NCBI GenBank assembly: GCA_964366335.1 | Contig: CAYITQ010000003.1 | Span: 1 to 39,736 of the forward strand | Direction of reading: 5' to 3' | Origin: an uncultured Gammaproteobacteria bacterium | GTDB taxonomy: Bacteria; Patescibacteriota; Microgenomatia; CAZETR01; Amesbacteraceae | DNA length: 39,736 nucleotides | In this document: piece by piece, positions 1-39,736 of the stretch | Layout of the letters: each line of letters begins with the position of its first letter | Position numbering within the stretch: position 1 is the first letter of the stretch | Made by a program: the position numbers and the translations under genes | Notes under the pieces: generated by a model | The model's database searches: none | What the model was told of the DNA's origin: nothing | The model's input: the letters and a program-made list of their open reading frames with translations, nothing else

Positions 1-372
1 GATACTTTGACACTATCGACATTACCTGTCTATAGCGATATAGCTGAAAGTGTGAAGCAAGACTGGGAAAAAGCCGGGATAAAGGTGAATGTTGAGATTG
101 TAAATAGTATTCCCGAGAATTTTACTGCCATGATTCTTACTCAAGTCACCCCCCCCGATCCGGATCAATATAATCTCTGGCACTCGACTCAAGGCACGAA
201 CAACACCCATCTGGATAACAAACGGATTGATAAACTTCTGGAAGAGGGAAGGAAAACGGTTGATCCAAAACTGCGTTTGGAAATATACCGGGATTTTCAG
301 AAGTTTTTATTAGAAGAAGCTCCGGTTGCATTCCTTTATTATCAAACTACATACACAGTAACCAGAAAATAG
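1..372 (+). CDS. ABC transporter peptide-binding protein (family 5), C-terminal part, truncated by window start
   Basis: Motifs DPDQYNLWHS, IDKLLEEGR, R.EIY..FQ..L.EEAP typical of the OppA/DppA C-terminus. Confidence 0.8.
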   Translation, partial: DTLTLSTLPVYSDIAESVKQDWEKAGIKVNVEIVNSIPENFTAMILTQVTPPDPDQYNLWHSTQGTNNTHLDNKRIDKLLEEGRKTVDPKLRLEIYRDFQKFLLEEAPVAFLYYQTTYTVTRK

Positions 373-385
373 TTTAAATTCGTAT

Positions 386-1048
386 ATGTTATTACCAACT
401 ATCACAATTGCGGCAATAGTCGACAGTATCAATCCTTGTGCGATTTCTGTACTCTTGCTGACCATCGGCTTTTTATTTAGTCTGCAAAAGAGCCGGAGCA
501 ATATTTTAAGTATCGGTTTGGCATATATTGCCGCCATTTATTTGATCTATATTTCTATCGGGCTTGGGATATTACGGGCTCTGACCTTCTTTGGATTTCC
601 CAAATTTTTGGGTAAATTCGGGGCCATATTTATTATTACCGCCGGAGTGCTGAATATTATCAATCACTACTTCCCGAAATTCCCCATTAAGCTTGCGATG
701 CCTGAGAGTAGTCATTCAAAACTCGCCAAGTTTATCGAAAAAGCTTCTATACCGTCGGCTGTTATCTTAGGTATTCTAGTGGGATTATATGAATTTCCCT
801 GCACCGGAGGCCCATATCTGACGATCTTGGGTTTATTACATGACAAAGCTACTTATTTTCAAGGCTTTTTGTATCTAATATATTACAACCTGATATTTAT
901 TTTACCCTTGGTAGTAATCTTGTGGTTAGGCAGCCGGCAGGATCTGTTTGAAAAAGTTTCTAAATGGCGAAATGACAAAATGACTAAATTAGGTATTATT
1001 GATGGCTTGATTATGATTATATTGGGTGTAATAATACTACTGGTATGA
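386..1048 (+). CDS. CcdA/DsbD-like transmembrane thiol-disulfide protein
   Basis: About 6 hydrophobic helices with two Pro-Cys motifs (INPCA, EFPCTGG). Confidence 0.75.
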   Translation: MLLPTITIAAIVDSINPCAISVLLLTIGFLFSLQKSRSNILSIGLAYIAAIYLIYISIGLGILRALTFFGFPKFLGKFGAIFIITAGVLNIINHYFPKFPIKLAMPESSHSKLAKFIEKASIPSAVILGILVGLYEFPCTGGPYLTILGLLHDKATYFQGFLYLIYYNLIFILPLVVILWLGSRQDLFEKVSKWRNDKMTKLGIIDGLIMIILGVIILLV

Positions 1049-1503
1049 TTTCACAAGCAGATTTTCTAAAAAAAGTAGAGGAGTTGAAAAACAAAAAGGG
1101 TGCAGATCTCAGTACCGATGAAGACTTAAGCATAGCGGTAATGAACTTGATCAGTTTGGAGGAACACTTCTTTTTTACCTCGCAAAAGACCAAAAATGAC
1201 AGTTATCTTAAGATGCTTTCAGAAGTTCGTGATTTACGCAAAGAGCTTTTGGCTAAGCTCATGCCCAAAAATGAGGGTGAAACGTGGTGTATCTCAAAGC
1301 ACCTGTTGGCAGCTACAATGAGACTTCTGGAGGTCGGAACCAAAACCAAAGACAAGAAATTTTTTAAGATGGCCTATCAAGTCTATTCAATGTTTTGGGG
1401 TATCAAGTTTGGATTGATAGATGCCAAGAATGTCACAAAGATAGACAAACCCTGGACGATGGAAGATTTGGTTACCAAAATGGTTGACTGCTGCCGTGAG
1501 TAA
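1045..1503 (+). CDS. Hypothetical protein with EEH, WCxxKH and C-terminal DCCRE motifs
   Basis: 152-aa ORF, ATGA-coupled to the upstream gene. Confidence 0.7.
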   Translation: MISQADFLKKVEELKNKKGADLSTDEDLSIAVMNLISLEEHFFFTSQKTKNDSYLKMLSEVRDLRKELLAKLMPKNEGETWCISKHLLAATMRLLEVGTKTKDKKFFKMAYQVYSMFWGIKFGLIDAKNVTKIDKPWTMEDLVTKMVDCCRE

Positions 1504-1855
1504 TAAAGTAATTATCGTTAGTTTGTTATTAGTTACTTTGTTATTGGTGGGAGGAATAGCTTTGGCATCCCGTCCATCAAAATCCAACCCTGCTTTGGAT
1601 TCTTTTACCAAATGTCTGGCCGAAAAAAAATTGATAATGTATGGGGCCTATTGGTGTCCACATTGCCAAGCCCAGAAAAAGCTTTTTGGTAATTCAGTCC
1701 AATATTTGCCATATGTAGAATGTACGCAACAGACCGAATTATGTCTGGAAAAGAAGATAGAAGGTTACCCAACCTGGATTGATGCCTCCGGTAATCGCTT
1801 CAGCGGCGAACAATCTCTGCAAAAGCTCTCCGAAATCACCCAATGCAAGCTCTAA
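1484..1855 (+). CDS. Membrane-anchored thioredoxin-fold protein
   Basis: N-terminal TM helix, MYGAYWCPHC active site, GYPTW cis-Pro motif. Confidence 0.85.
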   Translation: MTAAVSNKVIIVSLLLVTLLLVGGIALASRPSKSNPALDSFTKCLAEKKLIMYGAYWCPHCQAQKKLFGNSVQYLPYVECTQQTELCLEKKIEGYPTWIDASGNRFSGEQSLQKLSEITQCKL

Positions 1856-1859
1856 CCTC

Positions 1860-1876
1860 AAAAGGCCAGGCCTTTT
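1860..1876. repeat. REP-like palindrome AAAAGGCC-A-GGCCTTTT
   Basis: Perfect 8-1-8 palindrome just past the transposase stop; core recurs at 2070-2085 and 2600-2615. Confidence 0.8.
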
Positions 1877-1877
1877 T

Positions 1878-2570
1878 TTATTGCATATCTTCACTTAGAG
1901 TCAGGCCTTTAATAAACATCATCGAATCATATCCATTATTATCACCTACAAAACTGGCATATGAATTATATCCAGTTTTAGTAAAATAACCCAAAATTTC
2001 TTCAGGATTAACCCAATCCACATGTTTATCTGAAATATATTGAAGGTATGAGGAATGTGGATAACTTTGAAAGGCCAGGCCTTTTGAGCCCGAATTACAA
2101 TGAATATATCTTGTTAAATGTAGTAACTGCTCTTCGGTGCGTACTAATACGGCTTTATATTTTCCTTGGAACAAATGTCCTACTCTCTTATATTTTTTAT
2201 TGAAATACATAGTATATCTAGTCATTAAGGAATTCATAAAGCTGTCCATGCCCCAGGTGGGCTTCTGCTTTAGCAGAAAATGAAAATGATTTGTCATTTG
2301 GCAATAGGCAATTAAGGAAACGATGTTGTGAAAGTTGTTTAATTTGAGTAATCTTAGAGCATCTGATTTTTGTTTTGGAGTAGACATTGGATCAGAGATG
2401 GTATCCTGAAGAAAATCGCCGTCTTTGACCAACAAATAGTTTTTTAGGTATGAAATAAATACTGCATAGTCTTGTTCGTCTATGAAAATAGACCGTTTTT
2501 CTACCCCACGATTATAAATATGATAATATGCATTTTCGCGATATTCCTTTATCGAGTTTTTTGCAGGCAT
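1878..2570 (-). CDS. REP-associated tyrosine transposase (Y1/HUH, IS200-like superfamily)
   Basis: YYHIYNRG, YCQMTNHFH (HUH), HLFQGKYK, RYIH motifs; flanking palindromes. Confidence 0.9.
   Translation of the reverse strand: MPAKNSIKEYRENAYYHIYNRGVEKRSIFIDEQDYAVFISYLKNYLLVKDGDFLQDTISDPMSTPKQKSDALRLLKLNNFHNIVSLIAYCQMTNHFHFLLKQKPTWGMDSFMNSLMTRYTMYFNKKYKRVGHLFQGKYKAVLVRTEEQLLHLTRYIHCNSGSKGLAFQSYPHSSYLQYISDKHVDWVNPEEILGYFTKTGYNSYASFVGDNNGYDSMMFIKGLTLSEDMQ
2056..2085 (+). repeat. 30-bp direct repeat, copy 1 (TGTGGATAACTTTGAAAGGCCAGGCCTTTT), inside the transposase CDS
   Basis: Identical to 2586-2615. Confidence 0.9.
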
Positions 2571-2585
2571 ATTAGTATTATATAC

Positions 2586-2615
2586 TGTGGATAACTTTGA
2601 AAGGCCAGGCCTTTT
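2586..2615 (+). repeat. 30-bp direct repeat, copy 2, upstream of the transposase
   Basis: Identical to 2056-2085. Confidence 0.9.
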
Positions 2616-3201
2616 AAAAAAGGCTTGGTTGGGAAATAGGGGGAGAATTACTGGGATATGAGAAGTCGAGGGGGAATTCGCGGGGGGTGTTCCAGCGGTC
2701 GATATATTTTACAGACTTATTGGTCATGATATAGTCATAGACATCACGGGTCAGTTCAACATCCATCCGGCAGTATTTTTCAAGCAACATCAGGCTTTCA
2801 GGATCGCCTTTTTGCCAATAATTGACAGCATTCTCACCGGTATCATTTTTTGTCAGATTTAAACAACCCTTGGCGATTGCGTTTAGCGAGGCGGCAAAAC
2901 CATCATTGGCATTTTTTATTTCATTATAAATATCAAAGTGATTAAGCTTTGGAAAATCGGGTGGAGCGTAAGGAGCCAGAACAGGAATATCAAATTTTAG
3001 AGTATTGAAGCCGATGATACGGTCAGCTCTTCGAAAATACTTCCACATTTGATCAAAATCTTTTTCAAAAAAGGAATACATCTTGTTTTCCGGCCGGACA
3101 TACATACAAACGATAGAAACTCCCAAGGAGGAAAGTTCTGTAATTCCGCCTTCATCAAACCAATGTTTGACTTCTATATCAAAAAAGATTTCGTACATCA
3201 T
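2614..3201 (-). CDS. RNase H-like / DEDD 3'-5' exonuclease domain protein
   Basis: FFDIE, IIGFN..FD, YC..DV motifs; start moved to MMYEIFFDIE. Confidence 0.85.
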   Translation of the reverse strand: MMYEIFFDIEVKHWFDEGGITELSSLGVSIVCMYVRPENKMYSFFEKDFDQMWKYFRRADRIIGFNTLKFDIPVLAPYAPPDFPKLNHFDIYNEIKNANDGFAASLNAIAKGCLNLTKNDTGENAVNYWQKGDPESLMLLEKYCRMDVELTRDVYDYIMTNKSVKYIDRWNTPREFPLDFSYPSNSPPISQPSLF

Positions 3202-4504
3202 GAAGTTTTGGCAGGACAGCGCCATTTATCAACTTGGCAAATACTTCCCGGGACTTATCTTCAGCGTGAACCAAAAATATTTGTTTTACTCCGCTCATGG
3301 CATTTAGCCAACGCAGAAGCTTGGGTTGATCCGCATGGGCGGATAAAGATGAACATTTATTGATAGTGGCCCGAACTTCTATAGTCTGTCCGTGGATTTT
3401 TATTATTTTCGGCTTTGCCATTAACCGGAAACCCAATGTGTCCTGCGCCTGAAAACCAACAAATAGCAGACGCGTGATTGGCATGGGTAAATAATTTTGC
3501 AAGTGCCTGACAATTCTGCCGCCATTGAGCATGCCACTGCCTGCAATAATAACTTTTGCCCCGGCCGTTTGCCAAATATTTCTACTTTCTTCAGCATGGG
3601 TAACCAGATGTAGACTGGGGAAATCAAATGGATCATCTGTAGTTACATGTTGTTGTAATTCTTTACTATAGAGCGACCGGTATTTTTTGTAAATCTCTGT
3701 CGCTTTAATGGCCATCGGACTATCTAGATACACAAGCGTCTCGGGCAATATTTGCCTTTCTCTTTTCAAATGATCCAGAATATGTAATAGTTCTTGTGTC
3801 CGCTCTATGGAGAAAGCGGGGATTAATAATGTACCATTTGTTCTTTCCACTGCGCTAATTTCATTGGTCAGAATTTGCCTAATGTCCTGTGATGAATGAA
3901 TACGGTCACCATAGGTGGCCTCCATGACCACAGTATCTGCACGATCTATCATTTCGGTAGGCGCAAGCAAATCTTCGGGATAATTACCGAGGTCTCCGGA
4001 AAAGACAACCTTTTTACCTTCCATATATATTTCAATACTGGAGGACCCCATGATATGTCCGGCATCCCGAAAGATTATTGTGATATCTTTAATCTTAACT
4101 TCTTGGTGATAAGCAACCGGTTTCATGGCTTGGACGGTAAATTCAGCATCAGTTTCACTATACAATGGGGATCTATCACGATTTTCTTTAGCAATTTTGG
4201 CAGTATCTAAAAGAACCAGGTTGGTCAGATCAATGGTCGCTTCTGTGGCATATATTGGGCCTTTATAGCCGTTTTTAACAAGTAACGGCAATCGGCCGGA
4301 ATGATCCAGATGGGCATGAGTTAAGATTATCCCATCTAACTTTAATATATCAATATCAATTGTTTCGTAATTTAACTTTGTCAGATAATGTGAACCCTGA
4401 AACATGCCGCAATCAATCATGATTTGGGTACCTGAGTCAGAACAAATTACATAACACGAGCCTGTGACAGTACCTGATGCACCTAAAAATTTAATAGTTG
4501 ACAT
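3179..4504 (-). CDS. MBL-fold beta-CASP RNA-metabolising hydrolase
   Basis: FLGA..VTGS, LTHAHLDHSG, AGHIMGS, FSGDLG, SAHAD, LVHAE motifs; start at MSTIKF. Confidence 0.95.
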   Translation of the reverse strand: MSTIKFLGASGTVTGSCYVICSDSGTQIMIDCGMFQGSHYLTKLNYETIDIDILKLDGIILTHAHLDHSGRLPLLVKNGYKGPIYATEATIDLTNLVLLDTAKIAKENRDRSPLYSETDAEFTVQAMKPVAYHQEVKIKDITIIFRDAGHIMGSSSIEIYMEGKKVVFSGDLGNYPEDLLAPTEMIDRADTVVMEATYGDRIHSSQDIRQILTNEISAVERTNGTLLIPAFSIERTQELLHILDHLKRERQILPETLVYLDSPMAIKATEIYKKYRSLYSKELQQHVTTDDPFDFPSLHLVTHAEESRNIWQTAGAKVIIAGSGMLNGGRIVRHLQNYLPMPITRLLFVGFQAQDTLGFRLMAKPKIIKIHGQTIEVRATINKCSSLSAHADQPKLLRWLNAMSGVKQIFLVHAEDKSREVFAKLINGAVLPKLHDVRNLF

Positions 4505-4531
4505 TATCTGTAGATTATATATCATAGTCTG

Positions 4532-5059
4532 ATGAAAGACTTATGTCCGAAATGCCAATCACCTCTCTCTGAAATATCAGAAACTGCTACCGGAAAGAAA
4601 TTGCAACGTTGCAGTAAAGGGAGCTGGAATCCGGAAACTCATAAGAATGAAGGTTGTGATTATGTCAAGTGGATAGTGCCGGAACCCCAGACTTTGGATG
4701 AAAAGTGTCCCAAGTGTGACGCCCCCTTAGTTTTACAAACTACCCGCTTTGGCAAAAAAATGAAGAAATGTAGTACTTCGGTTTGGGATGCAACAGCCAA
4801 AAAAGCCACCGGTTGTGACTATATTGAATGGATTAATGGCACCAGTGAACCCCTGGATGAAAAATGTCCTAAGTGCAGTGAACCTCTAGTTTTGTATACT
4901 ACTGCAGCTGGTAAAAAGATGAAGAAGTGTAGTACTTCAGGCTGGGACCGTGAAGCCAAGAAAGCCACAGGTTGCGATTATATTGAATGGCTCAAATCTA
5001 CCAATGCCAAGCCCACCGACGGTGAAGAGTTTTTACCCCCTTTTCCGGAAGATAACTAG
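4532..5059 (+). CDS. Stand-alone triple C4 zinc-ribbon protein (topoisomerase I C-terminal zinc-finger-like)
   Basis: Three ~53-aa repeats CPKC...CS...GCDY; 159-nt period (4695 vs 4854). Confidence 0.8.
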   Translation: MKDLCPKCQSPLSEISETATGKKLQRCSKGSWNPETHKNEGCDYVKWIVPEPQTLDEKCPKCDAPLVLQTTRFGKKMKKCSTSVWDATAKKATGCDYIEWINGTSEPLDEKCPKCSEPLVLYTTAAGKKMKKCSTSGWDREAKKATGCDYIEWLKSTNAKPTDGEEFLPPFPEDN

Positions 5060-5682
5060 TTTTTACAATCTGGACCTCTGGTAAAACCCGCCGTTTCCGC
5101 TTCCTCCTGGGTACAAAACCAATTTTCTCCTAAATATAATTGAACCATGGTATTATTGTATTCTTTGCATCCCGGATATCGATACAATCGATCACCATAG
5201 CTCGATGAAATGTTAGCTTTGATAACGCACTTTGGAAATTTAATATTGGTTTCTTGGGTACAAGGCATTCCGAATATTCCGAGCTTCTTATCTCGTGCTT
5301 TTTTAGAACTCAGAGTGTATTCGTCTCTATCGCCCGGATCTACTCTGGAAATAAAAGCGTTACCACTTGCAAGCATGGTTAAACCTATATCCTGGTTGTC
5401 TAAATATACCCGCGATACCAACCTTCGGTATTTATCGTTAAATAACACTTTAATATAGAGGCGTTTTCCCAGTATCAATTTTTCTAAAGCAATTTTTGCT
5501 TCATTACCACCACAAAGCTCTAGTTCTGGTGTGTCCACCCCGCTTAAACGGATTTTTTGATGTTCAATTGTTTCAAATGTATCCCCATCGATTACTCTCA
5601 ATACTTGGTAAGTCGTTTTTAAATAGACTGCAGAGGATATGGTCATCGTTGCCAGTACCCCAGCCACAAATTTCTTATTCAT
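5056..5682 (-). CDS. Secreted thermonuclease (SNase) family protein with Cys-rich C-terminal domain
   Basis: VIDGDT, IRLSGVDTPE, DKYRR motifs; signal/TM N-terminus. Confidence 0.9.
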   Translation of the reverse strand: MNKKFVAGVLATMTISSAVYLKTTYQVLRVIDGDTFETIEHQKIRLSGVDTPELELCGGNEAKIALEKLILGKRLYIKVLFNDKYRRLVSRVYLDNQDIGLTMLASGNAFISRVDPGDRDEYTLSSKKARDKKLGIFGMPCTQETNIKFPKCVIKANISSSYGDRLYRYPGCKEYNNTMVQLYLGENWFCTQEEAETAGFTRGPDCKN

Positions 5683-5683
5683 G

Positions 5684-5755
5684 TGCCCCTAGCAGGAATC
5701 GGACCTGCATCTCTTCCTTAGAAGGGAAATGCTCTATCCATTGAGCTATAAGGGC
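5684..5755 (-). tRNA. tRNA-Arg(TCT)
   Basis: Cloverleaf GCCCTTA...TAGGGGC-A; anticodon loop CT-TCT-AA; T-loop TCCGATT. Confidence 0.93.
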
Positions 5756-5841
5756 GTTATATCCTATTTTACACCAAAATGATTTATTTCAATTGACAAA
5801 TACCTTGCATACAAGAATTAGTTCGTATAAACTAGGTATTA

Positions 5842-6537
5842 GTGATAAGTAAAAATATTGAAAAACATCTAGCCATAAGTTTGAGAAGAAAAGGTCTTTC
5901 ATATCGAGAAATAATGACACAGGTGCCGGTAGCTAAGTCTACAATATCAATTTGGCTAAAATCTGTTGGTCTTTCAACGCCACAAATAACCAGGCTTACT
6001 CAAAAGCGACTTGATGCTGCAAGACGAGGAGGACTGGCCAAAAGGTTTCAAAGATTGAGAGTTGAGAGAGAAATTAGAGATGAAGCAAAACAAGAAGTTG
6101 GTGAAATAAACAAGCAAGATTTATGGCTTATGGGTTGTATGCTTTACTGGGCTGAGGGAAGTAAGGCTAAATCCTATAGTCCAAGCGTGGGACTTCAATT
6201 TAGCAATTCAGATTTTCGAATGGTAAATATATTTATTAAGTGGTGCACTATTTGTTTAGGAGTACCAACAGAAAAATTGATATTTAGTATTTATATACAC
6301 GAAACCCATAAAGATGATCGCGAAAGGTTTCGTCAATACTGGTCAGATCAGATTGGACTTTCACTAGTACATTTTGATAAAATCTACTATAAGAGAACCG
6401 CTCTACGTACGAATCGGAGGAATCTAGGCCGGGATTATCACGGACAAATATATGTCAAGGTGTCTCGTAGTACAAATCTGAATCGAAAAGTAGAAGCGTG
6501 GATCAATGAAATTTACAATCGATGCGGGGTCGTCTAA
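5842..6537 (+). CDS. HTH plus LAGLIDADG-like domain protein (possible free-standing homing endonuclease derivative)
   Basis: N-terminal HTH (GLSYREI...VAKSTIS.W), LMGCMLYWAEGS helix, FSNSD; stop codon lies inside tRNA-Gln. Confidence 0.6.
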   Translation: MISKNIEKHLAISLRRKGLSYREIMTQVPVAKSTISIWLKSVGLSTPQITRLTQKRLDAARRGGLAKRFQRLRVEREIRDEAKQEVGEINKQDLWLMGCMLYWAEGSKAKSYSPSVGLQFSNSDFRMVNIFIKWCTICLGVPTEKLIFSIYIHETHKDDRERFRQYWSDQIGLSLVHFDKIYYKRTALRTNRRNLGRDYHGQIYVKVSRSTNLNRKVEAWINEIYNRCGVV

Positions 6538-6595
6538 TGGCAGGACCTCTGACTTTGGATCAGATGATTTCTAGGTTCGAATCCTAGCCCCGCAG
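6523..6595 (+). tRNA. tRNA-Gln(TTG)
   Basis: TGCGGGG/CCCCGCA acceptor stem; TCTGA-CTTTGGA-TCAGA anticodon arm; TTCGAAT T-loop. Confidence 0.95.
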
Positions 6596-6622
6596 CATTA
6601 AGCTTGATATAATAAGAGGATT

Positions 6623-6675
6623 GGGTTCGTAGCTCAGCTGGTTAGAGCAGTCCAGACTTAGTCTGGAACGGTCGT
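6623..6675 (+). pseudogene. 5' two-thirds of a tRNA-Lys-like gene, anticodon arm replaced by palindrome TCCAGACTTAGTCTGGA
   Basis: Acceptor 5' strand, D-arm and variable loop match the neighbouring tRNA-Lys; broken at the T-stem 4 nt before the GIY-YIG ATG. Confidence 0.8.
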
Positions 6676-6679
6676 AAAT

Positions 6680-6925
6680 ATGTATCTCTATATTCTATTC
6701 AACAAAATTTCCAATAAATATTACATAGGAATTACAGTGAATTTAAATCGTAGGCTTATTGAACATAATTCAAACAACACGCATTACACTGGAAAACTTG
6801 ATGGTAATTGGGAACTTTTGTATTCGAAGTGGTTTAATAGTAAAATTAACGCCAGACGGGAAGAAATACGACTCAAGAAATCTGGTAACCGTAAATATCT
6901 TGAATGGTATATTTCCCAAGATTGA
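6680..6925 (+). CDS. Small GIY-YIG nuclease family protein
   Basis: YLYIL...YYIGIT.NLNRRL.EHN...ARREE..LK motif. Confidence 0.92.
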   Translation: MYLYILFNKISNKYYIGITVNLNRRLIEHNSNNTHYTGKLDGNWELLYSKWFNSKINARREEIRLKKSGNRKYLEWYISQD

Positions 6926-6996
6926 GTCCGTAGCTCAGTTGGTAGAGCAGCTTCCTCTTAAGAAGACGGTCGTGGGTTCGAATCCCACCGGGCTCA
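6924..6996 (+). tRNA. tRNA-Lys(CTT)
   Basis: GAGTCCG/CGGGCTC-A acceptor; CTTC-CTCTTAA-GAAG anticodon arm; GTGGG-TTCGAAT-CCCAC T-arm. Confidence 0.95.
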
Positions 6997-6998
6997 CA

Positions 6999-7115
6999 GG
7001 GTTTTATGGCTCAGTTGGTTAGAGCAGTCCAGACTTAGTCTGGAACGGTCGTGGGTTCCCCGCCTGCATCCCGCTAAGCGGGAAGCTTTGCGGGCAGGGA
7101 ATCCCACCGAGCCCA
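6999..7115 (+). pseudogene. tRNA-Lys-like gene with palindromic anticodon arm and a 40-nt palindromic insertion (7059-7098) in the T-loop
   Basis: 7009-7052 matches 6632-6675 at 43/44; GTGGGTTC-[insert]-GAATCCCACCGAGCCCA. Confidence 0.8.
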
Positions 7116-7164
7116 CAAGTTATGACACTTGTGCGATTATAAAAAGTAGGCTACACTAATAGAC

Positions 7165-7551
7165 ATGGATTCAGATACGCTATTAAATTTAACCAACATG
7201 ATCAATACGTCGCTGTCAACGGCGGAACGGGTCAAAGAGGAGAAAGCCAAACTTTTGGAAATGCTTAAAGACCTTTTGGATAATGACCCAAGCTTCCTTG
7301 AGGCTTCAGAACAGGCAAAGACAGCTGGCAAGGCCAAGGGGCAAGCAAGAAAGCAAGTCATGCGCCAGCCACAAGCTGCTGATTTAGATGGAAAACTTTC
7401 AGAGCTAAAAAAACATTTGAAAGATATTAATAATAATTTGTCTATGTATCTGGCAGATTATGCTAGGGCCTCCGGTCAGAATTCTTTTGAAGATCCAAAT
7501 GGGGAAGTCCGCGAAATTGTCTATGTAGCTAAGCTCGTCAAGAAATCCTGA
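7165..7551 (+). CDS. Hypothetical coiled-coil protein
   Basis: 128-aa ORF; TACACT -10-like hexamer 7 nt before ATG. Confidence 0.75.
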   Translation: MDSDTLLNLTNMINTSLSTAERVKEEKAKLLEMLKDLLDNDPSFLEASEQAKTAGKAKGQARKQVMRQPQAADLDGKLSELKKHLKDINNNLSMYLADYARASGQNSFEDPNGEVREIVYVAKLVKKS

Positions 7552-7552
7552 T

Positions 7553-8389
7553 ATGGCTTACAATCCAAATGCTGTCTTTATCTCTCCGTCTTCGTTGTCT
7601 GATTTTGAAAAATGTCCTCAGCTATATTATTACAAAGCGGTCTACCGCGCGCCCTCTGGACTAAAAATACAGATCATTAATCCTGCTATTGCTCTTGGAC
7701 AAGTAGTACATGAAGCAATTAATCAATTAATCAATTTACCAGTGGTTCAAAGAAGTAAAGACAGACTTCTGGATATTTATGAATTCTTATGGAAAACGAT
7801 AACAGGAGAAAAAGGCGGATTTATTAATGACGAGACTGAGTATAAATCTAGAGGGCTCGAGATGCTGGAGAGATTTTGGGCCAATGGGCATTTCCGTGAG
7901 GCAGAGATGGTACCACTCCCGTCTTTTCCCAAAGTTGATCTGGGAAATAATTTGATATTAACCGGCAAACTCGATTGGATAGAAAGAGATGGCGAAACTT
8001 ATCATGTCATTGATTTCAAAACCGGCAAGAATGAAGAAAAGGCTGAATCAATGCAGTTACCTATTTATGCAGTCTTGGCCTGTGGAATATTAAAGACTTT
8101 TGATATCAGGACCAGTTATTGGTATCTGGACCGTGAGGACAGTCTGACATCTTTTCCCTTGCCAGATATCAACGAAACTACTAGGACACTTGTTACCAAA
8201 GGTGAAATAATTCAAAAAGCCCGGAAGGAAAATTCATTTAAATGTCAATCCGGCCGCGAAAATTGCTATGCCTGCCGGGATATTCAGGCAATAGCCAAAG
8301 GTCATGGAAAATTAGTCGCCGTCGACACCACCAATTACAAGCAAGAAATTTATATTTTACCGTCAACCCACAATCTCATCCCGTTTTGA
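7553..8389 (+). CDS. PD-(D/E)XK nuclease family protein (RecB/Cas4-like)
   Basis: SPSSL..FEKCP, G...HE, GKLDWI, IDFKTG, QL.IY, C-terminal C..C. Confidence 0.9.
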   Translation: MAYNPNAVFISPSSLSDFEKCPQLYYYKAVYRAPSGLKIQIINPAIALGQVVHEAINQLINLPVVQRSKDRLLDIYEFLWKTITGEKGGFINDETEYKSRGLEMLERFWANGHFREAEMVPLPSFPKVDLGNNLILTGKLDWIERDGETYHVIDFKTGKNEEKAESMQLPIYAVLACGILKTFDIRTSYWYLDREDSLTSFPLPDINETTRTLVTKGEIIQKARKENSFKCQSGRENCYACRDIQAIAKGHGKLVAVDTTNYKQEIYILPSTHNLIPF

Positions 8390-9886
8390 AGACAAAAATC
8401 TGCCCCAGCTATCCATGAAAGTTAGGATGACTTTGAAGGGAGCTTCGAGTATAAAGTCAAAGATCAAAATCAGGAAATTGAGTTGGGCCACTCCGCGGCT
8501 TAATAAATCCCCCATAGCTACAATAGGTAGAGTCAGGATATCCCAACCGACTGAACCTGATTCGCCTTTGGGTGAATAAGAATAAGTTAAGGCAAGCTGA
8601 CGGATTCGGTAAGCAAAGAATGTGACGACCGACAGGAAAAACATAAAAACAGCGATACTAATGAAAGTAAACCCAAAATAATGCAGGACCCAATAAATGG
8701 CATAAAAGACTAGCCAGAAAAGCAAGGCATAAAAAAAGTAGAATACCGAATATTTAATAATTGAAAATGGCCTTACCAAAGAATGAATCTTTTCCCAAGC
8801 CTGACTTTCGGTGTCAAAGTCAAAGACAATCTGCTTGGCTCTGTCCAAGAGTCTGCCTTGACTTTTTCTTGAAGGCAGGTGAATATTAGCCACAATCAGC
8901 CACATCACGACAATTGGAACAATGACATTAATACCCAGGCTGACATAATTTGTCCCACCATCACGGAGCATTTTTTCCAGAGGGATTTCCAAGAGCAATA
9001 CTAATATCATTTTGGTCAAAAATACATACAGGAGGCTTCTAAATGTGGCCGTGTTCATTCTTTTTCTGACCAATTTCAGTTGATCAGAAAGTACTTTCTG
9101 AGCCGTAGTATCAAACAATTCAGGATTTTCTATCACTTTGGGAAATTCCTCCGGATTACTAAAGTACAAATCGCGAAGCAAAATCAAAGGTCCCATCTGT
9201 TTACGCACATAGGCGCTAAGAATATTTAAACCTTTCTTTTGATTGGCCAGATTGTAGGCTGAATATGACGCTTGTAAAACCTCTGTCATGGATTTCTCAC
9301 CCATTTGCTTTCTGTCTAGCCGGTAGAGATGATAAGCAATCTGAGCCTCATCAGCTTGAGAATAAACCCTGTCAATGGCTACGAACAATAACAAATCTAT
9401 ATTCGGATCCTCTATTTCCACTCTGGATCTTAAGACATTGAATGCCAAGTTGGTAAACTCTGAATAATCTTTGTTTGGACTGAGCGCATCTTCAATATGG
9501 GCAGAAATTAAGCCCAGAAGCCAGTCTTGATTAATTTCCGGTTCGTCCCAGACATCCAAATATGATTTCAATATGTCGGATAATATTTTTCTATTAGCAG
9601 TTTGCCAATCCGATTCACTGATATAGGCTGCCCAATGAATTTCCTGCAAGAGAAGATTGGCCAGTCTGTCGCTATCTTTAGTAAACATTATCTGCCGGCG
9701 CAAAATCCGCTCAATGGCAGCCCTGCGGACCAAATGCTCGGCCCGATAGTCAATGGCGTTTCTGGCTAATTCATAAATCCGGGCCAATCTGGCCACTGCG
9801 TCATGAGACGGAACTACAGCTTCAGTTGCCTGAGTCTTTCCACAACTCAGACTGGCTACAAATTTTGAAATTACTTGATGACTCAT
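8363..9886 (-). CDS. Hypothetical membrane protein
   Basis: 507-aa ORF; soluble N-terminal half and several C-terminal TM helices. Confidence 0.75.
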   Translation of the reverse strand: MSHQVISKFVASLSCGKTQATEAVVPSHDAVARLARIYELARNAIDYRAEHLVRRAAIERILRRQIMFTKDSDRLANLLLQEIHWAAYISESDWQTANRKILSDILKSYLDVWDEPEINQDWLLGLISAHIEDALSPNKDYSEFTNLAFNVLRSRVEIEDPNIDLLLFVAIDRVYSQADEAQIAYHLYRLDRKQMGEKSMTEVLQASYSAYNLANQKKGLNILSAYVRKQMGPLILLRDLYFSNPEEFPKVIENPELFDTTAQKVLSDQLKLVRKRMNTATFRSLLYVFLTKMILVLLLEIPLEKMLRDGGTNYVSLGINVIVPIVVMWLIVANIHLPSRKSQGRLLDRAKQIVFDFDTESQAWEKIHSLVRPFSIIKYSVFYFFYALLFWLVFYAIYWVLHYFGFTFISIAVFMFFLSVVTFFAYRIRQLALTYSYSPKGESGSVGWDILTLPIVAMGDLLSRGVAQLNFLILIFDFILEAPFKVILTFMDSWGRFLSSKRDEIVG

Positions 9887-9904
9887 GTTAAACTTAATTT
9901 TAGC

Positions 9905-11272
9905 ATGAAATTTGTTGATAATTATTTAGACAAGATTACCATTTACCGATTGATGTTGTATTTTTTGCTAATTTTGTCGATATTTGGATTATTTCTGCAA
10001 CCTCCAATAAATTATATATTGTCGTTAGTGTTTGTTGTTGTAGTAGGTTGGACCACCAACAAAATATTTTCATTAATTTTTAAATCCCCGACAAATCTTG
10101 AATCGGTCTATATTTCGGCCTTAATATTAGCTTTGGTTATTCCTCCAGATAATTTTGTATATTTATCCTTTGCGGCAGTAATCACAAATGCGTCTAAATA
10201 TATATTTGCAATTAACAAAAAGCACATTTTTAATCCGGTGGCGGCTGCCTTGGTGATTACCGGATACGCCAGTTGGTGGATTGCTAGTATTTATACTTTA
10301 CCAATAATTTTGCTTGGAGGCTTATTGATTACCCGTAAATTGCGACGGAGTAAAATGGTTTTCTCGTTTATATTAGTTTCAATAATTGCAATTTTGCTAA
10401 ATGGCAACTCACTTAAAGGATTTATAACCAGCTACCCCTTGTTCTTTTTTGCCTTTGTCATGCTCACAGAACCCTTGACAGCGCCAACCGCCAAAATTTG
10501 GCAAATTGTCTATGGAATACTTGTCGGAATATTATTTAGTTTACGGGGTGTCAGTCCGGAAATGGCTCTGATTATTGGTAATATCTTTGCTTATCTGGTC
10601 AGTTCAAAAGAAAAATTGATTTTGACGCTTAAAGACAAAGTTCAAATAGCTCCTGATATTTATGAATTTATTTTCAAGTCAAGGACGAAATTAAATTTTC
10701 AGGCTGGTCAATATCTCGAGTGGACAATACCTGTCCAAAAATCTGACTCGAGGGGTAACCGCCGGTATATGACTATTGCTTCGTCTCCTACAGAAGCTGA
10801 TATCCGCATGGCTACAAAATATTACGAGGAACCCAGCAGTTTTAAAAAAACCCTAATCACCCTAAACACCCCAATAGTCGCTTCTCAACTCGCTGGAGAT
10901 TTTGTCTTACCCAAAGATCCAAGTATCAAATTGGTTTTTGTAGCCGGAGGAATTGGCATTACTCCTTACCGTAGTATGATCAAATATTTAATTGATACCA
11001 AACAAACTCGCGACATTAACTTGATATATATCAATAAAACAGCCAACGAAGCCGTTTATAAAGATGTTCTTGATTATGTCAAGACTATTTATATCAATAC
11101 TTCCGTTACGGGACATTTAGATGCTGACACAATAGTTAAAAATATTTTTGATTACCAATCTCGTGCTTGGTACATATCCGGCCCACATAATATGGTTACT
11201 GCTACAGAAGAATTACTCAAGAGCATGGGTATCAAAAACCTCAAAACCGACTTCTTCCCGGGATTAGTTTAG
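9905..11272 (+). CDS. RnfD/NqrB-like membrane domain fused to an FNR-type FAD/NAD-binding oxidoreductase
   Basis: KHIFNP and MLTEP.TAP in the TM part; F.AGQY, R.MTIASSP, AGGIGITP, YISGP in the reductase part. Confidence 0.85.
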   Translation: MKFVDNYLDKITIYRLMLYFLLILSIFGLFLQPPINYILSLVFVVVVGWTTNKIFSLIFKSPTNLESVYISALILALVIPPDNFVYLSFAAVITNASKYIFAINKKHIFNPVAAALVITGYASWWIASIYTLPIILLGGLLITRKLRRSKMVFSFILVSIIAILLNGNSLKGFITSYPLFFFAFVMLTEPLTAPTAKIWQIVYGILVGILFSLRGVSPEMALIIGNIFAYLVSSKEKLILTLKDKVQIAPDIYEFIFKSRTKLNFQAGQYLEWTIPVQKSDSRGNRRYMTIASSPTEADIRMATKYYEEPSSFKKTLITLNTPIVASQLAGDFVLPKDPSIKLVFVAGGIGITPYRSMIKYLIDTKQTRDINLIYINKTANEAVYKDVLDYVKTIYINTSVTGHLDADTIVKNIFDYQSRAWYISGPHNMVTATEELLKSMGIKNLKTDFFPGLV

Positions 11273-11989
11273 AAGAGATTTTATGAATTTCTTGGTTTCA
11301 GCCGGACCAGTGACTTTAACCGTATTAATTCCGGTTCTGACTACCGCATAGTCATTTCGGCCTTCATAAATTGCGTCACCCACAAACATCATTTCCTCCT
11401 TTGAGACTTTGAAATATTTTTCCATTTGCTCAATAGCATAACCTTTATCTATTCCAGTTCTAGTGACATCAATCGAATTTACTCCTGAAAGTGAAATTTT
11501 AAATTTAGGTAGGTATCTTTGAAGTACTTCCACAATCTCTGACCGGCGGTCATATTTTAAAGCCAACCGTTCTGCTAGCGGGGCTTTCTGTCCCAGGGTT
11601 GAGAAAACTACTTCGCATTCACGGTCTTCAATAATTTCACCATAAGTTTTGGCTGGATGCCGATAATTTATATCTTTAAAAGTCTTTTCAAAGGCCTCAA
11701 AGATTTTGGTTTTTTCTGGCAGCGTTAGTTTCAATTGGTAAATTGGTGTCCAGTTATTATTCTCATACTTATAAAAACTTGCGCCTGAGGTAGGCAAAAT
11801 AAAAAGATTTTCAAAATAATTTAAGTGACTCAAGAACTGTTTTTGAAATTGTTTAAATGAAGCCCCACCAATGACCGCCACTTTCTTGATTTTTTGCAGT
11901 TGGGCCAAAAGGTCAACCATCTCTGAATCAATATCCGTTTTACTCTCGGTGAGCGTTCCATCCAAATCAAAACAAATTATTTTTTTCAT
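11264..11989 (-). CDS. HAD-IIB hydrolase, phosphomannomutase-like
   Basis: FDLDGTL, IEDR, SIDVT..GIDKG, FVGD..ND motifs. Confidence 0.85.
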   Translation of the reverse strand: MKKIICFDLDGTLTESKTDIDSEMVDLLAQLQKIKKVAVIGGASFKQFQKQFLSHLNYFENLFILPTSGASFYKYENNNWTPIYQLKLTLPEKTKIFEAFEKTFKDINYRHPAKTYGEIIEDRECEVVFSTLGQKAPLAERLALKYDRRSEIVEVLQRYLPKFKISLSGVNSIDVTRTGIDKGYAIEQMEKYFKVSKEEMMFVGDAIYEGRNDYAVVRTGINTVKVTGPAETKKFIKSLLN

Positions 11990-12432
11990 AAATTTATTTC
12001 TACTCGCTTATCTGTCGGAGCATCCGGATCTAACATATAAAAGTGTTCTGGAATAATTTTAAAGAAACGGTAAGGAGCAGGAGATTTGAAAGATTCCGGC
12101 TTCATTTCGACATATGTTGTGCGATACCACTTGAATGCCTCAGACAGTTCTTTCTGGTCTAATAAATATGCTTTTCCAGAACCTTGCACTCCATTTCCAG
12201 TACCTTCTTTTTGATGTGAATCAAATATTGCAAATGCAACTTGCGGATTTTTTAATATGTGTTTAGTGTGAAGTGAGTCTAACTGAGAAATAAAATAAAA
12301 AGTAAATTTTTCGTCAACAGCGTAATACAAAGGAGCAACCCAAGGAGAAGATTTAGTTGCTGTCGCCAAAGAAAGATAAACATTATTTTTGATTATTTCT
12401 TTTGTAATTTGACTCAATTGGTTTTGTATCAT
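11986..12432 (-). CDS. Pyridoxamine 5'-phosphate oxidase-like (split-barrel) protein
   Basis: LSLAT...PW.APLYY...S...S.H.K.I..NP.VAF pattern. Confidence 0.85.
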   Translation of the reverse strand: MIQNQLSQITKEIIKNNVYLSLATATKSSPWVAPLYYAVDEKFTFYFISQLDSLHTKHILKNPQVAFAIFDSHQKEGTGNGVQGSGKAYLLDQKELSEAFKWYRTTYVEMKPESFKSPAPYRFFKIIPEHFYMLDPDAPTDKRVEINL

Positions 12433-13262
12433 AACTTATTTTTCAATTTCTTTATTGTTGCGTTTCCAATTAAAGACTGCATTTGAGAGATAGCTATTTG
12501 GTTTAAGTTGAGTAATCTTTGTGATTGTGAAATTTCTTGCTTGATAAGCTCGGCATTTATTCCTTCCAAATTTGCCAAGACTACGAGCTGAGTTACATCC
12601 GCATAGTCGCGGATATTACCCTCATTCTTAGGATTTTCATCCCGCCATTCTTTGGCTGTTTTGCCAAATAATGCCACATTAAGAACATCTGCTTCGTTGG
12701 CATAAACAATATTAATTTCTTTTTTTGATAATCTACTTGGAATTAAATGAGTCTGGATTGCATCTGTATGAATCCTGTAATTAATTTTAGTCAATGCTCT
12801 TTTAAGATCCCATCCAAGTTCCAAACGTTCATTTTCTTGCTCTTTAAGACGTTGAAACTCCTTAATTAAATATAATTTAAATTCTGGGCTTATCCATGAA
12901 GCAAATTCGAAAGCAATATCTTTGTGTGCAAAAGTACCCCCTCCATATCTTCCTGATTTTGACCGTATACCAATAGCGTTAGTTGACTTGATCCATTTTT
13001 CAGGACTAAGGACAAATGAATTCACTCCTGCATTTTTTTTAAACTGGTCGAATTCGACCAGGTTAAAATTTGGGTTGTAAATTTGCTCCCAAATACCCAT
13101 AAAGTCAATTGTAAACCTAGTTTTTAGCCAGTTTTTCACTACGTCAGCCGGAAATTCAGAGTTTTTTGATTTAGCCATATCTGTCAGGGATAGATAATCG
13201 CTTCCACCTTTAGAAATCAGAGATATAGCAACATTCTTTACGATAATCTTTGGTTTATTCAT
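12429..13262 (-). CDS. KilA-N domain DNA-binding protein
   Basis: YLSLTDMAK, SGRYGGGTFAHKDIAFEFASWISPEFKLYLIKEFQRLK. Confidence 0.9.
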   Translation of the reverse strand: MNKPKIIVKNVAISLISKGGSDYLSLTDMAKSKNSEFPADVVKNWLKTRFTIDFMGIWEQIYNPNFNLVEFDQFKKNAGVNSFVLSPEKWIKSTNAIGIRSKSGRYGGGTFAHKDIAFEFASWISPEFKLYLIKEFQRLKEQENERLELGWDLKRALTKINYRIHTDAIQTHLIPSRLSKKEINIVYANEADVLNVALFGKTAKEWRDENPKNEGNIRDYADVTQLVVLANLEGINAELIKQEISQSQRLLNLNQIAISQMQSLIGNATIKKLKNKL

Positions 13263-14053
13263 AACTCTTTTTTCAATTTCTCAATCATGGGTACTGCTAC
13301 CGGATCTAGACCGTAAAGCTTGGCTGTGGCCAGAGCTGTGGCATTGGCTAGCGCTAGAAAATTAAATATTTTGTGAAGAGTGTCAGAGCCGGTTAATTCA
13401 ATAAATTTGGTTGGTATGCCTATTTCATTGTAGAGTTTGGCCGTTATTTCCATGCGCTTAATAATTTTGGGATGATCGGATTTGTCAGTGATAAACAAGC
13501 CATAGAAATTTTTGAATTTGGCAAAGCCATTGATTTCATTGTGATCAGCCTCAGGTAAGGTATCGTTAAAGGCAGGGATTTTCCCGGTCTCGTTAAATTT
13601 TATCTTCCAGATATAGCCCAAGGCTTCAAATTTGTTTGATGTGTAGATTAGAGGTATACGATCTTTTATTTCAATTGGATCAGCGGGTTTTATTTCTGGC
13701 AATTCCAATTTTTCTCCTAAAAGTTCATATAAAGCCACAAGGCAGAAATGAATCGCGTCGCGGGGTTGAAGGCCGGCAGGCAGCAAAACAAAAGGCACAT
13801 TATCTTGTTTGGCTTTTTCCAAAAGTTTGCCCCCAATGGTAATGACAGCCCTGTTTAGACCAGCGGCTTTATCGTATGCATCCAAAACTTCCTCGGTATT
13901 ACCCGAATACGAACTCAATATTATAAGTCTATTTTTAATATTTGCTGGCAAACCATAATCACGGTGGACAATAATATCCAGCTCCGGCTTGAGGATTTTT
14001 AGTAAATCCGCTGCCAAGTGAGATCCACCCATGCCCACAACTACTAGTGACAT
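13259..14053 (-). CDS. Bifunctional phosphoglucose/phosphomannose isomerase (SIS), compact form
   Basis: GMGGS, SYSGNTEE, QPR, NETGK, PEADHNE motifs. Confidence 0.9.
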   Translation of the reverse strand: MSLVVVGMGGSHLAADLLKILKPELDIIVHRDYGLPANIKNRLIILSSYSGNTEEVLDAYDKAAGLNRAVITIGGKLLEKAKQDNVPFVLLPAGLQPRDAIHFCLVALYELLGEKLELPEIKPADPIEIKDRIPLIYTSNKFEALGYIWKIKFNETGKIPAFNDTLPEADHNEINGFAKFKNFYGLFITDKSDHPKIIKRMEITAKLYNEIGIPTKFIELTGSDTLHKIFNFLALANATALATAKLYGLDPVAVPMIEKLKKEL

Positions 14054-14080
14054 ATAATATATGTTAACATATATTATATG
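14051..14080. promoter_or_regulatory. Perfect 30-bp palindrome spanning both divergent start codons; probable bidirectional promoter/operator
   Basis: CATATAATATATGTTAACATATATTATATG equals its own reverse complement. Confidence 0.7.
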
Positions 14081-15574
14081 GGCGCAAAATCTCTAAAGGT
14101 ATTATTTGTCACGGCTGAGGTGGCTCCTTTTTCCAGCGTGGGCGGTTTGGCCCAAGTATCTCTGTTTTTACCCCGGGCTTTGTATAAATTAGGCGTAGAT
14201 GTCCGTATTTTTACTCCGAAATACGGCATAATAGACAGCTTGCTTCTGCGGCCTGCCAATGTCATTACCGGCCTGCGGGTTCCAACCGGTGAAAAATCCG
14301 ATTCTTCAAATCCAATAGAATTAATTTGCAATGTCAAAACTCTCAAAAAAGCAAACAAGGATGATCCTCATATCTACTTTTTGGAAAATATGGAATATTA
14401 TGAAAAGCGGGCCAATGTTTATAATTACTCCGACGACCATATCCGCTTTGGCCTTTTAAGCCGCGCCGCTCTGGAATTTATCAAGCAGGGGGATTTTGTC
14501 CCGGATCTGATTCATGTCAACGATTGGCATACCGGATATTTGCCAAATTACATAAAGAATTTCTATGCTGATGACCCGAAATTAAAAAATGTTGCCACCC
14601 TGTTTTCCATTCATAATTTATATCAGGGTCTTTTTGATTTTGATCACGCTTCGGAAATGGATTTTGACGATGGTAAAAGAGAACTGACTTCTTTCTTCTC
14701 CGACCAATTTATCAAACAAAACGCTCTTAAGCGGGGTGTTATTCACGCCGATCTCATCAATACCGTCTCACAAACTTATTCCCGGGAATTACTGACGGAA
14801 GAATATGCGCCCAAGTTGTACAACCTTTTTAGAGAACTGCGTGGCAAAATGTATGGTGTCCTCAATGGCCTAAATTATCAGGATTTCAATCCCAAAACCG
14901 ACACCACCATAAACATTCACTTTTCCGCCAACAATCTCAGTCCCAGGAAAGAAAATAAAATTGCTTTGCAAAAAGAATTCAATCTCAAGACCGATTCCCG
15001 TTTTCCGCTTCTGGGAATAGTCGGCCGTTTAGATGACCAAAAAGGCTTAGACTTGATTAAGGAAACTATTGATTTTTTGCTGACCGAATGCCAAATTCAA
15101 TTAGTGGTTTGCGGTGGCGGCGATGACCGTTACCGCGATTTGTTTTTCAATTTAGAAAAAGTTTATCCGGACATGGTCGGTACGCATTTACTTTTTGATC
15201 CCAATTTACCGCATAAAATCTTTGCCGGAGCTGATATGATCCTCATTCCCAGCCGCTTTGAACCGGGGGGGATAGTGGCCCTGGAAGCCATGCGCTATGG
15301 CAGTGTTCCCATCGTCCGGGCGACAGGCGGCTTGGCCGATTCGGTCGTGGACTATGACCCGACTTTAGGCGTAGGAACCGGTTTTTCATTCAGGACTTAT
15401 TCCGGTATGAGTTTTTTGACGGCTGTAGTCAGAGCCCTGGAAACCTATAAAAATACAAATGTCTGGAACCGGATAGTCAAACGGGCTATGGAACAGGATT
15501 TTTCCTGGGACAAATCAGCCAAAAAATACCTGGAGCTTTACACGCGGGCCATTGATTTAAAAAACAATTCATGA
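14078..15574 (+). CDS. glgA: Glycogen/starch synthase (GT5)
   Basis: VGGLA, HVNDWHT, IHNL.YQG, GRL..QKG, PSRFEPGG, TGGLADSV. Confidence 0.92.
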   Translation: MGAKSLKVLFVTAEVAPFSSVGGLAQVSLFLPRALYKLGVDVRIFTPKYGIIDSLLLRPANVITGLRVPTGEKSDSSNPIELICNVKTLKKANKDDPHIYFLENMEYYEKRANVYNYSDDHIRFGLLSRAALEFIKQGDFVPDLIHVNDWHTGYLPNYIKNFYADDPKLKNVATLFSIHNLYQGLFDFDHASEMDFDDGKRELTSFFSDQFIKQNALKRGVIHADLINTVSQTYSRELLTEEYAPKLYNLFRELRGKMYGVLNGLNYQDFNPKTDTTINIHFSANNLSPRKENKIALQKEFNLKTDSRFPLLGIVGRLDDQKGLDLIKETIDFLLTECQIQLVVCGGGDDRYRDLFFNLEKVYPDMVGTHLLFDPNLPHKIFAGADMILIPSRFEPGGIVALEAMRYGSVPIVRATGGLADSVVDYDPTLGVGTGFSFRTYSGMSFLTAVVRALETYKNTNVWNRIVKRAMEQDFSWDKSAKKYLELYTRAIDLKNNS

Positions 15575-16998
15575 ATTGGGCCAATTTTCTTCACATCTAC
15601 CAGCCGGCCGGCCAACAGCCGGATATTTTGGAAGCGGTGGTCAATCAATCTTACCGTCCCTTGTTAAAAGGCATTTTGAATTCTGATTCTTGCCAGATAA
15701 CTCTTAATGTCACCGGAGCTTTGTTGGAATTATTTGACAAATATCATTATCACGATTTACTTTCAGATTTGAAAAAAGCCGGTGAATTAGGCAGAATTGA
15801 GTTTACAGGGTCAGCAAAGTATCATGCCCTTTTACCGTTTTTAAACGAAGTTGATATTATCAGACAAATCCAGACCAATGAACAGACTCTCAGGCATTAT
15901 TTGGGAGATAATCTCAAGCTTCTGGGATTTTTCCCGCCCGAGATGGCCTATCACCCAAAACTAGTCCCAATATTAGAAAATTTAGGTTACTCTTGGATTA
16001 TTTTGGACGAAATCGCTTACGACCAAGGTTTGTCTCTGCCCGCCAACAACAACTTATATAAAATTCATGATCATAATCTCAAAGTCTTTTTCCGTGAAAG
16101 AAGATTAAGCAATCTGATTATGAGCTCCGTCTTTAGAAAAAGTCTATCTTTAAAAGAGGCCATGTCCGAGGAGTTGACCAAGCCAAATTTTGTCCTGACC
16201 GGCATGGATGGTGAAACTTTTGGGCATCACCGCCCGGGTTTAGAAAAGTTATTATTTGAAATATTTAATATTCCGGAATTCAATTTGGTTACTATTTCCC
16301 AGCTACTTAATTTATATTCAGGTATTAATCAAGTGACACCCGTTATTTCCACTTGGGCTAGTAGTGAGCAGGATATTGAGCAGGGTGTCCAGTTTGTATC
16401 TTGGAAAGATCCCCAAAATCCCATCCATAACCTGCAGTGGAAATTGTTTGACTTGGTAAACAAATCTGTCTTAGCTTCAAAGCAATCCGAAATGGATATT
16501 GCCTCAGCGAGCGATCACTATTTTTGGGCCTCGGCCAAACCCTGGTGGAGTCTGGAAATGATCGAAGATGGGGCTTATCAACTGATGCAGATTGTCAAAA
16601 ATTCTCAAACCGAGAATTTATATCAGCAAATTGTGGATTTGGCGTTTGAGTGGCAGAGGACCAACAAAGTCCGTAAACTTGCTCTGGACCAAAAGACCAA
16701 TGTTCAAGTTCCGTTTCTGGACCGGGCTTCAAGTGACGAATTTCAGGCTTTTGTCAAAATAATGAATGAGTTGGAAAAGAAGTCCGCCAAAAATGGGGAA
16801 TACGAGGCCGCAATTCTTTGGCGGGACGCAGCCTTCAAATTGGTCCACAAATTAGATATCTACGACGCGGTGCATGCGGTGGACATGCTACGCATCAAAA
16901 TCGGCCATGAAAAAATCGAAAAAATGCTGGATAAATACCGTTTGCAATACCGGCGCTTACGCTCCGGTCAGCCTGAGCAAAGGAGTAGACAGGTATGA
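15571..16998 (+). CDS. Glycoside hydrolase family 57 protein
   Basis: HIYQP, FFPPEMAY nucleophile, DGETFGHH acid/base, ASD..W motifs. Confidence 0.88.
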   Translation: MNWANFLHIYQPAGQQPDILEAVVNQSYRPLLKGILNSDSCQITLNVTGALLELFDKYHYHDLLSDLKKAGELGRIEFTGSAKYHALLPFLNEVDIIRQIQTNEQTLRHYLGDNLKLLGFFPPEMAYHPKLVPILENLGYSWIILDEIAYDQGLSLPANNNLYKIHDHNLKVFFRERRLSNLIMSSVFRKSLSLKEAMSEELTKPNFVLTGMDGETFGHHRPGLEKLLFEIFNIPEFNLVTISQLLNLYSGINQVTPVISTWASSEQDIEQGVQFVSWKDPQNPIHNLQWKLFDLVNKSVLASKQSEMDIASASDHYFWASAKPWWSLEMIEDGAYQLMQIVKNSQTENLYQQIVDLAFEWQRTNKVRKLALDQKTNVQVPFLDRASSDEFQAFVKIMNELEKKSAKNGEYEAAILWRDAAFKLVHKLDIYDAVHAVDMLRIKIGHEKIEKMLDKYRLQYRRLRSGQPEQRSRQV

Positions 16999-18431
16999 AA
17001 AGACCTATTGCCTACTTTTGCGCCGAATACGCCTTTGATAAAAATGTTTCCACATATGCAGGTGGATTAGGTGTACTCGCAGGTGATTATTTGAAAGAAG
17101 CTTCAGATCAAAATTTACCTGTGGTCGCAGTAGGCTTAATGTATGGCGACACTAGGCTTTCTCCAGTTTTAGAAATAGATGTCCCGATTCAGGATCAAGA
17201 TATTAGAGTAAAAGTATATAAACATATGGTTGGGGTAATTCCAGTATATCTACTGAGTTGTAGTGGCAAGCTATATACTACGGACAAAGAAACTCGATTA
17301 AAGCAAGAAATTATTTTGGGCATTGGGGGATTAAGAGCCTTAGAAGCGCTGGGAATTCACCCGATTGCTTATCATCTCAACGAAGGTCATTCGGCTTTTT
17401 TGGCACTTGAGTTGATCCGTCACGAAATGCAAGAGCACAAAATTGGTTTTGAAGAAGCCATTATCATTGCCCGCAAAAGAATTATTTTTACCAATCACAC
17501 TCTGGTTGCCGCCGGCCGCGAAGTCTGCAGTAATGATTTGGTCGCTCTGATGCTCGCAGGTTACGCTCAAGAATTGGGAGTACCGGTTGCCGAAGTTGTA
17601 AAGCTGGGATTGGTCCAAGAATCTTCAACCTTTTCCATGACCATGCTTTCGTTACGGATGTCGGAAAAAATTAATGCAGTCAGTAAATTGCATGCCAAAA
17701 AAGCCGCTGAAATTTGGACTGATCATCCCATGATTGCCGTTACCAATGGTATTCATCTCAAAACTTGGGACCAAGTTGGAGAAAACTTAATTTCCGGTCA
17801 TCAAAGACAAAAACAAAAATTAATAAAAGATTTTGGCTGGGATCCAAAGACTTTAGTTCTGGGCTGGGCCAGAAGATTTGTAGAATACAAACGCCCCTTA
17901 GCAATTCTCGAGAACCTTGATCGCCTGCAAACACTGCCGGTAAAAATAATCTTTTCCGGTGAACCGCATGAGAGTGATGTCAAAGGTCATGAAATGCTCG
18001 ACACATTATTAAATCTAATCAAAACTAAGATTGGAGATCAAGTCGTTTATATTCCCAATTATAATCTTGAAATAGCAAAACACATGGTATCGGGTTGTGA
18101 TGTCTGGCTCAACACCCCCATTGTCGGTTTTGAAGCCTGCGGCACCAGTGGTATGAAGGCTGCGTTAAATGGAACTTTACCTTGTTCGACTAGGGACGGT
18201 TGGGTGGATGAAGCTGAGCTTTATGGGCTGGGCTGGATTTTGGAAAATGAAAATTTAGGTCAAAATATTTTGGATATTTTGGAGCGGGATATTGTTCCCA
18301 TGTATTACCATCGGCCCGATCAGTGGCAGAGTCATATGAAAAATGCCCGGGACATGGCTATCAATCAATTCAGCACTACCCGCATGCTGAGCGAGTATTT
18401 GGATAAATTGTATCCCGTTAGTGTAAAATAG
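16995..18431 (+). CDS. glgP: Alpha-glucan (glycogen/starch) phosphorylase, compact form
   Basis: YAGGLGVLAGD, HLNEGH, FTNHT, TNGIH, ARRFVEYKR, EACGTSGMKA. Confidence 0.9.
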   Translation: MKRPIAYFCAEYAFDKNVSTYAGGLGVLAGDYLKEASDQNLPVVAVGLMYGDTRLSPVLEIDVPIQDQDIRVKVYKHMVGVIPVYLLSCSGKLYTTDKETRLKQEIILGIGGLRALEALGIHPIAYHLNEGHSAFLALELIRHEMQEHKIGFEEAIIIARKRIIFTNHTLVAAGREVCSNDLVALMLAGYAQELGVPVAEVVKLGLVQESSTFSMTMLSLRMSEKINAVSKLHAKKAAEIWTDHPMIAVTNGIHLKTWDQVGENLISGHQRQKQKLIKDFGWDPKTLVLGWARRFVEYKRPLAILENLDRLQTLPVKIIFSGEPHESDVKGHEMLDTLLNLIKTKIGDQVVYIPNYNLEIAKHMVSGCDVWLNTPIVGFEACGTSGMKAALNGTLPCSTRDGWVDEAELYGLGWILENENLGQNILDILERDIVPMYYHRPDQWQSHMKNARDMAINQFSTTRMLSEYLDKLYPVSVK

Positions 18432-18443
18432 GCTGAGTATCCT

Positions 18444-18516
18444 GGTGGATGTAGCTCAACGGTAGAGCGCCAGATTGTGGATCTGGAGGTCGCGGGATCA
18501 TCACCCGTCTTCCACC
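18444..18516 (+). tRNA. tRNA-His(GTG)
   Basis: G-1:C73 pair; CCAGA-TTGTGGA-TCTGG anticodon arm; atypical T-loop ATCATCA. Confidence 0.9.
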
Positions 18517-19002
18517 CTAAAAACTTTTATTTAAGACTTCGAGTAAAGCCAGGGCTTGATCGGTTGTGATTAGGGATTGGCAGTCAAGCCATGATAATCC
18601 TTGAGTAGTTTGTTTATCATCCTTGTTGGTTTTCAAAATATACCATTTTGTTTCCTTGATCGTGGTATCCGGATTGCATAACAAGATTTTTATACTGCAT
18701 TCCCGGTAACCTGACCGTTGACCACCGGTTCTGTTTACTCCCACTATGTGAATCAACACATCTTCCAAATATTCTCCAAAGATTAATCCCCGTTTGTTAT
18801 GTGGACCGAAAGAAATATTATATGTAACCGCCAAGCCCAACTGATCTGTTCTGATTTCACCAACCACCAGTCTAAAAATACCCGATTGCACGATCGACAC
18901 CTTGTCATATTTTTCTTCACCCGTATATCCAAGCTTGGCAATCAAACCAAATATATTTACAATCAATTTTTGCTCCGGTGTGTCAGGGGTAATTTCATCC
19001 AT
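18517..19002 (-). CDS. Hypothetical protein
   Basis: Start reassigned to MDEITP (19002), removing the overlap with the divergent methyltransferase. Confidence 0.6.
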   Translation of the reverse strand: MDEITPDTPEQKLIVNIFGLIAKLGYTGEEKYDKVSIVQSGIFRLVVGEIRTDQLGLAVTYNISFGPHNKRGLIFGEYLEDVLIHIVGVNRTGGQRSGYRECSIKILLCNPDTTIKETKWYILKTNKDDKQTTQGLSWLDCQSLITTDQALALLEVLNKSF

Positions 19003-19020
19003 CGGTATATAATAGCCCAC

Positions 19021-19587
19021 ATGGATCCTTATTACAAAAAAACCATAGTATATCCCCATGACGGACACAAGTTTGAATTTGATATTGCCACAAACTTGTT
19101 TTCCAGCTTTGACGTGGACCACGGAACGGATTTATTGATCCGTTCAGTTGAATTGCATAATCCCAAGACTATACTGGATTTGGGTTGCGGGTATGGACCT
19201 ATTGGTATAGTTTTAGCCCACAAATCACCCCATGCTTTGGTCACACTTTCTGACTCAAACCTCTTATCTATCAGATATACTCAAATTAATCTCAAAAAGA
19301 ATAACATCAAAAACGCCGTAGTTGTCCCAAGTCTTGGCTTGGAACAGTTTAAAAATCAATATTTTGATTTAATTGTTTCAAATATACCTGCCAAGATCGG
19401 CGAAGAGGCAATAATAAATGAATTTATATTAGAACCTGTCAAACATTTAAATCACGGGGGAGAATTTTGGTTTGTAGTGGTTAGCCGTCTAAACCAACTA
19501 ATAAAAAGAATCGCTAAACAAAATAAATTAAAATTCAAAAAGATTTCCAAACGCCACGGCCACACGGTTTATAAAATTATTCTTTGA
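19021..19587 (+). CDS. Small SAM-dependent methyltransferase (RsmC/MTS-like)
   Basis: LFS...VDHGT.LL, LDLGCGYG, IVSNIP; TATAAT 7 nt before ATG 19021. Confidence 0.88.
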   Translation: MDPYYKKTIVYPHDGHKFEFDIATNLFSSFDVDHGTDLLIRSVELHNPKTILDLGCGYGPIGIVLAHKSPHALVTLSDSNLLSIRYTQINLKKNNIKNAVVVPSLGLEQFKNQYFDLIVSNIPAKIGEEAIINEFILEPVKHLNHGGEFWFVVVSRLNQLIKRIAKQNKLKFKKISKRHGHTVYKIIL

Positions 19588-19619
19588 AAGGGGACACCTT
19601 TCAAAATTTAACCATTTGT

Positions 19620-19910
19620 CTAATCAAGTGAAGTGAGTTGGGCTGGAACAAGTGTAGTATCTTCTGCTAATACACATGGAGTGGGTAAACACTGAGGATA
19701 TAAAGGGCATTCGGCGCAACCAGTTTCGGAATCATTGGCCTCTTCAGCTGTGTCGAGAGCTTGTGTGAGTGCGTTTGGAGTACCAAAGTCAAAGGTCAAG
19801 TCCGTGTCTCTGACAAACAACTTACCATCTTCAGGACGCCGAAACAATTCATGAGTTTCTCTTTTAATAAGTCTACACCCTTCTTTTAGTTTTTCCTCAG
19901 ATTCGTTCAT
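19620..19910 (-). CDS. Hypothetical protein with Cys cluster (CAECPLYPQC...C)
   Basis: 96-aa ORF; TATACT 7 nt upstream of ATG. Confidence 0.55.
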   Translation of the reverse strand: MNESEEKLKEGCRLIKRETHELFRRPEDGKLFVRDTDLTFDFGTPNALTQALDTAEEANDSETGCAECPLYPQCLPTPCVLAEDTTLVPAQLTSLD

Positions 19911-20033
19911 ACCCTATAGTATACTATATCTTTAATTATTAGTCAAATCTTCGAATCCCGTTTTGAATACATTCCCATTGCGAACATTATTAATACGGCG
20001 GCCATACTAGAAAATAAAGATATTTCCTGACTT

Positions 20034-20072
20034 AGGACATCTAGTAAGCCCACCTCGGAGGTGGGATGTCTT
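20034..20072. repeat. Intergenic hairpin with core palindrome CCCACCTC-G-GAGGTGGG (REP-like)
   Basis: Perfect 8-1-8 palindrome at 20049-20065 with outer AGGACAT/ATGTCTT pairing. Confidence 0.55.
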
Positions 20073-20103
20073 CAAACCAATAAATACAGCTATAATGATC
20101 CAT

Positions 20104-20985
20104 ATGTTAGTGGATGAAATAAAAATCAAGATTACGGCTGGGCATGGGGGAGCGGGGAAGTATGCCCCCGTCAAGGCTTTTAAGAGCGCCCACATCGCCG
20201 GTGACGGCGGGCGAGGCGGTGATGTCTATGCCACAGCCACATCTGACCTGTCCGCTCTCAATCAATATGTGGGTATAACCGGATTAAAAGCAGAAGATGG
20301 AGCTAGGGGTGGCGATAATGACTCCACAGGCAAGAGTGGCAAAAATCTCTATTTGACTGTCCCGGTAGGTACATCAATCAATGAAATCGAATTTGACAAA
20401 GTTGGAGAGGAAAAACTAATTTGCAAAGGGGGTTTGGGTGGCAAGGGAGGCAATCTTAGAGCTCAGTCCGGACTACCCGGAGAATCCATTGATGCCAAAA
20501 TAATATTAAAATTAATTGCTAAATACGGCTTTATCGGCCTACCCAATGCCGGCAAGAGCAGTCTACTTAATGCTCTAACCAATTCCAATGCAGTCGTTGG
20601 AGCATATCCATTCACCACTCTCGAGCCAAATTTGGGAGTTCTTAATGGTCAGATTATTGCCGATATTCCGGGACTTATTGAAGGTGCCTCTTTCGGTCGC
20701 GGCCTGGGAATAAAGTTTTTGAAACATATAGAAAAAGTCAGTCTTCTTTTTCATTGTATATCCTGCGAATCGTCAGATGTGGTTAAAGATTATAAAATAA
20801 TTATAAACGAACTCAAGAATAATAAACCCCAGATAATTGTTTTAACCAAAACCGATTTAGTCACACCACAAGTTGTGGCCGTCCACAGCAAAAACCTAAA
20901 GAGATTTGGCCAACAAATTATATCTGTCTCTATTCACGATCCAGTCAGCTTGGAAAGCTTCGGTAAAACTTTCTTTAATAGTTAG
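20104..20985 (+). CDS. obgE: Obg family GTPase, short form
   Basis: Gly-rich Obg domain (GDGGRGG), GLPNAGKS, YPFTTLEP, DIPGLIEGA, TKTD. Confidence 0.93.
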   Translation: MLVDEIKIKITAGHGGAGKYAPVKAFKSAHIAGDGGRGGDVYATATSDLSALNQYVGITGLKAEDGARGGDNDSTGKSGKNLYLTVPVGTSINEIEFDKVGEEKLICKGGLGGKGGNLRAQSGLPGESIDAKIILKLIAKYGFIGLPNAGKSSLLNALTNSNAVVGAYPFTTLEPNLGVLNGQIIADIPGLIEGASFGRGLGIKFLKHIEKVSLLFHCISCESSDVVKDYKIIINELKNNKPQIIVLTKTDLVTPQVVAVHSKNLKRFGQQIISVSIHDPVSLESFGKTFFNS

Positions 20986-21447
20986 TGTCAGGGTGTCACC
21001 TCTATTGTCAAATACAAACTTAATAGGATACGGTTTGTTGTTGGTAATATATAAGTTCTGGGGAGTCCCACTATAGATAGACACACCATACTCACTGGGA
21101 ATACCGGGAATAGCGGCAAAATTGTGATTTGAGGGTGCGTATACCTCAAGTCCGCCATTTTTGGCGACCATGTACATCAGCGAGGCTAAATGGCAAACCC
21201 CATCGCCCGTCAGGTATCCGTCTGATTTGAAGCCTTGGTTATAGCCAAAATTAGCATTGGCGGTCTTGTCTCCTTTACCATGAAAGGCAAATTGTTCACC
21301 GGGTTTGAGCTCAAATTCTGTCCCCATATACTTGATCGTCAAGAGAATATTGTACTTAAAGACCTCGTTTACATAAGGCACCGGATAGCGGTTGGCCAAC
21401 GATATGCTGCGGGAGACCAGAATCATTGAAATTAAGCTGGGTATCAT
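20896..21447 (-). CDS. VanW family protein
   Basis: LKPGEQF.F, GDGVCHLASLMY, H motif; 3' end overlaps obgE convergently by 90 nt. Confidence 0.75.
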   Translation of the reverse strand: MIPSLISMILVSRSISLANRYPVPYVNEVFKYNILLTIKYMGTEFELKPGEQFAFHGKGDKTANANFGYNQGFKSDGYLTGDGVCHLASLMYMVAKNGGLEVYAPSNHNFAAIPGIPSEYGVSIYSGTPQNLYITNNKPYPIKFVFDNRGDTLTLTIKESFTEAFQADWIVNRDRYNLLAKSL

Positions 21448-21465
21448 AACCTATAGTATACTATA

Positions 21466-21978
21466 CTATAGGCTAGAAAGCAAGATGAAAGACTGATTGG
21501 TTACATTAAACCAAAATGAAGCTTTCTGAGTATTTAGTATTAATAAAGTTGGTGCAGCCCAACCGGTAATCTCTACTAATTTTAAATCAGGATATTTTTG
21601 TCTAAACAGACTGGAAACATTTATCAATTCTTTTCCGCTAACTGATAAAACATTGTAGTTGGTTTCCTTACCCAGATTTTCCTTTAGGAAAATATATTTA
21701 TTGTCCGGAGACCAAGTATTGTGGGGAATAGAGATTGTATTTGTGGAAGCTATGGTTTTTGAAAATATCGGCTTATCAACACTGAAAGTATAGTTAACCA
21801 AGCTGTTGGATATTGTCTTCTTCATAGTCAGCCTGGCTTTTCCGTCCGGAGATTCTACAATGGTGGGAGAGCTTGTTTTGACCAATGGCGCTGTGGGTAA
21901 TTGCGGGGAAGATGGACGCAAAGAAAAGTAAACTAGGCCCATTATCGATAATATAATTATTACTATTTTAGTTATCAT
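21466..21978 (-). CDS. Hypothetical exported protein with SPD-type beta repeats
   Basis: N-terminal TM helix; SPDGK and WSPDNK motifs; start moved to MITKIV. Confidence 0.7.
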   Translation of the reverse strand: MITKIVIIILSIMGLVYFSLRPSSPQLPTAPLVKTSSPTIVESPDGKARLTMKKTISNSLVNYTFSVDKPIFSKTIASTNTISIPHNTWSPDNKYIFLKENLGKETNYNVLSVSGKELINVSSLFRQKYPDLKLVEITGWAAPTLLILNTQKASFWFNVTNQSFILLSSL

Positions 21979-22567
21979 AAATTGTAACAGCGGCATTTTC
22001 CGCCCAGTTATAAAGTTTTTCGGCATCGGTAATTCTCATGTTGATACACCCATGACTCATCGGATAACCAAAGTTATTATGCCAATAAGTACCATGGAAA
22101 CTGAATCCCGCTGTGGCGGGGACATCGGCATTGGAAAAAAACATCACAAAGGGGACATTGGGTAAATTATAATAATCGGATCCTCTACCCCCGGACATAC
22201 GGGTGGAACGTAATTTAGTCCAAATTGTGAAGTCGCCGGTAGGTGTCCGGCCCCACTTTCCCGACGAGATCAAGGTTTGCATATACAGATCTTTTCCTTG
22301 GAAAGCATACAGAGTTTGGTTGGCCAAATTAACATAAATGTGTTTTTCGCCGGGTGTGGCGCTTGGAGAGATATCTCCCAACACCGCTACCGGATTAATT
22401 TCAGGTGGTACTATTTTTTGGCTGTTAAAAACTCCGACTGCTCCATTTTCAATCTCGGTATTGAGATTTTTGATACAGCTGATTGAGTTGGCACACGAAA
22501 TAGGCTGTTTGAAATTTACTAAAACCAATACTAACAAAGCGGGGATTAGCAGAAAGTATCTTTTCAT
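21968..22567 (-). CDS. L,D-transpeptidase (YkuD) family protein
   Basis: TPTGDF and FHGTYWH...SHGCIN catalytic motif. Confidence 0.92.
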   Translation of the reverse strand: MKRYFLLIPALLVLVLVNFKQPISCANSISCIKNLNTEIENGAVGVFNSQKIVPPEINPVAVLGDISPSATPGEKHIYVNLANQTLYAFQGKDLYMQTLISSGKWGRTPTGDFTIWTKLRSTRMSGGRGSDYYNLPNVPFVMFFSNADVPATAGFSFHGTYWHNNFGYPMSHGCINMRITDAEKLYNWAENAAVTIYDN

Positions 22568-22591
22568 TGTTTAATGTTATCACACTTATAG

Positions 22592-22663
22592 TGCGCCTAG
22601 AAGGAATCGGACCTTCATCAATGGTTTCGAAGACCAGTACTTTATCCATTAAGCTATAGGCGC
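22592..22663 (-). tRNA. tRNA-Arg(TCG)
   Basis: GCGCCTA/TAGGCGC-A acceptor; TGGT-CTTCGAA-ACCA anticodon arm; T-loop TCCGATT. Confidence 0.93.
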
Positions 22664-22680
22664 TTAAGTGCAATTTTACA

Positions 22681-23373
22681 CTATTTGGCACATAAAATAG
22701 TTCCTACGGGGTCGGATTCTTCCAAAAATACTTTACCGTCATAAAAAGCAGATGCTCTACCTCCATCCAAATTAATTGCCGATTCTATTGAAATATTTAA
22801 AGATCTTAATATTTCAGGTAAATCATTGAGATATGGACCCAAGACAGGGGCCAAAGCATTATAAAAAATTGCAAAATATAATTTGTTGTCGGTAGACAAT
22901 ATTGCCACTCCACGTCTGGCCGATTTGTCATTTGTAGTATTTATTTTGATTTGGAGATTATCGTTCCAGAGCATGGGACCGGTTTGGACTGCCCACCTGG
23001 CCATTACGGGTGGCTCATAGCTAATTCCCTGATCAGACACAAAGCCATTGAATAATCTATTGTTTTGGCCAGAGTTTAGAATTTGGTTATCAGCAATTAC
23101 CAAGCCAATGGGTTTATTTTGCTTGTCATAAAACCCCCCGTTAGTACCAAAGATACAATTTTCAGCCTTCATTACCTCTTTAAATTGTTTTGGATTGTCC
23201 CAGTTTGGAATTAAATTTATATTTGATGACTCAAAAATTAGATAACTAAAACTATTATTTTGATAAACCACTTGCTGTGTCTTGGCAATGGGGTATACTG
23301 GTGGAGGTGGCGCAGAAATCCACCAACTGGATATGGCAGCAAATATTACTTGTAAAAATTGTGGTAATGTCAT
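22681..23373 (-). CDS. Phosphodiester glycosidase (NAGPA/DUF2233) family protein
   Basis: NGGFY, QTGPML, AINLDGG.AS motifs; signal-like start MTLPQFLQVIF. Confidence 0.8.
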   Translation of the reverse strand: MTLPQFLQVIFAAISSWWISAPPPPVYPIAKTQQVVYQNNSFSYLIFESSNINLIPNWDNPKQFKEVMKAENCIFGTNGGFYDKQNKPIGLVIADNQILNSGQNNRLFNGFVSDQGISYEPPVMARWAVQTGPMLWNDNLQIKINTTNDKSARRGVAILSTDNKLYFAIFYNALAPVLGPYLNDLPEILRSLNISIESAINLDGGRASAFYDGKVFLEESDPVGTILCAK

Positions 23374-24316
23374 AGAAATCAGCGAGGCGCTGAGTGAATC
23401 TATTGTAGCAACTGAGCGGACTAAATACCAAAAGATAGAGCTGGACCTGCGCAAGAGAGCCAATGATTTGGAAGAAAAAAACCGCAATATCGAGCTGGCC
23501 ATGCAAAGACAGCTGGATATGGAACGCAATTCCATTAGGCTAAAAACAGCAGAAGAAATTGCCGAGACCCAGAGATTAAAAGACCGCGAGAAAGATAAAA
23601 TGATAGAGGACTTGAAGAAGTCGTTAGAAGATGCCCAGCGCAAAGCGACCCAAGGCTCTCAACAATTACAAGGAGAAATATTGGAACTTGATTTGGAAAG
23701 TACTCTCAAATCATTATTTCCCATAGATCTGATTACACCAGTAGCCAAAGGCATCTTGGGAGCTGATATTTCTCAGACTGTCAAAAGTCCGTTGGGTTCG
23801 GATTGTGGAATTATTTTGTGGGAAATAAAGAGGACCAAGTCCTGGTCTGACTCTTGGATTGGAAAACTGAAAGAAGATTTACGGTCGGCAAAGGCCAATA
23901 TTCCGGCAATTATTTCAGAAGTAGTTCCCGAATCTGCTAAATCGGGAATAGGCTTTGTCGAAGGTATCTGGGTGGCGACAGCCAAAATGGCTCCATCTCT
24001 GGCGTTACTTTTACGTAAAAGTCTGTTGGATACTGCCCGCGAGCGGGCATCTCTGTCAAATCAAAAAGAAAAATCGGCTTTGTTGTATGCTTATGTTACT
24101 AGCCACGAGTTTAGTCAAAATGTCGAAATGATGCTTACGACTTACTCTGAAATGCAAGAACAAATTACCAAAGAGCGGATGGCTATGGAGAGGTCGTGGA
24201 AAATGCGAGAATCTCAAGTTCAGAAATTGATGTCTGGTGTGTCAGGCGTATATGGAAGTCTTCAGGGTATTGCCGGACCGGCATTACAAAATATCAAGCA
24301 ACTCGAGATGGAATAA
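23333..24316 (+). CDS. DUF2130 family protein (zinc knuckle, coiled coil, nuclease-like C-terminus)
   Basis: ITCKNCG, QGSQQLQGE..ELDLE, KG..GAD, ILWEIKRTK.WS..W..KLKED. Confidence 0.85.
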   Translation: MAANITCKNCGNVIEISEALSESIVATERTKYQKIELDLRKRANDLEEKNRNIELAMQRQLDMERNSIRLKTAEEIAETQRLKDREKDKMIEDLKKSLEDAQRKATQGSQQLQGEILELDLESTLKSLFPIDLITPVAKGILGADISQTVKSPLGSDCGIILWEIKRTKSWSDSWIGKLKEDLRSAKANIPAIISEVVPESAKSGIGFVEGIWVATAKMAPSLALLLRKSLLDTARERASLSNQKEKSALLYAYVTSHEFSQNVEMMLTTYSEMQEQITKERMAMERSWKMRESQVQKLMSGVSGVYGSLQGIAGPALQNIKQLEME

Positions 24317-24328
24317 ATTTTTCAGAGA

Positions 24329-24346
24329 GGTCCGCGTTTGCGGACC
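24329..24346. terminator. Short GC hairpin GGTCCGC-GTTT-GCGGACC after DUF2130 (terminator-like or REP-like)
   Basis: 7-bp perfect stem 12 nt after the stop; no clear U-tract. Confidence 0.35.
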
Positions 24347-24424
24347 ACATTTCCTTGAATGCCTGTTGATATCTAACTGCCATAATTACTAATTGTACAT
24401 CAATTCGGTGTATAATAATTTCAG

Positions 24425-25138
24425 ATGCTAAAGTATAAAAGGGTACTTTTAAAGCTGACTGGAGAATCGATGGTCGGAAAAGGAAAGACGGGTATTGATT
24501 TCGAATTTGTATCTCTTTTGGCACTTGGCATCAAAAAATTACTCAAAGCCACACCGGTGCAACTGGCAATTGTAAATGGCGGAGGAAATATATTCCGTGG
24601 AAGAAATTATAAGGGAACAGAAGGTGATCCAGCTCAGATAGATTATATTGGAATGCTAGGTACAGTCATGAATGCCCTAGCTCTCGGTCATGAATTAGAG
24701 ATCAACGGTGTGCCAGCCAGGGTAATGTCTGCACTGCGTGTGGATCAAGTATGTGAACCATTTATCCGTAAGCGCGCAATCCATCATCTGGAAAAAGGCA
24801 GTGTAGTCATTATCGGAGGAGGTACTGGAAGTCCGTTCTTTACTACTGATTCAGCTGCTGCTCTCAAAGCTGCTGAGATAAATGCTGACCTTCTACTGAA
24901 AGCCACTAATGTCGATGGAGTTTATGACCACGATCCTAAAACCCATAAAAATGCCACTAGATATACAAAAATTACTTTTTCAGAAGCTCTGACTCGGGGA
25001 TTGACAGTCATGGATGCGACTGCATTTGATTTGTGCCGTGCCAGAAAAATTCCGGTAGTAGTTTTTGATATTAGTGATTTTGAGAATGTGGGTAGAATTA
25101 TAAATGGTGAGGAAATAGGTACTCTGATTACTCCTTAA
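24425..25138 (+). CDS. pyrH: UMP kinase
   Basis: YKRVLLKLTGE, GGGNIFRG, DYIGMLGTVMN, PFFTTDSAA, VMDATA. Confidence 0.97.
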   Translation: MLKYKRVLLKLTGESMVGKGKTGIDFEFVSLLALGIKKLLKATPVQLAIVNGGGNIFRGRNYKGTEGDPAQIDYIGMLGTVMNALALGHELEINGVPARVMSALRVDQVCEPFIRKRAIHHLEKGSVVIIGGGTGSPFFTTDSAAALKAAEINADLLLKATNVDGVYDHDPKTHKNATRYTKITFSEALTRGLTVMDATAFDLCRARKIPVVVFDISDFENVGRIINGEEIGTLITP

Positions 25139-25151
25139 GAATCTATTTGAC

Positions 25152-25258
25152 AATCGCCTAATAATCGCCTAGTTTTCGACTATTGAAAATTAATTGAAAA
25201 TTGTAAATTGTCCCGCCGAAGCGGGATCCCGCTGAAGCGGTGAAAAATTGAAAATTTT
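25152..25258. repeat. Short tandem repeats (AATCGCCTA x2; ATTGAAAATT-like units) interrupted by tandem TCCCGC-N4-GCGG(GA) palindromes at 25211-25240
   Basis: Visible directly between the convergent pyrH and thermonuclease genes. Confidence 0.7.
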
Positions 25259-25263
25259 GGCTA

Positions 25264-25896
25264 TTATGGGCACAGCTGGGCTTTGGTGTAACCAGCCTTC
25301 TCAGCTTCCTTGATACTGCAAAACCATTGATCACCTAAATAGAGTTGAACTGTCGTTCTATTATATTGCCCACAGCCAGGATAATGGTAAATCAAATCCT
25401 TGGTTCCTGACCTGCGGTTTCCTTTGATATTACATTTGGGATTGGTTGGATTGGTTTCTTGAGAACACTTCGTACTAAATATTCCAATTTTATTTTTACT
25501 AGACTCTTGGCTGGCTGCCAATAGTTCTGTAGCTGAATCCTTGGAAACATTGTGTGAATATGCCCAGCCACTTTTGAGCATTTCCAGATTTACAAACTTG
25601 TCATCGACATAGACCATGCTCACAAGTCTGAAATATGGGTCTTTGTAAATTACTTTCATTTGAACTTTTTTATTTAGGATCATATCTTCGAGAGTTTTTT
25701 TGGCTTCAGCCGCACCACACAAACCCAACTCAGGCGCGTCAACGCCAGCGATTCTGACTTTTTGCTTTTCGGCTGTCACAAATGTATCCCCGTCATATAC
25801 TTCCGCCACCGTATAGCTCGTCTTTTCCTGCACCGCCGCCTGCCAGCTAACCAGTGACAACAGTCCTATTATCCCAGCCACAAACTTCTTGTTCAC
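25264..25896 (-). CDS. Secreted thermonuclease (SNase) family protein, paralogue of 5056-5682
   Basis: VYDGDT, VRIAGVDAPE, CNIKGN...YHYPGC...WFC; same MNKKFVAG start. Confidence 0.9.
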   Translation of the reverse strand: MNKKFVAGIIGLLSLVSWQAAVQEKTSYTVAEVYDGDTFVTAEKQKVRIAGVDAPELGLCGAAEAKKTLEDMILNKKVQMKVIYKDPYFRLVSMVYVDDKFVNLEMLKSGWAYSHNVSKDSATELLAASQESSKNKIGIFSTKCSQETNPTNPKCNIKGNRRSGTKDLIYHYPGCGQYNRTTVQLYLGDQWFCSIKEAEKAGYTKAQLCP

Positions 25897-25920
25897 AATT
25901 AAATTGTACCACCAAACAAT

Positions 25921-25985
25921 CTATGACAATGAATGACCACCGTATGACTATGAATGACTATTGAATGCCTACTGTATGACCAATT
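25921..25985 (+). repeat. Degenerate ATGAC/TATGAC-ATGAATGAC tandem repeat at the left edge of the accessory block
   Basis: Five ATGAC units plus an ATGCC variant in ~65 bp. Confidence 0.6.
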
Positions 25986-26034
25986 CCTATTCCTGTAATA
26001 GTTAGAGAAAAAAGGAGTAAAATATATCTGCTAT

Positions 26035-26850
26035 ATGTACGATAAGCCATATTACGAAAAACCAAGATTCAAACTTTACCAAGCGAACTGCTTGGAATTG
26101 TTAGCCGAACTTCCAGAAAATTCTGTTGATATGGTTTTTGCCGATCCTCCTTATAATCTTTCAAATGGAGGTATTTCTGTTCATGCTGGACGGATGGTTA
26201 GCGTTAATAAGGGAGATTGGGACAAAAGTAAGGGTTTTAATGGTGATTATACCTTCCACTTCAAATGGATGGAGGCGTGTCGTAGAGTCTTAAGACCCCA
26301 TGGTACGCTTTGGGTTAGTGGTACTTATCATTCAATTTATCAATGTGGTCATGCCTTACAATCGCTTGGCTACCACATTTTAAATGATATCGCTTGGTTC
26401 AAACCGAACGCATCGCCAAATTTAAGTTGTCGTTATTTTACGGCAAGCCATGAAACTTTGATTTGGGCCCGCAAAGATAAAGAATCAAGACATGTTTTCA
26501 ATTATGACTTGATGAAAAACGGTAATTGGCCAGAAGATCAATTAAAGAAACCCGGTCTACAGATGCGTTCAGTTTGGGCAATGGGAACGCCGAAAACAGT
26601 TGAAAAGAAATTTGGAAAACATCCGACTCAAAAACCGGAAGATTTATTAAAAAGAATTGTTCTTGCAAGCACAAATAAAGGCGATTTAATTCTTGATCCG
26701 TTTACAGGTAGTTCAACAACTGGTATTGCCGCTTATCTTCTCGGACGGCGTTTTATTGGCATTGATACTGAACCAAAATATTTAGATGTATCAATAAAGC
26801 GATTTGAAGAATTAGACCGAAATATTAATTTGAAAGCGTCTAGAAAATAA
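26035..26850 (+). CDS. Site-specific DNA methyltransferase (N6/N4, beta class; DpnA-like)
   Basis: FADPPY, HPTQKP, LDPFTGSSTT in beta order. Confidence 0.93.
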   Translation: MYDKPYYEKPRFKLYQANCLELLAELPENSVDMVFADPPYNLSNGGISVHAGRMVSVNKGDWDKSKGFNGDYTFHFKWMEACRRVLRPHGTLWVSGTYHSIYQCGHALQSLGYHILNDIAWFKPNASPNLSCRYFTASHETLIWARKDKESRHVFNYDLMKNGNWPEDQLKKPGLQMRSVWAMGTPKTVEKKFGKHPTQKPEDLLKRIVLASTNKGDLILDPFTGSSTTGIAAYLLGRRFIGIDTEPKYLDVSIKRFEELDRNINLKASRK

Positions 26851-26854
26851 ACAT

Positions 26855-27388
26855 ATGAAGATAAGAGGAACGGGTGGAGGAAACACAATTACGGGGATAA
26901 ACTTTGAAAGAGGACGGGATATTTTGTTCATCCTCGATAAAACTGATGGCTATTCAATAAAAGGAAATCTTGTCTATTATCTTGAAAAGGAAGTTGCACA
27001 TAGTTATAAAAAACATGGACTCTATAAATTCCTGAACTCCAAAGGTATTGATTGGACAAAATATATCTCAAAGCAACTTTTGCCAGATGAGGCATTATAT
27101 GTAATAGTAAACAATACGCTTTTTATTATTGAAATGAAGTTCCAAGGAGTTTCTGGTTCCGTCGATGAAAAACTTCAGACATGCGATTTCAAGGTTAAGC
27201 AATATAAAAAATTGATGGCACCTCTGAATATAGAAGTTGAGTATATTTATATCCTCAATGACTGGTTCAAAAAACATCAATACAAAGACACGCTTGATTA
27301 TGTAATTGCGGTCGGTTGTCAATATTATTTCAATTATTTACCACTACATAAACTTGGTCTACCTGTTCCAAATCACAAGACTGAGTAA
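26855..27388 (+). CDS. PD-(D/E)XK nuclease, probable cognate restriction endonuclease
   Basis: LLPDEA...IIEMKFQ..SGSVDEKL; 4 nt downstream of the methyltransferase. Confidence 0.8.
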   Translation: MKIRGTGGGNTITGINFERGRDILFILDKTDGYSIKGNLVYYLEKEVAHSYKKHGLYKFLNSKGIDWTKYISKQLLPDEALYVIVNNTLFIIEMKFQGVSGSVDEKLQTCDFKVKQYKKLMAPLNIEVEYIYILNDWFKKHQYKDTLDYVIAVGCQYYFNYLPLHKLGLPVPNHKTE

Positions 27389-27489
27389 TGTTTATAGAAT
27401 TAATTAAATCAACTAATTAGTTAATAAACACTATGGCCTTACATTGAAGGAAATTGCAATTTAGAGCGATAAAGATAATAATAAGATAT

Positions 27490-28452
27490 ATGAAAATGAA
27501 CTTATCAAAATTAAATAATGTTGAATTAAGAGATGTTTGGGGACACGAAGCCATTGATTTTACGAATTGGCTTGCACAAAAGGAAAATCTTGATTTGTTA
27601 AGTGAGGAAATCGGCGTTGATATTAAACTTACTCAAACCGAAGCAAGTGTCGGAAAGTTTAATGTAGATATTCTTGCTGAAGAAGAAAACTCAGGCAGAA
27701 AAATAATAATTGAAAATCAGCTTGAAGATACAAACCATGATCATCTTGGTAAAATTATCACCTACGCATCCGGCTATGACGCGGAAATAATTATCTGGAT
27801 CGTCAGGGATTATAGAGAAGAACACCAAAAAGCGATTAACTGGCTAAATGAACACACAGATGAACATATTAGTTTCTTTTTGATAAGAATTGAGCTTTGG
27901 CAAATTGAAGGCTCAAACCCCGCTCCAAAATTCGAGATCGTTGTCGGTCCAAATGAATGGGCAAAAGCTATTAAGACAGATGTAGCAAGCGGAAAATTGA
28001 CAGATACCAAAGTTCAGCAATTGGATTTCTGGAAAAAATTCAAAGATTATGTTTCGACAAGTGATAAAGAAATTCGTTTACAAACACCCCGCCCACAACA
28101 TTGGTACGATGTGAGTATAGGGAATGGTGACGCGCACGTGGCTTTAACAATCAATTCCAGAGAAAATTTGCTCGGTTGTGAAATTTACATAAACAAAAAT
28201 AAGGGTTTATATAATTTTTTGTTTGAGCAAAAAGATGAAATAGAAAAAGAAATTGGAGAAAAGGCAAAGTGGGTGGATTCAGCAGTTTCTTCAAGTATCA
28301 AAATAAAAAAAGCTGTGTCTAACGTATTTGTCCAAAATGAAGCAGTAAATTATTTTACCTGGCTTTACGAAAAAACAATTTTGTTCCAAAAAGTATTCGG
28401 CAGATATTTTAATGAATTCAAAAAAATGGAAGAAAAACATAAGCTTCATTAG
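27490..28452 (+). CDS. DUF4268 domain protein with NucS-like nuclease N-terminus
   Basis: LRDVW.HEA.DFT.WL, VDILA...IIIENQL...HDHLGK..TYA, FW..F, PQHW. Confidence 0.85.
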   Translation: MKMNLSKLNNVELRDVWGHEAIDFTNWLAQKENLDLLSEEIGVDIKLTQTEASVGKFNVDILAEEENSGRKIIIENQLEDTNHDHLGKIITYASGYDAEIIIWIVRDYREEHQKAINWLNEHTDEHISFFLIRIELWQIEGSNPAPKFEIVVGPNEWAKAIKTDVASGKLTDTKVQQLDFWKKFKDYVSTSDKEIRLQTPRPQHWYDVSIGNGDAHVALTINSRENLLGCEIYINKNKGLYNFLFEQKDEIEKEIGEKAKWVDSAVSSSIKIKKAVSNVFVQNEAVNYFTWLYEKTILFQKVFGRYFNEFKKMEEKHKLH

Positions 28453-28454
28453 TT

Positions 28455-29231
28455 ATGAATAAATCAAAAGCATTTATAAGACAATATAAACATGAATTTA
28501 TTGCGTTTATCGTAAATACGATAGCAGCATACTTTTCTTTTTTATTAATAAATCCGAACATTGCCTTCGTTTTAACCACAGCGATTTTTACTTTATCTTT
28601 TTTTGTAATTATCTACTTTAGGACAAAAGATACAGACTTTTATTTTATGTCATTAGACAAGCCAGGGTGCGAAAAAGATTGGGTGGGCAGAGGTAGGTTT
28701 GCTTTTGTGCGAAACGAAAACTGTTTTGAGATAACAGATTCACATGCGGGATATATTTTCCCTAAAACAGCTATTTGGGACGATTACAAATTAGAATGTA
28801 ATTTTAAAATCGTAAACATGTCATTTTGTTGTATCATTCGAGCCGTGAATTTATCAAATTATGTAATGTATCAATTATTTTACGACAGAATAAAACCACA
28901 TTTAAGGATTAACGGAGAATGGATAATAATGGAAGAAAATGTTTTTGAAGATAAGCTAAAACCTGATAAATGGTACAAACTAATAATCATTTGCGAAAAA
29001 AGGAGCATCAGAATTAATATTAAATACGAAAATAAATCATTATTTGATAGACATTTTGTTATTCCTTCACAGATTGGGGTTGTCTATCGAGAGTTAAACT
29101 CAAAAGGAGAGGAAACAAAAAGAGAAACAAAATTAATGCAAAATATAGATTTTGATTTTGGGTCAATAGGAGTAAGAAATTATGGGGATGAACGGGCATT
29201 TGTTAAAAACATTTACTTAGAGAAACTATGA
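28455..29231 (+). CDS. Hypothetical protein, two N-terminal TM helices plus beta-rich domain
   Basis: 258-aa ORF, operonic spacing. Confidence 0.7.
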   Translation: MNKSKAFIRQYKHEFIAFIVNTIAAYFSFLLINPNIAFVLTTAIFTLSFFVIIYFRTKDTDFYFMSLDKPGCEKDWVGRGRFAFVRNENCFEITDSHAGYIFPKTAIWDDYKLECNFKIVNMSFCCIIRAVNLSNYVMYQLFYDRIKPHLRINGEWIIMEENVFEDKLKPDKWYKLIIICEKRSIRINIKYENKSLFDRHFVIPSQIGVVYRELNSKGEETKRETKLMQNIDFDFGSIGVRNYGDERAFVKNIYLEKL

Positions 29232-29653
29232 ATAATCAAGTGTTTTACACAGTGACAAGTGGAACTTTGGTATTTGTTATTGGGCAAATATTACAGAAGT
29301 TCTTTTTAGAACCAATTTATGAATACAAAAAAACAATTGGAGAAATTGATAACAAATTAAAATTTTATGCCAACATTCTGACTAACTCTGGATTCAATCA
29401 AAAGATTATACTTGAGATTACGAATACTATGAGAACTCTATCGTGTCAGATTGAATCCAATTATAAACAAATTCCTTTTACAGATTTTCTCTCACGGATT
29501 GGTTGTATCGAAGGGAAAAAGGAAATTGCAGAAGTGGCGCAAGGATTAATCTTCTTGTCTAATGCGGGTGGAAGAGGTGAAAGCAAAATTGAAAAATGTG
29601 ATGAGAGAATAGATCAAATTAGAAAAATATTTAAAATTGAATCCCTTAACTAA
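29228..29653 (+). CDS. Hypothetical protein with N-terminal TM helix
   Basis: 141-aa ORF, ATGA-coupled. Confidence 0.7.
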   Translation: MNNQVFYTVTSGTLVFVIGQILQKFFLEPIYEYKKTIGEIDNKLKFYANILTNSGFNQKIILEITNTMRTLSCQIESNYKQIPFTDFLSRIGCIEGKKEIAEVAQGLIFLSNAGGRGESKIEKCDERIDQIRKIFKIESLN

Positions 29654-29727
29654 TGGCTAAACATACAGAATTATGCTTAGAATAAGTTCTGACATATTCG
29701 ATAATTGATGAAAGGTGAAATAAGAAT

Positions 29728-30303
29728 ATGAATCAACATTTAGAGCCGATTTTTAAAATACTCATTCCCAATATTGAAAAGTCTGGACTCAGTTATTGGG
29801 TTTATGGTGGTGTAGCAATTGCAGGAGTAAAAGGTAATTTTTATAGAGTTAATGCAGATATTGATATATTTGTTCTAGAGAAAGATTATAAAAAAGTTAT
29901 TAATAATATTACCGCGACTTCAGATAGAAATTTATGGATTTTCAAACCAGCAAAATTATTAAATAATAGACCTAAGAGTGAGCTTATTATAGAAAATAAA
30001 GAAAGATTATCTATAGTACCGATTTACGAAAGGGGTAATGAAATAGAATTTATCTTTGAAAATGGACCAAAAATATTCGCAAGGAAATTACTTAATCCCG
30101 TCATTCGTTATATAGGAGAATACAAATTTATCACTCCAAGTGAAGATCTTTTAAAAGAATTGTTACGGTGTTATTTAGAATCTTTTTTTAAATCTGAAAG
30201 AAGAAAAAATAATAAAATCTTGTGGGAGAAAAGGAAATTAGATGTTGAGCAATTATTTGGTGAACAAGAATCTAAAAGACTTTTTATAGAACCCTTAATT
30301 TAA
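29728..30303 (+). CDS. Nucleotidyltransferase family protein (pol-beta fold; resembles antibiotic nucleotidyltransferases)
   Basis: YWVYGGVA...R...DIDIFV motif. Confidence 0.75.
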   Translation: MNQHLEPIFKILIPNIEKSGLSYWVYGGVAIAGVKGNFYRVNADIDIFVLEKDYKKVINNITATSDRNLWIFKPAKLLNNRPKSELIIENKERLSIVPIYERGNEIEFIFENGPKIFARKLLNPVIRYIGEYKFITPSEDLLKELLRCYLESFFKSERRKNNKILWEKRKLDVEQLFGEQESKRLFIEPLI

Positions 30304-30468
30304 AACCCGATAAGAGAAATTATTGGTCCGCGAATCGGCAGCGAGAGGGGAATTTTTTTAGCAAATAATCGGTGATCCGTCGCAGCGAACGCTAAAAAAA
30401 CTTGAAATGACTTCAATGAAAGTTTTAGTGAGTGTCACGTACACAAAAGGGTGTAAAATAATTGTTGT

Positions 30469-30603
30469 ATGAAGGTAATGTTCTTGGACGAATCGGGTGA
30501 TCATAGTAAAGAAAATAAAGCTTTTTATTATATTGAAAAAAAGTTTCATAGAAGTCCAAAAGGTATTGATTATCTTAATTATGGTTTGAAGATCTTTCCA
30601 TAA
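30469..30603 (+). pseudogene. DUF3800-like gene with large in-frame internal deletion (44 aa)
   Basis: Translates to MKVMFLDESGDHS-KENKAF...YGLKIFP*, the typical N- and C-termini of the family joined. Confidence 0.7.
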
Positions 30604-30640
30604 AAAAGGGGACCCAGGAAAGCCCTAGTCCCCCTCTTTT
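30604..30640. ncRNA. Hairpin directly after the DUF3800 remnant (candidate family-associated RNA or terminator)
   Basis: AGGGGAC-CCAGGAAAGCCCTA-GTCCCCT with flanking A and T runs. Confidence 0.4.
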
Positions 30641-30750
30641 ATCTAATAAACAGTATACATGGGATGTCAAGCAAACACAATAATGACACTAAATATATTT
30701 ATTCCCTTTCCCAAAATTCCAAATCTATGGTGAAATAGTAAAATAAACTT

Positions 30751-32034
30751 ATGATAAGCATATTTGAAAAGCAGTTTGATAGATTGGCTAAGACGATAAA
30801 GGAGAAAGTGGGGATTTGGCTAAAAAGGCTCAGGGCATATTTTAAACGTCTACTTTTTCCACTTTATTTCTTCCCCATAAAACTAATTACTTATACTACC
30901 TATTATCTTATTAAATTTATTTTTAAATTAATATTTGCCATAATTAGCCTGATTTTTGATATTATTATTTTTCCCTTTAGAAGCCTCAAAAATTTATTAA
31001 AATCTATTGTTGCTCTCGTTATCATTGCATATTTATTGGCATCTCTGGTAGTCATTGCTGACTACCTCATCAATCAATATGGCCGGTTTAACAAAGTCTT
31101 TTGTTCTGCCGGGACCAGAAATATTCTCCTAAAATCGGTGGTCAGAGTGGTTGGTGGTTATTCTGAGGGGTCAGGATTTTTTATCACCCCCAATCAGGTG
31201 ATTACCAATTTCCATGTCATAGCCGATGAACCCAGTCCCAAGATAATATTTCCTGATGGGAGTTTTGTTACTCCTATCAAAATTTTGGGTGACAAAAACG
31301 TAGATCTGACTATTTTGTTTACAGAAAAAAACTATGACAACCTGGTGCTACCCCTACCCGATTTAGTCGCTTTCAAAGAAAATGATCCGGTAATAGCTGC
31401 GGGCTATCCATTGGGCACGGGTCTTACAGGTAAGGCGACCATCTTGAAGGGGCGGTTTATCGATTTTAGGAATTCCAAAAGAATGCCTATTGGCTATATC
31501 CAAACCGATATTAACTTGGTACCCGGTATGAGTGGTGGTCCATTAGTCGATATCTGCGGAGAAGTGGTCGGTATAAATACCATGGGGCTCTCGGGATTAT
31601 CAATGTATATCAATGCCGGTTGGGCCAAAAAAGTAATTCCCGATTTTACCGACCAGAATATTACGAAAATCAAAGTCGATGCCTCGCTTTCCCCCGAGGA
31701 AGCAGTCAAGGCATTTTATACTTATCTTAAGGCCAGGAGGATGGAAGACGGATTTAACCTGCTCAGTAGCGAATATCTCAAGAAAACTAATTTTGAAGAG
31801 TGGACAAATAGATTTACAAATATTCTCGATGTAGATATCATCTTGACTGAAAAATATAATAATACCAAAGATACTGTCTTTGTAAAATTTGGGACCAAAA
31901 ACTGGGTAGAGGGCGAGGTGGATGTCCATTATTATGAAGGGACCTGGCAAACTATAAAAGAGGATGGGGTTTACAAAATGCTCAAGAGTAAAATACTGGA
32001 AGTTGACCAGCCAGGTTGGGAATGGTTTTATTGA
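30751..32034 (+). CDS. Membrane-anchored trypsin-like serine protease with extra C-terminal domain
   Basis: GSGF, TNFHV, D, PGMSGGPL catalytic triad motifs. Confidence 0.88.
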   Translation: MISIFEKQFDRLAKTIKEKVGIWLKRLRAYFKRLLFPLYFFPIKLITYTTYYLIKFIFKLIFAIISLIFDIIIFPFRSLKNLLKSIVALVIIAYLLASLVVIADYLINQYGRFNKVFCSAGTRNILLKSVVRVVGGYSEGSGFFITPNQVITNFHVIADEPSPKIIFPDGSFVTPIKILGDKNVDLTILFTEKNYDNLVLPLPDLVAFKENDPVIAAGYPLGTGLTGKATILKGRFIDFRNSKRMPIGYIQTDINLVPGMSGGPLVDICGEVVGINTMGLSGLSMYINAGWAKKVIPDFTDQNITKIKVDASLSPEEAVKAFYTYLKARRMEDGFNLLSSEYLKKTNFEEWTNRFTNILDVDIILTEKYNNTKDTVFVKFGTKNWVEGEVDVHYYEGTWQTIKEDGVYKMLKSKILEVDQPGWEWFY

Positions 32035-32076
32035 CAAATATATTTATTCGGCGGGTAATAGATATATAATCAAAAT

Positions 32077-32399
32077 ATGGAGAGTGAATGGATCAATGTA
32101 AATGAATGGGTAAGTTCAAAAATTTCACAGGTGGTATTTACTGTCAGGAAACTGTTAACCCGTGATATTAAAGCCAAGTATGAAACTCTCAGATATTTGA
32201 TACTTGAGAAAATCGATCCTAGCCCACCTGGTCTGATGATGTGAATTATTTATACGAACCATTAAGAACGCCGGAATTTTTTGAAACCTATTCAAAACAA
32301 TCTCAGAAGATATTAAATCCTCTGGTCAGGGTAATTGGTCTCCAGTTCTATGCTGCCAGGCAAAGATATCAGGAATTGTTGGATAAACAGAATCATTAA
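32077..32399 (+). pseudogene. Possible frameshifted hypothetical gene (~107 aa)
   Basis: 55-codon ORF from ATG 32077 (TATAAT 6 nt upstream) continues in the -1 frame from ~32223 to TAA 32399. Confidence 0.35.
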
Positions 32400-32402
32400 T
32401 AC

Positions 32403-32431
32403 TTGACATCGGGTATTATTCGGAATATATT
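32403..32431 (+). promoter_or_regulatory. Sigma70-type promoter for a leaderless Bro-N transcript
   Basis: TTGACA-17-TATATT, 6 nt before ATG 32438. Confidence 0.65.
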
Positions 32432-32437
32432 ATTGTT

Positions 32438-33265
32438 ATGGAAGAAACTAGAATTGCTATCTTCAAGGGTAAAAATATCCGCAAGATCTTATTCAACAAT
32501 GAATGGTGGTTTTCAGTAGTCGATGTTATCGAAGCACTGACGGATAGCTCACAGCCAAGTAAATATTGGACTGCAATGAAAGCTCGAGTAAATAATGATG
32601 ATGGGGTTCAGTTATCTACAATTTGTAGACAACTGAAATTAAAGGCTTCTGATGAAAAGAAATATGAAACTGATTGTGCCAATACCGAAGGGATTTTTCG
32701 TATTATTCAATCTATTCCATCCCCAAAAGCAGAACCATTTAAAAGATGGCTGGCAAAAGTTGGTTATGAACGGGTGCAAGAAATTGAAGACCCTGAGTTG
32801 GCAACAAAGCGAACTAGATTATTATATAAACTTAAGGGTTATTCTGAAGACTGGATAGAGAAAAGACTGCGGGGGATTGCCATCCGTGAAGAACTGACAG
32901 AGGAATGGCAAAAGAGGGGAGTAAGACTGCAAAGAGAGTATGAGATATTGACAGCCGAGATTTCCAAGGCTGCTTTTGGAGTTACTCCTAGTCAGTACAA
33001 GAAACTGAAAGGTCTAAAAAGACAAAATCTGCGTGATCACATGGACGATTTTGAATTAATTTTTACCATGCTTGGCGAAAGGGTAACTACAGAAATTTCC
33101 AAGCAAGAAAAACCAGATACTTTCTCCAAAAATGCAAGTGTCGCCTATCGAGGTGGAAAAGTCGCTGGAAACGCCAGGAGGGAAACAGAAAAAGAAATTG
33201 GTAGAAGTGTTGTTTCCAAAAATAATTATCTCAAAAAACCCAAGGGTCAAAAACGATTACTGTGA
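32438..33265 (+). CDS. Bro-N domain protein
   Basis: EWWFSVVDVI, RIIQSIPSPKAEPFKRWLA, NLRDHM. Confidence 0.9.
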   Translation: MEETRIAIFKGKNIRKILFNNEWWFSVVDVIEALTDSSQPSKYWTAMKARVNNDDGVQLSTICRQLKLKASDEKKYETDCANTEGIFRIIQSIPSPKAEPFKRWLAKVGYERVQEIEDPELATKRTRLLYKLKGYSEDWIEKRLRGIAIREELTEEWQKRGVRLQREYEILTAEISKAAFGVTPSQYKKLKGLKRQNLRDHMDDFELIFTMLGERVTTEISKQEKPDTFSKNASVAYRGGKVAGNARRETEKEIGRSVVSKNNYLKKPKGQKRLL

Positions 33266-33357
33266 GCTAGTTTTTGAAAAAGTTCGCACTCTTTTCAGGA
33301 ATTTGCCCTGAATCTCCGGGCTCATCCCTTGCTTTGCTCGGGATTCGCCTTTTCCGC
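33263..33357 (+). repeat. Left att arm; inverted repeat of 38022-38117
   Basis: 95 nt; 4 substitutions outside a ~22-nt diverged centre. Confidence 0.92.
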
Positions 33358-33484
33358 CGGATTTTTTGCGCGCGCGTTGTCTCGATTGACATCGGGACCC
33401 TTATTAACTAACCATTACATTCTACTACATTCCAAACAGCCCACCCACCCTAAACGAGAAGTCGCCAAATCAAAGGATTTCAAA

Positions 33485-34276
33485 TCAAGACAGAGCTTTT
33501 GAAATTTCGTCAAGACATTTTTCCCTATTCTCTCGTTTAAGTCTTATCTTTTTCGAGAGTATCTTGTACTTGTAATCAATTAATAGCAAGTTTATTAAAG
33601 CCTCTATTGCCTGGCCGTATGCCTTAATAGTCCCTACCATTGATTTCGCTTTCGGCTCATCTATCGGGATCTCAACATTCCGATTTAGGCGAGATAATCT
33701 CTTTTTTCGTCCCGTTCCTTCACAGTTAACCTTAAAAATTCTAATCCAAATTTTGTTTTCATTTGTGTCAGTGTATACCATCATTCCATGTTTAATTTTA
33801 TTTTGAACAAGTTCCAATATTCTTGACTTAACTATTCTTTGTTCAATCGCATCTCTAACAGAACGCCAGACCGTATCCACACCTTCTTTCATTAAAATCT
33901 CATTTGTGCTGTGGATTTTTGCAATTTGACTTATTGGAGGGAAATCAAGCTTCCTCAGAAAACCTCCTAGTGATCTAACGCGTCTAAAACTGTCGATAAC
34001 TTTTTTCGAATCACTATGGTTAGTCCGGATAGATAAAAGTCTCTCCCACTCGTCACGATATTTTTTATCTCCATCGTTTCGTTGCATTATCGCTTGCAAC
34101 CACATGGATAAGTCATCCGTTTGTGCTGCCAACTCCTCAACAATTCTGAGCATTAAAGCCCTTTGCTCATTTAAGTCACGCGAATTTTCAAGTTGGTTGC
34201 ATAAAACATTGGCAGTTTTGTATCTTATGTAGCACGCAAACTCTTTGTAGTTTTTAAAAAATTCAAACCTATTCAT
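33485..34276 (-). CDS. Hypothetical protein (helical; QNKIKHG weakly resembles a HEPN motif)
   Basis: 263-aa ORF, ATGA-coupled to ABC-F. Confidence 0.65.
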   Translation of the reverse strand: MNRFEFFKNYKEFACYIRYKTANVLCNQLENSRDLNEQRALMLRIVEELAAQTDDLSMWLQAIMQRNDGDKKYRDEWERLLSIRTNHSDSKKVIDSFRRVRSLGGFLRKLDFPPISQIAKIHSTNEILMKEGVDTVWRSVRDAIEQRIVKSRILELVQNKIKHGMMVYTDTNENKIWIRIFKVNCEGTGRKKRLSRLNRNVEIPIDEPKAKSMVGTIKAYGQAIEALINLLLIDYKYKILSKKIRLKRENREKCLDEISKALS

Positions 34277-35655
34277 AGTTTAGTCAATTTGCCATTTTCT
34301 AGGTTAACGGAATCTGTAGTACCAATTCTTTCCAAGAAATACCTATCGTGCGAAATTACTAAAAGTGTTCCTGAATAATTTACCAATGCTTCCTCAATAG
34401 CTTCTCGGGAAGAAATATCCAAGTGGTTTGTGGGCTCATCCAGAATGATAAAATTGGCTCCACTGGTCATGATTTTAGCTAGAAGTAGTTTTGCCTTTTC
34501 ACCGCTACTTAACAATTTGACAGGTTGGTTAATTTTTTCCGGTGGCAACAAAAACCTTCTCAATAGTTTGTAACTTTCGGTTTTATCAATATTCTCACTA
34601 GCTAATTCATCTAAAACGATCTTGTCAGAATCTAATTCCTGATGCTCTTGGCTCAAATAACCAGTTTGAACTTCATTTCCAATATTAATTTCTCCACTAT
34701 CAGGTACGAGTTGACCTAAAATGAGTTTGACCAAAGTTGTCTTACCACTACCATTGTCGCCAATTAAAGCCAGTCGTTGACCTTTCTGAATAACCAGAGA
34801 AATATTCTTTAAAATATTTTTATAATTTACTGACTTAATCTGAACCACCGTTTGACCACTTTCCTTTTTTGACTTAAATAATGCTTTTAACTCCCAATTG
34901 GGTTGTGGCTTGTCAATCTTGTCAATGCTTTCTATTCTGTTTTCCAAAGCCTGAATTTGTTTTCCAAATTTCCGACCTACTCGATTGGCAAAGAAAGAAG
35001 CGGCGAATTTATCTTTATCTCTAGTTGGTGGTGCATCAGTGCCACCTTTTTGAACAGTATTTCTTTTTTCCAACAGATCTGCTTGCAACTTCTGTATCTG
35101 TTTTTGTTGCTTTTCGTAATTTCGCAGATGGGACTCTAATTCGATTTGTTTTTGCTGTTTATAAAGTGAATAGTTACCTCCATAAACTTTTATTACTCCA
35201 TTTTCTAATTCAAGAATTTTATCCACAACTTTGTCCAAGAAATAACGGTCATGTGAGACTATTAGGATTGGTCCTGAAAAAGCCATCACTTCTTTTTCCA
35301 GCCAGGACATTCCCTGCCAATCCAAATGATTAGTTGGTTCATCCAGAAGTAATACGTCTGGTTTAGAAATTAATATCTCTCTAAATCGTTTCTTCAGCTT
35401 TTGTCCACTAGACAAAGGATCGTTGTCATCCGCTACTTGAGATAAGTATCCAATCTGGACAGTTTTGGGATTGAAAGTTACATATCCTGAATCCTGCGTT
35501 TCCTCGCCCATTAAGATTTTAAACAAAGTTGATTTACCAGAACCATTTTTGCCCAATAAGGCTACTTTCTCACCGCTGTTTATGGCAAATGAAACATCTT
35601 TAAGAACGTCTTGCCCGCCAAATGATTTTGATAGTTTAGATACTTGAATGTGCAT
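34273..35655 (-). CDS. ABC-F family ATPase (candidate ribosomal protection protein)
   Basis: Two NBDs (GKNGSGKST, GDNGSGKTT, LDEPTNHLD x2, SHDRYFL x2), long interdomain linker, no TM. Confidence 0.92.
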   Translation of the reverse strand: MHIQVSKLSKSFGGQDVLKDVSFAINSGEKVALLGKNGSGKSTLFKILMGEETQDSGYVTFNPKTVQIGYLSQVADDNDPLSSGQKLKKRFREILISKPDVLLLDEPTNHLDWQGMSWLEKEVMAFSGPILIVSHDRYFLDKVVDKILELENGVIKVYGGNYSLYKQQKQIELESHLRNYEKQQKQIQKLQADLLEKRNTVQKGGTDAPPTRDKDKFAASFFANRVGRKFGKQIQALENRIESIDKIDKPQPNWELKALFKSKKESGQTVVQIKSVNYKNILKNISLVIQKGQRLALIGDNGSGKTTLVKLILGQLVPDSGEINIGNEVQTGYLSQEHQELDSDKIVLDELASENIDKTESYKLLRRFLLPPEKINQPVKLLSSGEKAKLLLAKIMTSGANFIILDEPTNHLDISSREAIEEALVNYSGTLLVISHDRYFLERIGTTDSVNLENGKLTKL

Positions 35656-36835
35656 ATTTGTTTACTCGCAAAATAACGGAAAAACCAAAAATCAGTATTC
35701 CCATGACCAGAAAGGTGATCCTAAATGAATATTGAGCCATGATTCCAAAGACAACTGACATAACTCCAATATACAACTTATCCAGCATGGCTATCATAGA
35801 TAAAGTGGTAGCTCGAGATTTTTTATCCAATTGTTTATTTATTAGGGCCGAAATAGTCGGTCCTCTGGTAAAGGTGGAGGCGTAAGTAATTATAAATATC
35901 ATAATCACTGCAATTTGATTATTAAAAGTGGCGAACGCCAAATAACCAAGGCTTGGAAAAATACACATTAAATAAAACGCTTTTTTCTCACCTAACCATT
36001 TTTCAAGTTTTGGAAGCTGACTCATTATTAAAAATGCCAACAAACTAGCGAGGGAGAGTGACCAACCAATCCACAACGGGGTAACAGAAAACTTTACGAA
36101 ATATGGTTGATACAAACCTAAGAGTACTCCCGTGAATGAGTCAGTGAGAATTAAAATTGCGACTATCCACTGTAGTTGTTTGTTGGATAATATATAGGTG
36201 AGTCCATTTGAAAATATTTCTCTAGGTGAAAGTTCAAGGTGTTTATAATCAAGTTTAGATTCTTTAAAGAACAAGGACAATAAAAAAGCCATCGTTACAC
36301 TAATGGCAGTAAACAGAATAGCCACCTTAAATTTAGTTAAAGTTAGTGAAGAAACAATTATTCCCCCAATCAGGGGTGCTATCAGTGAACAAATCAAATA
36401 TGCGCTGGCGTTTAGGCGGGTCGCTTTCTTCATTAAAGCGTGGCTGTCTCCTTTGGGTAGGGAGTCGTATAACAAAGCCTCTCCAGCCCCAGAAGCAAAA
36501 GCAAAGCCAATACCAGCCAGAGCTGAGATTAAAGCAAATCCCCAGTAGTTATTTGTAAACAAATACAAATATTCGCCTGCGGTTTGAATAAACAAAGCGA
36601 TTACTACTGACCATTTGCGACCAATTTTATCAGCCAATATCCCCGTCGGAACTTCAGCTAATAAAGAGGAGATTATTAGAATTGATCCCAACGAGCCAAT
36701 TTGACCCAATGAAAGTCCTCGGGTTTGCAAATATAGCGTTCCGATATGATTGTAAAAATACAAATTGGCAAAGAAAGTCACCGCCACCATGAGAGTGGTA
36801 TTGGACATTCTTGATAATTTATTAAACATACACAT
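35636..36835 (-). CDS. MFS transporter
   Basis: EVPTGILADKIGRK motif A, SGAGEALLYDS, ~12 TM helices; GGAGGT SD 5 nt upstream. Confidence 0.92.
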   Translation of the reverse strand: MCMFNKLSRMSNTTLMVAVTFFANLYFYNHIGTLYLQTRGLSLGQIGSLGSILIISSLLAEVPTGILADKIGRKWSVVIALFIQTAGEYLYLFTNNYWGFALISALAGIGFAFASGAGEALLYDSLPKGDSHALMKKATRLNASAYLICSLIAPLIGGIIVSSLTLTKFKVAILFTAISVTMAFLLSLFFKESKLDYKHLELSPREIFSNGLTYILSNKQLQWIVAILILTDSFTGVLLGLYQPYFVKFSVTPLWIGWSLSLASLLAFLIMSQLPKLEKWLGEKKAFYLMCIFPSLGYLAFATFNNQIAVIMIFIITYASTFTRGPTISALINKQLDKKSRATTLSMIAMLDKLYIGVMSVVFGIMAQYSFRITFLVMGILIFGFSVILRVNKYAHSSI

Positions 36836-36848
36836 ATATTACCTCCAC

Positions 36849-36875
36849 AAAAAAACCAGCTCCTTTGGCTGGTCT
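36849..36875 (-). terminator. Intrinsic terminator (attenuator) in the MFS/ABC-F leader
   Basis: Minus strand ACCAGC-CAAAGGA-GCTGGT followed by a U run, just before the SD. Confidence 0.8.
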
Positions 36876-36925
36876 GGATTTTAATGATTAACTATTATTT
36901 AATAATTCACGCAAAGACCAGCCTT

Positions 36926-36961
36926 TTAGGCTTGGGGTTCTTTGGTAGAATTGTTAACCAT
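36926..36961 (-). CDS. Leader peptide uORF MVNNSTKEPQA
   Basis: ATG 7 nt after TATAAT; overlaps the anti-antiterminator hairpin. Confidence 0.65.
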   Translation of the reverse strand: MVNNSTKEPQA

Positions 36962-36968
36962 TACCACT

Positions 36969-36997
36969 ATTATACTACAAACCTATAATAAATTCAA
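36969..36997 (-). promoter_or_regulatory. Sigma70-type promoter of the uORF-MFS-ABC-F operon
   Basis: TTGAAT-17-TATAAT on the minus strand. Confidence 0.75.
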
Positions 36998-37039
36998 TCG
37001 CAAGATTGAAAACTTCGTGGCTAGTAGTATACTGTACTC

Positions 37040-37900
37040 ATGCTTCCAAAAGGATTCAAAATAAGAAAAATGGTTCGTTCAGAATTGAACGTTGCTGCTG
37101 GTTGGGCGGCTAGTGAGGGTTGGAACCCCGGGCTTCATGATACAGATGTCTTTTGGTTAACTGATCCAGGGGGGTTCATGGCACTAGAAAAAGATGGAGA
37201 AATGATAGGGAGTGTATCTGGAGTTTCCTACAATGGAAAATTTGGTTTTGGAGGTTTCTTTATTATTAAACCAGAATACCGGAAAAAAAGACTTGGTACT
37301 GAATTGGCTAATTATTTTCTAGAAACTCTGGCCACCAGACTTAAAAAGGTCGCTGCCATAGGTATAGATGGGGTGTTTAATATGCAACCGACTTATTCTA
37401 AGTGGGGATTCAAATTTTCGCATCGAAATTTAAGAATGGAAAGCAAAGCAGTCAAGAAATCTTTTTCCAAAAATGTTACAAAAATAGCCTCTGAAGATTT
37501 TGATTCAATCAATAAACTCGATAGTAAATGTTTTGGATTTAATCGAACCAATTTTCTGAAAGGCTGGCTTTTCATGCCTGATAGTCTGGGATATAAATAT
37601 ATGCAAAATGGGGAAATAAAAGGTTTTGGAGTAATAAGAAAATGCGTAAAAGGTTATAAGATTGGTCCACTATTTGCTTCCAACTATGAAGTGGCTCATG
37701 AATTGTTCAAGGCTTTATCATGTTACGCAGTAGACGATTTAATTTATCTGGATGTGCCAGAAATTAATCAAGAAGCAATGAAGCTCGCTAAGAATTACAA
37801 CATGATGGAAATGTTTGGCTGTGCCCGTATGTATCTTGGCAAAGCTCCAAAAATACCATACGACCGAGTATTTGGAGTGACGACATTTGAACTTGGGTGA
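37040..37900 (+). CDS. GNAT family N-acetyltransferase (two-domain, YitH-like)
   Basis: EGWNPG, FFIIKPEYR...LG, Y.K.GF, KIGPLFA; TTGAAA-16-TATACT 6 nt before ATG. Confidence 0.9.
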   Translation: MLPKGFKIRKMVRSELNVAAGWAASEGWNPGLHDTDVFWLTDPGGFMALEKDGEMIGSVSGVSYNGKFGFGGFFIIKPEYRKKRLGTELANYFLETLATRLKKVAAIGIDGVFNMQPTYSKWGFKFSHRNLRMESKAVKKSFSKNVTKIASEDFDSINKLDSKCFGFNRTNFLKGWLFMPDSLGYKYMQNGEIKGFGVIRKCVKGYKIGPLFASNYEVAHELFKALSCYAVDDLIYLDVPEINQEAMKLAKNYNMMEMFGCARMYLGKAPKIPYDRVFGVTTFELG

Positions 37901-37967
37901 TGAAATTGAAAATCTCTGAATAAAAATCCCATTGACTTCGGGGAAGGTTAGGAGAAAATATAATCGC

Positions 37968-38219
37968 ACCTTAAAATTTTTGCGTTTGCTTTGAGAAGAA
38001 AAATGTCCGAGCCGATGTTTAGCGGAAAAGGCGAATCCCGAGTAAAGCGAGGGATGAGCCCGGAGAATTCACAGAGAATTGCGAAAACGGGTGCGGACTT
38101 TTTCAAAAACTAGCTCAGAAAGGGAGTCCCCGCGAGTGGCCAGCTCGGCAAAGCCCATTTTGTATCTGACGCCCAGTTGCCGGAGTCAAATCTCAAAGCA
38201 AACGCAAAAATTTTAAGGT
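37968..38219 (+). ncRNA. Candidate structured leader/ncRNA: perfect 29-bp terminal stem closing a loop antisense to the element's attP region
   Basis: 37968-37996 is the exact reverse complement of 38191-38219; loop segments complement 39590-39605, 33263-33357 and 39611-39690. Transcription is inferred, not shown. Confidence 0.6.
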
Positions 38220-38228
38220 CATTTGCCA

Positions 38229-39716
38229 ATGAAGTACATAGCCTACTGCCGGAAAAGTACAGACGAGAAAGACCGTCAGATTTTGAGTATCGAGTCCCAG
38301 ATCCAAGAGATCAAGGACTTTGCTCAAAAACAGAATCTAGAAATAATCGAATTTGCTACTGAAGCCAAGACTGCCAAAGTCCCGGGTCGTTTGGTTTTTG
38401 AGCAAGTCCTAAGAAAGATTGAAAAAGGAGAGGCTCAAGGAATATTTTCCTGGCATCCCGATAGACTTGCCAGAAATTCTGTTGACGGAGGCAGGATTAT
38501 TTACCTACTCGATACTGGCAAATTACTGGATCTCAAATTCCCATCTTTCTGGTTTGAAAATTCACCCCAAGGAAAATTTGTTCTCAATATGGCCTTTGGT
38601 CAATCAAAGTATTACGTTGACAATCTGTCTGAAAATGTTAAAAGGGGACTGAGGCAACAACTGAGAAATGGTGTCTGGCCGGCCAAATCTCCCTACGGCT
38701 ACATTTACAATAAACCAGCCAAGAAACATGAGATTGATCCGATTAAATCTAAGTTCATCAAAAAGGCTTTTCAGCAGTATGCCAGTGGGGAGTGGGGACA
38801 GACACAAATAGCAGACGTACTTTTTGAACATGGTTACTCTAGAAAAAATGGCAAGCCACTTTCATTAAATGAAGTAGTCCATTTCTTAACCAACAAGTTT
38901 TACATTGGTCTGTTCAAATATAACAGTGAATGGCATGAAGGCAGACATGAGCAATTTATTAGTAAAAGCCTTTTTGATGAAGTCCAAAGAAAATTAAGCA
39001 CAAACAAAAAAGTATTTAAAGGACACAAATTTTCCTTTTTGGGACTGGCTAAGTGTGGTGAATGTGGAGCCAGTATCACGGCCGAACACAAAACAAAGAT
39101 CTACAAACGTACCCGGGGTAAAGTTGAATATATTTACTACCGTTGTACCAAGAAGCTCAAACCCTGTACTCAAAAGTATATCCAAGAGCCAGTTCTTGAA
39201 CAGCAACTCAGAAAAATTATTTCTGACGTTGCCTTACCCCAATCGTGGGCAGATCAATGGAATCAATGGTTAGACAGAGATGAGATCACCGAAAAACAAC
39301 AAACTAGTCAAAGAATAACCGAGACTGAAATCGAAACCAAAAGACTGGATGAGAAACTAAACACATTACTAGATGGATATTTAGATGGAACTATTGATGC
39401 CAATATTTACAAGACCAAAAAGAATGAATTATTTGAAAACAAAGTGAAGTTACAAGACCAAATAGTCAAACTTCAGACCCAAGGCTCGAGTTGGCTCGGA
39501 CCAATGCGAGAATTTATAAATATAGCGGTAGATGGGGACAAAACCGCGCGCGCAAAAAATAATGCCGACGAACTTTGTTCCATCGGCAAAAACATCGGCT
39601 CGGACTACTTTTTGACTAACCGGCAACTGGGCGTCAGGTACAAAATGGGCTTTGCCGAGCTGGCCGTTCGCGGGAACTCCTTTTCTGAGCGAGTGAAGGG
39701 AATCGAACCCTCGTGA
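38229..39716 (+). CDS. Large serine recombinase (resolvase, recombinase, zinc ribbon and coiled-coil domains)
   Basis: YCRKS catalytic Ser, DRLARN, PYGY, CGECG...YYRC; last codons run antisense through tRNA-Gly. Confidence 0.95.
   Translation: MKYIAYCRKSTDEKDRQILSIESQIQEIKDFAQKQNLEIIEFATEAKTAKVPGRLVFEQVLRKIEKGEAQGIFSWHPDRLARNSVDGGRIIYLLDTGKLLDLKFPSFWFENSPQGKFVLNMAFGQSKYYVDNLSENVKRGLRQQLRNGVWPAKSPYGYIYNKPAKKHEIDPIKSKFIKKAFQQYASGEWGQTQIADVLFEHGYSRKNGKPLSLNEVVHFLTNKFYIGLFKYNSEWHEGRHEQFISKSLFDEVQRKLSTNKKVFKGHKFSFLGLAKCGECGASITAEHKTKIYKRTRGKVEYIYYRCTKKLKPCTQKYIQEPVLEQQLRKIISDVALPQSWADQWNQWLDRDEITEKQQTSQRITETEIETKRLDEKLNTLLDGYLDGTIDANIYKTKKNELFENKVKLQDQIVKLQTQGSSWLGPMREFINIAVDGDKTARAKNNADELCSIGKNIGSDYFLTNRQLGVRYKMGFAELAVRGNSFSERVKGIEPS
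39620..39690 (+). repeat. Right att arm inside the recombinase CDS; inverted repeat of 38113-38183
   Basis: 66/71 identity to the reverse complement. Confidence 0.95.
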
Positions 39717-39736
39717 CAACTTTGGAAAAGTTGCGT
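39688..39736 (-). tRNA. tRNA-Gly(TCC), 3' part, truncated by window end
   Basis: CAACT-TTTCCAA-AGTTG anticodon arm; GAGGG-TTCGATT-CCCTT T-arm; CACTCGC-T acceptor strand. Confidence 0.9.

Follow-up and report, generated by a model that had tools for sequence, protein, structure and literature searches.

A large serine recombinase gene of an ultra-small groundwater bacterium appears to carry its own attachment site and to exchange a C-terminal tail upon integration

Introduction

The direction in which serine integrases recombine is normally set by a separate factor. Phage large serine integrases (SPbeta SprA/YokA, LI/A118, phiC31, Bxb1) share a domain set, a fold and a short crossover core, and an outer motif is shifted by 4 or 5 bp in their attP halves relative to attB (PMC11722253). 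Attachment sites inside the integrase gene are known from the archaeal suicidal tyrosine integrases (SSV1, pTN3, pT26-2), which likewise target tRNA genes. In the SSV1 type, the tyrosine enzyme is split into Int(N) and a catalytic Int(C). The accessible part of one review ascribes the role of excision factor (RDF) to the intact gene and calls self-interrupting integrases exclusively archaeal (PMC8371274). The streptococcal IME_Spy2096_SNF2 also has a recombination site within its serine integrase gene; it is a single case at snf2, not at a tRNA gene, and the available sections of the report describe no conserved tail or second attP (PMC5357655). In mycobacteriophage BPs, an attP within a gene likewise makes integration change a C-terminus; the protein is a repressor whose free form bears a degradation tag as its tail and which is active in its short form, according to the excerpt available (PMC4557955). 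Finally, Prochlorococcus tycheposons and cryptic tRNA-targeting elements are small, bear cargo and sit at tRNA genes, and a minority encode a large serine recombinase; direct repeats of partial tRNA sequence, excisionases and, frequently, genes for replication characterise them in the accessible part of a preprint (10.1101/2020.12.28.424599).

Here, we describe a bacterial element in a 39,736-nucleotide stretch of DNA, called the window. It shares domain set, fold, short core and outer-motif shift with the phage serine integrases but differs in an attP that appears to lie within the gene, a linker and helix that extend the C-terminus past the solved fold, a conserved outer motif in one arm only, a second, inverted attP, targets at many anticodon types and the lack of a conserved RDF gene. 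Unlike the SSV1 type, the enzyme would lose 14 residues only, its catalytic and DNA-binding domains stay together and a spare site lies in cis. In contrast to BPs, the protein concerned is a recombinase and the free-form tail is a conserved, predicted structured part, and in contrast to tycheposons, with their common hallmark genes for mobility and replication, the core has 4 nt and no gene besides the recombinase was found to be shared. The element contradicts the exclusively archaeal status given to self-interrupting integrases in the accessible part of PMC8371274.

Results

The window carries a 6.4-kb mobile element inserted at a tRNA-Gly gene of an ultra-small groundwater bacterium. Its right end holds a large serine recombinase gene (38229..39716, plus strand) with Resolvase, Recombinase and Zn ribbon domains above the Pfam cut-offs and a coiled coil, and the protein model matches the SPbeta and LI structures. 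The integrated open reading frame (ORF) encodes 495 aa and ends in RVKGIEPS, a tail encoded by the antisense strand of tRNA-Gly(TCC), of which the 3' 50 nt (39687..39736, minus strand) precede the contig end. The initial annotation had proposed that joining the TGAGC at 39686-39690 to the one at 33263-33267 (attL core, plus strand) keeps the frame open. Indeed, the joined ORF is open and encodes 501 aa ending in LVFEKVRTLFRNLP, with its TGA stop at 33309-33311 rather than 39714-39716. The P arm (39620..39690, plus strand) lies within the gene and ends in the attR core. The P' arm (33263..33357, plus strand) at the left end contains the coding part of the 14-aa tail (33268-33311, plus strand) and a T-loop-mimic motif 16 nt beyond the core. 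It is followed by a 16-nt extension (33361..33376, plus strand) that is the reverse complement of gene positions 39545-39560 and has equivalents (match of at least 10 nt) in 57 of 65 elements but in 0 of 65 for a control stretch. From these sequences, we conclude that attP almost certainly lies inside the recombinase gene and that the tail is swapped upon integration, so that the inserted gene lacks the conserved 14-residue tail. The proposed parallel with SSV1 holds for the site inside an integrase gene but not for the product, which here retains the entire canonical fold, as this fold ends before the junction.

TGAGC occurs 60 times on both strands of the window, so that a 5-nt match by itself is at chance level. 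The boundary is firm because three independent supports agree: an inverted internal copy of the junction, the same breakpoints in relatives, and weight-matrix hits. Genome G003 (at attL and attR) and locus L001 break at identical bases despite other flanking DNA, and relatives keep the same boundaries. They share a core of 4 nt, GAGC, at tRNA positions 71-74, so that the positions first given to the core stand but not its length of 5 nt. A weight matrix of family attP arms, with the window's own leader copy among the inputs, exceeded 30 bits in the 761-kb genome at 33263(+) and 38115(-) only and gave 0 hits above threshold on 795 kb of shuffled window. Loose ends were present before 33263 in two sequencing runs. 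As annotated, a Bro-N gene (32438..33265, plus strand) forms the left flank (B arm) outside the element, but the left neighbor differs in G003 and L001, and Bro-N is not a conserved neighbor of the element among relatives. The truncated tRNA-Gly(TCC) received no ARAGORN call and scored 30.3 bits in Rfam (cut-off, 29); L001 contains the complete gene with a near-identical sequence. An imperfect dyad at the joined site had also been described. It is present (local alignment, p about 0.005) but off-centre, gapped and not conserved in the family, and a symmetric dyad about the core reached 8/25 (p=0.52). What could pass for an insertion in the P arm of G003 C23 is an extended P allele fused to a tRNA-Gly-like fragment. 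No circle or empty-site joint was found in runs X1-X4 from two samples, a result that carries no weight at 6-12x contig depth, as contigs drop rare forms; no relative was found among the viral contigs searched.

An inverted copy of the ~165-bp junction lies in the leader of the recombinase gene (38022..38183, minus strand), with P at 38113-38183, the core at 38113-38117 and P' at 38022-38117. The initial annotation had not noticed it. This spare attP is identical to the gene arm at 66 of 71 positions and to the left arm at 83 of 95, and is itself open in frame for a tail with the same motif. A read or PCR test for the circle junction is confounded, because a near-identical junction already sits in the chromosome. 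On either side are the members of a 29-nt perfect inverted repeat, IR1 (37968..37996, plus strand) and IR2 (38191..38219, plus strand); 101 of 109 distinct leaders contain both partners of its 13-nt core. IR2 ends 10 nt ahead of the ATG (11-79 nt in the family), and a promoter-like site (37932..37959, plus strand), a consensus match only with a chance-level count, precedes IR1. A 16-nt copy of gene positions 39590-39605 (38005..38020, minus strand) has equivalents (match of at least 10 nt) in 53 of 65 elements. The leader copy matches its element's own arms with median identities of 95.8% (n=106) and 98.6% (n=74), versus 32% between elements. Leader-versus-arm mismatches showed neither a DGR-like adenine bias nor a G-U bias (88 vs 98; 42 vs 57). 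Rfam searches of the leader and left end returned nothing except the tRNA and a sub-threshold Trp_leader match.

We examined 162 loci, duplicates included, and left out 22 as too short. The window's layout is common to 126 of the 140 scorable loci; 8 scorable loci have no leader copy. Target tRNAs cover 12 amino acids and 25 anticodon types, with 25 target changes on a quick tree of 72 proteins. A related recombinase is present in 24 of 41 genomes searched, the window's own genome counted. A separate class of attP tail, represented by L145, proved false, as the match falls beyond the tRNA. Our literature search, with most subscription papers and supplements outside its reach, found no description of the family.

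The VRTxF tail was examined across relatives, as the initial annotation had suggested, and its conservation was borne out: among 46 distinct attP tails, R is present in 46, T in 44 and F in 41. None contains a stop, and their median length is 14 (IQR 13-14), against 20 (0-93) for integrated tails (n=77). The annotation had envisaged two isoforms made by recombination; the swap itself stands, but what we observe is one conserved tail lost rather than two designed isoforms, because the integrated tail runs from 0 to 93 aa and is unconstrained. The invariant Arg uses four codons (CGA 37, AGA 5, CGC 2, CGT 2; L042 with a frameshift, L047 with a broken frame and L064 with a tRNA in the leader excluded), with five synonymous changes along the quick tree. 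Tail pN/pS is 0.52, versus 1.04 and 1.46 in the other frames, with a bootstrap reaching 0.98. The last tail residues vary freely. AAA is the sole Lys codon and GAA the sole Glu codon; an additional constraint therefore operates at the DNA level. Judging from these patterns, the tail is very probably selected as protein. The P' motif lies at offset 16 (39/39) or 17 (10/10), versus 12 in the tRNA arm (59/59, 12/12). Among 88 intact-frame loci, offsets 16 and 17 go with the reading frame in 72 and 12, respectively, a link that represents a single clade on the quick tree. The left arm of attP has a weak inner motif only, with a best count at offset 16 of 5/55, and attP is thus not symmetric.

A first fold from 12 alignment rows was set aside, as its pLDDT was <50 across residues 437-501. 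In the AlphaFold model of a natural tail-bearing relative, the tail is a helix (pLDDT about 90), and this helix and the C-terminal linker extend beyond the point where solved integrases stop aligning. Split-chain docking of the tail scored 0.68, against 0.02 for the best control, with contacts agreeing in at least 93% and a partner pLDDT of 84; the docked partner includes 18 pre-junction residues common to both isoforms, and halves of one chain tend to pass. Among solved complexes, 116 of 157 attain the docking mark; among mismatches, 2 of 215 do. Conserved F243, I246, R247 and F250 contact residues 86-89 and 167-171, which flank the coiled coil at 99-161. In these models, the tail probably docks on the base of the coiled coil, the hinge region that excision factors restrain. 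When the C-terminal alignment was searched as a profile against solved structures, only chance coiled coils were retrieved.

Two relatives, L051 and L064, have a tRNA in sense joined to the leader arm at the core and an inverted recombinase module. L064 carries a tRNA at each end, and at a host locus that it has in common with L054 the two are inverted with respect to each other. L051 and L064 occupy one locus and could stem from a single event. The clean flipped contig L164 was given less weight: it and L157 represent one element across a ~93-nt perfect repeat, and an assembly error may have produced it. An attP-type tail was found in 3 of the best 120 homologs (1 by pattern, 2 by eye), and the exact predicted 501-aa isoform was not found among the homologs. 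The closest tail-bearing protein, P0002 (501 aa, 91% identical), has a foreign tail from a distant subfamily; L098 matches the N-terminal half of P0002 and stops short of the junction. Other database attP-type tails could also be misassemblies.

The cargo comprises a 263-aa ORF without Pfam or NCBIfam match (33485..34276, minus strand), a ribosomal-protection-like ABC-F protein (34273..35655, minus strand; 437 bits, cut-off 380), an MFS transporter (35636..36835, minus strand) with an attenuator-like inverted repeat ahead of its gene (36867-36923), and a GNAT acetyltransferase (37040..37900, plus strand). ORF families of at least 35 aa are each confined to at most 14 of 73 delimited elements; none is therefore a conserved RDF candidate, and no replication or transfer genes were seen. 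RDFs are diverse, and a host-encoded one is possible.

Discussion

In our model, the attachment site of the element lies within its large serine recombinase gene, 14 codons from the end, and insertion at tRNA-Gly replaces a conserved C-terminal helix by tRNA-antisense residues. The right arm mimics the tRNA T-loop motif with the 4- or 5-bp shift known between attP and attB of serine integrases, and the left arm has no conserved outer motif. We infer that attP resembles attL and attB resembles attR, and DNA alone would therefore give little directionality. According to the prediction, the tail helix clamps the coiled-coil control arm at its base; full activity likely depends on this helix, and insertion would thereby lock the element in. 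Through recombination of the spare attP with the tRNA-side junction, the gene would likely be flipped and its tail regained, a built-in on/off switch; the entire gene would then lie downstream of the tRNA gene and be separated from the IR1 stem partner. That integration removes an activating tail which inversion with the spare site restores is, on the sequences and models, an evenly balanced proposition; we likewise see about an equal case for and against the tailed form being the active one, with inversion as the normal reactivation route. Arms of about 105 bp far exceed what an integrase needs, and homogenisation is the model's sole account of them. The complete picture is more tentative: a one-gene self-resetting switch in which a tethered directionality helix, encoded across attP, is cut off by integration and regained by inversion, the repeats also splitting recombinase-only and cargo-only modules and shuffling cargo among tRNA loci throughout Patescibacteria.

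The leader copy might instead act as RNA, the 5' leader pairing with the mRNA 3' end to sense the state of the element and set translation or decay, with half of the pairing available in the integrated state and the whole in the circle. Its position between the promoter-like site and the ATG, its folding (z=-5.0), an excess of G-U over A-C in the IR flanks (185 vs 63, in related, non-independent sequences) and two further short complementary segments that co-vary with each gene are in keeping with this. We nevertheless consider it unlikely: the long arms lack a G-U bias, IR2 at 11-79 nt does not always cover the start, and DNA junctions were found at the leader core and within the IR. Duplex sites form by fold-back from single-stranded DNA (ssDNA) in CTX phage and integron attC. 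A ssDNA element whose spare copy splints P' and P, re-forming a duplex attP, would account for the inverted orientation, the ~105-nt near-perfect arms, the nested short repeats and the absent replication, transfer and RDF genes. Yet no ssDNA form was observed, solved relatives of this serine recombinase use duplex sites, and protein-level selection on the tail is left unexplained, which makes such an element quite improbable.

Returning to the tail, it is to a similarly small degree probable that the tail is kept solely through overlap with a DNA recognition motif, the isoforms being equivalent and the leader copy an autoregulatory site or by-product. The T-loop-mimic motif falls on the Arg-Thr codons, several third positions do not vary, the integrated protein has the whole canonical fold and the pN/pS interval approaches 1; however, synonymous Arg changes alter the DNA motif, and the lack of stops, fixed tail length, frame-linked spacing and docking result argue for the protein. 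The tail could also act oppositely, as a tethered excision-factor mimic favouring excision, or on stability, as a BPs-like degradation tag. The predicted dock is the RDF-restrained region, C-terminal integrase-RDF fusions work, and tag-based control by an attP in a gene is established, as far as the available part of PMC4557955 goes. We judge this very improbable, as the tailed form is what an incoming circle produces, and this circle has to integrate; moreover, the terminal tail residues vary, whereas the conserved ones are predicted to be buried.

Under the activating-tail model, a natural 14-residue helix tethered to the hinge and tied to the DNA state could yield switchable integrases encoded by a single gene. 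What the family recognises is the universal tRNA T-loop, and, with a related recombinase in 24 of 41 genomes searched, it may be one of the main paths by which genes move in Patescibacteria. The cargo in the window includes a resistance-like ABC-F/MFS pair.

The attP junction extends the recombinase frame

The window is one complete contig (G000:C3) from a 0.76-Mb genome. Most homologs with a named source belong to Microgenomates/Patescibacteria records, and the host is therefore probably a member of this group. A large serine recombinase is encoded at 38229-39716, and the end of its gene enters the antisense strand of tRNA-Gly(TCC), which is truncated by the contig end. This agrees with the insertion at tRNA-Gly proposed in the initial annotation, which had also proposed that joining two TGAGC copies continues the recombinase frame; the join indeed yields a 501-aa product. 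Since TGAGC by itself occurs 60 times in the window, independent support was needed, and the reconstructed junction is wholly present as a reverse-complement copy in the leader of the gene (38022-38183), flanked by 29-nt perfect inverted repeats. Comparison with relatives that have other flanks confirmed both proposed ends of the element; the core was correctly placed but not 5 nt long, as relatives narrow it to GAGC. The element spans 6.4 kb and carries four cargo genes. No circle or empty-site joint was seen in four runs from two samples at 6-12x contig depth; contigs drop rare forms. The att arms of the window read as a mosaic: the gene arm matches the leader arm in the related locus L098 at every position, and the leader arm differs from the gene end of another genome, G003, at 1 position, against 4 for the window's own gene arm.

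We compared 162 loci (80 genome loci, 80 metagenome loci, L186, and the window, with some duplicates), 22 of which were too short to score. The leader carried an antisense copy in 126 of the 140 scorable loci, a sense copy in 4, a tRNA in that place in 2, and no copy in 8. Within the first 80 genome loci, the inverted gene arm was found in 54/59 scorable loci, and both arms in 23/32 loci with at least 9 kb upstream. Leader copies matched the arms of their own element with median identities of 95.8% and 98.6%, against 32% between elements, and the 13-nt core of the inverted repeat was present as a pair in 101/109 distinct leaders. The gene end lay in tRNA antisense in 90 loci, representing 25 anticodons and 12 amino acids. 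Three more distant recombinases (44-46% identity) had a leader copy, and one other examined, L200, had none. The literature searches listed no description of a family with attP in the recombinase gene plus an inverted leader copy. We conclude that the observation is real and represents a variant of att-in-gene control in serine integrases.

The attP tail is conserved and is predicted to dock

In a set of 46 distinct nine-codon tails, from which three loci were excluded, Arg was invariant through four codons (46/46), Thr was present in 44 and Phe in 41, and stops were absent, so that the VRTxF tail suggested by the initial annotation is conserved in homologues. The pN/pS ratio was 0.52 (bootstrap, 0.27-0.98) versus 1.04 and 1.46 in the other frames, and the Arg codon changed five times on a quick tree. 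Reading frame and motif spacing shifted together (72 and 12 of 88 intact-frame loci, the 12 forming one clade). The attP tail spans 13-14 residues (interquartile range) and the integrated tail 0-93 (n=77). Natural gene-plus-tail proteins were found as 3 of the 120 best homologs and at L136 and L164, along with 7 fragments chosen by eye out of 13 pattern matches (115 representatives); the exact predicted 501-aa isoform was absent among them. The closest, P0002, carries the tail of a distant subfamily, which would fit tandem integration by another element.

The pre-junction linker is hypervariable in sequence, the tail being conserved; in the protein P0001 (residues 478-487) it has 11 residues fewer than most relatives have. 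In the homologs P0012, P0014, P0015, and P0086 (718-865 aa), the gene end continues into the main body of another recombinase, and these are either tandem fusions or assembly chimeras.

The L136 C-terminal domain with its natural tail was predicted to fold with a mean pLDDT of 87 and a helix at 233-253. The alignment of solved integrases stops at model residues 214-222, so the integrated protein would retain the canonical fold and the tail would be an addition; none of the solved relatives aligned has a tail-type extension. In a two-chain fold, the last 32 residues docked at 0.68 (best control, 0.02; partner pLDDT, 84; contact agreement, at least 93%), although two halves of the same chain often pass such a test and 18 of these residues lie before the junction; the docking mark was reached by 116/157 solved complexes and 2/215 mismatches. 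The conserved F243, I246, R247, and F250 were predicted to contact both segments flanking the coiled coil. In SPbeta, inter-hinge segments on either side of the coiled coil are restrained by the RDF (excision factor), and residue ranges suggest that the tail would dock at the corresponding region.

A proposed tail switch and its alternatives

The T-loop motif lies 12 nt beyond the core in the tRNA arm and 16 or 17 nt beyond it in the element's P' arm, an offset that fits the 4- or 5-bp attP/attB motif shift given for serine integrases in PMC11722253. The left arm lacks a conserved outer motif, and host sequence beyond the tRNA is arbitrary. The recombinase would mainly pair a P'-bearing site with a tRNA-bearing one, and the attP x attB, attL x attR, and spare-attP x attR pairings would resemble one another; with the three pairings alike, direction would therefore have to be set by something else. 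No ORF family occurred in more than 14 of the 73 delimited elements, so that none stood out as a conserved RDF candidate. We propose, with about even confidence, that insertion of the element would deprive the recombinase of a putatively activating tail, and that inversion against the spare attP in the leader would restore it.

The leader copy might instead act by RNA pairing, which we consider unlikely, or by single-stranded DNA fold-back, which seems less probable again; folding of the latter kind is known for CTX phage and integron attC sites. Both accommodate the length of the arms as well as two further complementary segments that co-vary (57/65 and 53/65 elements), but the arms lack a G-U bias. 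As for the tail, the fixed AAA and GAA codons indicate that DNA constraint acts on its sequence too; that such constraint accounts for its conservation entirely is as improbable as fold-back. Least probable is a reversed role or a degron.

Rearranged loci show exchanges at the core and at the short repeat. In L051 and L064, which may represent one event, the core is where a sense tRNA-Glu is fused to the leader arm. A tRNA stands at each end of L064, which is inverted in comparison with L054, an occupant of the same host locus. L164, a fully flipped form of L157, runs across a perfect repeat of ~93 nt and could be a misassembly. The nearest named relative, L001, has a module of the recombinase alone (with L093, L094, and L110, a single lineage), and promoter-IR1-P-core junctions without the recombinase were found in L002, L022, L122, and G003 (4 chosen by eye out of 11 candidates).

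At L136 (2794-3174), a second P arm and tRNA-Arg come after a recombinase with an intact attP tail, and a 246-bp unit bounded by a 17-nt accessory repeat is duplicated; this duplication is a putative alternative, in-place route to tail recovery. In L133, upstream of 2228, an ATG stands directly 3' of the promoter region, and the repeat-bounded cassette appears to be deleted.

Cargo and surroundings of the element

The commonest cargo family comprises small membrane-like ORFs (about 90-130 aa) and occurs in 12-14/73 elements (carriers: L006, L008, L014, L031, L035, L037, L117, L118, L120, L131, and L160). An MFS/ABC-F pair (34273-36923), the ABC-F being ribosomal-protection-like, lies downstream of an attenuator-like inverted repeat and is also cargo in G003, at 88%; it forms a resistance-like operon that is mobile and possibly inducible, the host being an environmental, Patescibacteria-like bacterium. 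The promoter-like word TTGAC(A/T)TCGGG occurs before Bro-N (32404-32414), just inside attL (33384-33394), and before the recombinase leader (37932-37942). Contigs from two runs match the window first at 33398 and then at 37956, on either side of an intervening stretch. A C-rich motif near attL (33420-33450), possibly a small RNA or an origin, recurs in 13/73 elements and in G003 runs into a hairpin-rich region. Left of the element, ORFs resembling a DNA methyltransferase and a nuclease lie in 25264-33265 together with DUF4268, a trypsin-like protein, and Bro-N, and no further P' arm was scored in this stretch. GC content is 29-33% over 27001-31000, and the stretch probably represents an older island at the element's tRNA.

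Follow-up and report, generated by a model that had tools for sequence, protein, structure and literature searches.

Why is a serine recombinase gene preceded by an inverted copy of its own attachment site, held within a stem that reaches almost to the start codon? The question is raised by an integrative element near the end of the window, by which we mean the whole stretch of DNA analysed here (39,736 nt). The window is the entire 39.7-kb contig of a 0.76-Mb genome (60 contigs), and its right end falls inside a tRNA gene.

The element and the leader of its recombinase gene

The element spans positions 33263-39690 and lies beside the tRNA gene that is its integration target (Table 1). Its ABC-F-type ATPase, MFS transporter and GNAT acetyltransferase make up a cargo set resembling antibiotic-tolerance genes. 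On one metagenome contig (depth 23.4; one contig in one run), position 33398 is joined to 37956; thus, a variant without the cargo exists and co-occurs in the same sample. At the left junction, the TGA stop of an ORF with a Bro-N domain (32438-33265) falls within the TGAGC core, and this ORF may be part of a neighbouring mobile element. No further copies of the repeats of the element and leader were found anywhere in the 760-kb genome.

The first-pass annotation had described the leader as an antisense copy of the junction that exists in the excised form, closed by a perfect stem, and the repeats bear this out. The two stem arms (M′ and M) are 100% complementary over 29 nt, and segment A pairs 16/16 with its target A′. 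Segment B matches the left end in two parts (38022-38066 with 33313-33357 at 96%; 38067-38117 with 33263-33313 at 80%), or at 86.5% over 96 nt when aligned by BLAST to 33263-33357. Segment C matches the right end at 92% (38109-38183 with 39620-39694), the BLAST match (90.5% over 84 nt) extending to 38190/39611. Because B and C share 38109-38117, their junction is seamless, as had been claimed. Joining 39690 to 33263 would give a sequence whose reverse complement fills the 190 nt between the stem arms, which makes this stretch an inverted attP. We call this leader copy P2, and the copy that is split across both element ends P1. One repeat had been overlooked, namely the 16/16 complementarity of 33361-33376, the T-run of D′, to 39545-39560. 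At 86–92% identity, the window's own P2 has diverged from the arms, so that this particular element may be old, decaying or inactive.

As the first-pass annotation had noted, the right stem arm covers the sequence TAAGGT (38214-38219), 9 nt ahead of the ATG at 38229. When positions 37965-38235, the leader alone, are folded as RNA, the 29-bp stem closes (MFE −98.6 kcal/mol; z = −5.99; equalled by 0 of 200 shuffled sequences). Transcription from the promoter-like site upstream would begin close to the stem's first base. The window leader has no match among Rfam 15 covariance models at E-values up to 5, and no tRNA-like fold was detected in B by ARAGORN or Rfam.

Table 1. Positions of the features of the element in the window, with three of the pseudoknot loci of relatives
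Feature	Position	Strand	Remarks
B′, left arm (attL side)	33263..33357	+	Begins with a copy of the TGAGC core; repeat match, BLAST
D′, terminator-like hairpin and T-run just inside the left end	33339..33376	+	
Cargo	33485..37900	both	ORFs and domain matches
Cargo ORF, 263-aa protein of no family	within 33485..37900	−	
Cargo ORF, ABC-F-like ATPase	within 33485..37900	−	
Cargo ORF, MFS transporter	within 33485..37900	−	
Cargo ORF, GNAT acetyltransferase	within 33485..37900	+	
Promoter-like site (TTGACT, 16 nt, GAAAAT)	37932..37959	+	Consensus match only
M′, left stem arm, strand opposite to the start region	37968..37996	+	Core motif kept across the family
A, reverse complement of 39590-39605	38005..38020	+	Holds the T-loop-like motif GTCCGAGCC
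B, inverted copy of left arm B′	38022..38117	+	Repeat match, BLAST
C, inverted copy of gene end C′	38109..38190	+	Shared core 38109-38117, so that B and C form an intact inverted attP
M, right stem arm	38191..38219	+	Ends 9 nt before the ATG; covers TAAGGT
Large serine recombinase, frame of the integrated form, 495 aa	38229..39716	+	No stop before the core; last 8 codons are tRNA-gene antisense
First copy of GGCTCGGAC, frame W-L-G-P	39493..39501	+	Same motif again at 39597-39605 in the other frame
Hairpin followed by T-run, resembling an intrinsic terminator, inside the recombinase coding region	39563..39588	− (tRNA strand)	
A′, target of A	39590..39605	+	Encodes K-N-I-G-S-D
C′, right arm (attR side)	39611..39694	+	Coding as far as the core, 39686-39690
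3′ part of the tRNA gene targeted by integration	39688..39736	−	Cut by the contig end
Pseudoknot in relatives	L100:9540-9638, L104:2801-2899, L094:4733-4831		These and 9 more loci; absent from the window

Conservation and order of the leader segments

Homologues of the recombinase are present in 67 of 101 related genomes, and a scan of one genome per species added 80 loci, all of them in MAGs whose titles are of Patescibacteria type; the closest matches to the window are from Microgenomates-group Patescibacteria. There are 93 distinct loci, and the 85 with at least 250 nt of upstream sequence were used to count leader copies. An inverted copy of the gene's own end lies upstream of the recombinase in 72 of these 85 loci, and a C copy in direct orientation in none. 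In 44 loci the B part matches, again inverted, a site 1–10 kb further upstream, which gives element sizes of 2.4–10.6 kb. The C copy is identical to its arm in 18/72 loci and at least 97% identical in 34/72; the corresponding figures for B are 14/44 and 34/44. The first-pass annotation had named the presence of the copy in homologues, and the co-divergence of loop and arms, as the points on which its description would stand or fall, and both are found: the leader copy is closer to its own arms than to the best foreign arms in 62/72 loci for C and 41/44 for B. Mismatches are evenly distributed along the arms at a uniform density of 2–5% over ~200 nt, and indels are matched between the two copies. 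The C′ match adjoins a convergent tRNA gene in 55 of the 72 loci, involving 23 different tRNA genes, and overlaps the tRNA end by 4–10 nt in 53 of these 55. Since the same layout recurs in 72/85 loci from many independent assemblies, complete genomes included, an assembly artefact is unlikely.

No C copy was detected in the remaining 13 of the 85 loci. The sequence stops before the 3′ end of the gene in four of them (L098, L122, L125, L127); L051 has the simple form described below; L047 has a split gene and lies outside the count of 72, yet an inverted gene-end copy was found there in earlier contexts; L116 and L120 have B only; and neither C nor B was found in L099, L108, L115, L118 and L119. 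The leader copy is also lacking in a homologue of 44% identity (L136), and in three distant homologues beside tRNA genes (L137, L139 and L141; 35–39% identity). Four loci (L066, L087, L091, L129) have a small additional ORF between M and the start of the recombinase gene, whose product of ~100 aa is hydrophobic at its C-terminus. Locus L036 has, 1.4 kb to the left of its element, a degenerate miniature B′...C′ pair (13363-13500; ~79% identity) with directly adjoining arms, which looks like a remnant without a recombinase.

The stem arms are perfectly paired in almost every locus: across 55 loci there are 1140 Watson–Crick pairs and 11 others, and lineage-specific variants (GCG, ACG, GCA, GCC and GC-rich replacements) are mirrored on the opposite arm. 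M ends 7–78 nt ahead of the ATG, and one subgroup has a bipartite helix whose end adjoins an AGGAG-like sequence. The earlier proposal of a helix covering the region immediately ahead of the start codon is thus supported both by the fold and by the conservation of both arms. We also considered M′ as a divergent expression signal and rejected it, a leftward gene starting beside M′ in only 4 of 50 loci. The nature of P2 seems settled: it is a second attP, intact, inverted and conserved, which lies in the leader within a helix that masks the start, and it belongs to an element whose recombinase gene is complete in the circle only.

Of the 49 loci examined for segment order, 48 read M′-A-B-C-M, and A and B are in most of them 0 nt apart; the conservation of stem and layout that the first-pass annotation asked about is real. 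Its explanation of that order, a circular permutation of the ends that fits once the stem brings C next to A, is not supported. The closest relative (L031 = L051; 86% protein identity) has no leader copy, and its left end reads core-B′-A′-M-ATG. The B′-A′-M of this relative is the reverse complement of the left stem arm, A and B of the window (87% over 150 nt), so that the leader M′-A-B|C is simply the inverted image of the contiguous C′|B′-A′-M of a simple-form circle. Nor is the order universal: a clade further removed from the window (L041, L044, L135) reads plainly B-C-A, and after it come short antisense tiles that match internal segments of the gene and in L135 and L044 run in descending gene order. 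The B-C-A loci L041, L044 and L047 have P2 upstream of an extended −10 promoter. The boundaries of the layout and the tiling are kept across proteins of down to ~43% identity.

In many relatives, the window not being one of them, M′ is preceded by a −10 box and a pseudoknot (Table 1). The recombinase transcript would begin with this conserved H-type pseudoknot of ~95 nt, which lies just downstream of the −10 box and interleaves a helix of ~20 bp with one of 11 bp. In the alignment of 12 sequences, pairing holds in 96.4% of cells, and both partners have changed in 10 of 21 pairs, compared with 0–2 in slid controls; the U:G pairs are on the sense strand. Because the −10 box and the covarying pseudoknot are upstream of M′, P2 would lie within a long structured 5′ UTR in the window's clade. 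A related form of the pseudoknot stands directly before the ATG in L041 and L047. Four related loci other than the 12 aligned, including L017 and L028 with a related pseudoknot form, have no match in Rfam 15 at E-values up to 1.

Site recognition and the reading frame across the core

The recombinase has the catalytic, recombinase and zinc-ribbon domains of an integrase-type large serine recombinase (Resolvase, PF00239, 4.8e-19; Recombinase, PF07508, 1.5e-14; Zn_ribbon_recom, PF13408, 1.5e-09). Its best solved relative is SprA/YokA (9dxh; E = 2e-11, aligned over residues 4–412), and no extra domain was detected with Pfam or by comparison with solved structures. The sites follow the same pattern. 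As in integrase systems, attP and attB share only a short identity (4–10 nt in 53/55). A GTTCGA-like motif in the B arm lies 23–27 nt from the crossover centre in 35 of the 39 arms that have the motif, and the GTTCGA of the tRNA T-loop lies 18–22 nt from it in 33/36; the modal distances among 42 elements examined are 25 and 20 nt, respectively, an offset of ~5 bp that is visible at the tRNA-side half-site only. For LI integrase, the attB copy of the zinc-ribbon motif is described as closer to the centre than the attP copy, by 5 bp (PMC3783163), and the distal motif of the present family is shifted outward in attP by about the same distance. By domains and sites alike, this is a canonical large serine recombinase that is guided by protein; its recombination is seen here through genomic end products. 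The universal T-loop sequence seems to be what the family recognises in tRNA genes, and such recognition would account for its many tRNA targets.

A 9-nt motif, GGCTCGGAC in the window and GGCTCGAAC in most relatives, occurs in the frames W-L-E/G-P and I-G-S-N/D. The form GGCTCGAAC is the reverse complement of the T-loop-like GTTCGAGCC, and it is held at synonymous sites in two frames near the 3′ end of the gene: its serine is encoded by TCG in 79/81 genes vs. 14.8% of all serine codons, and its leucine by CTC in 78/80 vs. 15.3% of all leucine codons. Segment A is the antisense of one of the two motif copies, and thus corresponds to a specific sequence element, not to an arbitrary pairing partner.

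The recombinase frame is open through the att core in 66 of 68 elements. Integration therefore swaps the C-terminus for residues read from the antisense strand of the tRNA gene (8 codons in the window). In circles closed in silico, the frame ends 12–18 codons into B′ in 35/42 elements, with a recurrent short tail resembling K-[I/V]-R-T-x-F; in the window, the first ~15 codons of B′ would finish the frame in the excised form. Only the excised circle would encode the native C-terminus. The tail overlaps a conserved DNA motif, however, and so may not be under selection as protein. A hairpin and T-run on the tRNA strand, within the recombinase coding region just past A′, recurs in 67 of 89 related loci; the sequence of these embedded terminator-like hairpins varies between loci, while their pairing is kept. 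Of 44 relatives, 30 have a T-run after B′. Read-through from the tRNA gene should stop at the terminator-like site inside the recombinase coding region; the resulting RNA would be antisense to the 3′ end of the recombinase gene and would share its C-A sequence with the leader.

P2 has been used as a site in two relatives. In L103 and L118 a tRNA-Glu gene, co-directional with the recombinase gene and 128–129 nt upstream, is joined directly to C-M-ATG, which shows recombination between P2 and a second tRNA gene. The recombinase gene of both loci lies between two inverted tRNA-Glu genes (L103:9796-11582, with anticodon ttc upstream and ctc downstream; L118:9796-11335, with the recombinase gene truncated), an arrangement that would be expected if both attP copies had recombined with tRNA genes. 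A third locus, L045 (G092:C15), is an isomer in which the segment from B′ to B is inverted; its left end reads B′-A′-hairpin-M and then the pseudoknot in reverse complement, and ahead of B there is a D-like A-run. An isomer flipped between C and C′ is not found among the 72 loci, B′ directly follows C′ (as in excised or tandem forms) in 0/72, and contigs of four runs, which can miss rare forms, contain no joint at the stem arms. An inverton, that is, an invertible promoter switch, was considered and rejected, because 72/72 copies are inverted relative to the ends in a single orientation.

Proposed control of expression by the spare site, and comparison with known systems

Our preferred reading, to which we assign a probability of roughly 40%, is that P2 and the masking helix would form a double lock on recombinase expression, by which the transcribed leader holds both a binding site for the enzyme itself and a helix over the start region. 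P2 (~190 nt, with the adjoining left-end piece copied along) would lie in the transcribed leader of the recombinase gene. Since P2 has the sequence of a real site, we infer that the recombinase must bind it, and from this also the repression and the sign of regulation: in the window and its clade, enzyme on P2 would sit between promoter and start codon and repress its own gene. Transcripts from the gene's own promoter would carry both M′ and M, whose helix would cover the region before the start and loop out the attP copy. Such a lock would matter because the gene is already state-dependent, through the frame across the core; in the chromosome, the gene also faces a tRNA gene whose read-through should end at the terminator-like site inside the recombinase coding region. 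Recombination at P2 would separate M′ from M and could put the gene behind a tRNA gene. Several observations tell against the double lock: a roadblock cannot work in L041, L044 and L047, where P2 is upstream of the promoter; binding would need only ~50 bp, but the likeness extends over ~200 nt; the short perfect antisense tiles to internal coding segments are left unexplained; and the window's own P2 has diverged from its arms.

The leader could instead be an RNA sensor of the junction state that distinguishes excised from integrated DNA, its loop pairing with the 3′ end of its own mRNA; we consider this possible but doubtful. Only in the excised circle would the mRNA pass the core into B′ and present the full C′-core-B′ complement; in the chromosome, the tRNA read-through RNA, having the same C-A sequence as the loop, would compete for the mRNA 3′ end, and pairing would open the start-masking helix, keep it shut or trigger RNase III. 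The complementarity of the leader to both the coding 3′ end and B′ fits such a sensor, as do the conserved helix, the T-run after B′ and the minus-strand terminator after A, which would delimit the tRNA trailer; both leader types are also free of terminator hairpins, and so transcribable throughout. If true, an element without a directionality-factor gene would set direction through RNA and a state-dependent C-terminus. A wobble bias is missing, however: of the mismatches between the copies, 46 are compatible with G:U pairing on the sense strand and 58 on the opposite strand, besides 94 transversions and 64 gaps; these counts include some secondary matches to other remnants. The copy of the B-C-A clade, being upstream of the promoter, is outside the transcript. 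Given these two observations, the view that pairing between RNAs maintains the likeness of the copies is not supported. A duplex of 100–200 bp within a stem-closed loop would also be topologically hindered. An apparent strand asymmetry in the folding of the arms (B better than B′, 19 vs. 4) was likewise discarded, since the equal z-scores (−1.81 and −1.79) make it an effect of composition.

The matched indels suggest copying, and the descending antisense tiles of L135 and L044 resemble an inverted gene copy with deletions; these features, and degenerate copies that look neutral, would suit a functionless by-product, the remnant of a head-to-head duplication whose copies are kept alike by gene conversion. 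We regard this as unlikely, given that boundaries and tiling persist among such divergent proteins and that arms of only 16–30 bp stay perfect, repeats so short being poor substrates for homologous recombination. It is also improbable that P2 is a spare 3′-end cassette for an invertible gene, by which recombination between the inverted C and C′ would flip the gene onto the intact C′|B′ of P2, restore the native C-terminus and place the gene behind the tRNA promoter without M′. The native stop of the frame does require B′, C abuts M in most loci, and the inversion between B′ and B in L045 demonstrates that arm-mediated inversion occurs. Against this, the C/C′-flipped isomer is absent, and the overlapping DNA motif can account for the conservation of the tail peptide; the single flipped locus indicates that flipping is rare overall, so that the absence is no strong argument.

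The suggestion of the first-pass annotation that the leader is an RNA cofactor or guide, here taken to include a trans-acting RNA that bridges attL and attR in place of a directionality factor, we hold to be very improbable. A single RNA would carry complements of both element ends, and the minimal elements (2.4–3.5 kb) have little space for a directionality-factor gene, which upholds the earlier remark that none is recognisable. Site recognition nevertheless obeys the protein rule of serine integrases, with the full Resolvase, Recombinase and zinc-ribbon set and no extra domain detected. An RNA-guided recombinase would match donor and target, whereas the leader is complementary to its own arms only, with no tRNA match beyond the 4–10-nt core. 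Literature searches on RNA guiding in serine recombinases found nothing.

The elements form a compact tRNA-targeting family (2.4–10.6 kb; 23 tRNA genes among 55 mapped ends) in bacteria otherwise poor in known mobile DNA. T-loop recognition, the frame completed only in the circle and the inverted spare attP bear on how expression and direction could be controlled without a recognisable directionality-factor gene, and on the retargeting of serine recombinases, which is relevant to those who use them for DNA insertion. Searches of the literature on serine recombinases of Patescibacteria, on RNA-guided or antisense control of serine integrases and on attP within integrase genes returned no description of this layout; supplements were outside their scope, and a description may exist in print.

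Several known systems share single features with this one. In phage lambda, sib is a cis element across att from int that shares a transcript with int in the non-integrated form alone, where it acts as a local RNase III hairpin downstream of int. As in this retroregulation, expression here would report the integration state; unlike sib, the complement with its proposed regulatory effect is in the 5′ leader. The attP site lies inside the integrase gene in Mx8 intP/intX and SSV1 int, so that integration alters or splits the frame as it does here; those enzymes are tyrosine recombinases without a spare inverted copy of the site, whereas the present serine enzyme keeps one. In the fold-back inhibition of IS10, an upstream complementary segment masks the transposase translation start in some transcripts, which resembles the masking by M′ except that the two strands are here ~200–280 nt apart and enclose an attP copy. 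A recombinase gene or cassette between inverted copies of the enzyme's own site is familiar from FLP/FRT of the yeast 2-micron plasmid and from engineered cassette exchange with inverted attP sites; the element here has no sign of replication functions, unlike the 2-micron plasmid, and we know of no attP x attP recombination by serine integrases.

With the integrases of LI/A118, Bxb1 and phiC31 and with SPbeta SprA, the family shares the domain set, the short core of attP and attB, and the distal motif ~5 bp further out in attP. It differs from the large serine integrases of phages and integrative elements in targeting the 3′ ends of many tRNA genes via the T-loop sequence, in a frame that spans attP, in the second, inverted attP of the leader, and in minimal elements without a recognisable directionality-factor gene. 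A non-coding region upstream of a recombinase gene that is complementary to the joined ends is also known from the bridge RNA of IS110 (Nature 2024, PMC11208160), which is described as having short loops for donor and target and as serving a DEDD enzyme without DNA-reading domains of its own. Compared with the bridge RNA, the leader described here has a complement of ~200 nt and no target loop, and it belongs to an enzyme with a full protein reading head.
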